Shown in pieces: positions 1 to 64,000 of a stretch of 64,000 nt of DNA. Source of the DNA: Glaucostegus cemiculus (lineage: Eukaryota); NCBI GenBank assembly GCA_976551045.1, contig CDPCPM010000061.1:1364001-1428000 (forward strand), given 5' to 3'. The first letter of the stretch is position 1, and the number at the start of each line of letters is the position of its first letter. Under the pieces are notes generated by a model. It ran no database searches. It was not told the origin of the DNA and saw only the letters and a program-made list of their open reading frames with translations. The position numbers and the translations under genes are program-made.

Positions 1-384
1 AGTTACACCAGCTCCTTGGGAGAATAATTGTCTAATTATAATTCTCAAACTGCCAACGATATTTATTATATTTTAATAATGAGTTAAATTTACTTTGAAC
101 TGTTTAAGTTGCTTCTTGTTTCTTCAGCCATCAAACATTAAAAAACATGTTAGGATTGATTAACTCTTTCCTGATGAGCAGGATGTGAGTGAGTCCATGG
201 TGCCAAGGGAGTGGCTCTATTTTATGTCCCACTTTCTCCAATCTGCAGGTTTTAACCTCATTTCATCTGGAGGCAGGTCAAACCCCATAAGTGAAACAAA
301 ATAGAATGAATACAAAATAGAGTCCAGTGTACAAACACGGGCCCCAGTGAAATTTTAACTATCAGTTGAACTGGATCTTACATC

Positions 385-560
385 TTATTTTCTCCCTGCA
401 CTGCACTTTCTCTGCAGCTGTTACACTCTATTCTGCAGTCTATTTTTGTTTGTCCCATATTACCTTGATGCACTATGTAATGAATTGATCTGTATGATCA
501 ATATGCAAGACAAGTTTTTCAAGTACATGTGATAATAATAAACTAATTCCAATTCCAATA
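385..560 (+). mobile_element. Rex1/Babar-type LINE 3' end remnant
   Basis: Reverse-complement similarity to the 3' UTR of the RT-bearing copies at 2055-2900 and 11135-12318; ends in ccaatt-type repeats. Confidence 0.7.
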
Positions 561-2054
561 CCCGATCCTTTCTGTTGAGGAGTTAATGCAGATCACTGAG
601 GTAAGTTTAATGTAACTTGTTTTAGTTCGGCCAGGGTGACCAGGATAATTCAGACTTGTTCAGTATGAAAACTCCAAGCCTCCGTAAACATGCACACCCC
701 TTAAACAGCCTCCACCCACCCCCTTCCCCTGGCCACCATTGTCTGGTATTGATCAGGGCTTTGGAGCCCCTGAAACTTTATCTTTCCCTGTGGGATAAGT
801 AGTTGAAGTTTCCATTGTCGGCTTTGAAGTTTCCCTCCAATTTATGCCCTCCTGTGCTGGATTTCCCATGAGGCAATGGTTTCCCCCGCACAAACTCAAC
901 CGAATCCCTTCATCTGCTTAAGCACCTGGATTCACTCTCTCCATGAACTGTCATTTTCACATGGTCTTCTGCTTATCATATATATTTTGAGGGCTGGTCA
1001 GGTGATGAGCAGGATGTTTGATCAAGGCAATGGAGGGACGGGAGGTCAGGTGATGAAATCTCCAGGAACGCTTCCAAATTTTGTTCCACCCTCTCCTAAA
1101 AAGGCAGCATAAACCCAGCTTTTGTCAGTCCACGAACCGGAGGCCCACATTACATTAATTCATGTATTGGTTCGCCCAGGGGCTGTGCAGCTGTGTAAAG
1201 TCCGAAAGTCTGTAGAGCTCCCTCTGAACGCTTTTTATCCGCGGCCCCAACGTTTGAAATTCATGGTCCTCGGTTGACTTCCCAGCCTGCTCGTAAATCA
1301 TTGAGAGACCGACGGAAAACTCGCATCATTTCAGCTTTTAGTGTGCTAAAGGAGCTCAGAGGTAGCGAGCTACACACTGCTTTTGGTTTGCCCAGGGCGT
1401 GATTTTTGAGTCAGCCGAGATCACTGGTGTAAAACATTGCAAGCATTCAGCATCCCTGTCAATGGGAGCTTTCTGGGATTTACAACACTAATTAGACTCA
1501 CTCACGTAACATTGGCCATGAATTTACAGTGTATGTATTCTGCATTTGACCTCGGTGGGAGGTTGAATCCCTGTCTGGGCTCCACCACATAAATCCAGCT
1601 GAACGTGCCCTGTGGCCGACTGCTGGTTTTGGGGTATGCTGGTGTCACATGACAGCTAATGAAGTCACTGGCAGGCAATTATAGTTATCGTTACATGGGT
1701 GCTCATGATGGCTCCCATATCAGACCTATCTGAGTTTTGATTACAGCCACTCAACACCACCAAAAGCCTGGAAAGAGGAGCTTTGTTAACTTAGACCACC
1801 ATAAAGGTAACTAGTGAGTCCTCCAAAGATTCAGATTTATTTCTGTGCCAGCTCTCATTGCTCCTGGTTTGCCCATTGACTAAAAGGACTATTTTCTTTT
1901 GTTTCAAAGTAGGGTTATAAGAAATTGCAGGGAACATTGTGACTCAGTTTGACCACCTGAAGCTAGACCAATGTGACTCAGTTTGAAACAGTGCATGCTT
2001 GTTCTCAGGCCAGGTCTGCAGTGAGACGACAATCCTCAGCAAAGCTGATAGACT

Positions 2055-2900
2055 GGTAATTAGTATTGGTTTATTATTGTCACATGTACCGAAGTACAGT
2101 GAAAAGCTTTGTTTTGCATGCCATCCAGACAGATCATTCCAAACATAAGTACATTGAGATAGTACAAAAGGAAAAACAATTAAAGAATGCAGAATATAGT
2201 ATTACAGGGAAAGTGCAGTGCAGGTAGACAATAAGGTGCAAATGCCATGGCAAGGTAGACTGAGAGATCAAGAGTTCATCTTTATCGTACAAGAGATCCG
2301 TTCAAGAGTCTTATAACAGTAGGGCAGAAGCTGTCCTTGAGCCTGGTGGTATGTGTTCTCAAGCTTTAGTATCTTCTGCCTGATGGAAAGGGAGAGAAGT
2401 GAGATTAACCTGGGTAGGAGTGGTCTTTGATTATATTGGTTGCTTTCCCAAGGCAGTGGGAGGTGTAGACAGAGTCAATGGAGGGGAGGCTGGATTTCAC
2501 GATAGAGTGGGCTATGTTCACAACTCTCTGCAATTTCTTGTGGTCTTGGGCAGAGCAGTTGTCATACCAGGCTTTGATGCATCCAGATAGTATGCTCTCC
2601 ATTGTGCATCTGTAAAAATTGGTGAGGATCATCAGAGACATGCCAAATCTCCTTGGCCTTCTGAGGAAGTAGAGTTACAGGTGCACTTTCTTGGCCATGG
2701 CATCTATGTGGTTGGACCAGGACAAGCTATTGCTGATATTTACATCTAGGAAATTGAAACTCTCAACCATCTCCACCTCAGCACCATTGATGTAAACAGG
2801 ACCGTGTTTTCTGCCCTGATTCCTGAAGACAATGACCAGCTCTTTTGTTTTGCTGACATTGAGGGAAAGTTTGTTGTCTCGACACCAAGTCAAGGTGACT
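2055..2900 (-). mobile_element. Rex1/Babar-type LINE, 5'-truncated (RT C-terminal part plus 3' UTR)
   Basis: Minus-strand peptides WCRDNKLSLNVSKTKELV and NFYRCTMESILSGCIKAWYDNC are typical of Rex1-clade RT; frames are disrupted. Confidence 0.88.
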
Positions 2901-3414
2901 GTCAAGAAGGATGCAGGTCACTTCCGCAAGTAGAATTCGGTATCCAGATGCAAACAACAACTGTGCCTGGGAAATGCCTGCTCTTAACCCAGAATTTATT
3001 TTCCTTTACAAATTGGAAACTCAGCTCAGACTGCAGGCCTGGATGCTTCAAACCCAGGTGTCAAGCTCCCAACGGCTCTGCGTAGATTGTGATATGAAGC
3101 CAGGCAAGTGGCAGGATCTGAGACCGTCCTGAGTATGTGGTGGAGGGGTGGAGAGGATAAATCCCTGCTTGGGAATTTTCTAGCTTTCATTTCAGGTCCT
3201 GACTCAGGTTGTGGGACCTTACCAGTTCTGGTCCTGCCATTTTTACCAAACAGTAAAGCCGCTTGAGATTTCCCTCTCAAGTTGCCAGGTTACAATTGAG
3301 TTGAACCCCAGAGACATCATGAGGACCTGTTCCCAACTTAGTCCCCAACTCCAGAGTGACCACTCAGCATGGGTGGCTCCCACTGGCCAGGCTTAGTTAA
3401 AATTGCCTTATAAA

Positions 3415-3630
3415 TAGTGCTGCTGCCTCACAAGTCCAGTGACTTGGTTCAATCCTGACCTCCGGTGCTGCCCGTGTAGACTTTGCACATTCTGCCTGTG
3501 ACCATGTGGGCTTTCCCTGCGAGTGCTTGTTTCTTTCCATGTGGTAGGTGGTTGTCTGCTGTACTTACCCTGTTGTAGGTATGTAGGAGGAGAATCAGGG
3601 TGGATTTGATGGGTACAAGGGAGCAAAAAG
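3415..3630 (+). mobile_element. Degenerate V-SINE (tRNA-derived)
   Basis: B-box-like ggttcaatcc followed by a V-domain-like tttgcacattctgcctgtgaccatgtgggc. Confidence 0.65.
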
Positions 3631-4439
3631 CTTATAGTTCAGATTCATGTTTATTGTTAGGGGAAAAATACATACCCAGGGTATAAATGCCATGAAAATT
3701 AGCTTTTTCCAGCAGCAGCACAGTACATTACAAACATGACAAACATAAATAATTTGGTACCCAATTTAAAGTCATGCATTTTAAAGTCATCCTTTAGTAT
3801 TCATCTTTAAATCCCTATATCCATATTTATAAGGGGGAGCCTATGTAAACTTGTCACACTGTTAAAAGCCTTTTGCATTAAGTGGTGGCACTTGGACCAC
3901 CTTCACTGGGTGAATGAGGTAATTGTAATGTGATGTTTACAAAGTGAGTTTCCATCAGAACTGTGGATATCGGAACTTAGAATGGAAAATTTGTCAGGAA
4001 TTGTATACAGTCGTAAATATTAAAATATATTATTCAGATATCTTCAGGAAATGTTAGTGGTTCCATCTCATTAAGTTTCAAGAGCTTTACGTTAACCCAG
4101 ATGGGATACCAACCATCATTTAGAGTGTGTTCTGCTTGTCACTTCACCTGATGTCATTTGGCCACCACATCCCCATACAGCATTGTATGTAACACGCTAG
4201 ATGTAATTAGCAACCATTGCAAGGAATCTTAAGCATAAATCTTGGTTGACAATGACTTGAAATTATTTTGTGCCTCCAATACTTATGCACACTTAAACAT
4301 CCTGAAGTGTCTTAGAATCCCATTATCTGCAGAACCATGTGTGGAAGATGTTAGAGCAGGTGACCAAAAGCTTGGTCAAAGAGAAGGGACCTAAGCTACT
4401 GCTTGATGGAGGAATGTTCAATGGAGGTGGCATTATTTC

Positions 4440-4936
4440 ATTAATTGGTAATTGCTTTATTATTGTCACATGGATGGAGATACAGTGAAAAGCTTTGCTT
4501 TGCATGTCATCCAAATGGGTCATTTCAAACAAGTACATCGAGGTAGTGCAAAAGGAAATGCAGTAACAGAATGCAGAATATAGTGTTACAGAGAACGTGC
4601 AGGTAGACAATAAGGTACAAGGGACATGACCAGGTAGATTGAGAGGTCAAGAGTTCATCTTTTTTGTACAGGAGGTACATTCAAGAGTCTTGTAACAGCA
4701 GGATGGAAGCTGTCCTTGAGCCTGGTGGTACATGTTCTCAAGCTTTTGTATCCTCTGCCCAATGGAAGTGGGCTGGAGAGAAAATGGCTGGGGTGGGAGG
4801 GGTCTTTGATATTGTTGGCTGCTTTCCTGAGGCAGCAGGAAGTGTGGGCAGTCAGTGGAGGGGAGGCTGGTTTTTGTGATAGACTGGGCTGTGTTCACAG
4901 CTCTCTGTAATTTCTTGTGGTCTTGGGCAGAGCAGA
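4440..4936 (-). mobile_element. Rex1/Babar-type LINE 3' fragment
   Basis: Colinear with 2055-2560; minus-strand peptide NTAQSITKTSLPS. Confidence 0.85.
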
Positions 4937-5054
4937 GTGCCAGAGCTTAAGGACTGAAAATGGTTATGAACATCTGGATACAAAGGGACACCACATTTTT
5001 ATTCTCCCTCTGCTGATGTGTTCACACCAAAGTTTGGTTTGATGGCGGCACCCT

Positions 5055-5690
5055 GGCCCCTCAGTTCAAAGTGCCCCAGTCCAGAATTGAATGAGTAATC
5101 TGGCTTACTGAAGTACTGGACTGCCCCTCTGTTGGAAGTGCTGCTTTCAGATGAGATGTTGAACCAGAGCTCCTACAATTGGTTGATAAGATCCCATTGC
5201 ACTCTGTCAGCAGAGTGCAGGTTAGTTCTCTCTGGAGCCAATACAAGTCCTTCAATAAGCATCACAAAACCAGATGGTGAAGTAACTTTCCTCACTGATC
5301 AGAATCAGAATCAGTTTTATTGTCACAACCATATACATACATAGTATGCATAGGAGCGAGATACCGTCCTCCTCAGGTGCTCGTCCCATTAAATAACAAC
5401 CAACAGAGACACACAGACACACTTAACAGAATAAACATTAAAAAACATTAAACATTAAAAACTACGGAAGTTAAAATTAAATTAATACGCAGATTAAATT
5501 AAAAATGGCCGGTAAATAAATAAATAGTTATTAAAGTGAACGGGCTGGTGGTGGGCATTTAAACATGTTTGTCATGTTTAGTGTTTCTGTATATTACAAC
5601 AGTGACTATACCTCAAAGGGGCACATCTGGATTTAAAACTCTTTGAGACGTCCTGAGGCTGTGGAAGGTGCTATCTAAATGCACTTCCTT
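5055..5690 (+). mobile_element. Degenerate Deu-domain SINE (SacSINE1/AmnSINE-like), interrupted by a LINE tail at about 5297-5540
   Basis: Deu-core-like tttcagatgagatgttgaaccagag...gatcccattgcact at about 5135-5205, and an L2-like tail gagacgtcctgaggctgtggaaggtgctatctaaatgca at about 5645-5683. Assignment relies on recalled consensus. Confidence 0.55.
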
Positions 5691-5894
5691 TGTGTTCTCT
5701 TCCTTTCCGATACTTCCTGCTTGGGATATGTGACAGAATGAAGTCCGGCCTCTAACTGTATTCATCTGTTGCTGCTGACAGATGTTTGGAGTGCTTGCAC
5801 AGATGTGGTTGTGGTGATCTTTCTACCCTCATGCAAAGACCTGTGTTTCAACAGCCAGTCTCAATAACTGGCACATCTGTGCCGGTGATGAGAA

Positions 5895-5990
5895 CTGGGT
5901 GCAGGGTTTCGACCAGAAACATCAACAGGTCCCCCCCTGCCCACAGATGATACTCAACCATTGAGTTCCTCCAGCATATTGTTTGTTGCA
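5895..5990 (+). mobile_element. Penelope-terminus-derived short repeat, single arm
   Basis: gggtttcgaccagaaacatcaac...ccacagatg...tgagttcctccagc resembles 17180-17310. Confidence 0.65.
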
Positions 5991-7844
5991 ATGCCACAGC
6001 GATCACTGACCAAACCACCTGGGTTCAGGTGAAGCTCCACTCCAGGACCTGGGGAATGTTTGCTGGGATACCTTTGGCAATCAGAAGGGAATCAGGCAGG
6101 GGAGGAGGTCTTTGGATGCAGGGTGTGAGGTGCAGGACTTGAGGGAGAGGTAACCAGAGACTTTGGGTTGGAGGTAGGAGCTTGGGGGAGGGAGGGGAGC
6201 TCGGGAATGTGGAATCGGAATGTTTGGTATTAGCACGGGGAGAGAGGGAGGCGAGGGACTGAATATCGGTTGTGTTCAGGTGGAGGCAGTGCATCTCAGG
6301 GTTTTGGGGATTTACAACTTGCTTTGGAGGAGATAGTGGACCAGAGACTGGAAATGGGTGGGAGTGAGAGAAGTGACAGCAAAATTGTGACCGGGAGCAG
6401 CCCTTAAAAGGAATTTTGGGCAGAAGGTTATGAACCCTGAGAGATGGGATGGAGGGAACTGTGTTCTATCTGCACATGGGGAGAGTGTGCTCTGATATTA
6501 TGCAGCAAACTCCAGTAATTGGAAGAGAGGGATGGAGGACAGGTCGGTGGTGGTGGGGAGATGGATATACCTACTCCACAACAAGGGAACGATGTATTGC
6601 TTTACCTGTTGAATGAAAAGCAAATGGTAGCTTGCACAGCATATCCTCCACCCAGAGTTTAATGCAGTTTTTGAAAGCAGGAAGGCGATCCTTCATTTTA
6701 AATTGAGTCATTGCTTACTTAAAGGTTTTAGCATTAGAGATATAGATGGAAGGGGGATCTGGTTTGCAGTCCCTCTTGTGCACCTGAATTAGACCTCTCC
6801 AGTGATCTGTTCTGCATCTTTTACACCAGACACGCTGAATGTGTAACTAGGTGTAATCTTCAAGCAAAGTTAGTCTCCATTATACAAGAGGGTGACTGTC
6901 GTTATCGTCTACCAGAGTCACAGTAATGGCATGAAATTCCTACCTGTTGTACAGGCTGGGAGCATTTCAACAAACAATAACTTGCATTTACGTAGAACCT
7001 CCACCACATTGAAATGCCCCATGCAGATAGACCATCAAACGAGCATTTGACAAAGCACCAAGTGTCTTTGTAGCCACTAGGGGACAATATATTTATTACA
7101 TAACTGTGACATTTAAGAATGAGTACAATATGCACAGAACATTTCATTCTGGTGATTCATTGGTTTGTCTTTTCTCAGGTGTGAAATCCCCACTTTACAT
7201 ATTTCTCTGTAATAGATTTGTTATAAGAACAGAAAGTGAGGTTTGATGATTTGTAATGTTGACTATTTCACCTTTTTAAATGAATAAATAAGATATAATT
7301 TTGCAAGCATGACAGCAGCTCTGTTATCATGCAGATGTTTTTCAGAACTTGAATATATTTCAGGAGTTGTGGCATATTGATGGCAGGGATGATTAAGGAT
7401 GTTGCATATTCATTATCTGTGATTTATTAGCAACTTTCTGCTACCTAATTTATATTTTACTGTTTAAATTGAGTGAGCTCAAAAAAAGGAAGAACTCGAC
7501 ATTTGTAAAAGGTTTCTTCCTGCCGTCAATCCATCATCCCATTTTGTTTGCTGGGCCTGGTTTTTATGCTCAGATACATCTTTAGAGAGCCTCACCTGTC
7601 CTGGCAAGATCTCTCTTTGCAGCTTAGTTGATAAAACTCAGGTCTCCATTGGTGTGACTTCAGACCCCACTCCTGAGGCTTGGTACCCTGTGCAGTACTG
7701 GGAGAATGTAGAGTTTCAGGGATGCCACCCTTTGGGTGAAGGGTGTTAAACCAGCGTCAAGTGGGTCAAGGTTCCTAGGTACAGTTTTTTAGGCCAAATT
7801 TATTGTAAAGGAAACAGACTGTACATGTAGGAAAGTTGTGGTAC

Positions 7845-8085
7845 AGCGGTAAGGTGACACAATGTTTCTACTGCCTCGCGGCTCCTGGTTACAGCCACGG
7901 TTCGATCCTGATCTCAGGTGCTGTCCATCTGGAGTTTGCATGTTCTCCTTTGACTGTGTGGGGTTCCGCCAGATGCCTAGGTTTCCTACTGCTTCTTGAA
8001 GACGTGCTGAGGAGTTAATTGGCTGCTGTACATTACTTAGTGTGGCAAAAGAACCAAAGGGAGTTGATAAGCAGGTGAATAGAAA
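7845..8085 (+). mobile_element. V-SINE, older copy
   Basis: ggttcgatcc B-box followed by ggagtttgcatgttctcc V-domain. Confidence 0.7.
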
Positions 8086-8499
8086 AAGTTACAGGTCCTG
8101 CCCAGGTTACAAATACCTGACTTATTGACAGCCCGGGCATATGAGTGAGTATTTTGGAAACCAGTGGGGTGGGTGGGGATGGATTTTGCCGGCTGCTGCA
8201 GGACTTCAAGATCTTCTGCCAGGTGAGGACAGAGTATTTCCATGTGCCTTCCCCCCCACCCCCTCCCCCTCCCCATCCCCAAGCCACAACAGTCAGGGGC
8301 TTGTTGGAAGCGAGCAGAGCTGGGAGCACAGAACAGACTCACTCGCTCACTCCCTGCGTCAGTGAGGCTGGCTGCCAGCCACTCTTCCCCCTCGCTCTCC
8401 CATCACAGCTATTCCTGTTCATTTCCGACTTACAGTCGGGATAACAATTGATATTTTCTCTGGATGAACAAGGCGGAGATCTGGCCTGCATGAAACAAC

Positions 8500-8950
8500 A
8501 TGAGACAGCATGAAATCTGGCCATTTGGCCTACCAAACCTGTGCCAGTTCCATAAAAAGTCGTCTAGTCTGTCCTACTCCACACAAACCTGAAAATTCAT
8601 TCCTTTCAGATACTTATCCAGTTCCAATTTGAACATTACAATTGAACCTGCCTCCTCTCCCATATCTGGCAAGTCAATCCATACCGCAACCACTCATGGG
8701 GTAAAAAGAATTTGTCCTCACTCACTTCTGCCAATTGCCTTCACTCTGCCCCTCGTTCTTGACATCTCCACTAATGGGAGCAGTTTCTCTCCCTCTTATC
8801 TCTCTGTTCCCGCCATGATTTACAACCTTATTTGTTGCAAGGAGAACATTGCAACTTCTCTGGTCAATCCATATAACCAAGCTCTTTCATCCCTGGAATC
8901 ATTTTGCTGAATCACTTCTGCACCCTCTCAAAGCCTTAATACCTTCCTAC
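8500..8950 (-). mobile_element. Degraded CR1 LINE 3' fragment
   Basis: Similar to the minus-strand CR1 3' ends at 25872-26365 and 33605-34100. Confidence 0.6.
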
Positions 8951-8973
8951 CATTTGGTGGTGATGCTCAGTGG

Positions 8974-9092
8974 AGACACAAGAGATTGCAGATGCTGTAA
9001 CATGGAGCAAGAACAAACTGCCGGTAGGGCTCAGTGGATCATGGGACATCTGTGGAGACAAAGGGATGGTCGACATTCTGGGTTGTGACTCT
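8974..9092 (-). mobile_element. Penelope-terminus-derived short repeat, single arm
   Basis: gacacaagagattgcagatgctg...catctgtggagacaaagggatggtcgacatt is the reverse complement of the 17200-17310 type sequence. Confidence 0.65.
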
Positions 9093-10007
9093 GAGTCAGA
9101 AGGAAGATAACTTCCCACAGTATACTAGTTATGGCTGAACCAGAGGTTTATGGCAACTTCACCGAGGAATCCAGTCAGAAAGTCAAGAGAAATACCCTTG
9201 GTGAGAATGTGGAACTCAATGCAGTGGTTGAACCCAACAGAGGAAGCTATACAAGTAAATGTGGGAGAAGGAATTAGAAGATAGGAGTGGGCTTATGTGG
9301 ACTATAAGGGACCATCACAGGGCATTGGGCTGAAGGACCTCTTTCTCTGCTGTAAATTCAGTGCAGTTGGTCCAGAATACCTTTCTGGTTCTCACTGCTT
9401 TGAATCATGAAGGAATCGTATACAGCAAGAATCTCATTCGCTTTCAAAAAAACAGCAGAGAAACCTGGAGGGAGGAAGTTGTGTAAAACTACAACTCCCT
9501 GACACAAACTCCATTCTTCACGTGCAGGTAGAAGATGGCTGACTCTTCCCTGTTGCCTTATGGTGTAGAACAAAGGACTTTTGTGGGTATAGAGCTTCAT
9601 GCAAATTTAACCCCAATATCCTCAGTCCTGATATCAAGTTTGCAGATAATTCCACTCCATTCCTCACTTATTTCAGACCGCAGTCCCTCTGTGTGCACTG
9701 TCCTTGATTCTCGTGCAGTCTGATGTGTGGATCACTGTGTTCATGTCCTGTGGGCAGGCGATAATATTGTAGCTTTCAACTCCTGAAGATGAAAGTCCAA
9801 CCAACAGCTGTCAACCCTTGCCTTTGATGACTCCATTTTTAGTCCCTTTCTGTCTCTGCGTATTGCAATCTCTGATCTCGGATGGAAATCCTGTGCCAAG
9901 AATCCACTTTAAGAAGCTCGTTTTTTCTTTCATTTTGTTTTATTTTTCACTTTGTGAGCTCTGAGCTCTCTGTAAAGTTTCAGTCCATTGATGATCAACT
10001 GTTTGTT

Positions 10008-10024
10008 TGTGTGTGTGTGTGTGT
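10008..10024. repeat. Short (GT)n microsatellite
   Basis: Direct reading. Confidence 0.8.
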
Positions 10025-10104
10025 ATGAGGGGGAAGAGAAAGTGTTGAGGGCAGTGGACGTTGTTAAGTGCCTGGCTCACATCCCTTGGCAGGAGAGTGT
10101 GTGC

Positions 10105-10395
10105 AAAAATTCAAAATCAAAGTCAAAGTCGAGTTTATTGTCATGTGCACAAGTACATGTATGTGCAGGTGTAATGAAAAACTTACTTGCATCACAGGCA
10201 CACAACATCATATAAACAGGTTTTATGAGAAAAACATAAATTAAACATAAACTATACATAATTTTTACAAGAACGAACACAACTCGAACCAAAAACATTT
10301 TAGTGCCAAGTGGTCATAGTGTGACTATACTGCAGTGGTTACGGTTGTGCCAGTTGATTCAAGAACCAAATAGTTGAAGGGCAGTAGTTGTTCTT
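10105..10395 (-). mobile_element. LINE 3' tail of a second subfamily (probably Rex1-clade)
   Basis: Begins with (tcaaag)n-type repeats followed by tttattgtcatgtgcacaagtacatg, the same architecture as the other LINE tails. Confidence 0.55.
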
Positions 10396-10879
10396 TACTG
10401 TTGATGCATATTTAGAGGAACAAGTTAATGATTCACATCCATAAACTTGGACACAGACTCCACACCATACTCCGTACATATGAATTCTTAATGCTTAATG
10501 ATTATTGGGAGCTTCCAACCCTGTCCCCCAATGCAGGCCTTGGAGAGATGGAGTTTGTGATGGGTCACCTTCGTTTCTAAGCTCCCCTCTGCAGCTTCCT
10601 GGTCTCCCTCCTTTGATGACGCTGTTATAATCAGACTCATTGCTCCCCTTGAGTTCCTAGCATTCTAATCATCATGCTCTTGCCTTCCTCATTGCACTCT
10701 GTTCCCTCATCCTCGTCCTTCTCTATAGATTCTTGGGGGAGGGGGTGGATTTCTGGTGGGAAGACACTGGTTAAAGCATGATTCCTGTCTGCAGTAGAGT
10801 CAATAGGGAGTTGATATTTCCCCCGGCTGTGTGTCTAGAACCAGGGATCAATAACCTCTAAACAAGGGGTCAGTGGTGG

Positions 10880-13720
10880 AGGGAATGAATATTACGGTGG
10901 TGGATGGGGCACCAGTCAAGCAGGTAGCTTTGTCTTGATTGGTACTAACTTCCTGGAGTATTGTTGGAGTGGCATAACCAAGCAAGTGGAGAGTTTCCCA
11001 TCACAGTCCTGACATACCTTGCTGGTGTTGAAAGGCTCTGGAATGTCAGGAGGGACTTGTATACCACAGCCCCTGCCCTGTTCTTGCAGTCATTCTATTT
11101 ATGTGGCTGGTTCAGTTGAGCTCTTGGTAGTGATAATGGTTTATTATTGTCATGTGTACTGAGATACAGTGAAAAACATAATTTTGCAAGCTCTCCATGC
11201 AAATTATTTCAAAAGATAAGTACATTGAGGTAGTACAAGGGTAAAGCAATAACAGAATGCAGAATATAGTCGTACAGTTACAGAGAAAGTGCAGTGCAGG
11301 CAGACAGTAAGGTGCAAGGGCCGTGATGAAGTAGATTGTGAGGTCAAGAGTTAATCTTTACCATATAACTGGCCCGTTCAAGAGTCTTATAACAGCAGGA
11401 TGGAAGCTGTACTTGGACCTGGTAGTGCGTGTTTTCGAGCTTTTGTATCTTCTGCCTGATAGGAGATGGGAGAAGAGAGAATATTCAGGGTGGGTGGGGT
11501 CTTTGATCATGCTGGCTGCTTTTCCGAGGCAGCGGGAAACGTAGACAGAGCCCATGAAGGGGAGGTTGGTTTTCCTGATAGACTAAGCTGTGTCCACCAC
11601 TCTATGCAGTGTCTTAGGCAGAGCAGTTGCCACACCAAGCCATGATGCATCCAGATAGTATGCTGTGTGGATAGTATGGTGGATCTATAAAATTTGGTGA
11701 GGGTCAGCAGGGACGCACCAAGTTTCCTTCGCCTTCTGAGGAAGTAGAGGTGCTAGTGTGCTTTCTTGGCCATAGCGTTTAAGTGGTTGGACCAGGACAG
11801 CTAGGAACTTGAAGCTCTTAACCATCTCTACCTCAGCACCATTGATACGTACAGGGGCGTGTGCTCCGCCCTGCTTCCTGAAGTCAATGACCAGATTGTT
11901 TGTTTTGCTGACATTGAGGGAAAGTTTGTTATTATGACACCATGCCACTAGGCTCTCTCTCTACTTTCTGTACTCTGTCTTGTCATTATTTGAGATCTGG
12001 TCCACTACGGTGGTGTCATCTGCTGACTTGTCAATGGAGTCAGAGTAGAATCTGGCCACATAGCCATGACAGTATAGGCAGTAAATAGGAGGCTGAGGAC
12101 ACAACCTTGTGGAGCACCAGTGTTGAGAATAATCATGGCAGAGGTGTTGCTGCCTATCCTCACTGATTGCGGTCTGTTGGTTGAGAAGTCAAGGATCCAG
12201 TTGCAAAGGGAGATGCTGATTCATAGGTCTAGGAGTTTGGAGATGAGTTTGTTCGGAATTATGGTTTTGAAGGCGGAGCTGTAATCAATAAATAGGAGTT
12301 TGACGTAGGTGTCTTTGTCATAGGTGATCAATGATCGTCCCTAAAATATGGATAATGGGGATCTTGGTGGTGGTATTGGCACTGAATGTGAAGGGTAGGT
12401 GAAAAGATTCTCTCTTGTTGGAGAAGGTCATTGTCCAGCACCTCTGTGGCATGGATGTTCCATGCCATTTCTCAGCCCATTGCTGAATGTGTCGGTGTTG
12501 CGAGCTGCTGTTGTGACTGTGACTAAGCCACACAGAGACGGAAGCTGTAAGAGGTCTTTGTTCATCACGACAAGCAGGCATTCTCCTGGAGACACTCTCA
12601 GTAGAATCTCTCTGAACTCAAAGTACATCCAGTTTTTATACTCTTGAGAACAAAGGTAACAGCAGGTGATTCAATACAATTTCAATAGCTACAATGACAT
12701 TTGTTTACTTCAATATTTTGAGTCCAACAAATGGCTCCATTGAATTACATACTTACAGTGGAAGCACACTATAACTGACAAGACACCTCTGAATGTTCAA
12801 ACACCTTGCCTGGGACGAAGTAATCCACATGGATGGTCTGAAAGCTGGTAGAGGCAGGTACAATTATAACCTTGAAAAGACATCTGGATAGGTAATGGAG
12901 AGGAAAGGTTTACAGGGCAAGTCCAGGCAAATGGGACCAGCTCAAATAGGTACCTTGGTCAGCATGGAGAGGTTTGGCTGAAGGCCTTGTTTCTGTGCCG
13001 TGTATCTCTCTGACTTCATGAACATCCCCACTTCTGATGTATGATGAATGGGAGATTATAGATAAAGCTCTTAAGCTGGCTGAGCATAGGACACTTGTGC
13101 TTGAGGAACTCCTGCCGTGATGCCCTAGGACTAGAGTGATTGACCGACAACAACCGCAACCTTGGTATGAAACTTGACACCAACCATTGGAGAGTTTTTC
13201 TCTTGATGAACATTGCCGTCAATTTTATGGGCTCCTTGTTGCCACTTGGTCACATGTTGCTTCTGTGTTAAGGGCAGCCACTCTCACCTCAACTCTGAAA
13301 TTCAGCTCTTTGGTACATCTTTAGACTAAGGCTGTAATGTAGTCCGGAGCTGAATGGGCATTGGTGAGCAGAATATTGATGAATAAGCACCATGTATAGC
13401 ACTTATCACAACACCTTTCACCTCTTTGCCAATAATCAAGAGTAGACTCATTGGGTCATAATTAGGCAGCTTGAATTTGCCCTACTCTTGGCAAACAGGA
13501 TACACCTGAACATGTTCCAAGTTACGAGGTGAGTGCCATTCTTGTATCTGTACTGGAACAGCTTGGTTAGAGATGCAGTAATTCTGGGGCACTGTTCTTC
13601 AATACAACAGCCAGGATGTTGTCAGGTCTCACAGCCTTTGCTGTATCAAGTGCTGATATTCATTTCTTGATGTTGCATGGAATGAGTCCAATTGACCAAA
13701 GGAAGGTTTCTGTGATGTCC
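10880..13720 (-). mobile_element. Old CR1/L2-superclade LINE RT remnant, fragmented by younger insertions
   Basis: Minus-strand peptide IQQWAEKWH...CWTMTFSNKRESFHLPFTF...ILGTIID (12318-12500); RT N-terminal-like remnants at 13030-13720; C-terminal-like remnant at 10880-11130. Confidence 0.6.
11135..12318 (-). mobile_element. Rex1/Babar-type LINE, about 1.2 kb, 5'-truncated
   Basis: Peptides AWCHNNKLSLNVSKT..VIDFRK and LLSGRRYKSSKTRTTRSKYSFHPAVIRLLN; RT motif region (ADDTTVV, reverse complement of about 12004-12024). Confidence 0.92.
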
Positions 13721-13744
13721 AGAGGGAGCTGAGGGATCATCCTG

Positions 13745-13968
13745 AGATGACCTCACAATTGACTTCACAGTCTACCTCGTTATGACCTTGCACCTTATTG
13801 TCTGCCTGCACGGCACTTTCTCTGTAGCTGTTGCACTTTATTTTGCATTCTGTTATTGTTTTACCTTGTACTACCTTGATGTAACGAATGGATCTGTACG
13901 AACAGTATGCAAGACAAGTTATTCACTGTACCTTGGTACATGTGACAATAATAAACCAATTCCAATTC
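13745..13968 (+). mobile_element. Rex1/Babar-type LINE 3' UTR
   Basis: Reverse complement of 11135-11350; ends gtacatgtgacaataataaaccaattccaatt. Confidence 0.85.
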
Positions 13969-14160
13969 ATCCACTCCGACTTCTGTTGGAATATATTTGG
14001 GAATGTTTCAGCCATTTCCTTTAGCATGCTGGACTTCCTCTGCCATTTGGCCCATTGGTTCCAACCTGGTGTATCTGCTCCACATCTGCCTCCAGCCTCT
14101 CTATCTAGACCCATCCCATCACTTGATCTGTCTGTTCCTTTCTCCCTGCTTCTTCTAAAA

Positions 14161-14365
14161 CACAAGCAATCTGCTGGAGGAACTCAGTGGGTTGACCAGA
14201 ATCTGTGGGAGGAAAGGAATTGTTGACGTTTCAGCTCATGACGCAGAGTTTCGACCCGAACCATCGACGATTCCTTTCCTCCCACAGATGCTGCTTGACC
14301 TGCTGAGTTCCTCCAGCAGATTGCTTGTGGCTCCAGATTCCAGTCTCTGCAAATCCCTTATGTCT
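14161..14365. mobile_element. Palindromic Penelope-terminus-derived element
   Basis: 14161-14187 pairs perfectly with 14303-14329, and 14201-14220 with 14270-14289. Arms are homologous to 17200-17310. Confidence 0.8.
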
Positions 14366-14843
14366 CTCCTTAAATACATCTCAGCTCTTTGTCTCACCCC
14401 TTTGTTCTTCGGAGCCAAGTCTCACCTACCCACCAATCACTGGGGATAGCAGTTTCTCCAGAATTCCCAATTCTCCAGGACTCAGAAAATGGCCAAATCC
14501 TTCACCGCCAAGCCACTGCCCTAAATATTTGGTTAAAAATAAAATACGATAACCATCAAAATAAGATAAGGCTTGGAACCTATTGGGACCCTCTTGCTTG
14601 TCTATGACATTGCTGCAACTTGATATACTCTCATCTTGTGACATTTTGATTACTTTTTAAATGATTTCCATAACCTTTCCTGTCAGCTCCATCTTCTGAG
14701 GGCATCCCTCAGCTGCCAGTTTCAGTAATGAATGAGCTTTAAGAAGGAAATCATTTCCAGCATTCGAAGTATGAAGTTAGTGCATATCAAGATGCTCAAA
14801 GTCTACTATGGCTGTCACCTCAGCATAGGCTATTAACCTGCCC

Positions 14844-15135
14844 TAGTGGTTAGCACAATGCTTTACAGCACCAGCGACCCGGGTTCAAATCCAGCAACTG
14901 TCTGTAAGGAGTTTGTATGTTCTCCCCGTAACTGTGTGGGTTTCCTCCGGGTGCTCCAGTTTCCTCCCACATTCCAAAGACGTACAGGTTAGGAGGTTAC
15001 GGGCATGCTATGTTGGTGCTGGAAGTGTGGCGACACTTACAGGCTGCCTCCCAAAAACTACTACGCAAAAGATGTATTTCACTGTATGTTTCAATGTACA
15101 TGTGACTGATAAAGATCTGATCTTATCTCTTATCT
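14844..15135 (+). mobile_element. V-SINE with Rex1-like tail
   Basis: tRNA-like head (gggttcaaatcc), V-domain gtgggtttcctccgggtgctccagtttcctcccaca, tail ttcactgt...gtacatgtgactgataaa. Confidence 0.88.
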
Positions 15136-15584
15136 TCAGCATTATTATGAAATAGATATTAAACCACTGCCATACAGTTCAGTGTATAATTAAGCACACC
15201 AGTGAAAGAATTGAATCACTTCAGCTCTACATACAACTATATCAATATTCTATTCATTCTGTGTCAGAAATGCTAATGATTCAAAGTTTGCATCTATAGT
15301 AGTTAAAGTTCATGAGTTGTAACAACACCCTTGCAGCAGAATTTTCATTATTAGCTCTTCTTTTGACTTGTGGCAAAACCCAAACTAAACATCCAGATTG
15401 TGACAGAAGTAGGAATGGTTTTATTTTTGGTGTACATAAATACTATTCAGTTCAACAATCATCATTGTTGCTAGTGGGAAACTCTTAACATTATGTGTCC
15501 GGATATTTTGGTAGAATTTGGTCATTTCCTGCGTTGATCTCCTGTGAGCCAAGTTTACTTGTATTCCCTCTTTCATAACTCTGT

Positions 15585-17315
15585 CTGTGCCATCTCCCCT
15601 ATATACCTCCGTTCCCCATCATGACACCTTCACCGCCCTCCGCTTCTTTCTTGACCAGAGACAGAACCAGTCCCCTTCCACTAACACTCTCCTCCACCTG
15701 GCTGAATTTGTCCTCGCCCTAAACAACTTCACTTTTGATTCCTCTCACTTACTACAGACCAAGGGCACAACCATGGGCACTCGCATGGGCCACAGCTATG
15801 CCTCCTCTTCATTGGCTACGTTGAACAGTCTCTGATCCAAGCCTCCTCCAGCCCCAATCCTCCATTCTTTCTCCGTTATATCAACGACTGCATTGGTGCC
15901 ACCTCTTGCACCTGTGCAGAACTTGACAGTTTCATAAATTTTGCCACAAATTTTCACCCTGCTCTCCAATTCACTTGGACTATCTCTGACACCTCTCTCT
16001 CTCCTTCCTTGATCTTTCCATCTCCATCTCAGGAGATTCCTTATCCACCGACATCTCCTACAACCCACTAATGCCCACATCTACCTCGATTACAGTTCCA
16101 CCCACCCTGTCTCTTGCAAGGACACTATCCCTTTTTCTCAACTTCTCCGCCTGCGCTGCATCTGCTCCCATGATAAAGCCTTCCCCCCTGGGACATCCAA
16201 GATGTCCAACTTCTTTACTAACCGTGGCTTCCCCCCGACTGTGGTCGAGAGAGCTTGCACCCACACCTCTTGCATTTCCCGCACCTCTGCTCTCATCCCC
16301 ACCCCTCCCAGAGCCAACAGGGTGAGGGTTCCCCTTGTCCTCGCATTTCATCCCACCAGCTCACGTATCCAACATGTCATTCTCCGCCACTACCGCCATC
16401 TCAACGGGACCCCACCGCCAATTATATCTTCTGCCTTTTACAGGGACCACTATCTCCACGACTCCCGAGTTCACTCCTCCCTCCCCACCCATCCCGCTCC
16501 CACCCCGGGGACTTTCCACTGCCCCCGCCATAGGTGCAATCACCTCCTTCCAGGGACCCAAACAGTCCTTTCAGGTGAGACAGAGATTCACCTGCACCTC
16601 CCTTAATATCATCTGCTGCATTCGGTGCTGCAAGTGTGGCCTCCCCTACATTGGCGAGACCAAACGCAGACTAGGTGACCGTTTCGCAGAACACCTGTGC
16701 TCCGTCCGTAACTGTGATCTGCTTCCCCCTCCCCCTGTTGCCGGTCACCTCAAATCCCCCCTCCCCCTCCCACTCCATCACAGATATGTCAGTCCTCAGC
16801 CTCCTCCACTGCCAGGAGAAGTCCAGGCATAAACTGGAGGAACAGCACCTCATTTTCCATCTTGGAACCTTGCAGCCTAATAGCATGAACGTTGAATTCT
16901 CCCACTTTAAGTAATCCCCACAACCTTCCCCAACACCCTCCCCAACCATGCCTCTTCCCTTTCCTCACCTATCTCTCTTTTCTTTACCCTGCCCTCTTTT
17001 CCTCCTTACCTTTGACCTATCCCCCAGTAAATCTGATCTCCCCTCCTTCCCCACACCTGTCTATCACTGTCTCTTACCTGTATCGCCACCCCGTGCCCAC
17101 CCCACCTCCCCTCTTTTGTCCACCTATCGCTGCTCTGCTTTTCCCTCCCGTATATTGGGCTTCCCCTTTTCCTATCTTCAGTCCTGAAGAAGGGTCCTGA
17201 CCCAAAACATTGACCGCCTGCTTTTCTCCACAGATGCTGCCTGGCCTGCTGAGTTCCTCCAGCGTCATCATGTTTTTCATCTAGATTCCAGCATCTGCAG
17301 TCCTTTGTTTCTCTT
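15585..17315 (+). mobile_element. Penelope-like retroelement (RT C-terminal half, GIY-YIG endonuclease, terminal repeat); 5'-truncated and frameshifted
   Basis: PLE RT motifs LYTSVPH, QTKGTTMGTRMG, RYINDCIG; endonuclease NIICCIRCCKCGLPYIGETKRRLGDRFAEH; C-terminal EEQHLIFHLGTLQPNSMNVEF. Confidence 0.92.
17179..17216 (+). ncRNA. Degenerate minimal type I hammerhead ribozyme motif in the Penelope-like terminus
   Basis: GUC-CUGAAGA-[A GGGUC CU GACCC]-AAAACAUU-GAC. Restoring two CpG>CpA changes gives GAAACGUU; helix I is GUC/GAC. Confidence 0.62.
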
Positions 17316-17454
17316 CTCTATTTTCTGTTTCTCTTTCCTGCCTTGATATACCCACAATTTCACTCTTATGATGTTGTTGTATTCATTGTTTCGCAATTAA
17401 ATATTGTTTAATGCAATAACAGTCATTACAATAGGTCATATTGTGATGGGGACA

Positions 17455-17590
17455 GTGGTGGTACAGTGTTTAAATTATCAGTCTAGTAAACCAGAGGCCT
17501 GGACTGACAGTCCAGAGACCTGAGTTCAATTCCCACTGTGGTATCTGTGGAATTTGATTTCAGGTTAATAATCCTGAATTTAAAAAACAA
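17455..17590 (+). mobile_element. Old tRNA-derived SINE head; related relics at about 28740-28930, 40130-40230, 49840-50110, 62930-63075 and 63825-63940
   Basis: gtggtacagtg...gagttcaattcccac A/B-box-like head. The relics share ggacattagtgaaccagatgggtttt-like motifs. Confidence 0.5.
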
Positions 17591-17859
17591 TCATTACTGA
17601 TCTTGTTCATTAACATCCTTGAAGGATTATATGTGACTTCAACATGGATGGTTCTTCAAACACACTTATTGCAAAACAGGAGGGGGGCATTTGGCCAAAG
17701 CCTTTTTCCCAGAGCGTCCCATTCCCCTTGGTATATTTCCTTTAACACTAGAATGTCTTCCTTCTCAGATGCCCACCAAGTTCCCATTTTGTAATTTATA
17801 GTCACCAGTTAACCCACCAAGACATCTTTAGGACATGGGAATGTGCAAGTCAGTAGTAG

Positions 17860-18500
17860 CCTGAAAGTTCCAACTCAAGTAGAAAGGGTGGTGAAGAATT
17901 GTACAGCATACTTGGCTTCATTGATTAAGATGTTAAATATAAAGGTCAGGAATCACGATGCAGCTGTATAAAACTTTAGTTAAGCTACATTTGGAGTGTT
18001 ATGTGCAGTTCTGGTTGCCCCATTGGTTACCAAGAGGATACAGAAGAGGTTCAACACGATGTTGCCTGGATTAGAGTATTAGCTATAAGGAGAGGTTGGG
18101 CAAAGTTGGACTGTTTTCTCTAGGGTGTTGGAGGCTGAGGTGAGACCTGATAGAAGCATATAAAATAATGAGAGGCCTAGACAGGGTAGGTAATCAGTCT
18201 TTTTCCCAGGTGGAAATGTCAAATACCAGAGGGCACAGGTTTAAGGTGAGGGGGGGAAAGTTTAAAGGAGATTTATGAGGTAAGTTTTTTACAGAGAGAG
18301 TGCTGGGTGCTGGAACATGCTGCAAGGGGAAGTGGTGGAAGCAAATGCAATAGCAACATTTAAGAGGTTTTTAGACAGACAAGTGAACAGGCAGGGAATG
18401 GAGGGATAGAGATGATGTGCAGGCCTTTGTGATTAATTTAGATTGGATCAAGGTTGGCACAGACATTGTGGGCTGAAGGGCCTGTCCCTGTGCTTTACTG
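17860..18500 (+). mobile_element. CR1 LINE 3' fragment
   Basis: RT C-terminal remnants (YKTLV..HLE..VQFW) and the typical 3' end gggctgaagggcctgtccctgtgct. Confidence 0.85.
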
Positions 18501-18688
18501 CTCAATGTTCTACGTGGAGGAAACCCACAGAGAGAACGTGCAAACTCTCACAAATAGCACCCAAGGTCAGGATTGAACCCAGGTTGTAGGAACTGTGACA
18601 GAGTTGCACCATCATGTCACCTTGCAAGCCCCACAGTGAGGGAGGGGAAACAAATGCTGGCCTTGGCAGTGATGCCCAGATCCAGCAT

Positions 18689-18960
18689 ATAGAAAAACCA
18701 CAGCACAATTCAGGCCCTTTGGCCCACAAAGCTGTGCCAAACATGTCCCTACACTAGAAATTACTGGGCATTCCCATAGCCCTCTATTTTACTTAGCTCC
18801 ATCTAACAGTCTTTTGAAAAACCCTATTGTATCTGTCTCCACCACTGCTTCTGGCAGCCCATTCCAAGCACTCACCACTCTTCTGAGTAAAAAACTTGCC
18901 CCTGACATCTCTATATCTACTCCCCAGCACCTTAAACCTATGTCCTCTTATGGCCACCTG
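18689..18960 (-). mobile_element. CR1 LINE 3' end, same subfamily as 39735-40040
   Basis: Minus-strand peptide RGHRFKVLGSRYRDVRGKFFTQ; near-identical reverse complement of 39780-40035. Confidence 0.88.
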
Positions 18961-19499
18961 GGGAATATTCTGGAGAAGTTTGTACTGAAGCCAAGTTTGA
19001 TACTCCAATGCAGTCTGCTTTCAATGTCAGAGGTGTCACCTTTCCAATGAGAAGTTTAACCAAGGCTCTGTCTATCCCTGAAGGCGGGTATACAAGATGC
19101 CATGGCAACGCTCAAAGAGCTCTCGCTCTTACCAAGTTTTCACCTTGCAGCAGACAATGCATGTTGATGATTTCTTCAATTTGTGTCATGTAAAGGAAAG
19201 GTTTCAGACAAGAAATAGGAGAACCAAGACCATAGAAAGGCCACTCTGTTTCTCCTGCAAGACTTACTCCCTTGCTAAAATGTATAAGATTTCCAAAAGG
19301 GTCTTTACATAAGACTTCATAGCCATTATAGATGTACCGGAATAACTGCAGCACCCTACCTTCATTCCAACAGTTCATTTTTTGGCTTCTTGATGGGAGT
19401 AATTTTGTTTGCATTAGTTCAGAATATCAAATTATTCCTCACACTTCATTACAAAACTAACGATTTGAGTGTGGATATTGTTCATTGCCCATATCTTCG

Positions 19500-19850
19500 T
19501 AGAGTCACACAGCACAGAAACGGGCCCTTCACCTAAGTGGTCCATGCCAACCAAGGTTCCCATCTAAGCCAGTCCCATTTGCCCACATTTGGCCTCTATC
19601 CTTCTAAACCTTTCCTATCCACGTACCTGTCCAAGTTCCTTTTAAATGTTGTTAATGTACCTGCCTCAACCACTTCCTCTGGCAACTCATTCCATATAAA
19701 TGTCTCCACTCTCACCTTGAACCTATGCCCTCTTGTTCTTGATTCCCTAACCCTGGGAAAAAGACTATGTCTCCCCTCTCACCTTAAACCTCTCTCCCTG
19801 ACCCTAAACCTATGCCCTCTTGTTCTTGATTCCCCAACCCTGGGAGAATA
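19500..19850 (-). mobile_element. CR1 3' fragment with an internal tandem duplication of about 55 bp
   Basis: acctatgccctcttgttcttgattccc..accctggga occurs twice (about 19721-19758 and 19808-19845). Confidence 0.8.
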
Positions 19851-22800
19851 CTATATTTCCATATTAATATTTCCAAAAGGTACAACCCAGGGACGTCCAC
19901 TTCAGGCTCTGTATAATGTTTGTCACCAAAAACACATGAAAAGTGATGAATTGCAGACCTTGGAGTACATTAGGTGAGGAGCAATTTGATTGGGAAAATG
20001 AGGTCCCTGTTTGAGGCAAACCTTACCCCTCCCTCCTCCCCACTAATCCCACAGCACAGAAGGTGGAGCAACTGTGCCAATGAAGGGATAGCGCCCCTAT
20101 AAAATATAGTATCCATCAATACTTGTGGCCACACATTGTCTTTATTATGAATGCAGAGGTTAAATATACTTTTAGTTGGTTATATGATAATTTTTTTCTC
20201 TTCACTCAACATTTTTTTTTTAATCTCCACTGTGCCTCGATTAGGAGAGGAGCCAATGATGACTAAACTAGAGGGCAGCCCATTAATAATTGCCTTGTGC
20301 CCCAACATGGAACTGTGTGACTGACCGGTGATCTCATTACCATACCGGCAACCAGTCTGCTGGCCTACATTTCAATCACTTGCACTTAAATGAATGTTAG
20401 TATATTATTGCTCTTGTGTTTATGCTGTGACACCCAGGGTGACTGGGAGACTGACTTCCATGTTCCGGATTAGTCAATGCAGCTTGGTTTGTCACCTTTG
20501 AAATATAAACTCGTCCACTGAGAAGAGCAATCCTTTGCCCTCGTTCCTCCCACCACTTTTTATGTGCGGAACTACTTAAACATCAAACGCTGAAACAACT
20601 GCTGGCACAGTTATTACTGCAGCTGCTCAGGGGACCTATTCAGATGCTTCATTTATTGGAGCTTAATAGATTAAAAAAAAGCCAAATTGGATCTCCTGAT
20701 AGAAGCCTAATCAAGTTATAATCTGCATAATTTTCACATAAGCTTTGGTTTGAAATTTGCATAATTTATGTTGCAGCAGATACTAATGTGATATTAAAAA
20801 GTATTTAATCCAGTCATTGAGTTTTATTTATCTTGTTGACTGGTTGTTTTTCTATCCTTCAATTGTTTGAGTTCAGTTATCTGGTGAGCATCACTGAATG
20901 ATCACCCTCTTAAAATATGTCACTCAGTGCCTTGATCTCTGTTCTGCATAAAATTGTCCTCAGTCACCAATACTACAGAGGCACACTGTCAGCTTCCCTT
21001 TTCATTATTCCCGTATTAGTTCCCATGCATGGCCACAGTAACTAAGAGCCTCAAACAACAGGGGAGTTCTGAAGCCTGAACAGTGTGTTATACAGAATCT
21101 CAGCATCTTGTAGAGGAATCCTCTGGGCTGGGGAATTAAATGCAATAAATGCTGTGACTTTTCACAGAGAGGACTAAATAATGATGACCCAAGCATCGGC
21201 CTTTGTCCGATCACTCTCTTTACTTCCTAGCCTCACTAATACATGTTTCATGTGCATCAAGGTTATTCCGTATAATTCTAATGCTGCCAAGGCCATTAAA
21301 CATGCCTTGGACAGACTATGGAATGTCAGGTTTGATTTGAATGCAGTAGTGCTGTGTAGTAATTCCCGTACATGCATTAAGTGTTCATCGAGTCCTGATT
21401 TTCCCAAAGGTTCCAAAGTTCCCTCATTAATTAACATGAGTCTGCCACTGTTCAGAACTCAAAGTTACTTCTTTTTTATTGAGACAGCAAACATCCAGAC
21501 AATTTGAGGTAAGGACTGAGTGAAGGGTAAAGCCAATAACATTTTCAACGTGCTTCGGCATTTAATTCTATGCTTTAGTAAGTTCTGTTTATTCTCATTT
21601 AGTGGTTTTAAATGATTTTGTTTCCAGGTATTTTTGACCTCCTCATTCACTTAGTCCTTTTCTGTAAGGTATAGGTTATTTATATAAATTGAGCTTGTTA
21701 AAGTTCACAGAGCTTGAAACATATTAGAGAACTAAACGCTAGCCAGGAAATTTGCATGCAGATAATAAAGACCCTTGTTTCCCTTTTATTAATAACATCC
21801 TGAATGATACATTACCAACTGTGCTTCAACAGGAACTGCTAGCACAGGTTACTTGGGGGAGAAACAAGACAATGCCTGGGATAAATACAATGCTTTGATT
21901 GACTTAACTGAACCGGATCATCTCTGCAGTCTTCAACCATTAACTGAAGCCTTATCCTTGATATTCAAGTGTATATGACTCTTCATTTAAGTCGAAGCTT
22001 TCTAAAAATATAAAATATGTATAGATTTCCATTTGAAAGAAACAATTTCAGAGAGTTTCCTTAAAAAAGTCAATTGGAAGAATGTCATTTTGTTAAAAAC
22101 TTTAAGATCAGTATGTTTTTTATAAAGAAAAGATAACAATTCTAAAAGCCAACAGCCTGGGTTTTATTGTGTCAGCATTAACTAATGGCCTGAAGCTCTC
22201 TCTAAAAGAACCTGAAGTCTATGTATTATGTATACTGCATTACTGGCTTTAGGTGTTGACTTGTGAACATGGAAAATGAAAAATGTCAAGGTCTATGACT
22301 TCAAAAGAAATGGCATGTTTGTGGGTTTTTAGGATGTTGAATGTTAACATTTCTGATAAAAAGGATTTTATGTTCACTATGTAGTAGCAAAATGGGAAAC
22401 ATGTAAAATTAATATCAGAAACATGATGGGAAACCTGTAAATGCTAAATAGGGATCAAGTGACCTTTATTGATTAAATTATTTCAGGTTACTGCTAGTGG
22501 GCTTGTCGATTTGGTAAAACATTAATGCAGGCACCAAAACGAAAATGAATTTGGAAGAAAAGCTTGCAGGATGGAGTTTCTGATCTAAAAAAGATTAGAA
22601 AGGAGGGAAGGAACTGGGTTTAAGAGAAGCCACGGGAGTTGCTCTTCACTGTGCCTCACATTTCCAAATTGAGGAGCGTCTGATCAGTTGATGCTCATCA
22701 CTTCAATTAGAATTCTTAACCATTTTTTGGGGGTGTTTGGCTTTAAAGCACATGTCACTTCTCTGAACTTAAGATGTTGGCAGCTTCCTTTGTACTGCAG

Positions 22801-23261
22801 CCCCTCACTATAACACTCCCTTCAGGAACCATGCGAAAATCATGTTTCTGTAGAGGGACTGGAGTTTGGATATACTTTATTTATCAGCAACGCATGTTGC
22901 ATCAAGAACTATGGTACATCAGAGAGCTTTATAATGAGGGCTTACGACAGCACTTTACTTTTTAGTCTTTCCATTTCAAGCTGATCTTTTTGTGTATTCT
23001 GTACAAATAAAAAGTTACAGTTTGCCAACTCTGCCAACACTACACATGTATTCATTAGTGAGGAAATACTACCGAGTGTTTGGACCTACAACAAGTCTCA
23101 ACGATCGGAGATTATTTGCATTATCCCATGTGGGGTCACCTCGATGTGCTATTGCCACAGAACCAGATAGTGGGGTCATTCAGTGAGGCTAGGAGCCCGT
23201 GTTCACCTTGCTGATGAGGAGAAATAGACGCTTGATTTTATGACTTCTTATTCTTTCGTAG

Positions 23262-23375
23262 GATTCACACCTCCGGGGATGGACAGAACATCACCAGACA
23301 ACAGTCCCGTCCATGGTCTGGTCCGGCAGACTTCCATAACCACAGGAGCCAACATCCCAATGATGACTGAGCTAG
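23262..23375 (+). CDS. KCNMA1: BK channel (Slo1) exon, RCK2 segment preceding the Ca bowl: (G)[37 protein letters not shown]
   Basis: Translation closely matches human [38 protein letters not shown]. Acceptor ttctttcgtag, donor CTAG|gtatgg, 114 nt, phase 1-1. Confidence 0.97.
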
Positions 23376-25098
23376 GTATGGGTATGGGCCTTCTTCCTCT
23401 GGATGGGTTGTGCTTTGTTATTCCACTATTCACTAACAGTGTCTCAGTGTGCATGTGTCAAGTTATCCTGTTGGTCACATGACACATTTGGCATTCGCCA
23501 ACAGCAATCCCAAGTTATAGACTTGAGATTACGCAACTGAAATTTCACCTCAGATCCAAATGGTGGACGCAAAGTTGCATTGGGCTTCCAAATATTGACT
23601 TCACCGTAAACAAATTTGAGAAGTGAAATACAATGCACAGTTGCCACAATATTATGCATTTAACCCTTGCAACTGAGGATGGCTAGCACTCTAAAGTGAC
23701 ATTCCTGGGCTGGTATTTTCATCAATGATTCTCATTGGATGAAATAGCCCCACCCCCATGTCCTAACGATGGCTGTGGGACATACCAGGAATGACCGTTT
23801 CTTTTGTTTTAGTTTGTAGCTGTTAGTTAGTTCCTATAAATTCCATAAAATAACCAAGTAAATTTTGGAGATGGAGTGTGTGTACAGAATGGAGATTTAT
23901 AGCATCCAAATTTCCTGGTGATTTGTTTCCAATGGATTTACCAATGCAAGCTCTTGTGTTTTTTAAGAGGAGCTGGTTGTTACCTCAGTATACTTGGTTC
24001 TTGATTTGAAGGTGTTTCCTAGAACTTGAGAGCAATGGATTTGTTAAAAAGCCTTAGAGGATGCTACATCTGTTCAGAAAGTAGCTGGATGCTGTAGGTT
24101 CCTTGATTAATGTAATAGAAGAATGTGGACGAAACTTTGAGGATAACAGCACAGACACATTGGACAATGGCTGGAATCTGTACTGACTCCAGCTGAGAGA
24201 AAATTCAGGCCCGGACGTGTTAACAGACAGCCATTTGTAACCCAACAGATCAAAGGCCCAAAGGTAAAGAGCTGACTGTTGAGGAAGACCTATATTTTTC
24301 AGTACACTATTGAATTTGTAACGAGCTTAGTCAGCACTGGATCTCCTCCACTAATGACCCAGAGATAAATGTAGGAAATGCTACTGATCATTTAGACCTA
24401 GGAGGTCCTTGGTTCAACCTGTGCTATCTTTTCTTCTTCTAGTAGGCCAAGGGTGGCATGGACAACTCAGCTGAGACCAGCTAATGCAGCACAGCCCAAT
24501 CAATGACCCAGGGACTCAATAACATGTCACATTAGGTCACCTTTTATAGACTAGGTAGAAAGTGCAATGCTGACCACATGTTATTCTTAACTGTGTTTAA
24601 ATGGATTGTCATGAAACTGAGAATAGTTACCACAGCATCCATAGTTTATTTCTAAATACTGCAATAGCTCCTGGCAGAAATATTTGGAAAAATCCTTATT
24701 TTTTTACATCATGACACCACTAGAAGGATTAATTGCAGAATTGTTCAGTGATTTAGGAGGGAATTGGGTCAGCACTTGAGAGAGAATTTGCCGGGTTACA
24801 GGGAAGATGGCATTGCTCTTCTGGTATCTCCATAGATACAATGGGTCAGTTGACACCCTCCTCTGCCACCACAGTTCTACATTTAGTGATGTGATATACA
24901 AATTAATGAGTAGGTTTGTAAAACTGCTGCCTAGTTGATGTACTGTACAAAATGAGATTGTTATAAATCATTCCTTAGTACCTTTGATTTGTTCCATAAA
25001 TGGGTCCCACTTTTGCTTGCAACCTTGCAGTCAAATGATAATGTGGGCCAAGGATCAAGACAATGGATCTCCTTGGTATTAAAACTGAATTCAATAAT

Positions 25099-25345
25099 CG
25101 TGTAGCAGTTAGCGTAATGCTATTACAGTGCCAGCGATTGGGGTTCAATTCCCGCTGCTGTCTGTAAGGAGTTTGTAGGTTCTCCCTCTGACTGCGTGGG
25201 TTTCCTCTGGGTGCTCCGGTTTCCTCCCACATTCCAAAGACGTACGGGTTAATAGGTTAACACGGGTGTAACCGGGTGCTGTGGGCTCACTGGGCCAGAA
25301 GGGCCTGTTACTGTGCTGTATAAATCAAGTTTTTAAAGTTTTAAA
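25099..25345 (+). mobile_element. V-SINE with CR1-like tail
   Basis: tRNA-like head, V-domain, tail gggccagaagggcctgttactgtgctgta. Confidence 0.88.
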
Positions 25346-25871
25346 TCCATAACATATACTTCTGATCAGCACTTAGTGAGGTGGCACCACAAGCAGATAG
25401 TTTTGCAAAAGCAAAGCAAACAAAAAAATTATCTAGCTTCTTCGAAAATAATAATAATTCAGCTCTGCCCTGTTAGCAGGCCAGATGTCACTTACCTGAT
25501 TAGCATTTCCTTGGCTCTACTTTCTGTCTCTCGCCAAGTCTTCCAGACATTCCCAGGCCAAGTTGTTCTTTTCTTTCTCCCCTTATTAAGTGTCTTGATA
25601 ATTTAAACTTTTGATACTGCAAAGCAGTCAATATTGAATTAACCTCTTCACATTTCCCTCTCCTTGTTCGTTAATGTGATGCCTCACAAGGCACTTGTAC
25701 TTTGAAGTCAGGAGGTCTCTCCATTGAGGTTACCAGTGTGCATCGCACAAGGATTGTTACATTTACTGCAGATTGTGCCTGGTGTGGTTAACACATCCGA
25801 GATATTTATCAGTAACTAATGTAACTAATTACAAACATCCCCTAATGAAGTGTGCAATGGGTCCCTGACCT

Positions 25872-26365
25872 TATAGAACAGTACAGCACAGAACAGGCCC
25901 TTTGGCCCACAATATTGTGCCGACATAGCTATTCCCTCCTACCTACAGAATGCCCATATCCCTCGATTTTCCTCGCCTTCATGTGCCCATCCAAGCCCCT
26001 CTTAAAAGTCCCCAATGAATTTGCCTCCACCACCCTATCAGGCAACACATTCCAGGCATCCACCACTCTTTGAGTAAAAAACATACCCCTCATGTCTGTT
26101 CTGAACCTGCCCCCTCTCACCTTAAATGCATGCCCAATGGTATGGGGTTGCTCAATAATGGGACAAAGATATTGCTTGCCCACCCTACCTATGCCCCTCA
26201 ATTTTATACACTTCCAACAGATCACCCCTCAGCCTCCATCACTCCAGAGAAAAGAGCCCAAGTTTATCCAGCCTCTCCTGATATCACATGCCCTTTAATC
26301 CAGGCAGCATCCTAGTAAACCTCCTCTGCACCCTCTCTAAAGCCTCGACATCCTTCCTATAGTAT
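25872..26365 (-). mobile_element. CR1 LINE 3' fragment
   Basis: Peptide GHAFKVRGGRFRTDMRGMFFTQRVVDAWNVLP. Confidence 0.9.
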
Positions 26366-27639
26366 ATTTGTCCTATGGCATTGCTGTTGAATAAAACAGC
26401 TTTTCTCCCACCAACAACCCTACAACATAGTTAACTTATCCCGGACATTTATCAGTAACTGATGACAATTATTTCTTAAAGAAGGGAGGGGTGTATGATG
26501 TGTCCATGACCTTATAATTAGCCCTTTAGCTTTACTGGTGACCAAAGCAGCACTTACTCCCACCAACAACCCTCTGCTCTCCTCAAATAAATAGGCCTTT
26601 GGAACATGGAAGCTGTTGAAGTCTGTGGAGTAAATAAAAGGACTAAACTGTCTTCTACTGGCATGCTCTGCAGGAAGCATAGGTTCATCTAGCTTCTTGG
26701 AAGCTGGATTTAGTGGATTTAACCTCCTGAAGCTGAGTGTTAACTTAATATAGTCACTTTCATATAAATTATGTCAAGATCCTAGGGTTGTCAAATAGAA
26801 ATCCTGCCGTGTTTAACCTTCATACCCTTGTTGTTTCTGATTTTATCGCAAGTGCTTCACCACCTTAATTTGCTTCTACACTAATAAGACGCGCATTTAT
26901 AAAGTGCTTTCTCTCATTGCAACATCTCAATGCTTCACACAGTGAATTATTTGCACCAGAGGTTAACAACCGTGACATGATTAGTGCAAGTTCACCAGGA
27001 GATAATTGTAATTAGTTACTGATAAATGTTTAGGATACGTTAAGCATGTCATGTGTAATCTGCAATAATTCCAATAATCCTTTTTTTTATGTGGTATGCA
27101 CACTGGCAACCTTAAAGGAGACACTTTCTTACTTTTAAATCTACTATCACCTTGTGAGTTATTGTATTAAAGAACAGGAACCTGGGGTAACATTGTGAGT
27201 TGATGCATTAGCCCAGAATTAGTTGACAATAACAACAAGTGTAATGTTAAGGTGTTACTGCTGCATAAATAACCTAGCAACCGCTGGCCAGATACTGGTC
27301 TGGGTAGAAAATTACCACATGATTTCTACGTGCTGTGAAAAGGTGAACTCATTTCGAAGACGCGGCACTCCAAATGCAAATTAAACTTGATATAGCAGGT
27401 TAGGTTTACTCTTTCATGGGATAAGAACTCCTAGTAGTGTTCTGACAATGTCTTGTGGTAGCCTGCTTCCATCCTGGCTTGAAACTCAACCCAGATATGG
27501 AACCATTAAAATCCTACAGTCTGACTCTGCAAGTGGGAAAGTTACTTGACGGACTTACCACGACGTGGAAGGAGGTTGATTGGCCCATCGTGTCTACATT
27601 AGTTCTGTCTCAAATAAATGAAAATACTTACCAAAACTA

Positions 27640-28000
27640 ACCTTTTAAATTAATGCAGCCGTTGCTGGATGCCTGGCCTACAGCTGGGGTTTTGATGTGC
27701 AGTGTTCCCAAAACCACGACTCCGTCGTTGAAGGGATGTTGCAAAAACATTGCACAATTCCAGGCTGCAGTGTGTCAGTGTGGAAGCCCGGAGCATGTAT
27801 TGTGCACACAACAGCTTGTTACCAATTCTCTAAAGAACTATGGACTAGCCATCAGCATGTTGTGGCCTGGTATCTTTTGCCCAGACACTGGACGTCGGGA
27901 TGTGGTCCAAACTGCTGCTCCACCACTGGACAGCGAAGACCCTCTGGCAGATGGAATCGAGCTTCACACCACCACCTATCAGGTCCCTTGTAGTCTGTCC
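27640..28000 (+). mobile_element. Possible ancient LINE C-terminal remnant (clade uncertain)
   Basis: Cys/His-containing degenerate peptides (CQCGSPEH) reminiscent of LINE zinc-knuckle ends; weak evidence. Confidence 0.25.
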
Positions 28001-28079
28001 ACTGGTTTTAACTTGCCCTTTTGATGATGGGGTTTACTGAACCAGACAGATGTTGGTCTTAGTTGGTCTACAGCTGTAA

Positions 28080-28362
28080 CAAAAGATAAGATTTCTTTAT
28101 TAGTCACATTGAAACACACAGTGAAATGCACCTTTTGCGTAGAGTGTTCTGGGGGCAGCCCGCGAGTGTCACTGCTCTTCCGGCGCCAACATAGCACACC
28201 CACAACCTCCTAACCAGTAGGTCTTTGGAATATGGGAGGAAACCAGAGCACCCAGAGGAAACCCATGTAAACACGGGGAGAACATACAAACTCCTTACAG
28301 ACAGCGGCCGGAATTGAACCCAGGTCGCTGGTGCTGTAACAGCTTTCCACTAACTGCTACAC
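28080..28362 (-). mobile_element. V-SINE with Rex1-like tail
   Basis: Reverse complement of the 14844-15135 and 61442-61738 type. Confidence 0.88.
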
Positions 28363-29654
28363 TACACACAGGTCACATCACGTATTGTGACTGTCCATGT
28401 AAACCAGAGAAAATAACTCTAATGGGAAAGTCACTTTCCTTTAAACGCCAGACCTATAAACCAAAGCAGAATGCACCTGATTATTCATTACCTGGGAATT
28501 TATCCAAAAGAATCTCCATGATTCTTGCATTAAATTAAGTTAACCATCTTTTCTCCAAGAATAATCCTTTGATATCTGTTGTGTACCACTGCTGCTCAGA
28601 TTTTTAATAGTCACTTACAGGATATAGGTGTTGCTGGTGAGACTGTCTGTCATTTGTTGACCATCACCAGTTGCCCTGGAGAAGTTGTGTTGAGCCTTCC
28701 TGATAGGACTGAATGGCCAACCATTTTAAGACTCATGTTGGTGTGGTCTGGGCTCACATATGGGCCAAACAGATGAAGGGTGTCATAAAAAGCAGATGGG
28801 TTTTTGTTACAGTTTTCTAAGTTTCATGGTCAGCATTGCTCAGATTATTTTTGTTATGATTCCAGATGATTATGCCAAGTTTAAAATCCCCATCTGTCAG
28901 GTTGGGATTTGTACTCCTGTCTTTGGATAATTAGTCCTGCCCTCTGGATAACTTAAAAATGATAATTTTATAATTAGGTTCTAATTTAACTGCCATGTTA
29001 ACCAGCAAGTTAGAGTACATCTAAAGGAAGAACTGTATTCAGTTGGTCTGTGGTGCTTTTGAGGTCCAAGCACAAATTAGAGTAAAGTTTACTTTTATTA
29101 TAACATAAAAACACCATTTATTCAACAGCCCTGTATTCCTGATGTGTGTGCCCTGGGAGTGTAAGGTTTCATTCCATCTACACTGAGCATTTAACAGAAT
29201 GATCCATCTAGCTAATCACTTCGGCTCTATTTTGGGACCTAATCTGACCAATAATCCTTGTGCCTTTTGTTAACCTGTGCCTGCTCTCCTCTAAATCTTT
29301 GCTGAATCAGGAATTGATCCATTTCCCCCTTGAATACCAGCATACACACCACCCTGTGACAATCTATAGTGTACAACAGGCCAATCTATAGTGTAAAGCA
29401 AACTGAGTTGCTTGTTACTCTGAATACAATTCATTTTGTTCATCCTCTCACCCTCTCAATATCTAACCCTTTTATGTAGAATCGCTAGAAGAATTTCAAA
29501 AAGGTGAAAACCCACCCTAACATTAAATGTGGAAATTCCTCTCCTGGTTAAAAATTTGGACTGTTGGACATTGATAATCCTTGGATTTAGAGGCATCAAG
29601 CAGTCAGGCTATCTTACTGGAGACAACAGCACAGTAACGAGTACTACAATTGTT

Positions 29655-29940
29655 AGTACAACGGCTGCCTCACAGCTTCAGTGATTTGCATTCAGTCCTG
29701 ATTTCCAGTGCTGTCTGTGTGGAGTTTGCATGTTCTCCCTGCAGCTGCATGGATTCCCTCCAGTTTCCTCCTTCATTCCAAAAATGTGCAGGCCGGTAGG
29801 ATAGCTGGCCGTGATAAATTGCCCCTCGTGTGTAAGTGGGTGGAAATTATCTTGGGGAAGTTGAGGGGAATGGGATTAGTGTAGATGGTTGGCATGGACT
29901 TGATGGGCTAAAGATCCCTGTTGTTGTACTGTATAACCAA
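29655..29940 (+). mobile_element. V-SINE, older copy with CR1-like tail
   Basis: gctgcctcacagc head, tgtgtggagtttgcatgttctccc V-domain. Confidence 0.75.
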
Positions 29941-30984
29941 GACAGGATGACTCACACTGCTGTGTATTTGCTTGTATAATTGTAAGGATGTGTAAATCTA
30001 TTCCCCTTAATATATGAGCTGGAGTTCATGCCTTTGCCTGCAGACCATGTAAAGGAGTCACTAATCTGCTTTGCTTCATGGTATAGTGAACACACAAAAG
30101 ATAAGTGGGGTCAGCTTTGTATTAGATATAAAAAATAATGCACTTGCATTACTGCCTCACGTTAGCGGATAATTTTACTCAATTTCAACAGGATAATTCC
30201 TTTGCTTTCTGCTCCACAGTCCCTGGGCTACATTCTCTCCGATCTGTGCTTTATAGCTTTTTCTCACCGCAGCTTCCTGCTTCTAAAAAGCAGATTGTCC
30301 TCTGGACCTGTCAGGAAGAGAATAAACAAAAACTTTTCAGAAGAACAGGAGTGAAATGTTGATCTGTTCCAGAGACAAGCCACTGGGTTGCCTAAGTCCT
30401 GGGGAGACCAGCTTCCAACAGGCATACTTACTACTTTTTATCTGATTTTAGATTCACATGAAGCATGGAGTTGCCCTGAGCTGTTAACGCTTCTAAACCA
30501 AGTTTTAACTAAACATCTTAATTAATTTGTATCTTGATCAGTTCGATGGGGAAAATGAGCATTGATCCATGAAATACTGTATGCCAGTGCCTTTGAGCAA
30601 AATCTTGTTTTAACCAGAATTTAAACTTTATTTAAGAGAGAGAATTAATAGTGACCCTTTTTTGTTAGGGTTTAATGCAAAAAAAATTCCAACTGCACTT
30701 TCAAACGGATTGGCTAGAGCTGGCAATGTCCATCAACAAATGATTTTTCATCCCAGTTGGCTTATTGTTCTTTTTATCTGTAACATAGACCGTCTGTGGT
30801 GTAGGAAACCTGGGTGCTTTCCTTGCCGTTGCTTTGCAGATTGTAAGCCCAATAATTTTGGCACAACTTAATAATAATTTTCTGTAACTGTACGTACAAC
30901 AACAATCTGATACAAAATGTATCAGATAACATTGTTAGGGGATCTCAGATGGAGATACTGCTTCACTGCTCTGTGCAGAGACGT

Positions 30985-32250
30985 GACAAGTTGTACAAGA
31001 TGTTGGTGAGGCCACATTTGGAATATTATGTTCAGTTTTGGTCACCCTGCCATAGAAAAGATGCCCTTAAGCTGGAAAGAGTGTGGAAGAGATTTACGAG
31101 GATGCTGTTGGGATTCGAGCGACTGAGTTATGGAGGGAGGTTGAATGGGTTGTGACATTATCCACTGCATAGGAGAATGAGGCATGATCTTATCAAGGTG
31201 TATAAAATCATGACGGGCATAGATAGGGTGAATGCGCACATTCTTTTTTCCAGGCTTGGGGAATCAAGAACTAGAGGACATGGGTTTAGGGTGTGAGGGT
31301 TAATAGGAATCTGCTGGGCAACCTTTTCACCCAGAGAGTGGTGGGTATGTGGAACGAGCTGCCAGAGGATGTGGTTGAGGCAGGTGCATTAACAACATTT
31401 AACGTGAACTTGGTTGCAGGTACATGGTTGGGAAAGGCTGAGAGGAATATCACAAGATCACAAGACAAGGGAGCAGAAGTAGGCCATTCAGCCCTTCGAG
31501 TCTGCTCCATGAGAAGAGAAAAGATAACATATCTATCTCCAATTTCCAGCCTTATCCTCATATCCCTTGATACCTTGATTAATTAGGTACCTATCCAACT
31601 CCCCTTTAAATGCCCCCACTGACTGAGCCTCTACAGCTGTATGTGGCAGAGAATTCCACAATTCCACCACCCTCTGACTAAAGTAATTTCTCCTCATCTC
31701 TGTTTTAAACTGATTCCCTCTGATTCTAAGTCTGTGCCCTCTAGTCTTGGACTCACCCACCAAGGGAAACAGCCTAGCCACATCTACTCTATCCATTCCT
31801 TTCAACATCCTAAACACTTCTATGAGGTCCCCCCTCATTCTTCTGTACTCCAATGAGTACAGTCCAAGAGCCGATAAACGCTCATCATAGGTAAGCCCTT
31901 TCATACCAGGAATCATCCTTGTAAACCTCCTCTGAACCCTCTCCAACATCAGCACATCCCTTCTAAGGTCTGGGGCCCAAAACTGCACACAGTATTCCAA
32001 ATGAGGACGTACCAGTGCTCCATAGAGCCTCATCATCACTTCCCTACTTCTATACACTATACCTCGCGAAATGAACGCCAACATAGCATTCGCTTTCTTT
32101 ATCGCCGATCCGACCTGGTGGTTGACTTTTAGGGTGTCCTGCATGAAATATGGGCCAATGGAACTAGCTTAGCTGGGAATCTTGGTCACGTGGATCTGTT
32201 GGGACCTGTTACAAGGGGCCTGTTTCCATGCTGTATGACTCTGTGACTCT
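30985..32250 (+). mobile_element. CR1 3' fragment (host), split by an antisense CR1 insertion
   Basis: Peptide LYKMLVRPHLEYYVQFWSP. The host 3' end resumes at about 32147 and ends tgctgtatgactctgtgactct. Confidence 0.88.
31451..32146 (-). mobile_element. Young CR1 3' fragment with an uninterrupted 203-aa ORF2 piece
   Basis: ORF 31533-32144 ([19 protein letters not shown]...FSQRVVELWNSLP); short (atcttgtg)n tail; flanked by aatat repeats. Confidence 0.93.
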
Positions 32251-33604
32251 AAGCTATTGATTTGTTGCTGCAACAATCTGATGACCTAACAAGGTTTCCA
32301 AATCAAAAATGGTGTTGTTTCCATTGGCAGTTAGGTGGTTATCCTCTCAAGGCAAATGTCAGAGGTAAAGCTATGAACAAAACATCCTATTTTGGAGATG
32401 GCTGACTCCCAGCTAACAGCAGTGGCTGATACAACAATGTTTCAAAAGTAATACCGCAAGGTCTATGTAGTTCATCTACACTCCAAATGGGAAACACGTT
32501 GCCATTTCTGATGTGGTTGCATTACAGAAATATGAATGAACTACCTGTGAACTACCTGTGAAAACAAGAGGCTTAGGGCAACATTTGCTTCTCATTGTGC
32601 AACTGCATTTTTGACCAAAGGTTCTGGAGTCAGGTGGTAATGGGGTGCACCTGACTGTGTCTGGTGATTCTGAAGGGAGCTACATTCACAGTGGAGCGAG
32701 TCTTAGACTTCAGTCTGAAACTGACTGACGATAGACTTTGGGGCACTTTGTCACCATGTCTCGCTGCTGAACGCCAGCTAGCAAGGACTTAAGGAGCTTA
32801 TAGAGTCATTGGACGTTTACAACACAGTAAAACCATCACCTATGTTAGAGTTATTCAGCCGAATTTCACCTTCCAGCACTGGGTCTGCAGCTCTGCAGGT
32901 CACAGCTCTTCAAGTACACATACAAGTATTGTATGGACATGAGCAGGGTTTCATCCCACTACCCTTTCAGGCAGTGAGTAACAGAATGAGGCTTCTCATC
33001 CTGTAGAAAGGTAGATTATTGTTACACTTATAGTAATTTTAGATAATTTGGCAAACTTTATTTTTTTTAAATTAGTTACTTAGATTTTTTTAAATGTCTC
33101 CAACATTTTCAGCTTTAACAGAAAGCAAATCTCTGGTCCTGGTTTTGCTGCCTGTCAGTGGTTGCTCTGGGGCTTGAACCTGAAGACCTCAGGTGCTGAG
33201 GTCCATCCAGATCCGCTTGGGCAAGTATGAGCAGTTTGTGATCCCGATCCAGCCCATGACTTTCCCTGTGACTGGCCCCAACTTAGAGCAACGGTGTCCA
33301 GCAACTTGAGTATTTCATCTCCTGCTAAAACAAATTCTAAAGATAGCAGCTTGTAGAAGATAAAAAGACCAGCAGCACATTTCAAATGTTGAATATAAAC
33401 ATGACCATTCATATAAAGCTGTCAACATTGCTGAATCATAAACAGACAGCTATATCTCTTGTGAAATGACCTCCATAACCTGCGAGCTATTAATTTGTTT
33501 TGACCTATAAGCGGAGTACTGTATTGTTCTTTCCATTTTCTTCTGATCAAGTTAAACAAAAACTTATCTTGGCTCTTGGCAGGGTTTTCCAGTTGCTACA
33601 TTTA

Positions 33605-34100
33605 GAAGAGAGAACAGTACAGCACTGGAACAGGCTCTTCGGCCCACGATGTTGTGCCAAATGAATTAAGCTAATGAAGCCTAATTAAACTAATTCCTTC
33701 TGCATGCACATCGTCCAAATCCCTCCACTCTTTGCATATTCCATGTGCCTATCTAAGAGCTTCTTAAACACCTCTAACATGTCTGCCTCCTACACTATCC
33801 CCGGCAGTGCATTATAGGCACCCACCACTCTCTGTGTGAAAAAAAAACCTTGCCCCGCACATCTCCTTTGAACTTTCCCCCTCTCACCTTAAATGTGTGT
33901 AGTATTAGACGTTTTGACCCTGGGGGACAAATGATACCAGCTAGCTACTCTATCTATGATTCTCATAATTTTATAAACTTCTATCAAGTCTCTTCTCAGC
34001 CTCCATCGCTCCAGAGAAAACACCCCAAGTTTATCCAACCTCGCCTTATAACACATGCCCTCTAATCCAAGGATCCTCCTGGTAAACGTCTTCTGTGCAA
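33605..34100 (-). mobile_element. CR1 LINE 3' fragment
   Basis: Peptide RLDKLGVFSLERWRLRRDLIEVYKIM. Confidence 0.9.
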
Positions 34101-35194
34101 TGTTTAAGGGAGAACTTGAGTTTCCACCTGTACACTCAGCATTAGCTGCAGGCTCCACTGGTGATTAGATTGGCATTAATTCCCTTGCTGAATTCCAGCC
34201 AGAAAGCACCTGAGCTCAGAAAATTCATTACTGGCCTGGTACATGAGCCAAACATGTCTCGGCCAAGACACGATTCCTCGTTACCCCGGCTTGTTACAGG
34301 TCGCTTGGTGACAAAGCCACAGTTGTTTAATCATTTGACACCACCAGCCTTGAGCTGTCAGTGTTGAGTGGACACTTGATTGTACCCTGCTAACCCAAAC
34401 CAAAATACTTGCACGCTGTGAATGCATCCAGGTTCGCAAAGGCGCACGTCATCTGTATGCTCAGTAGCAATGCAAGCCACTGAGCACCTTGCTATTAAGT
34501 ATTGGACTTGTTGGCAGGGGTTGTTTATGCTTATGTGATGTGTGATTTCTGCTGACAGCAGCTGAATGACAGTGGTAATTTTCATAATAATAACTTCGCT
34601 GAAGTTTTTCTTTCAAGGACAACAAGCAGTTTCCATTATTGTCTTGTATTCCTGGGGGCGGAGGGTTGGAGCGTGGAGAGAGAAACACCTCATGGGAAGG
34701 AGCCACGCAGTGTAGGATCCAGCGCTTTATTTCAGCTAATGCGAGCCGGTGGTGGTGAAGAGGGGTTTGGGCCTGTGACTGTAGTCCCTATCCAGTTACC
34801 AGGCATTGGGCATTGACAAAGACAGGTTAACCTTGGGTATGTTAACCTTCCCCTCCACCAGCCAATCTTATTAGGTCCTTGTGCTTGGGACACTCCAACG
34901 TGGGTAGCAATGTTGTCACTGCTGCCCTTCGGAAAGGAAGAGAAGAAAATTAAAGAGAAACTTATAATGAACATCTCATTAGATGGGGACCATGGACAAA
35001 TGAGTCCAAGCTTAAAGTAATTTTAAGCTTGTTCTCCTTTGTAGCTAATTAACAAAAACCTTGTCTTTGTTTAGAAACTGTAAATATTTGATGAATTGCT
35101 GCTCCGTATTGGTGCTATTGAAAGTATTACCTGTGTGTTCTCTTTCTTGTGTCTTTTGTACTCTCCTGTTTACCAATTTCTCATTCATTATTAG

Positions 35195-35278
35195 TTAAAC
35201 CTGGCAAATTGCTCCCTTTGGTTTCATTCAGTCAGGAAAAAAACATTGGAGCCAACATCCCAATGATAACTGAATTGG
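35195..35278 (+). CDS. KCNMA1: Alternative cassette exon (Ca27-type insert, 28 aa): (V)KPGKLLPLVSFSQEKNIGANIPMITEL
   Basis: Matches the known vertebrate insert AKPGKL(L)PLVS..QEKN.G...MITEL. Acceptor ttcattattag, donor TTGG|gtaagc, 84 nt, phase 1-1. Not in the ORF track. Confidence 0.94.
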
Positions 35279-35773
35279 GTAAGCAGCCCCTTTCTCTTCT
35301 TAAACAGCCTCACCTTGCTCCATAGCTCCTCTTTTCATTTGGCTGAGAGGGATTTCTCCACTGTCGCACTCTTTCTTTCGCTAGCTGTGATTGACGTTGC
35401 CTGCCTTGGCTGTGTCCTTTGAATTTTTTTTTCTCCTAACAGTTATTATTTTCACAGAGCGTCCCTTGTTCCCCTTGCCCTCTGTCCTTGCAGTTTTTTT
35501 TCCATAGTATTGTGGCTCACAGTTTGCTGTAGCGTCTTCATCAGCCTCTGTCATGCTGACTGATGATTCTTTCTAAAGCTCGCCTCAAAAAGTCTGAGAA
35601 AGGGGAAAAGGACTTAAGAACAAATTCTTTATTTCTGCTAGATTTACTCTCTGAAGGCAAACTCGGGGTTGTAAAATGGAGACTAACTTCCAGTTGCTTG
35701 TCACTGTGCATGGAATTATTAAATAAATTAGAAGCAAAGTTTAGGCATTGGAGTCTTTTAAAGCCGCTGGTGA

Positions 35774-36040
<267 letters not shown>

Positions 36041-37164
36041 TGATGAGTATGTTTTTGTTTCAAAATAGATCCTTCCTTGTGAATCACTCATTGACAGATC
36101 TATCAGTCTTTTCAAGCCAAAGCCTAGCAGGATTCGGCTAAGCCTTTGAGCGTTTGCATGCTCCATGTTTCAATAAGTGTGCTGATATAATTCAAGGTGC
36201 CAGAGTAACTGCAAGCTGCAGCGTAGATCAGGGGCTGAGCCTTCCATTAGCTCTGAAGCAATTTTTTTAAATAGCACATCCTTTCAGAAGGCAATAGCAG
36301 TGAAGTTATCTTTACAAGCACAAGTAGCACTCACAGATAATTACCTGCTCAGGTTGATTTGGGATCAGACAAGGTTTACATAGCTCCTTGGCCGTGGAAT
36401 AGAGCACTGGAGCTCTGCTTGGAGGCATCCAGACAGCAGTTAAATTTTAACAATAACTGACGGCAAGAGTTACATTAAAGCATAGAGAAATAAAGATTTA
36501 TTTAAGTTCCCTGCCAGTCTGCTCAACCAGCAGAGAAACATTTAGACTACCTTACATGCTGGCGGCTGTTAACAGAGAAGTTGCTGAGATGGTGAAGCAG
36601 TGTTAAGAGTTCAACTCCTCAAGGTGGATTCTCACTGCTGGCCTTAACTCTGCAGCAGAACCATAGTTTGCATTTCAGATCAGTTTGAAGCAAAAGCTTA
36701 TCCAAATGATGGGCCTCAACTGGCCTATTAGCATGACACAGTTTGCTGTAAAGAGTGCTGGTGTGAAGTTCTCTGGCGGTTTCAAACAGTGCTAAGTACC
36801 TGCAGGATCGATCGGCTGAGATCCCTGCCAGTAACAGAACCTGTATTTTTAAGGGTAGCTCTTGTTTTGTCAAAATAAAGCACCGTGTAAGAAAGCTGGG
36901 GTTATTTTGAAAGCGATCAAAAGCTTTCAAAGCATCTCTTCAAAATAATAATAGCCAACCACAGTTAAAGCAGTTGGTGATTTTTATTGAATGGGTTTCT
37001 GAAATAATGGAATTCAGTTAGCTAAGTGCTCCAGAGTAGTTGCAGTGTAGTGCTGGAAGACTCACCTTTGACAGCCAGTCTTCTCAATGTGTCAGTACAA
37101 GGCCTGGACTTGCTGTGCATTAAATATTTCACTCAACAGCCTTTCCCAGCACATATGGAGCACT

Positions 37165-37192
37165 CAACAACAACAACAACAACTACTACTGC
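37165..37192. repeat. (CAA)n(CTA)n microsatellite, probably the tail of an antisense L2-type element
   Basis: Direct reading; followed by gcttgcatttaaataatacctttca. Confidence 0.7.
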
Positions 37193-37559
37193 TTGCATTT
37201 AAATAATACCTTTCATTCAGTACCAGCATCCAGAGGAACTGGCAAATTTTGACGTGAAGCCAAGTTAGGAGGTATACAAAATAGATCAGTGAATGAAAGT
37301 GGCTTAGGTAAAAGCAGGAAGAGAGAAAGGTACCAATGTAATAATTTGAGGTGAGGATTGAAGAAAGCACTAAAGAGTGTTCTTGTTCTCTTGTTCTGTG
37401 TTCCAGGGTCTTGGGTCTTTTCTCTCAGTTTATCAATATCAACTTGATGAACTGTAAGAAACAGAAGTCACCCCTGTCAGTCCATCACTGACGCCGTCAT
37501 GCTTGTTTTTAGAGTTGGCTATCTCAGTGCTATCACCGCTTGTCTCTCATCCTCTTTCC

Positions 37560-37872
37560 TCCTTATGTTTGAGTTGATCCAGAACTCGATTGGAATTTCC
37601 ACCAGGTCCTGCTCACCTTTAGCCCCTGTGGTCACTCACCTTCATTTGCTTTGAGTCCAGCCGTGCCTTTTGCCCTCATTGCAAAACCCTTCCATGGCCT
37701 TGGCTCTCATCTCTCCAACCCCTCCAGCCTCATCACCCCTCTATGGCCTTTCCTTCCAATTCGGAATATTCATTCACCTCAGTGTTTTGTGCCCCGCAGT
37801 CTGGAATTCCTCTCCTAAACCTCCCTTCCTCTTTTAAAATGCTCCCTAAAATTTACCTCTTTGACCAAGTGC
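37560..37872 (+). mobile_element. Old L2-type LINE 3' remnant
   Basis: ctggaattcctctcctaaac...ttttaaaatgctccctaaaatttacctctttgaccaag resembles the L2 WNSLP...FK..LKT.LF region. Confidence 0.5.
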
Positions 37873-37896
37873 CACTTTTGGAACAATTGCACCTGT

Positions 37897-38323
37897 AATT
37901 GGTAATTGGTTATTATTGCCACATGCAGTGAAAAGCTTTTGTTTGCGTGCCATCCAGACGGATCATTCGAAACATACGCACATTGAGGCAGAATAAAAGG
38001 AAAAGCAATAACAGAATGCAGAATATAGTGTTACAGTCACAGGGAAAGTGCAGTGCAGGTAAACAATAAGGTGCAAGGTCAAGATGATGTAGATTTAGAG
38101 ATCAATGGTCATCTTTATTGTACAAGAGGACCGTTCAAGAGTCTTCTAGCATTGGAATAGAAGCTGTCCTTGAGCCAGGTTATATGTGTTTTCAAGCTTT
38201 TGTATCTCCTGCCCAATGGAAGAGGAAGAAGAGTGAATGACTGGGGTGGGAGGGGTCTTTGATTATGTCGGCTGCTTTCCCGAGGCACTGAGAAGTGTAG
38301 ACAGTGTCCATGGGGGAGAGGCT
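37897..38323 (-). mobile_element. Rex1/Babar-type LINE 3' fragment
   Basis: Colinear with 11135-11570. Confidence 0.87.
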
Positions 38324-39734
38324 GTCCTGCGATGTAATAGTGGAAGATTAGTGAGGTTAAATTGCTGTATACGTTCCAACCTTTGTTTAATTACTAGTGA
38401 GGGAAGAAGGGATAAAAGTGGGGGCACAGTGTTAAGTATGCATGGTGGGAAAGTGACTGTAATAGAGGGGAACTGACTCTTCACCTTAATATTTGCCACA
38501 GTTTCAGATCAGGGATGTTTGGCACTCTGCAGTGAACAGAACAAACATGGTTTCATTAAGCATTAGTATAAACACAGCTGACAATTTGTGAAGTATGGTC
38601 CCATAATTCTAGCACTAGGAGCAATTGTTAGTATATCCGGAATATGAGCACAGGGGCTGCAAACTTCTGTGGAAACACACAGAGAGATCTTTAATTTGTA
38701 AATCTGGTACTGAAATTGGTCAGAATGTGCCCACTGGAGGTATTTTTTCCCTTGTACAGCAAAGCTGCACGAGTTCCAACGTGCTCTGCTTCTGGGATTT
38801 GCTATTAAATCACTTGATGCAAGAAATGTGAAGTAATGTAATGTACCAGGCAGCAACAAACAAACAAAAAAAAAATCAGCAACTCATTGCTGGCACCAGA
38901 TGCAAATTTAAGTTGAATCCAACTTGCACTAATAGGCGAAAGTTTATAAATGGATCTGTCAGATTGATCAGACAGTCTGATTTGGTGCAGAATCAGCAAA
39001 GTGAAGTTTCTGTCAACACACTTTTCACAAACGTTGCCGTCAAATGGAGCTATGCTGAGCACATCAGATGACTTAACAAGGTCGCTGCAACATCAAGCTC
39101 CCCAAGTGACAATCCTCAAGCATTACATGGGCTTGTGGGTATTGCTCTGGCATTGAGTGCCCTTCATTGGCTGATGTGGTCCATGAGTTGCCAGCGAGGA
39201 GGAGATGAATTTCTGGGCAGTGAAACACTCCATTACTTTGATGTCTCAATTTGGCTTCTATCTTGGTTTTGAAAAGCAGTTAGAACAAAACATCATTCAG
39301 GCAGCAGTTCACATTGAACAAAGGTGTTGATGGTTTAACAGACAACTCTCATCTATCATTCTGGCTGACAGCATTGTCAGAATCGCAGATAGCTGCCACA
39401 TGTTAGAGTTGAGTTGGCTTTACTTGTAGCCGTGGCTGTGTGATTCACTTATAGTCACTGTCCAGTCCCTGGAGCTACACACTGTTTTCATTGGCCAAGT
39501 TTATAGGTATCCATTCTTGAAATAACAAAAGGACCCAGCACTTATTTGCTACTGTAAACATCACAAATTATTGATGGAAGTCCTCGGTTACAGCTAGACA
39601 AAGTATTGACTCTTTTTTTAAATTCAGTTTTTGGGTATTAGGAGCAAGGCCAATGTTTATTGTCCCATCAGTAACTTTAGATGTGATGGTGAGCTGCCTC
39701 CTTGAACTAGTGCCATTCTTTGGGTAGTGCAATT

Positions 39735-40040
39735 GATCGGGTAGAAGTCAGAGGCTTTTCCCCAGGGCTGAAATGGTTGCCACAAGAGGACATAGGTTTA
39801 AGGTGCTGGGGAGTAGATATAGAGGAGATGTCAGGGGAAAGTTTTTTACTCAGAGAGTGGTGAGTGCGTGGAATGGGCTGCCGGAAGCAGTGGTGGAGGC
39901 GGATACGATAGGGTCTTTCAAAAGACTGTTAGATAGGTACATGGAGCTAAGTAAAATAGAGGGCTATGGGAATGCCCAGTAATTTCTAGTGTAGGGACAT
40001 GTTCAGCACAACTTTGTGGGCCAAAGGGTCTGAATTGTGC
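39735..40040 (+). mobile_element. CR1 LINE 3' end
   Basis: ORF TRGHRFKVLGSRYRGDVRGKFFTQRVVSAWNGLP. Confidence 0.9.
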
Positions 40041-40234
40041 TGTGGTTTTTCTATATTTCTGGTGAAGGTATTCAGTGCTGTTGGACCTTTAAAGGTTATA
40101 GTATAATTGAGTTCTTGCTATTAGAATCAACCACACTGATGCAGGTCTGGAGTCACAAAGAGGCCAGCTGAGTAAGCATGTAGATTTCCTCCCTCCAGGA
40201 CATTAGTGAACTGGATGGGATTTTACCACATGTT

Positions 40235-40420
40235 GACACAAGATGCTGGAATCTGGAGCAACGCACAAGATGCTGGGCAGCAGGTCAGCCTGTGTCTCTG
40301 GAGGGAAATGGACACTTGATGTTTCAGGTCCACATGAAGGGTCTCAATCTGTAACGTTGACTAATCATTTCCCTCAGTAGATGCTGCCTGGCCTGCTGAG
40401 TTCCCCCAGCTCCTTTGTGA
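40235..40420. mobile_element. Palindromic Penelope-terminus-derived element, degenerate
   Basis: Inverted arms around atgaagggtctcaatctgtaacgttgac; the right arm ends gatgctgcctggcctgctgagttcccccagc. Confidence 0.7.
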
Positions 40421-41594
40421 ATTGTTCCTGTGAATACTGTGATTGTTTGACTCTTGCTGGTGGAGTCAATGCTCTGCAGATAAGAGGCCCTGGTCCAAAT
40501 GGAGGCTGATTTGGGCCTGTCTGCTGACTCCAATCTTCCGTTACTTAATGCTCAATAGGATCAAATCCCTCTTGTGCCAGACATTTCTTACACAGACACA
40601 ATGGGATGTTTACATTGACTGCTCCTTGCACAGGTGCAAAGGTTTTCACTTTTATGGGGAAGACCTTTAGTTAACAGGGCCTTATTTGAACAGTTCAGAG
40701 TGAAGTTTCACTTTGACGTGGGCCAGACTGACTTCTTCATCAGAAGACCGGGGTGGAGAGGGCAGGAAGGGGAGTTGCAAGGACACATTGAAGGGCCTGC
40801 CCCACAAGGGGAACAAGGATGGATACCATCACTAGACATGAAGATATTTAGCTCGTTGGTTCAGCCTAAGGCTATGCTGCACTAACGATGGCCAGCACTG
40901 TGGTGAAGACATGCCATCATGGTGTGCCCTGTGGTTGTGTGTCACTTTATCCTAAAAAAAATTATCAGTTAGCATTGTGCAATGTGTATGCATGAGAGGT
41001 ATCCAGTATGGCCAGCCTCAGGAATATGAGACGTGAGTCCTTCTCGATGGAGATTGTTGGTTGGCTGTCGATGAAGGTGAGATGCTCTGGGCTGGGTCTG
41101 AGGCGCGTGGTGTAGTTTGTCTGCAGATCCTTTTGCTACTCTTGAGCAGATGGGACACTGAACTTCCTCAGCACTGCTTTCAGCTTGACACCTTGCAAGA
41201 ACCACCATTCCCACTGCCTTTGCAGTGTTTGTCTTGTGGGTCCCTTGACCTCCTGTGGGGTGTAGCACACAACTTCAACCCAAGCCCAAGGGAAAATCTC
41301 AGAATCTGCTCTCTCTCCCACCTTAGTGTTTTTCAGGTCTCAGTAACATTGACAACAACAAGTAAACTTGCTCCAACCATGGCCTTAAAGTATTCATGAC
41401 AGTGGCCCCATGTAGCCTCTCAACAGTACTGGCCATTTACAAAACAGACTGTGTTGAAACTATGACCACAGATTATGATGTCTGTACTCATCTATTGGGG
41501 GTTACTTAATTTAGTACTTTATTCGTCTGCTGTGGAATGTTTCTCAATAACCCTCTCTCTAAACCATTCTGTGAGGGAGGATTCCTTAAGCTAA

Positions 41595-41918
41595 TCAGAG
41601 ACTTCTTCCCAGGGCGACAATGGCTAACATGAGGGGACATAATTTTAAGGTGATTGGAGGAAGGTATAAGGGGGATGTCAGGGGTAAGTTTTTTTTTACA
41701 CAGACAGTGGTGGGTGCGTGGAACGCACTGCCGGCAGAGGTTGTGGGGCAGATGCACTTAGGGACATCTAAGAGACTCTCAGATGGACACATGAATGATA
41801 GGAAAATAGGGGGCTATGTGGGAGGGAAGGGTTAGATAGATCTTCGAGCAGGATAAAATGTCGGCACAATATTGTGGGCCGAAGGGCCTGTGCTGTGCTG
41901 CGGTGTTCTATGTTCTAA
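41595..41918 (+). mobile_element. CR1 LINE 3' end (subfamily shared with 45115-45670 and 62395-62785)
   Basis: Peptide RGHNFKVIGGRYKGDVRGKFFFTQ..WNALP; tail tgttctatgttcta. Confidence 0.9.
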
Positions 41919-42119
41919 TCAGCTGAATGGGAGTTGGATGGACATATGAGGGCAACAATTTGCAGGGCTACAGGGAAAGAGCAGGGGAATGCAACTGAGG
42001 TGGTTGGTCTACTCGCAGAAGGCATACAGTAGATAGGCCACATGGCCTCCTCAAATGCTGTAGCAATTCGATGATTCTCTGCGGACGTTGATATTAAACT
42101 TAGTTTGTGAATTTTAAAT

Positions 42120-42620
42120 TTTTAAAATTTTATTTACAGCATGGTAACAGGCCCTTTCGGCCGAACAAGTCCGCGTCGCCCATTTTAAACCCCTAAATTA
42201 ACCTATCCGTAATGTGGGAGGAAACCGGAAGGCAGTATCTCCTCACTGAAACAGCACAGTCGTACAGCACAGGAACAGGCCCTTCAGCCCACCATGTCTA
42301 CGCTGACCATGATGCCAAATTCAACTAATCCCATCTGCCGGCACATGGTCCATATCCCTCCATTCCCTGCCCGTTCATCTGTCTGCCTCAGTGCCCTTGA
42401 AACATAGCTATTGCACCTGTTTATACTGCCTCCCCTGGCAGCATGTTCCAGGCACCCTCCGCTCTCTGTGTAAAAAAAACCTTGCCTCATAAATCTCCTT
42501 TAAACTTTCCCCCTCTCACCTTAATCCTATGCCCTCCAGTATTTGACATTTCCACCCTGGGTAAAAAGACTATCTACCCTATCTGTGCCTCTCATAATTT
42601 TATGTACTTCTATCAGTTCA
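42120..42620 (-). mobile_element. V-SINE 3' remnant (about 42120-42230) next to a CR1 3' fragment (about 42255-42620)
   Basis: Similarity to 63222-63330 and to the other minus-strand CR1 ends. Confidence 0.78.
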
Positions 42621-43361
42621 ATGAAGTTTAAATATATCATATTGACATTAAGCAAATATTTCTAAGCCTGATTGTTTACCTGACAGCATGAAATGGTTAT
42701 CGATGCTGGCAAGCTATCACCTTGAAGGAACCTGCACCTAATAAACTCTGCTTGCCTGCACATTCAAGTGTTTTAAACAGGACCACCTGGGATTTTATCC
42801 TCATCATGCATTTATTTTTTTAGAAAATCAAAATGTTTAATTGATACATACTTAAGCCTGATTTCTGTCAGTTCCTGTCGTAAGGATGTGGGATGTGATC
42901 GCAGAAGAGGACAGCCAGAGTATACTTGTGGCAATATGCAGCGACATTCTCGACATAAAGGCTGCTCCCAGCTGAATCACTGATGAGGAAAAAAGGCACT
43001 CTAGCTCGCATGGGCTTTAAACCTGTCTAGAGTCCTCTGGTTCTGTATCTTTCCCAGCCTCATATAGGTTGTGAAGTTAACATTGAGAGAGGGAGACTTT
43101 GCATCGCCACTAACACCAATTATAGAGGGAATTAATCATTGCAATTTCTGCCCTTTAGAACAAAACTGACCTGAATTTGTGTGTTGAGGAAAAGATATAT
43201 AGTGAAAGGACCTAATGGGACATACAACTAAAACAGAGTAATTGGAGTCTGCTGTCTTTTCACTTCCAAGATAAAACATGTGAAGTGACAGCCCGCTAGT
43301 TTTAACTGCACAAAGTCCTCCGAAAGCGTAATTTGAATTTCTTCAGTGATGACTTTAATAG

Positions 43362-43595
<234 letters not shown>

Positions 43596-43859
43596 TGACT
43601 CTGTTGGTGTGCCATTCCAATTTGCCATTTGACTCTGATACACTGAAAAGCAAGAGGTACAATTGCAACATTTAAAAGACATTTGGACAGGTACCTGGAC
43701 AGGAAAGGGCCTAATATGGGCAAGTGGGATTAACAGAGATGGGCATCACGGTCAGCAGGGACAGGTTGGGCTGTACAGCTCCATGAATTTAAGACTCTAG
43801 GTGCCCAAATGCTACCCAACTCTGCGTACCTCTGCAGCGTCGTAACAGGTACATGACAA

Positions 43860-44612
43860 CGTGATAGCAAATGGAGTTTAATTCAGGTAAGTGCGAGGTG
43901 TTGCATTTTGGAAAGTCAAACCAGGATAGGACTTTCACAGTGAACGGTGGGGACCTCGGAGTACAAATACATAGTTCCCTGAAAGTGGTGTCACAGGTAG
44001 GCAGGGTGGTGAAGAAGGCTTTTGGCAAACTGGCCTTCATCAGTCAGGGCAGTGTGTATAGAAGTTGGGATGTTATGTTACAGTTTGTACAAGACATTGG
44101 TGAGGCTGCACTTGGAGTATTGTGTTCAGTTTTGGTCACCCTGCTGTAGGAGAGATGCCTTTAAGCTGGAAAGAGTGCAAGAAAAGATTTACGAGGATGT
44201 TGCCAAGACTCGAGGGACTGAGTTACAGGGAGAGGTTGGGCAGTCTGGGGCTTTATTCCATGGAGAGTAGGAGACTGAGGGATGATGTTACAGAGGTGTA
44301 TAAGATCATGAGGGGCACAGATAGGGTGAATACACTCAGTCTTTTTCCCAGGGTTGGGGGATCAAGAACTAGAGGGCATAGGTTTAAGGTGAGAGGGGAA
44401 ATATTTAATAGGAACCTGAGTGGCAAGTTTTTCCACACAGAAGGTGGTGCATATACGGAACAAGCTGCCAGAGCAAGTGGTTGAGGCAGGTACATGGATA
44501 GGAAAGGTTTAGAGGAACATGGGTCAAACACAGGGAAATGGGACTTGGGCATCTTGGTCAGCATGGACGAGATGGGCTGAAGGGCCTGTTTCCCTGCTGT
44601 ATGACTCTATGA
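43860..44612 (+). mobile_element. CR1 LINE 3' fragment
   Basis: Peptides [42 protein letters not shown]. Confidence 0.92.
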
Positions 44613-45114
44613 GGGGGGAAGCATTTGATGAGTGAGGCTTAGAGAAGCAGATGTGATTCAGGACAAGAAGCACTGGAATATAGCCCATGTAATATATAAC
44701 CATTGACTGTTTTATTTTTTCTATAATGTAGTTGGGTATGGGTTATGAATGGGGTTGATTGGTGAACATGATGCCTTACAGTGGAGGTTCTCAGCTGGGA
44801 ATCTCAGGCAGGGAACTAGACTGGGAAAGGGTCAGTCAGCTCCCCCAAACGGATTGGGAAAACCTGCAGACGTGTTTCAGTCAGCCAAGCCAAGAAGATA
44901 CCTACAGTTTGGAGAGGATTGATTGCATGTGACTTGTCTCCTTCCCAGTCAGAGAAGAGCACATGGAACAAGAATTGAGTAAATATCCCTCCCCCCTCAT
45001 ACTATAATCCTCTCGTACCAGAAATGAATCCAATAATCTAATGAACCTTTATTGTACCATCTCCATGCCAAATATATTCTTGCTTGGGTAAGGAGATCAA
45101 AAGTGTACACAGTA

Positions 45115-45670
45115 CACAGACCACACTTGGAGTATTACGTTCAGTTCTGGTTGCCTCATTATGGGAAGGATGTGGAAGCTTTAGAGAGGTTGCAGAGGAG
45201 ATTTACCAGGATGCTGCCTGATTGGAGAGCATGTCCTATGAGGATAGGCTGAGCAAGCTAGGGCTTTTCTTTTTAGAGAGAAGGAGGTTGAGAGGGGACT
45301 TGATAGAAGTGTACAAGTTGATAAGAGGCATAGATTGAGTGGACAGTCGGAGACTTTTTCCCAGGGCGACAATGGCTAACATGAGGGGACTTAATTTTAA
45401 GGTAACTGGAGAGAGGTATAAGGGGGATGTCAGGGGTAAGTTTTTTTACACAGAGAATGGTGGGTATGTGGAACACACTGCCGGCAGAGATTGTGGGGGC
45501 AGATACATTAGGGGCATTTATAAGACTCGTAGGTAGCCACATGAATGATAGAGAAATGGGGGGCTATGTAGGAGGGAAGTTGTTACATAGATCTTAGTGC
45601 AGGATAAAGTGTCGGCACAACATTGTGGGCAGAAGGGCCTGTACTGTGCCGTAATGTTCTTTGTTCTAGG
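45115..45670 (+). mobile_element. CR1 LINE 3' fragment
   Basis: Peptide RPHLEYYVQFWLPHYGKDVEALERLQRRFTRMLP. Confidence 0.9.
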
Positions 45671-46179
45671 ACTTCAAGTGCTTGCCTGACCAAAACCCAA
45701 CACAGTTATGTCAAACATAATACATATGGTATTTGTGTATGTATGTGTAATAATATATGATCTGTATTATTTGCACATTATAAGGAGGATGTGTTGGAAG
45801 AAAAGATTTTGAGATAGAAATGGTTACCACTCAGCTACTTTAGTGGTCCAGACAGAGTACAATCAGAATTCTGGCACATTTGCTCAGCCGTTGTCTGGTA
45901 TGCAGTAGGTTCTGTGACATTAAACAACATCTTGTGTTTAATCCTGAGTGGGTGCTGAGCTGGCTAATGCAAAGTGACAGAGTCGCTAACAATGGGCATG
46001 TCTATCCGTTGCTGATCCCTGATTATCAACCCACATTGAATATGCATGGGTGTGGACCTTAGCAAGAATGGGAAGGGCTTTGCCTTTGGTGTCCCCTTGA
46101 CGAAACTGTCTGAGCCTACATTGTAGGCTGAAAGGCCTCTTTCTGTGCTGTATCACTGTCTGACTCCAAGTGTTAAGGA

Positions 46180-46468
46180 TAAGATAAGATTTCTTTATTA
46201 GTCACACGTACATCGAAACACACAGTGAAATGCATCTTTGTGTAGAGTGTTCTGAGGGCAGCCCACAAGTGTCGCCACACTTTCGGAGCCAACATAGCAC
46301 GCCCACAACTTCCTAACCTGTATGTCTTTGGAATGTGGGAGGAAACTGGAGCACCCAGAGGAAACCCACACAGACACAGGGAGAAGGTACAAACTCCTTA
46401 CAAACAGCGGCTGGAATTGAACCTGGGTCACTGGTGCTGTAATAGTGTTACACCACCGTGCCTGCCCA
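46180..46468 (-). mobile_element. V-SINE with Rex1-like tail
   Basis: Near-colinear with 28080-28362. Confidence 0.88.
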
Positions 46469-47539
46469 CATTAGCCATATGCTGCCAGCCTTAGATTTAT
46501 GGGTCAGCATTGCTGGGTAAAACCGTAGAGCTGGATGGGCTTGAAAAGAGAGAGAGGTTATGGGAAGAATAGTTTAAAACAATTATAATGAAAACACAAT
46601 CTCAGTTTTATTTTGAATTTCTGTCAAAGTTAAGCTAGGATTCTTACCTCATGCTGATGACCATGAGTTATAGACGGTCTAGGACTGAAGGGGGAAAAGA
46701 TGCAAAGAACGGTTTGTTTAAAATTCTCTCTTTGAGGAGTGCTGCCAAACATGGTGAGAGCACTGGGTACACTGATTAGGAAAAACCCAACATAAAGAGA
46801 AGTTGGTCACTTTAAATGACTAAAAGCCAATACATTGCACTTTCAAGTACATTAACATATCGCAAAGCTACAGTAACTAATCCAATCAGCTGAACACTTC
46901 TCTCCCAACTGGAAAGTTGTAAGATCAGATCACGGGGCTGTCTGTCATTGTAGCCCACTGGGTAAATTATTTTCTGCGTCCCATCACCCCACATTTATAA
47001 TTCTGTTTGGAAATTACAATAATTTTTCTGGTAAATTAGACAACACAAGCATGATGTAAATTTGGTGGATTGCATTCAACACTCCTGTTCAGTAATAGTA
47101 ATTCAGTGAACCCTTGATCCTCTGGAGAAGGAAAATACTTTTTAAATAGAATTTAAGTCCATGTTTTTAGCCACACAGTCACTAAAATACCTTATTTGCA
47201 ACTGTACAACCTATGTCCTTTCAAAACATTCCTTTTATAATATTACAGGGTGTTGGTCACATTATCCCTGGAGTCCTGCATATACTTTGCATCTCCTTGA
47301 CTGCGTTAGAGGGCATACAACGAGGAGCCATTAGACTGATCCCTGAAGTGAGAGGGTTGACAAAGGAGAAAAGTGTTGGACCTGTACTCATTTTAGTTTA
47401 GAAAAGTCCAGGGTGATCTCATTAAAATGTATCAGCTGAGAGTCTGTTTCCTTTGCCCAGTACTGGGGTCACGGAGTCAACCTCTTAACCTGCCTCGGGA
47501 TAAGGGATTGACTATTTAGGACGAAGATGAGTGTACAAC

Positions 47540-48245
47540 ATTCTGTTGGAGGAACTCAGCAGGTCGAGCAGCATCTGTGGAGGGAGAGGAATTTTAAAAT
47601 GGTTTATTATTGTCCATGTACTGAGGTATAGTGAAAAACTTTGTTTTGCGTACCATCCATACAGATTATTTCATCCCATCAGTACACTGAGGTAGTACAA
47701 GGGAAAAGCAACAACAGAATGCATAATAACAGTGTTACAGTTACAGAGAAAGTGCAGTGGAGGCAGACAATAAGGTGCAAGGCCATGACGAGATAGATTG
47801 TGAGGTCAAGAGTCCATCTTTTCGGACAATGGGACGTTCAATAGTCTTAGAACAGCGGGATAGAAGCTGTCCTAGAGTTTGGTGGTATGTACTTTCAAAC
47901 TTTTGTATCTTCTGCCTGATGGGAGGGGTGAGAAGGAGAGAGAATGTCTGGGTCTTTGATTATGTTGACTGCTTTACTGAGGCACCGAGAAGTGTAGACA
48001 GACTCGATGGAGGAGAGGCTGGTTTTTGTGATGTGTTGTGTGAAGCTGTGTTCACAGCTCTCTGCAGTTTCTTGCTGTCTCAGGCAGAGCAGTTGCCATA
48101 CCAAACCATGAATAAATTATATGAATAATATGAGGTGTTGTTCCTCCAGCTTGCTTTGGGCCTTAATCTGGCAGTGGAGAAGGACAAGGTTGGACAGGTC
48201 AGAGATTTGGAAGGGGAATTGAAATGGCATGCAACTGGGAGCTTT
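47540..48245 (-). mobile_element. Penelope-like remnants (terminus about 47540-47593; GIY-YIG end about 48130-48245) flanking a Rex1-type fragment (about 47600-48110)
   Basis: 47540-47593 matches the reverse complement of the 17220-17265 type; 48130-48240 matches the reverse complement of 16740-16855; the middle is colinear with 11135-11645. Confidence 0.72.
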
Positions 48246-51200
48246 GGATATTCTGTTTTCCATCTTTAGGAGCTCTCCATCCCAGAGGATTGTTGGTGTT
48301 CAGTCACAGAGTGCATTTGAACCTGAAATTGGTGGATTTTTATGTACGGAGGAATGTGAGGATCAGGAGAAGAAGTGGAAGGAAGATAGAAACAGAAGAT
48401 CTTCTGTGGTCTTGGTGGAGGCTGCTCCACTGCATTCTCTTAAGATGCACCAACTCTGCAGTACAAGGCTAGTGCTAGGTCAAGTTTTGGTGTTTAACAC
48501 CCATTGTTTAAGCTGCTGACTTCAGTACCTAGGGAAGAGGTGTGGTGAACCAGGAACAGTGTGTTGCATTGCAGAAAAGCACATCCCCCTGGCCATTAAC
48601 AGAGCTGACAACAGTTCATCATACTGTCACCCCATTACTCCATGGAGTAGTCCCAAGCATGAATGGAATGGAGGTAAAGCAAATATTTCTGCTGAAAATA
48701 CTTCTGTTGCCCTGTACCATATAATACTGGTATTACTGATGTGGTATTACTGAAGTCCTTTAGTGTTTGGGGAATGTCCATAACTCATGAAACCTGCACT
48801 TTCACCCAAGAGCATTAAGTATTGCAACTGTGCAAATAGTTTCACGAGAGGTGAGAGACCTATTTGTGGAAACACAGGCCATGAAAGTAGTGAGAACTGG
48901 ACTGTTTCAAATAAAAAACAGGAGTGTTTTAGAGTTTGCATGATCTGCAGGCTGGGAGGGGGTGGGTACAGTTATTTAATACATACTCTCTTCCATGAGG
49001 AAAAGCATTAGAATGTAAATGCTCTCAAAAATGTTTCTTGTGAATTGAACATCTAAGTGCCAATCCAGCACAGTGGATTACTGTTTTTAATTTCACTGCC
49101 ATCAAATCATCATTCAATCCCATAGAAAAAGAGAACATCACAAAGGTTTCAGTCAAGGGAGCATTCGGAATTGACATTAATGGATATACAGTCATTAACC
49201 CAGAGTACTTCAGCAATCATGTCATTCTGACTGTGTGAGTTAATTCAGCGCTTTCAGTCTTGTGGGCAGTAACCCACTCTGCTGTCTTGCTTGCTGCTGA
49301 TGCTCAGCAACACTTTGTGCTTAAAAAATATTTTATATAATAAACAGTACAGATAAAAGGGAAAGAAGTTGGTTACTTTTGTGGGTATTTCTTCTTTGAG
49401 ACTAAAGTGCCAAAACACTCAACTTTTGGAAATATTTCTACAATGGTCGTGTTTAACAACAAGAAAACCTTGTAGGGAGAACTTCAGGATTGCGAAGGAT
49501 TAAATGTCCTGAACATCATTAGCCAGAAAATGCCAGCACATCGTAAAGGTGTTCTGAGAATGTTACTGGAGGTTTAAAGCCATGAAGGCTATTCTCGGTT
49601 TTGCCTTGCTAAGCAGTCGGTTGTTCTGGGAAACTGGATCCGTGAGATTGGAAATAAATTCTCCCAGTGAATTTGCTCTTCACCTTCAAATCTCTTTGTC
49701 TGAGATTTCCTGTGCAATTTGCCTAAAATTAGCCAAACCAACACAACAGGGAATTTGAAATATTTATTATTTGTTCATGGGACAAGAATGTCGCCTGTCC
49801 CTGATTCCTCCTGAACTGTGGCGTGTTAAGTGCAGTTAAGAGTCAGCCACATTGATGGGAGTGGAGTCACATACAGGCCCAATCTAGTCAGGAAGCCACA
49901 TTTCCTTCTCTGAACAATATTAATGAAGCAGATGCTTTTTTTGAAAAAAACTTTTATCCAGTAATTTCAACGTCACCATGTTATTAATTTCAGGCTTTTA
50001 AAATTTAATTACATGAACTTAAATTCACCAGCTGCAATACTGGGATTCAAACGTTTGTCACCTGGTAAATTATCCAGGCCTCTGGATATTAGTACAGTAA
50101 CTTAACCACTCTGCGTCTGTATTCTTAATTACTTTAAATGTATTGAGTTTACACAATCTGTTGTGTTATTTTAAAGGTAATATGCAAGAAAATGGCCCTG
50201 CACCCTAATTGTCCCTGTTCCTATTTTTGAATTTCTCTGGTAATTTTAATTATTTGCAGGCTTTGGGAAAATTAAACATGTTTTGAAGGTTGAAACAGCA
50301 ATGGGCTTCTTTTAAAAAAAACTTTCCAGATTGCTTCTAATTTTCTTTGGAACCATGCAGTATACATCCATGCAACTAGTCATGAAAATTAATACAGAAG
50401 TGAACCATTCAGCCCAAAGTATAAAGTATAAATATACAGTAGTTTTTTTAAAGGCACTTTCAATTCCTGAAAATGCGATCACTTGTGAGTTATTGACCAG
50501 ACATCTGACTAAATGTGATACACATTTCTGTGATTAATCTATTTTCACTACTGTTTGTAAAATTTGTTGAAGATTTTACATTCTCTGGTGTGCAGGTGAG
50601 TTGAGGGGTAGCTTCAGCACAATCCCCTCTGTAATATTTAGATCTCGAGGGTACTGGGGATATGAGGTTAGTGGCACTATTGTAGAACAGCAGTGATCTT
50701 ACAGTGATATAGTCACAGAGTCACACAGCACTGAAGTATGTCCTTGGCCCACCAAATCTACGTTGACCATCAAGCACCTATTTACACTAATCCCATTCTA
50801 TCCTCCCCACTTTCCCATCAACTCCCCTATATATTAGAGGCAGCAGTGACCAATTAACCTACCAACCCGCATGCATTTGGGATGTGGGAGGAAACCAGAG
50901 CAACTGAAGGAAATTATTCAACATTAGAGCAGCCAGGAGGCCTTCTCCTGGTTTTATGAAAAAATAACTAACAGTGCATGTGATTTGAGTCCTGATTCCT
51001 CATTAAGTCTGAACTGGAATCCCTGGGCCAAAGTTCTGAAAAGATTTCGATGTGAAACTTATTACCACTTACGAAAGTTATTTCCAAATCTTGGCTGTCA
51101 TTTGCATCTAATAACTTTACCCCAGAAAGATCTGATACTTAGGCTAGGTTCCCCAGATTTTTTTTTTATTCTTCTACAGGAGACGTGCATTGCTACAAAA

Positions 51201-51762
51201 CCAGCATTTATTGCCCATCCCTTATGGCCTTCAGAAGGGGGTTGTGAGCCACATTGGCTTGAGTTGTGAAGTCACTTCCATGGATTTGTTAGACTAAGGA
51301 GAATTGGTGGAATTTTCAAAGGTCTTCAGTATGGTTAAAAAAGAAGAGAAATTATTCCCTTTGGATAGGTTTAGGAGTGAAACCATCACAGTGAGATTTC
51401 AGTGTTTTTCTTCTGCTCTGACAGTACCTTCCAAGTCCATGACCTCTACCAAGCGGACAAGAACAGCAAGAGCACCACCACCTTTAGGTCCCCCTCCAAG
51501 TCAAACACCACCCTTGACTTGGAAACATGTCAAGTTCCTTCATCATTGGGTCTAAATCCTGGAATGCTCTGCTGTGTGTACATTCACCAGAAGGAGAGTA
51601 GTGATTTAATGGGCAGTAAGTGCTGGCTTTGTCAGCAAGGCACTTGTATTTTAAATGATTCAGAGAAAAATCTTCCCTTGTAATTTTTTTTGCAATCCAG
51701 GTCTCATTCATGTAAATTGATACTACCAATGTGTTAAAGAAGTTATTTTGTATTGCATTTGA

Positions 51763-51993
<231 letters not shown>

Positions 51994-52627
51994 TAAGTGG
52001 TACAAGCTTCTTAGAACTCCATTATTTTGCTGGGAGCACAATATGAATAACATCAAACCTAACTTAAAGACAGAAGCCAGATGGAGCTTGTTGATAGATT
52101 TGGATCTGTTGAAGAAAGGGAAATAGGCAAGTATGTGGTCTGTCACTCGAGTCTCAGAGAGGAAAGTTTTATCTGTAATATTTATTTGTTGCAGTGATAC
52201 GCCTGTCTTAAGTCAAACGGATATGTTTATGCCAAGACACTTAGACAGATGCCTGAATGCAGACAATGGCATCCCAGGGTACAGCAACACAATTTGACAC
52301 TGTACACATAAGCTGACTTCAGAACATTGCCAAGCAATGAGTCCCAACCCTTATCACTTGTTCAAGTGTGAAATAATGGTAGTGGATGCACATAATGAAT
52401 TGGCTGCATGTCCTCACCTTTCTGAACATTTCTTCCTTTTGTATCAAGACTCCCTTTATCCAGAGAGTGGAAGTTATGTTAAACAGTCACAGCAGATGGC
52501 AAAGCGAAGAATACTGGACCCACTCATGCATTCCTCTGGCTTCCTTTTGCTCTTCACTCGACACAGTGAAGGGAATGAACCTACCTTCCATTTTTTCCGT
52601 CACTACAACACTCAAAGTTTCAATGAC

Positions 52628-53050
52628 TTAGAACATCGAACAGTACAGCACAGGAACAGGGCCTTTGGTCCACGATGTTGTGCAGAACTATGTAAGCTAA
52701 TGATACCTTACCTCTTCTGCCTACACATGATCCATATCCCTCCATACCCTACATATTCATGTGCCTATCTAAGAGCCTCTTAAATGCCTCTGTCATATCT
52801 GCCTCCAACACCACCCCTAGCAGCACATTCCCTTTGAACTTAGCCCCTCTCATCTTGAAGGCACGGCCTATAGTATTAGACATTTCGGCCCTGGGAAAAA
52901 TGGTACTGGCCATCTACTCTAACTCTCATAATTTTCTGAACTTCTATCGGGTCTCCCCTCAGCCTCCAGAGAAAACAACCCAAGTTTGTACAACCTCTCC
53001 TTATAGCACATGCCCTCTAATGCAGGTAGCATCCTGGTAAACCTCTTCAA
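52628..53050 (-). mobile_element. CR1 LINE 3' fragment
   Basis: Colinear with 33605-34100. Confidence 0.85.
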
Positions 53051-53194
53051 AGGTTTTAACTGCTTCAGAGATAGGATCTAAGCAATGGTACATATGTGGG
53101 AGAAAGCTCAGCTCACCAAATTGTGAATGGCTTGTCTCAACTTGTAATTTCACTTACTAGGAAAGCCATTAAAAAGAAGCCCAATTATTGTACA

Positions 53195-53385
53195 GCTGCT
53201 GGAATCTGGAGCAACTTGTGTTTCCAATAAGAGAGAAACTGCTGGAGGAACTCAGTGGGTCAAGCAGCATCTGTGGAGGGGAAAGGAACTACCAACTCTG
53301 CAAGGTCTCTATCTGAGACATTGACAATTCCTTTGCCCTCACAGACGCTACTCAATCTGTTGAGTTCCTCCAGCAGTTTGCTTTC
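53195..53385. mobile_element. Palindromic Penelope-terminus-derived element
   Basis: aaactgctggaggaactca (about 53236-53254) pairs with tgagttcctccagcagttt (53361-53379). Confidence 0.75.
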
Positions 53386-53854
53386 AGTCCAATTATTGGG
53401 ACAGGTTGGATGCAAGAAGCAGCCAGACTATCCATTTCCTCTGCAGAAACACAATCATTAATAGTGCACTTGTCGTCATGGCCATCCCTCGAGGGTCTTT
53501 GTTCCGTTGAACTATTTATGGGCTCTCAAGTGGCTTATGAGTCCAACCTTGGCTCTGAAAGTTCTTCCGCATTCAGGACAGGTAGTTCCAGCTGGCAGAT
53601 CAGGCTCCGGTTGTTTCTGCTTCTCTTTCCATTTTCTTCTCTTTTCCTCTAACTCTGCTGCTGTTCCTTCTCAGATAATGGTTTGCCAGTGTTTCCTGTT
53701 CTTGGCATCGGTTTCCCAATTGTTAAGTGCACTTGCAGATATATTCGAAAGCAAAAGTTAAAAAAAAATCTATCTGTTTGCCAGGTTTACTTCTGAACAC
53801 TGCAGTGATGGGATAACTGGCATGAATCATTTGTATTTTCCTGTCCTTTTGCAG

Positions 53855-54092
53855 ATATGTAATTGCAAATCCGCCCTATGAGTTTGAACTTGTCCCAACT
53901 GATGTGATCTTCTGCCTGATGCAATTTGACCACAATGCTGGCCAGTCCCGAGGCAGCATGTCGCACTCGTCTCATTCCTCTCACTCTTCCAGTAAGAAAA
54001 GCTCGTCTGTGCACTCCATCCCATCTTCCACCAACCGTCCAAACCGGAACAAGACAAGGGATCCCCGGGAAAAGCAGAAGTATGTTGCTTGA
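53855..54092 (+). CDS. KCNMA1: Exon [74 protein letters not shown]; spliced form ends at 54079, read-through form ends KYVA* at 54092
   Basis: Matches the Slo1 distal C-terminus. Acceptor ccttttgcag, internal donor CAGAA|gtatgt after 54079 (225 nt), TGA at 54090-54092. Confidence 0.97.
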
Positions 54093-55217
54093 CGAGAGAG
54101 CTTGCTATGACCATGCTAAGTGATGACAAAGAATGTTTATGAATTTCCATCTTTGCCCATTCCCCAGAGCAGAACTTCCCTGTGTTACGGACCGCATCAT
54201 ATATGTCTGCACATGTTTGTCTATATGCATGCGTTTGTCAACAGATTTCATCATATCCATTTCCTGCAGCACAACAGCAACAAACCAGAGGAACCTAAAA
54301 ACCAATCATTATCCAACACCAATTAATTCTCTGCAGAAAGCACTGACATTATTATTTGAAGCAATTACTTAATGTTTGATGGTTTACACAGAGCACCATA
54401 ATAATTATTTTAATGCATAGCATTAGGGTACAGAAAGGGGTAAGATTTTTATAATTATCTTAAACTGAAACATGGCTTGCATCCAAAGAGGCAACTCCTG
54501 GTGAAGGTGGTTACTGCTTCCCACCTTGGAAATGGGGTTTGGGTCATTTTAAATTCATGACATTGTGACTAATTCAATATTGTTAGTGCAGACACAGCTG
54601 AACAATATTGGGGTGGAGGATGTAATGAATAGAATTTAGTCGGATGCACAAAACATTACTCTCGGACTGTCACGTTATCAACCGGTTTTCTTCTACTCCC
54701 TGTGAATTGATGTCACTTTTTCTAAATTAACTTTTACATTTTCTAAGGTGGAAAAAAAATTGCAATAATATTTTACTGGGATGGTTTAGTGACGTGAATG
54801 TTGGCAGAAAGTAATAATAGTATGGCAGATATTTTTATATGGTAGTCATTTCATTCCACAGTTAGTATTTGTTAAGCACACTTCTGTGTAAATGTCATAG
54901 ACACACTGTCCATGTGTTTTGTGGGGTGCAGATTTTTTAGGAAGATTTGTACGGTGACTTTCTCTTCTCCCCCAATGCAGTAAAGCAAGCTTTATACATA
55001 AATTTAATAGTTTCCAATACTGCTATTTCATAGCATGGGTTTGCCAGTGAGTGTGTGTTACGGTTCAAAGACTACCAATCGCCTTTCATGGACACTGCTC
55101 AATTAAAACATTTTACTGTTCAGTTGGACAGTGACAGTGAAAGGACTGAGACCAAAATGTGATAGTTTAAGAAAATTGTAAACTTACCTAGAATATTTAC
55201 TTACTTTTTCTCTAAAG

Positions 55218-55246
55218 TGCTACAAGGATGTCTAGAATGAGCCAAG
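55218..55246 (+). CDS. KCNMA1: 29-nt C-terminal switch mini-exon (N)ATRMSRMSQ, leading to the VEDEC-type tail
   Basis: Acceptor tttttctctaaag, donor CAAG|gtatga. Joined to 54079 it reads N-A-T-R-M-S-R-M-S-Q, matching mammalian NATRMTRMGQ. Confidence 0.92.
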
Positions 55247-58200
55247 GTATGACTATCAATGGTTTTGCATGATACGGCAGGTGCCGTGGGTTCTTTCCAT
55301 TGTCCTTGTGAAATTTCGTCAATTAAAATTTAGTAAAAAGACTTTTTTTTAAAACAGATCAGATAATTTGTGTTTGTTTATTTACGCTTTCTGGCCGAAA
55401 CGAGCTGTCTGCTGCTGCTGCTGTTTTATCCATGACAGATGTGACCCCCGTTTCCACCATTCCCATGCTCCTCCTTGCATGTGGCATCCTGCTGCTCATG
55501 TGATTGCATTGTGACCAGTTGGAATCTGTCACCGTATGCAGATTCTGTCATTCACATCGTTGTTCTGTAGTAACAGGCGGGACCATTTGATTTTTTTGCA
55601 TTGATGTTAGCTGAGCGATTAATCATCCGTTCACACAGTGGTTTTGCTAACATCGATTCCCATTCTTCCTTGAAAATTCGGTATGCTGAAAGTGATGTTT
55701 TGGTGACTCAGCCATTCTGTATCAGCACATTCTGACATGAATTATCAAGAGGGTGGAGGTCTGGATGGGATACAGCAATGCGTGAATGAGAGCACTGCAG
55801 GAGTGTCCGGGCTCCTAAACAAGCCCAGCAATGCTTCATTCCTACCCTGCCCTGATACCGAGCATTACCTTGAAACCACGTGAATGTTCTGCTTTATTTT
55901 TTACTATGTTTAAACCACAGTTGTGGATGATGCTGTATACTTCACATATCTGATGTAAAGTTAATCCTCTCAGCAGAAGGGAAATTAGCTGAGGAAGAAC
56001 ATTATTCACTTTCAAAAAAAAGTACCAGGAGCAGCACTTCAAGTGCTGTAACGAACTAGATAACAGGCAAGAAACCAACTGGGGAGCGAGACTAAATAAG
56101 TCAATCCCTCTCAGCTTTACCAGCTGTCAATAACTTTTAACAACTTCCAAATATCTCCAAAACTCAGAGACATTGAAAAATTAATCTAAAGTGAAATATT
56201 AAAAGGAAGTGACTTTCCTTTTCTTTTGCACTATATTGAAGTAAGGGTGGTCATAGATCCTGCTCCAAATCTGAGATGGGATCAAGAGGCCATTCCTCAG
56301 CATAATCCTTGGGGTGTCTTGGTCTCTGAGGAGCTCTAGCAGAGGAGGAACTGGTAGATCAGCCAACTAAATCTGTTACCAAGTCTGGCATGTCTGCATT
56401 TCACAGAAAATCCTAAAGTTACTGATCGTCCTAGCCTTGGGTTCCAGAATTAAGTCTCAGTATTGTGGAAGTACTGATCGGTTAGAGAGGTTAGTAGGAG
56501 TAGCAGTAGATAAATAAAGTCAGGCTATCTAGATTAGCATTATCTGTACTCCCTCACTAAAATTCTTTACCTCCTCTAAAGGTCCAGATTCCTCAGTGGA
56601 AACATTTTTTGGTCACCATTTGGCTATTCAAGACCAAGGGCTAACAGGTTATTCTACAAACTAACCCAACCCTCTCCACATGATGCTCAAACAAACACAT
56701 AAATATTAGGAGTCTAGGACTGTGACATTTCTTTCCCAATCCAAGCCTTCTGAGATGCATTCTCACATTGCCTCTACCACTCTGGTTAACACAGTACACA
56801 CGCTGGAGTTAGTCAGCAAGAGAACACACTTTGTGTTGCTATACTATTAAAGAAATTGGATCAGTGCAAATCGGAGAACATCAAGGAGCACCTGATGCAG
56901 AGCTGAGACTTCTGAGAACACGTTCCCAAGGCATCTCACACAGGTTTCACTGCAGATGCCTCATCAGCAACATCAGTCCTAATTTTCAGCTATTTTCCCC
57001 TCTGCACCATGTGAAAATCAAGTCAGAGTTACTCAAATCATCTAAATCACAAAGGTATCTGGAATTCTCTCCATGGGTTTCCAAGAATAACCACCTTTTT
57101 ATGTCTCACATCACTACATTTGACATCAGGGCCCGTGATAACGATGAGGGCGTAATAGATTTCAAACAGCAGCAGGGCACATGAGATAATATTCTCTCAC
57201 AGAAGGAGCAGAAACCAACAAAGATCGTCTCAGCAATCAGACTTGCTCTTTGAAGCTCAGCCCATTAACAGAGACCTGAAGTGAACTGAGTCTCAGAGAG
57301 GTCTCTGAGAGTTAAAGCCTCCTCCGGAGCCAACAGCACATTGCCGCCTGCCACCTCCACCCTGCTTCTCTTTGACTCACCACGCCTTCAACCACCCCCT
57401 GAAAAAAAATTTCCAGTGTTTTTACAGTCGTGGGATCAAAGTGTGAATAGGCGTGCTGGACACAGAGCAGGTACCTGCGGTTACCGATGACTGCAGAGGA
57501 AATAAGAAGTACTTCTTGCCTGTCACTGACCTAAATGCATTCAGTGGACTCACAGCAGGCTAATTAAACCCTCTCTTGTTTACTCAATATTAGCATAGCA
57601 GGAAATGGCTTCTCAAAAACCTGGTATTTTAATCAAAGCAAAAGCAATACATTCCTCTCAGTGTGCTTTTACTCTGGTGGTTTTGTTTCCCGGCTTTTTT
57701 ATATTTGTCTCCCACTATATCCTGTGGTGGAATGCATGGCAGGTTTATGTCCTTGCTTACCAAGAGATTTTGGTCAAACTAATTTTAGGGGATGTGTAAT
57801 GTTCTTAAAATAAGGCGATGCTCTGAAGCTGTGCTGAGATCTCATTTCCTTGTGTGCGGGAGTAACCTTGTTCCTCTGGAGGTTAGACGGCCTCCATTTT
57901 GTTTTGGGGAAATGTTCAGGTGCCCCCGTTTGAATTTCTGATTAATAAGCTGAAGGAACATAGAAGTACAGAAAACGCCCTTCAGCCCACAATGTTATGC
58001 CAAACTAATAATTAAATGTCTGACTAAACTAATCCCTTCTGAACAAGGAATTTTGTTCTGTGCTGTAGGAGCGACAAGTTGGCCTCCACTGCACCAGCAG
58101 CGAGAAACACATCAGGCACAGTTTTGGTATTTTTCAGTTGCAACGTGTAGCCTCAGTTGAGGTAGAGAGAGAGAAATCTCTTTACCACTGGAGGAGTAAA

Positions 58201-58369
58201 CACCTGCCATCTTTCGATCCACATCTTTTACAGTGGTGCCTCCTCATTTACCAATCTACATTACACTGATCCTTATGACCCATGTATCAGGCTGCCTGCA
58301 AAGAGTGGTTAAAATCTGGCACACATATCCAAGGAGATGTGAAGGCAGATACTCTGATATTTAAGAATT

Positions 58370-58745
58370 ATATCGTAGAGTTACAACGGGCTCTTCAGTT
58401 CAAATTGTCCACACCGACCATGACATCTATCCTAGCTAGTCCCATTTGCCTGTGTTTGGCCCATATCCCTCAAATCCCTTTCCTATCCATGTACTTACCT
58501 AACTCTCTCTTAAACATTGTAATTGTACCCCTCTTTACAGCTTCCTCTGGCAACTCGTTCCACATACCCAGCGCTCTCTTGAAGAAGTTTCCCTTCAGGT
58601 CTCTTTTAAATCTTCCCTTCTGGGGAAAAAGATTGTAACCATCTACCTGATCTACACTCCTTGTGAGTTTTCTTATCTATAATGTCACCCCTCAGCCTCT
58701 TATGCTCCAGGGGAAAAAAGTCCCAGCCTATCCAGACTCTTTAGA
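58370..58745 (-). mobile_element. Degraded CR1 3' fragment
   Basis: Similar to 19500-19760. Confidence 0.75.
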
Positions 58746-59029
58746 TGAATCTTTTACACCTCATTTTTCTAATGTCTGATGAGTTTGGACCACTCTTCCT
58801 CATTTCGCCTCACCGGGCAGGAATCAATCAAATGAACCCGTGTGGTACCAGCTCCTGGCCAAGTTGGACTCAGCTACTAACCTGCTTTCAGTGCTTCAAA
58901 CAGTCTCATGACAAGACTTGTTCAATCTCAGCAAGGCTTCCATACTTATTGCACCCCCAACTCCTTGAAAGAGAGGTTAACCTACATTTTGCCTTCCTAA
59001 TTGCTTACTGTATCTGCTTAATTGCTCTT

Positions 59030-59210
59030 TCTTCACCCCTTCCCTCCACCTTTCTATACTAGCTATCTTCCCCTCTTTCTTTCCAGTCCAGATGAAGGGG
59101 TTTCTCCCAAAATGTCAACTATCCATTACCATCCATAGATGCTGCCCAAGCTGCTGAGTTCCTCCAACATCTTATGTGTTGCTCCAGCATCTGCAGTCTC
59201 TTGTGTCTCC
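59030..59210 (+). mobile_element. Penelope terminus copy with a degenerate hammerhead-like segment
   Basis: Pyrimidine tract followed by cagtccagatgaaggggtttctcccaaaatgtcaact...gatgctgcc..gctgagttcctcca, colinear with 17100-17310. Confidence 0.75.
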
Positions 59211-61230
59211 TGCTTGTTGCATCTCAAGAAAGACTCAAAATCCCTTTGCAGACCAATAATTACTAGTTTCTTGACAGTTAAAAATACACCATTTTCCCAT
59301 CCTTCAAAGTTGGAAAGACTCATATTTTCCCAGATCCTATTTGTAAGTTGCCACCTGTGCCACCTGTCTGTGTACCTCAGCAGACATTTTGCCTTCTTCT
59401 CACGGCTCAGCTTCCTCATTTTGTACCATCAGAGGAATATTTGGATAATTCACACTCTGCTTTCCCCTCTCAGGCAATGGATTGGATCACACTGACTTCT
59501 ACTGGCATTGGTTTATTATTGTCACTTGTACCGAGGTACAGTGAAAAACTTGTCTTGCAAAATATCTTTGTCAGGATGGTGAGTCACACAACTTTCATCA
59601 GACTGTACCTCAGGTTGGAACTTCAGAAATGGAAGCAAGAGGCCATTCAGCTGCACCATTCAATGAGTGTGTCAAGGCATAGAAGGCTATGGAGTGGGTA
59701 GTAAGGTTTAGTATAGATAAGTCCAATGATCAACCTGAACTGAAGGGCCCATTTCTGTACTGTACGACACTATGACTCTGTGTGGCAGTGCCTTCCGGAT
59801 TTGGGCCCAAGGGTTCTGCCAAAGCATCCCAAGCCAAGGGACAGATACACTTCATCCAGACCACAACTGGTGTAACCAGCACAGCCCCATTCATTTAAAT
59901 GGAGGTACCAATGTTCATTAAGTAGGTAAGTGAATCTAAGTAATCAAAGAAGTATACTTTTCAATAAATGGATCTTTTACTAAAATATTTAAGTCTATTT
60001 CAAGTGCTTCTAAAAGCGGAGACATGCAGTGTCAGCAGAAAGACCCAGCGTCGAGCGGCCATCAGAGTGTTGCAGGAATGGGTGTCTCAGGTTAGGAGAC
60101 CCAAGGCCCAGTCACCACCTGTAGCCCACTCTGCTTTGTGGGGTGGGTGGGCACAGCAGTGAGAACAGAATTGGGAACGACCAAGGAGTGTCCAAAGCAG
60201 CTTTGGACACTCCTTGAGAGGCAAATAGGAGGAGCAGGCGGAGTTGAGCCTTTGATGTAAATAGCTGAGGATCTGGTACTGGTCCTGGCGGTACCCTAGT
60301 TTTACATATTCATTCCTCCCTCTAATTCCTTATTACATACACTGCCCTGCTGTATAGACTACTTCCAACTTTAGGCCCTTTTCATTTTACTTTAACCGTC
60401 TTTTTAGTTCCTCATTCTATAACTAATTAATTCCCAGACCACTTATGTCCTTCCTCAGTCCCACCTTTAAGGTTTGTGTAAGGCTGAGGTTGTGGAAGAT
60501 GCCATATAAAGTTTTACTGTTAAATAGACACACAGCTGTTTGAAGATTATTGCCCATATTAAAATAGAAACCATAAACTGTTACCTCAGTTCCATTATTT
60601 CACCCAAGTTGAAATGATGGGGGGCTTCTTCACACGGCAGGAAGTGCAGTGCATAAAAGTACATAATATGTGTGCATTGGGACTTAGGGACCTGATTTTC
60701 CTAACACAGACGTCACACAGTGTCGAATCCCTAATCTCTGCATTGCTAGTTAGATATAAACACACATGCAGCTGTCACTCTCAAAAGCCTTTGGCTTCTT
60801 GCACAGCCAACAGAAAAAAAAGTAACATCTGATTGGTCAAAAAGATAACCAATATCATTCATTTCTAGCTGACCTTGATTGGCTAACAGAGGGTATGTTT
60901 CATCCATTTATGACTGAGAATTTCTATGTATTTTGCAAGAGATTTATAGCCTCACCTATAAACAGCACCAGGCTCCCCTGAAGCCTCAAGAGAGAGGTCA
61001 TGATCAAGCATCATCTTCCCCCTCCGCTGCTCATATCCCAAATTCTAACTTCCAGCTGCCTTTTTCTTAATGGAGCATCATTTGGGAATTGTCCCAGTTG
61101 TGCCAATTCATCAACAGGCTTCATTCAAGCAGCCCTGTCATGTGCGGAATGTACTGCTGTGAAAGGCCACATGGTTTTGTGTGTGTACACGGCACCCATT
61201 ATATGCTGGAACAGTGAGATCTCATCGTGA

Positions 61231-61438
61231 GAGAACAAACTACTGGAGGAACCCAGTGGGTCAAGCAGCATCTGTGGAAGCAGAGGGATGGTCAACATTT
61301 GGGTCAAAACCTTTCATCAGGACCTGATTCTCAGTCTCAACCATCCTTTTGGCTCCTCAGATGCTGCTTAACCCACTGAGTTCCTCCAGCAGCTTGTTCT
61401 AACGCTCCAGATTACCGCATCTGCAGTCTCTTGTATCT
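61231..61438. mobile_element. Palindromic Penelope-terminus-derived element
   Basis: Inverted arms. The minus strand of about 61290-61323 reads gtcCTGATGAaaggttttgacccaaatgttgac. Confidence 0.78.
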
Positions 61439-61441
61439 TCA

Positions 61442-61738
61442 CTGTAGTGCAGTGGTTAGCATAACGCTTTACGACACCAGTGACCTGGGTTCAATTCCGG
61501 TCACTGTCTGTAAGGAGTTTGTACGTTCTCCCCGTGTGTCTGTGTGGGTTTCCTCCGGGTGCTCCGGTTTCCTCCCACATTCCAAAGGCATACGGGTTAG
61601 GAAGTTGTGGGCACGCTATGTTGGAGCCGGAAGTGTGGCAACACTTGCGGGCTGCCCCCAGAACACTACGCAAAAAAAGGTGCATTTCACTGTGTGCTTT
61701 GATGTACACATGACTAATAAAGATATCTTAAAGATATC
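61442..61738 (+). mobile_element. V-SINE with Rex1-like tail
   Basis: tRNA-like head gggttcaattcc, V-domain, tail ttcactgtgtgctttgatgtacacatgactaataaagatatctta. Confidence 0.9.
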
Positions 61739-62394
61739 CATTGAAAATTCATCATAGTTTATTTAAAAGGGGGGGTTGGGGTGAGAGTGGTCCATTTGTT
61801 ACTATGCAGTAGCTGGAGCTTGATACCATAAGTATTAGAGCAACAATCTGAGGGAAATACAGGCCTGGCTTCAATCGTCAATAAATTGAGACTGACCGTC
61901 AACATTTGTCACAGTGGGAAATTCCACTCTGATCCTCTTCACTTAAAATCGCTGATATATAATTTTAAAAAGATAACAAGAAATTGAACCAGTTTTGAAG
62001 AAATAAAAAGAGGCAAAACATTTATTTCAAATACTTGGAACAGTTTATGGTTTCTACGTTAATATGGGCAATAGTCTTCACAGAGCTGAGTGTCTATTTA
62101 ACAGCAAGAGTTTACATGCCATCTTCCACAACCTCAGCCTTACACAAACACAGCCCATTAAAAAAAAGCACTATTACAGCCAATGTAGCCCTTAGATTGT
62201 GGTGGCTGTTGTAACGTAGGGGAAACAGCAGCCAACTTGCACGCAGCAACATCCCACAAAAGAGAACGTGACAGTGACGAGTTTCAGCAGTGTCGGTTCA
62301 TCCCCTCAGTCCTGAAATGGATGATCAGTCCAGATCCTGTCCTAGTCCTAAGGCCATACAGCACAGAAACAGGCCCTTCGGCCTTCTAACCCCC

Positions 62395-62785
62395 ACGTCT
62401 TTGGAGAGAAGGAGGATGAGAGGGGTCTTGATAGAGGTGTACAAGACGACAAGAGGCATAGACTGAGCAGACAGAGACTTTTTCCCAGGGCGACAATGGC
62501 TAACACGAGGGGACATAATTTTAAGGTGATTGGAGGAAGGTATAAGGGGGATGTCAGGGGTAAGTTTTTTTACACAGAGAGTGGTGGGTGTGTGGAACTC
62601 ACTGCCGGCAGAGGTTGTGGGGGCAGATACTTTAGGGACATTTAAGAGACTCTTAGACATGAATGATAGAAAAATAGGGGGCTATGTGGAGGGAAGGGTT
62701 AGATAGATCTTAGAGCAGGATAAAATGTCAGCACAACAGTGTGGGCCGAAGGGCCTGTACTGTGCTGTAGTGTTCTATGTTCTAA
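62395..62785 (+). mobile_element. CR1 LINE 3' end, preceded by a short inverted tail piece (about 62350-62390)
   Basis: Near-identical to 41595-41918. Confidence 0.9.
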
Positions 62786-63079
62786 ACCAACCATTGATCT
62801 ATACTAATCCCATTCACCTGTGTGGGATTTGAACCTACAACTTTTCAGTGAGGGCAGAGAGTAGCACCGAACAACACTGTGTGGTGAAAGATATTGAATA
62901 CTGTGTTTTGGATCATGTAATCAGAATCATATTGCCTGAACCAAGATCTGGCTAGTGTAATAAATCCATCAATCAGGGACCATTCCCCACAATGGCAATT
63001 GGGGAACTTAGGTTCTATCAGTAACAATGACCATGAAACAACTGGATTGTCGTAAAAACCTATCTGGTTCACCACTGTC

Positions 63080-63221
63080 TCAAAATGCTGGAAACACACA
63101 GCAGGTCAGGTAGCATCTGTGGAAAGAGAACAAGAGTTAACATTTCACTTATCGGATCTTGTTAACTCTGCTTCTCTTCCCACAGATGCTGCCTGACCTG
63201 CTGAGTATTTCCAGCATTTGT
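63080..63221. mobile_element. Palindromic Penelope-terminus-derived element with the centre deleted or replaced
   Basis: aaatgctggaaa...cagcaggtcaggtagcatctgtggaa pairs with ttccacagatgctgcctgacctgctg...tttccagcattt. Confidence 0.78.
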
Positions 63222-63461
63222 TTTTTTTTACAGCGTGGTAACAGGCCCTTTCAGCCCTCTGAGTCCACGCCACCCATTTTTAACCCCCAAATTAACCTAC
63301 CCGTACGTCTTTCAGAATGTGGGAGGAAACCGGAGCACCCGGAGGAAACCCACGCAGACACGGGAGAACGTACAAACTCCTTACAGACAGCGATGAGAAT
63401 CGAACCCCGATCGCTGGCGCTGTAACAGCGTCGCGCTAACCGCTACGCTATCGTGCTGCCC
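63222..63461 (-). mobile_element. Young, CpG-rich V-SINE with CR1-like tail
   Basis: Full tRNA-like head and V-domain on the minus strand; most CpGs are retained. Confidence 0.9.
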
Positions 63462-64000
63462 AAATAAAATGGCTATAGCTTTTTTTAGGGTTTTTTTTAC
63501 GGAGAATTTAGGAAGATTGTCATCAAGAGATTTGTCAAAGAAGAGAATTTTCACATGGTTGGAAGAGGAGGAGGAGAGGTGTTTGTGGGAAGGATGGGTG
63601 TGTGCAGGGGAAATGTCAGACTAGGGTGCTGCAGCATTTAGAAACATGATTGAGAATGATGGAATAATAGGGTGTAAAGGGAATGGAATTTTGATTTTGC
63701 CCTCAGGATGTAAACGTTGCTGACAAGGCCAACGTTCATTGCAAATTCCTAAATTCCCCGAGCAGAGTAGTTTGTTAAGCTGTTTATGACGGTAGTTAGG
63801 AATTAATTATGTCGTTGTACGTGAAGTCACAGAGAGAGCAGACTGGCTAAGAGTGGAAGATGCCCTCCTCTGAAGGACATTTGTGAACCAGGCGGGTTTT
63901 CATAAACAAGCAGCAGTCTTGTCTTCACCACTATTGAGACTGAAGGCCAGAAATGCAGCAGGTTTCACTACCACAGCAACAAACAATCTCCTGGAGGAAC

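What the first reader, a model, noticed from the sequence alone, without database searches (positions are those of the whole stretch)
14161..14329. Family of short palindromic (fold-back) elements built from the Penelope ribozyme terminus
At least five elements (14161-14365, 40235-40420, 53195-53385, 61231-61438, 63080-63221) are two inverted copies of the sequence that ends the Penelope-like element at 17180-17310. They are joined at or near the hammerhead segment. Single arms occur at about 5895, 8974, 47540 and 59030. In the 14161 copy the arms pair perfectly over 27 bp and 20 bp, more closely than they match other copies, which suggests the fold-back formed at insertion. They look like MITEs but seem retro-derived: either extreme 5'-inverted Penelope truncations or a non-autonomous, retrozyme-like family. 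Each would form a 60-70 bp hairpin in the KCNMA1 pre-mRNA.
Basis: partly seen in the sequence, partly recalled or inferred. Interest (0 to 1): 0.7.

Follow-up and report, generated by a model that had tools for sequence, protein, structure and literature searches.

The report
Double-primed Penelope fold-back insertion stumps
These short mirror-image repeats in a shark- or ray-like genome are real and very common, but they are stumps of a known kind of jumping gene (Penelope-like), each likely made afresh when the element copied its RNA from both sides of the DNA cut, rather than a separate self-spreading family.

Summary
All five palindromes and four single arms are real. They are ends of Penelope-like elements (PLEs) and belong to five subfamilies, not one. 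An unbiased 1-Mb genome sample held 34 close head-to-head pairs (about 100,000 genome-wide, extrapolated) and no close tail-to-tail pair. Typically one arm carries the ~35-bp PLE tail and the other does not; 12-16-bp target duplications flank the unit; the junction varies; and the same layout runs from 150 bp to 2 kb. This refutes a MITE and argues against one master element or a retrozyme. The layout (inverted pLTR, one-sided tail, TSD) is published. In many units neither arm contains the other, which favours two cDNAs primed from opposite target strands over the published snap-back idea. Arm 5' ends pile up at the hammerhead's edge, just behind a TATA-like and initiator-like pair, likely the RNA start. 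Arms within a copy are no more alike than arms of different copies of the same subfamily, and the 14161 hammerhead is broken. The scan reported this structure before, in other sharks and elsewhere in this genome.

The parts
14161..14241 (-). Left arm: antisense copy of PLE end (subfamily F2), no tail, about model positions 98 to 18
14238..14329 (+). Right arm: sense copy starting about 5 nt into the minimal type I hammerhead; catalytic core mutated
14330..14366 (+). One-sided PLE tail (~37 bp)
14151..14164 (.). Candidate left TSD copy (11 of 14 match to 14365-14378; score 6.5, inconclusive alone but at the expected place)
14365..14378 (.). Candidate right TSD copy
40235..40430 (.). Fold-back unit, subfamily F5, tail on left arm; no TSD found
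53191..53387 (.). Fold-back unit (F1/F2 ambiguous), shortened tail on left; perfect 10-bp TSD at 53181-53190 and 53389-53398
61233..61440 (.). Fold-back unit, subfamily F1, tail on right, junction class (1,19) with 3-bp microhomology; a dispersed repeat follows at once, TSD not found
63081..63224 (.). Fold-back unit, divergent subfamily F3, no tail seen; a dispersed repeat follows the right arm
15525..17313 (+). 5'-truncated, frameshifted coding PLE (subfamily F4): RT motifs, GIY-YIG endonuclease, 3' pLTR with tail; left end approximate
17149..17185 (+). TATA-like element (~17149-17156) and initiator-like TCAGT; predicted RNA start at about 17180, one base before hammerhead stem I
   Evidence: inferred
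17181..17214 (+). Minimal type I hammerhead motif of the long PLE (decayed: AAAA for GAAA)
   Evidence: architecture as in PMC4209133
5898..5989 (+). Single arm, F2, no tail
8972..9100 (-). Single arm, F1, with tail
47537..47595 (-). Single arm, F2, abutting another repeat
58870..59210 (+). Single arm, F5, with tail and upstream pLTR

Best explanation
Each palindrome is a separate, very short insertion of an endonuclease-bearing Penelope-like retrotransposon, likely built from two cDNAs, one primed from each strand of a staggered cut, that would join head-to-head. Shown: PLE-end arms, one-sided tail, 12-16-bp TSD, variable junction, five subfamilies, a size continuum, and 5' ends piling up at the hammerhead edge. 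Inferred: (1) the staggered cut gives two 3'-OH primers; (2) one cDNA starts at the tail-end site (~position 132) and the other at the inner site (~95-100), the two start sites shown in vitro for an anole Poseidon PLE (PMC11167929); (3) on RNA that begins at the pLTR start about one base before the hammerhead, a cDNA runs off after at most ~135 nt; (4) its 3' end anneals by 0-5 bp of microhomology inside the other cDNA, whose overhang is trimmed, so one arm reaches +1 and the other is variably short. The products are most likely dead; the hairpin would bury the already mutated hammerhead.
For: Orientation: 33 head-to-head pairs under 30 bp apart and 0 tail-to-tail among 232 arms in 1 Mb. One arm with tail and one without in 25 of 34 random pairs (4 none, 2 both, 3 unclear) and 27 of 29 pairs in similarity-picked loci. 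TSD score >=8 in 23 of 51 filtered pairs against 1.5% of 398 shuffled pairings. Both arms of the same subfamily in 22 of 23 confident pairs, 29% expected. The tail-less arm reaches >=8 nt further 5' than the tailed arm in 11 of 26 random pairs (tailed arm longer in 7; 24 against 22 of 56 overall), so neither arm contains the other. Strongest cases: L169 (625-bp tailed arm, 1.4-kb tail-less arm, 16-bp perfect TSD), L171 (15 of 16) and L149 (13 of 13). L043 is a ~1.07-kb palindrome with a 15-bp perfect TSD. F2 has long copies with upstream pLTR, and L133 reaches the endonuclease region. 5' ends: 83 of 225 arms within -10..+9 of the hammerhead edge against 10 in -60..-11; simulated truncations were placed correctly. 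TATA-like motif at -36..-23 in 23 of 48 long copies. 7 of 15 short tailed solos carry a TSD, 5 of them within about 7 bp of that edge (control 1.4%). Junction microhomology averages 1.4 bp against 0.7 for random joints.
Against: No biochemical or transcript evidence for dual priming or for the start site. The in-vitro system is a Poseidon element, whereas these carry the Neptune/Nematis-type linker. Later central deletions could mimic short-scale asymmetry. One junction class (1,19) holds 8 of 33 F2 copies, which could be partial common descent; it also occurs in F1 and with the tail on either arm (2 long, 6 short), and 27 of those 33 loci were picked by similarity to 14161. 15 of 45 junctions show no microhomology. 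28 of 51 pairs had no strong TSD, and 14161's own TSD is weak. The pyrimidine tract plus CAG before the hammerhead also fits a splice acceptor. The TATA control windows are C/T-rich and weak, and the simulation reused training copies, so it is optimistic.
Confidence: 0.7

Rival explanations
1. Self-priming (snap-back): one cDNA folds on itself at the hammerhead palindromes and copies itself; later central deletions make the arms unequal.
For: Proposed for PLE inverted junctions in PMC3846280 (Discussion read). Fits the 22 of 56 pairs where the tailed arm is the longer and the junction microhomologies.
Against: It cannot give a tail-less arm that is longer at 5' than the tailed arm, yet 24 of 56 pairs are so, by 0.8-1.2 kb in L169 and L171 under one TSD. 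One arm keeps +1 while only the other is shortened, which deletions across the apex would not usually do.
Confidence: 0.14
2. An independent non-autonomous palindromic (retrozyme-like or SINE-like) family copied from a few master hairpins by PLE enzymes.
For: About 34 per Mb; recurrent junction classes (1,19) x8, (-2,24) x3, (3,13) x3 in F2. Short copies starting at +1 could be sources if the promoter is internal, as in D. virilis Penelope (PMC2377424, passages).
Against: Five subfamilies; 19 junctions in 33 F2 copies; the tail switches sides within one junction class; within-copy divergence equals between-copy divergence; continuum to coding copies; no tandem hammerhead arrays; broken cores.
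Confidence: 0.08
3. Same two-cDNA origin, but the 5' edge marks a splice acceptor or a processing or stall site at the hammerhead, not the transcription start.
For: All five subfamilies have a pyrimidine tract and CAG before the hammerhead; in D. virilis the intron ends at helix I (PMC4209133).
Against: 24 short solos share no upstream exon-like sequence, and identity fades at -1/-2, keeping the A (14 of 24). Self-cleavage would leave ends near position 31, not +1; the histogram has no peak there.
Confidence: 0.2
4. A DNA-transposon MITE, or chance back-to-back insertions made alike by gene conversion.
For: Short, palindromic, high copy number; 14161 arms are very alike.
Against: Unequal ends, variable 12-16-bp TSD around the whole unit, PLE homology, no tail-to-tail pairs. 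No excess of shared variants in F2 (11 against a permutation mean of 9.1); CpG decay is concordant in 17 and discordant in 19 sites.
Confidence: 0.02

Closest known systems
Insertion units of endonuclease-positive PLEs with inverted 5'-truncated pLTR, one-sided 30-40-bp tail and TSD (Adineta Pen2a_Av, PMC3846280; PMC8557442 Fig. 2 legend)
   Same: Head-to-head inverted terminal copy, tail on one end only, TSD, junction overlap, TATA/Inr-like motifs in the pLTR.
   Different: Here the unit is mostly reduced to ~150-210 bp with no ORF, at roughly 100,000 copies; non-nested arms argue against the snap-back reading in that paper.
Anolis Poseidon PAc in vitro (PMC11167929)
   Same: Two RT start sites bracketing the tail, both target strands cut and extended, predicted dimer, uncleaved RNA as template.
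   Different: In the parts read (main text) it does not derive inverted units from use of both sites at one target; different clade.
Minimal type I hammerheads of metazoan PLE pLTRs (PMC4209133)
   Same: Same architecture; opposite-strand pairs 100-700 bp apart were noted in Schistosoma.
   Different: F1 and F2 carry C at core position 9; the 14161 cores are broken; opposed motifs cannot form the tandem dimer.
Non-LTR retrozymes (bioRxiv 10.64898/2026.07.22.740005)
   Same: Short, non-coding, hammerhead-bearing, PLE-derived.
   Different: Retrozymes are head-to-tail tandem arrays; these are head-to-head pairs with tail and TSD.
L1 twin priming (search listing only; details recalled)
   Same: Both target strands prime cDNA; join by microhomology.
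   Different: In L1 the inverted part is a different RNA segment; here both arms copy the same segment from two fixed start sites.

Membership tests
EN+ Penelope-like element insertion | Terminus continuous with a PLE ORF ending in a C-terminal GIY-YIG endonuclease with CCHH | tested here: met
   GIY-YIG hits below the curated cut-off (E 0.006-0.18); motifs visible; F2 terminus linked to the EN region in L133.
EN+ Penelope-like element insertion | PLE-type reverse transcriptase | tested here: inconclusive
   RT-like motifs read by eye (assignment recalled); no RT hit in Pfam, PDB or the homolog search.
EN+ Penelope-like element insertion | Hammerhead motif in the pLTR | tested here: met
   Core CTGA(T/A)GA..GAAACGTC in the F3-F5 profiles, with a C variant in F1/F2; Rfam gave no hammerhead hit in the window.
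EN+ Penelope-like element insertion | Inverted 5'-truncated copy, one-sided 30-40-bp tail | tested here: met
   25 of 34 and 27 of 29 pairs; long copies.
EN+ Penelope-like element insertion | Variable-length TSD | tested here: met
   23 of 51 against 1.5%; weak at 14161.
Neptune/Nematis clade | CX2-5CxxC linker between RT and EN | tested here: met
   Cys pattern in P0001, an F4 copy; definition from PMC8557442 passages.
Neptune/Nematis clade | RT phylogeny | not tested
   No reference RT set was obtained.
MITE (DNA transposon) | Symmetric TIR ends | tested here: not met
   Ends differ by the tail.
MITE (DNA transposon) | Fixed short TSD (TA, 8 bp, 9 bp) | tested here: not met
   Mostly 12-16 bp and variable.
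Non-LTR retrozyme | Head-to-tail tandem units each with an intact hammerhead | tested here: not met
   Close pairs are head-to-head (33) rather than same-strand (3); cores often broken.
Non-LTR retrozyme | Circular RNA, self-cleavage | not testable with these tools
   Available RNA libraries are fragmented and multi-copy.
Independent non-autonomous family | Fixed junction and length from a master copy | tested here: not met
   19 junctions in 33 F2 copies; 150 bp to 2 kb.

The most novel reading that the evidence does not exclude
These stumps are the fossil record of the unsolved PLE integration step. A PLE dimer primes cDNA from both strands of a 12-16-nt staggered cut, using its two internal start sites one per strand, on an RNA capped at the hammerhead's first base. 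The tail, the inverted pLTR and about 100,000 hairpins would all be one reaction's output.
Probability: 0.55. Interest if true: 0.55.

Novelty: new member of a known kind. Interest (0 to 1): 0.33.

Why it matters
As objects these are ordinary retroelement debris. Their value is as a large natural dataset on PLE integration, which PMC8557442 calls still undefined: non-nested arms under one TSD discriminate two-cDNA priming from the published snap-back idea, and the sharp 5' edge predicts the RNA start, both directly testable in the existing in-vitro system. In practice, repeat annotators may mislabel them as MITEs or microRNA hairpins (Rfam gave sub-threshold miRNA matches). About 100,000 hairpins of ~70 bp would also be a potential double-stranded RNA load in this genome (untested).

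Tried and rejected
Rfam: only sub-threshold miRNA-precursor matches caused by the hairpin; no hammerhead family. Gene conversion between arms: no excess sharing in F2; the excess in F5 and F1 involves variants common in the family and reflects sub-subfamilies. RNA: no RNA holder listed. Raw RNA reads of a same-label organism cover the repeat family on both strands and include strand-switch joints, but show no sharp starts or ends and almost nothing on 14161's unique flanks, so they say nothing on the start site, cleavage, editing or locus expression. RT confirmation by Pfam, PDB and longer homologs found nothing; the Atlas gave no result. The sigma-70 promoter scan is irrelevant to a eukaryote. 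No TSD found for 40235, 61231, 63080 or 8974. Literature searches found no paper on short PLE palindromes in cartilaginous fish or a two-cDNA PLE model; the library lacks most subscription papers and Repbase reports, and no supplements were read.

Full report
Observation. Window 14161-14329 is an inverted repeat with perfect stretches of 27 and 20 bp. The + strand of 14161-14368 folds at -123.7 kcal/mol, z -13.9. The right arm continues as a one-sided extension to about 14366. The arms match the end of the long element at 17177-17317 (73% over 145 bp). That element is a broken PLE: RT-like motifs (read by eye, assignment recalled), a Cys linker, and a GIY-YIG domain with sub-threshold Pfam hits. 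The host gene is a Slo-family channel on the + strand: BK_channel_a exons 91-113 kb upstream, Slowpoke_C exons at 43413 and 51871, a poly-Asp exon frame at 35774 and a last detected exon at 53826-54092. The name KCNMA1 rests on the recalled calcium-bowl motif. 61231 and 63080 lie beyond the last exon found. The cartilaginous-fish label is from recalled repeat sequences and earlier scan notes, not from a call.

Genome sample. The genome is 2.85 Gb. I took 100 stretches of 10 kb at round coordinates on larger contigs as a sample not chosen for this repeat. It held 232 arms in five subfamilies. Among neighbours under 30 bp apart, 33 were head-to-head, 3 same-strand and none tail-to-tail. With a 40-bp limit there are 34 pairs (bootstrap 24-45), about 97,000 genome-wide (68,000-128,000; a rough extrapolation). 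Both arms fall in the same subfamily in 22 of 23 confidently assigned pairs, against 29% expected.

Anatomy. One arm ends at the tail end (model 126-133) and the other near 90-105 in 25 of 34 random pairs (4 with neither, 2 with both, 3 unclear), in 27 of 29 pairs from similarity-picked loci, and in 4 of 5 window copies. Of 85 head-to-head pairs, 51 had a clear tail end and a clear tail-less end and were tested for TSDs: 23 scored 8 or more, against 1.5% of 398 shuffled pairings, with lengths mostly 12-16 bp. At 14161 the candidate is 11 of 14 bp, inconclusive alone; 53195 has a perfect 10-bp TSD. Junctions vary: 19 distinct in 33 F2 copies, microhomology averaging 1.4 bp against 0.7 for random joints, 15 of 45 with none. 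The commonest class (1,19) uses a 3-bp match, recurs in F1 at 61231, and occurs with the tail on either arm. The same layout scales up: L043 is about 1.07 kb with a perfect 15-bp TSD, and 6 of 25 coding-copy loci carry an inverted arm 5' of the ORF. The 14161 subfamily has long relatives: 802 pattern matches with upstream pLTR; 29 of 30 fetched loci are F2, and L133 reaches the endonuclease region.

Arm likeness. In F2, non-CpG divergence within copies is 13.9% (32 pairs) and between copies 14.0%. Shared variants number 11 against a permutation mean of 9.1, and CpG decay is concordant in 17 and discordant in 19 sites. 14161 is the closest of 33 pairs (3 of 56), but both of its arms are simply near the family norm.

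Mechanism. A single cDNA snapping back on itself, as proposed in PMC3846280 (passages and Discussion read), makes the second arm a sub-segment of the first. In 11 of 26 random pairs (24 of 56 overall) the tail-less arm reaches at least 8 nt further 5' than the tailed arm, so neither contains the other. In L169 a 625-bp tailed arm and a 1.4-kb tail-less arm share a perfect 16-bp TSD; L171 (15 of 16) and L149 (13 of 13) are alike. Of 13 long or intermediate units checked, 6 scored above 8. Two cDNAs are the simplest reading. PMC11167929 (main text read) shows that a Poseidon PLE cuts and extends both strands and starts at two sites bracketing the tail, on uncleaved RNA; applying this to one target and to a Neptune-type element is my inference. 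Arm 5' ends pile up at the hammerhead edge: 83 of 225 within -10..+9 against 10 in -60..-11 (7 of 232 arms had no extended coordinate). A truncation simulation placed ends correctly, although it reused training copies. In 24 short solos identity fades at -1/-2 with no shared upstream sequence, and 7 of 15 tailed short solos have a TSD, 5 of them close to that edge. A TATA-like motif sits about 30 nt upstream in 23 of 48 long copies, before an initiator-like TCAGT (motif consensus recalled; the anchor selected for CAGT). PMC3846280 notes a similar pair in a rotifer pLTR, while D. virilis Penelope has a TATA-less internal promoter (PMC2377424, passages). I infer run-off at the RNA start; a splice acceptor remains possible (PMC4209133, parts 1-2 of 4 read).

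Ribozyme and RNA. The motif is the minimal type I hammerhead of PLE pLTRs. F1 and F2 carry C at core position 9, and the 14161 cores are further mutated and predicted to be buried in the hairpin. The RNA lays were uninformative.

Comparison and novelty. Inverted pLTR, one-sided tail and TSD are the published signature of EN+ PLEs (PMC3846280; PMC8557442, passages), and opposite-strand hammerhead pairs were noted in Schistosoma (PMC4209133). Retrozymes are tandem arrays (bioRxiv 10.64898/2026.07.22.740005, part 1 of 5 and passages), which these are not. Eight searches found no paper on these short palindromes in cartilaginous fish or on a two-cDNA PLE model; coverage is limited and supplements were not read. 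Earlier notes of this scan describe the same structure in other sharks and in this genome, including the twin-primed reading and the RNA-start hint. They are AI notes, not support. I had written down the two-cDNA idea before reading them; the pointer to PMC3846280 and the RNA-start hint came up with them.

Verdict. Real, abundant and ordinary in kind: a new member of a known class of PLE insertion products. The mechanistic clue is worth a specialist's look but is inferred. Interest 0.33.

Noticed in passing
window 63975-64000: A further antisense PLE arm begins at the window's edge and is cut off.
   Followed up: no
subfamilies F1 and F2 (e.g. L129-L158:1507-1516): Both carry C instead of A at hammerhead core position 9 as the family norm (CTGATGC), yet F2 has coding-length relatives, so it spread with this variant core.
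   Followed up: partly
L173 (oriented as) about 250-2760: The inverted repeat extends beyond the PLE ends into non-PLE flank on both sides: a larger inverted duplication or an assembly effect.
   Followed up: no
L050:4364-4668: F4 fold-back with a 94-bp centre holding a direct copy of the tail plus other sequence between the arms.
   Followed up: no
window 61443-61730 and 63225-63450: Dispersed SINE-like repeats (copies at 14845, 25100, 28081, 46174) sit exactly against the ends of two fold-back units, hiding their TSDs.
   Followed up: partly
tail-less ends, e.g. L023, L028, L169, L171: The TSD often overlaps the tail-less arm end by a few matching bases, while the tail end looks blunt: possible microhomology priming at the inner site only. 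Not quantified.
   Followed up: no
window 19711-19761 and 19798-19848: Two 51-bp copies 87 bp apart (90% alike) inside a dispersed repeat.
   Followed up: no
window 53826-54092: Channel exon frame with a Ser/His-rich stretch ending in a stop; whether alternative C-terminal exons follow was not checked.
   Followed up: no
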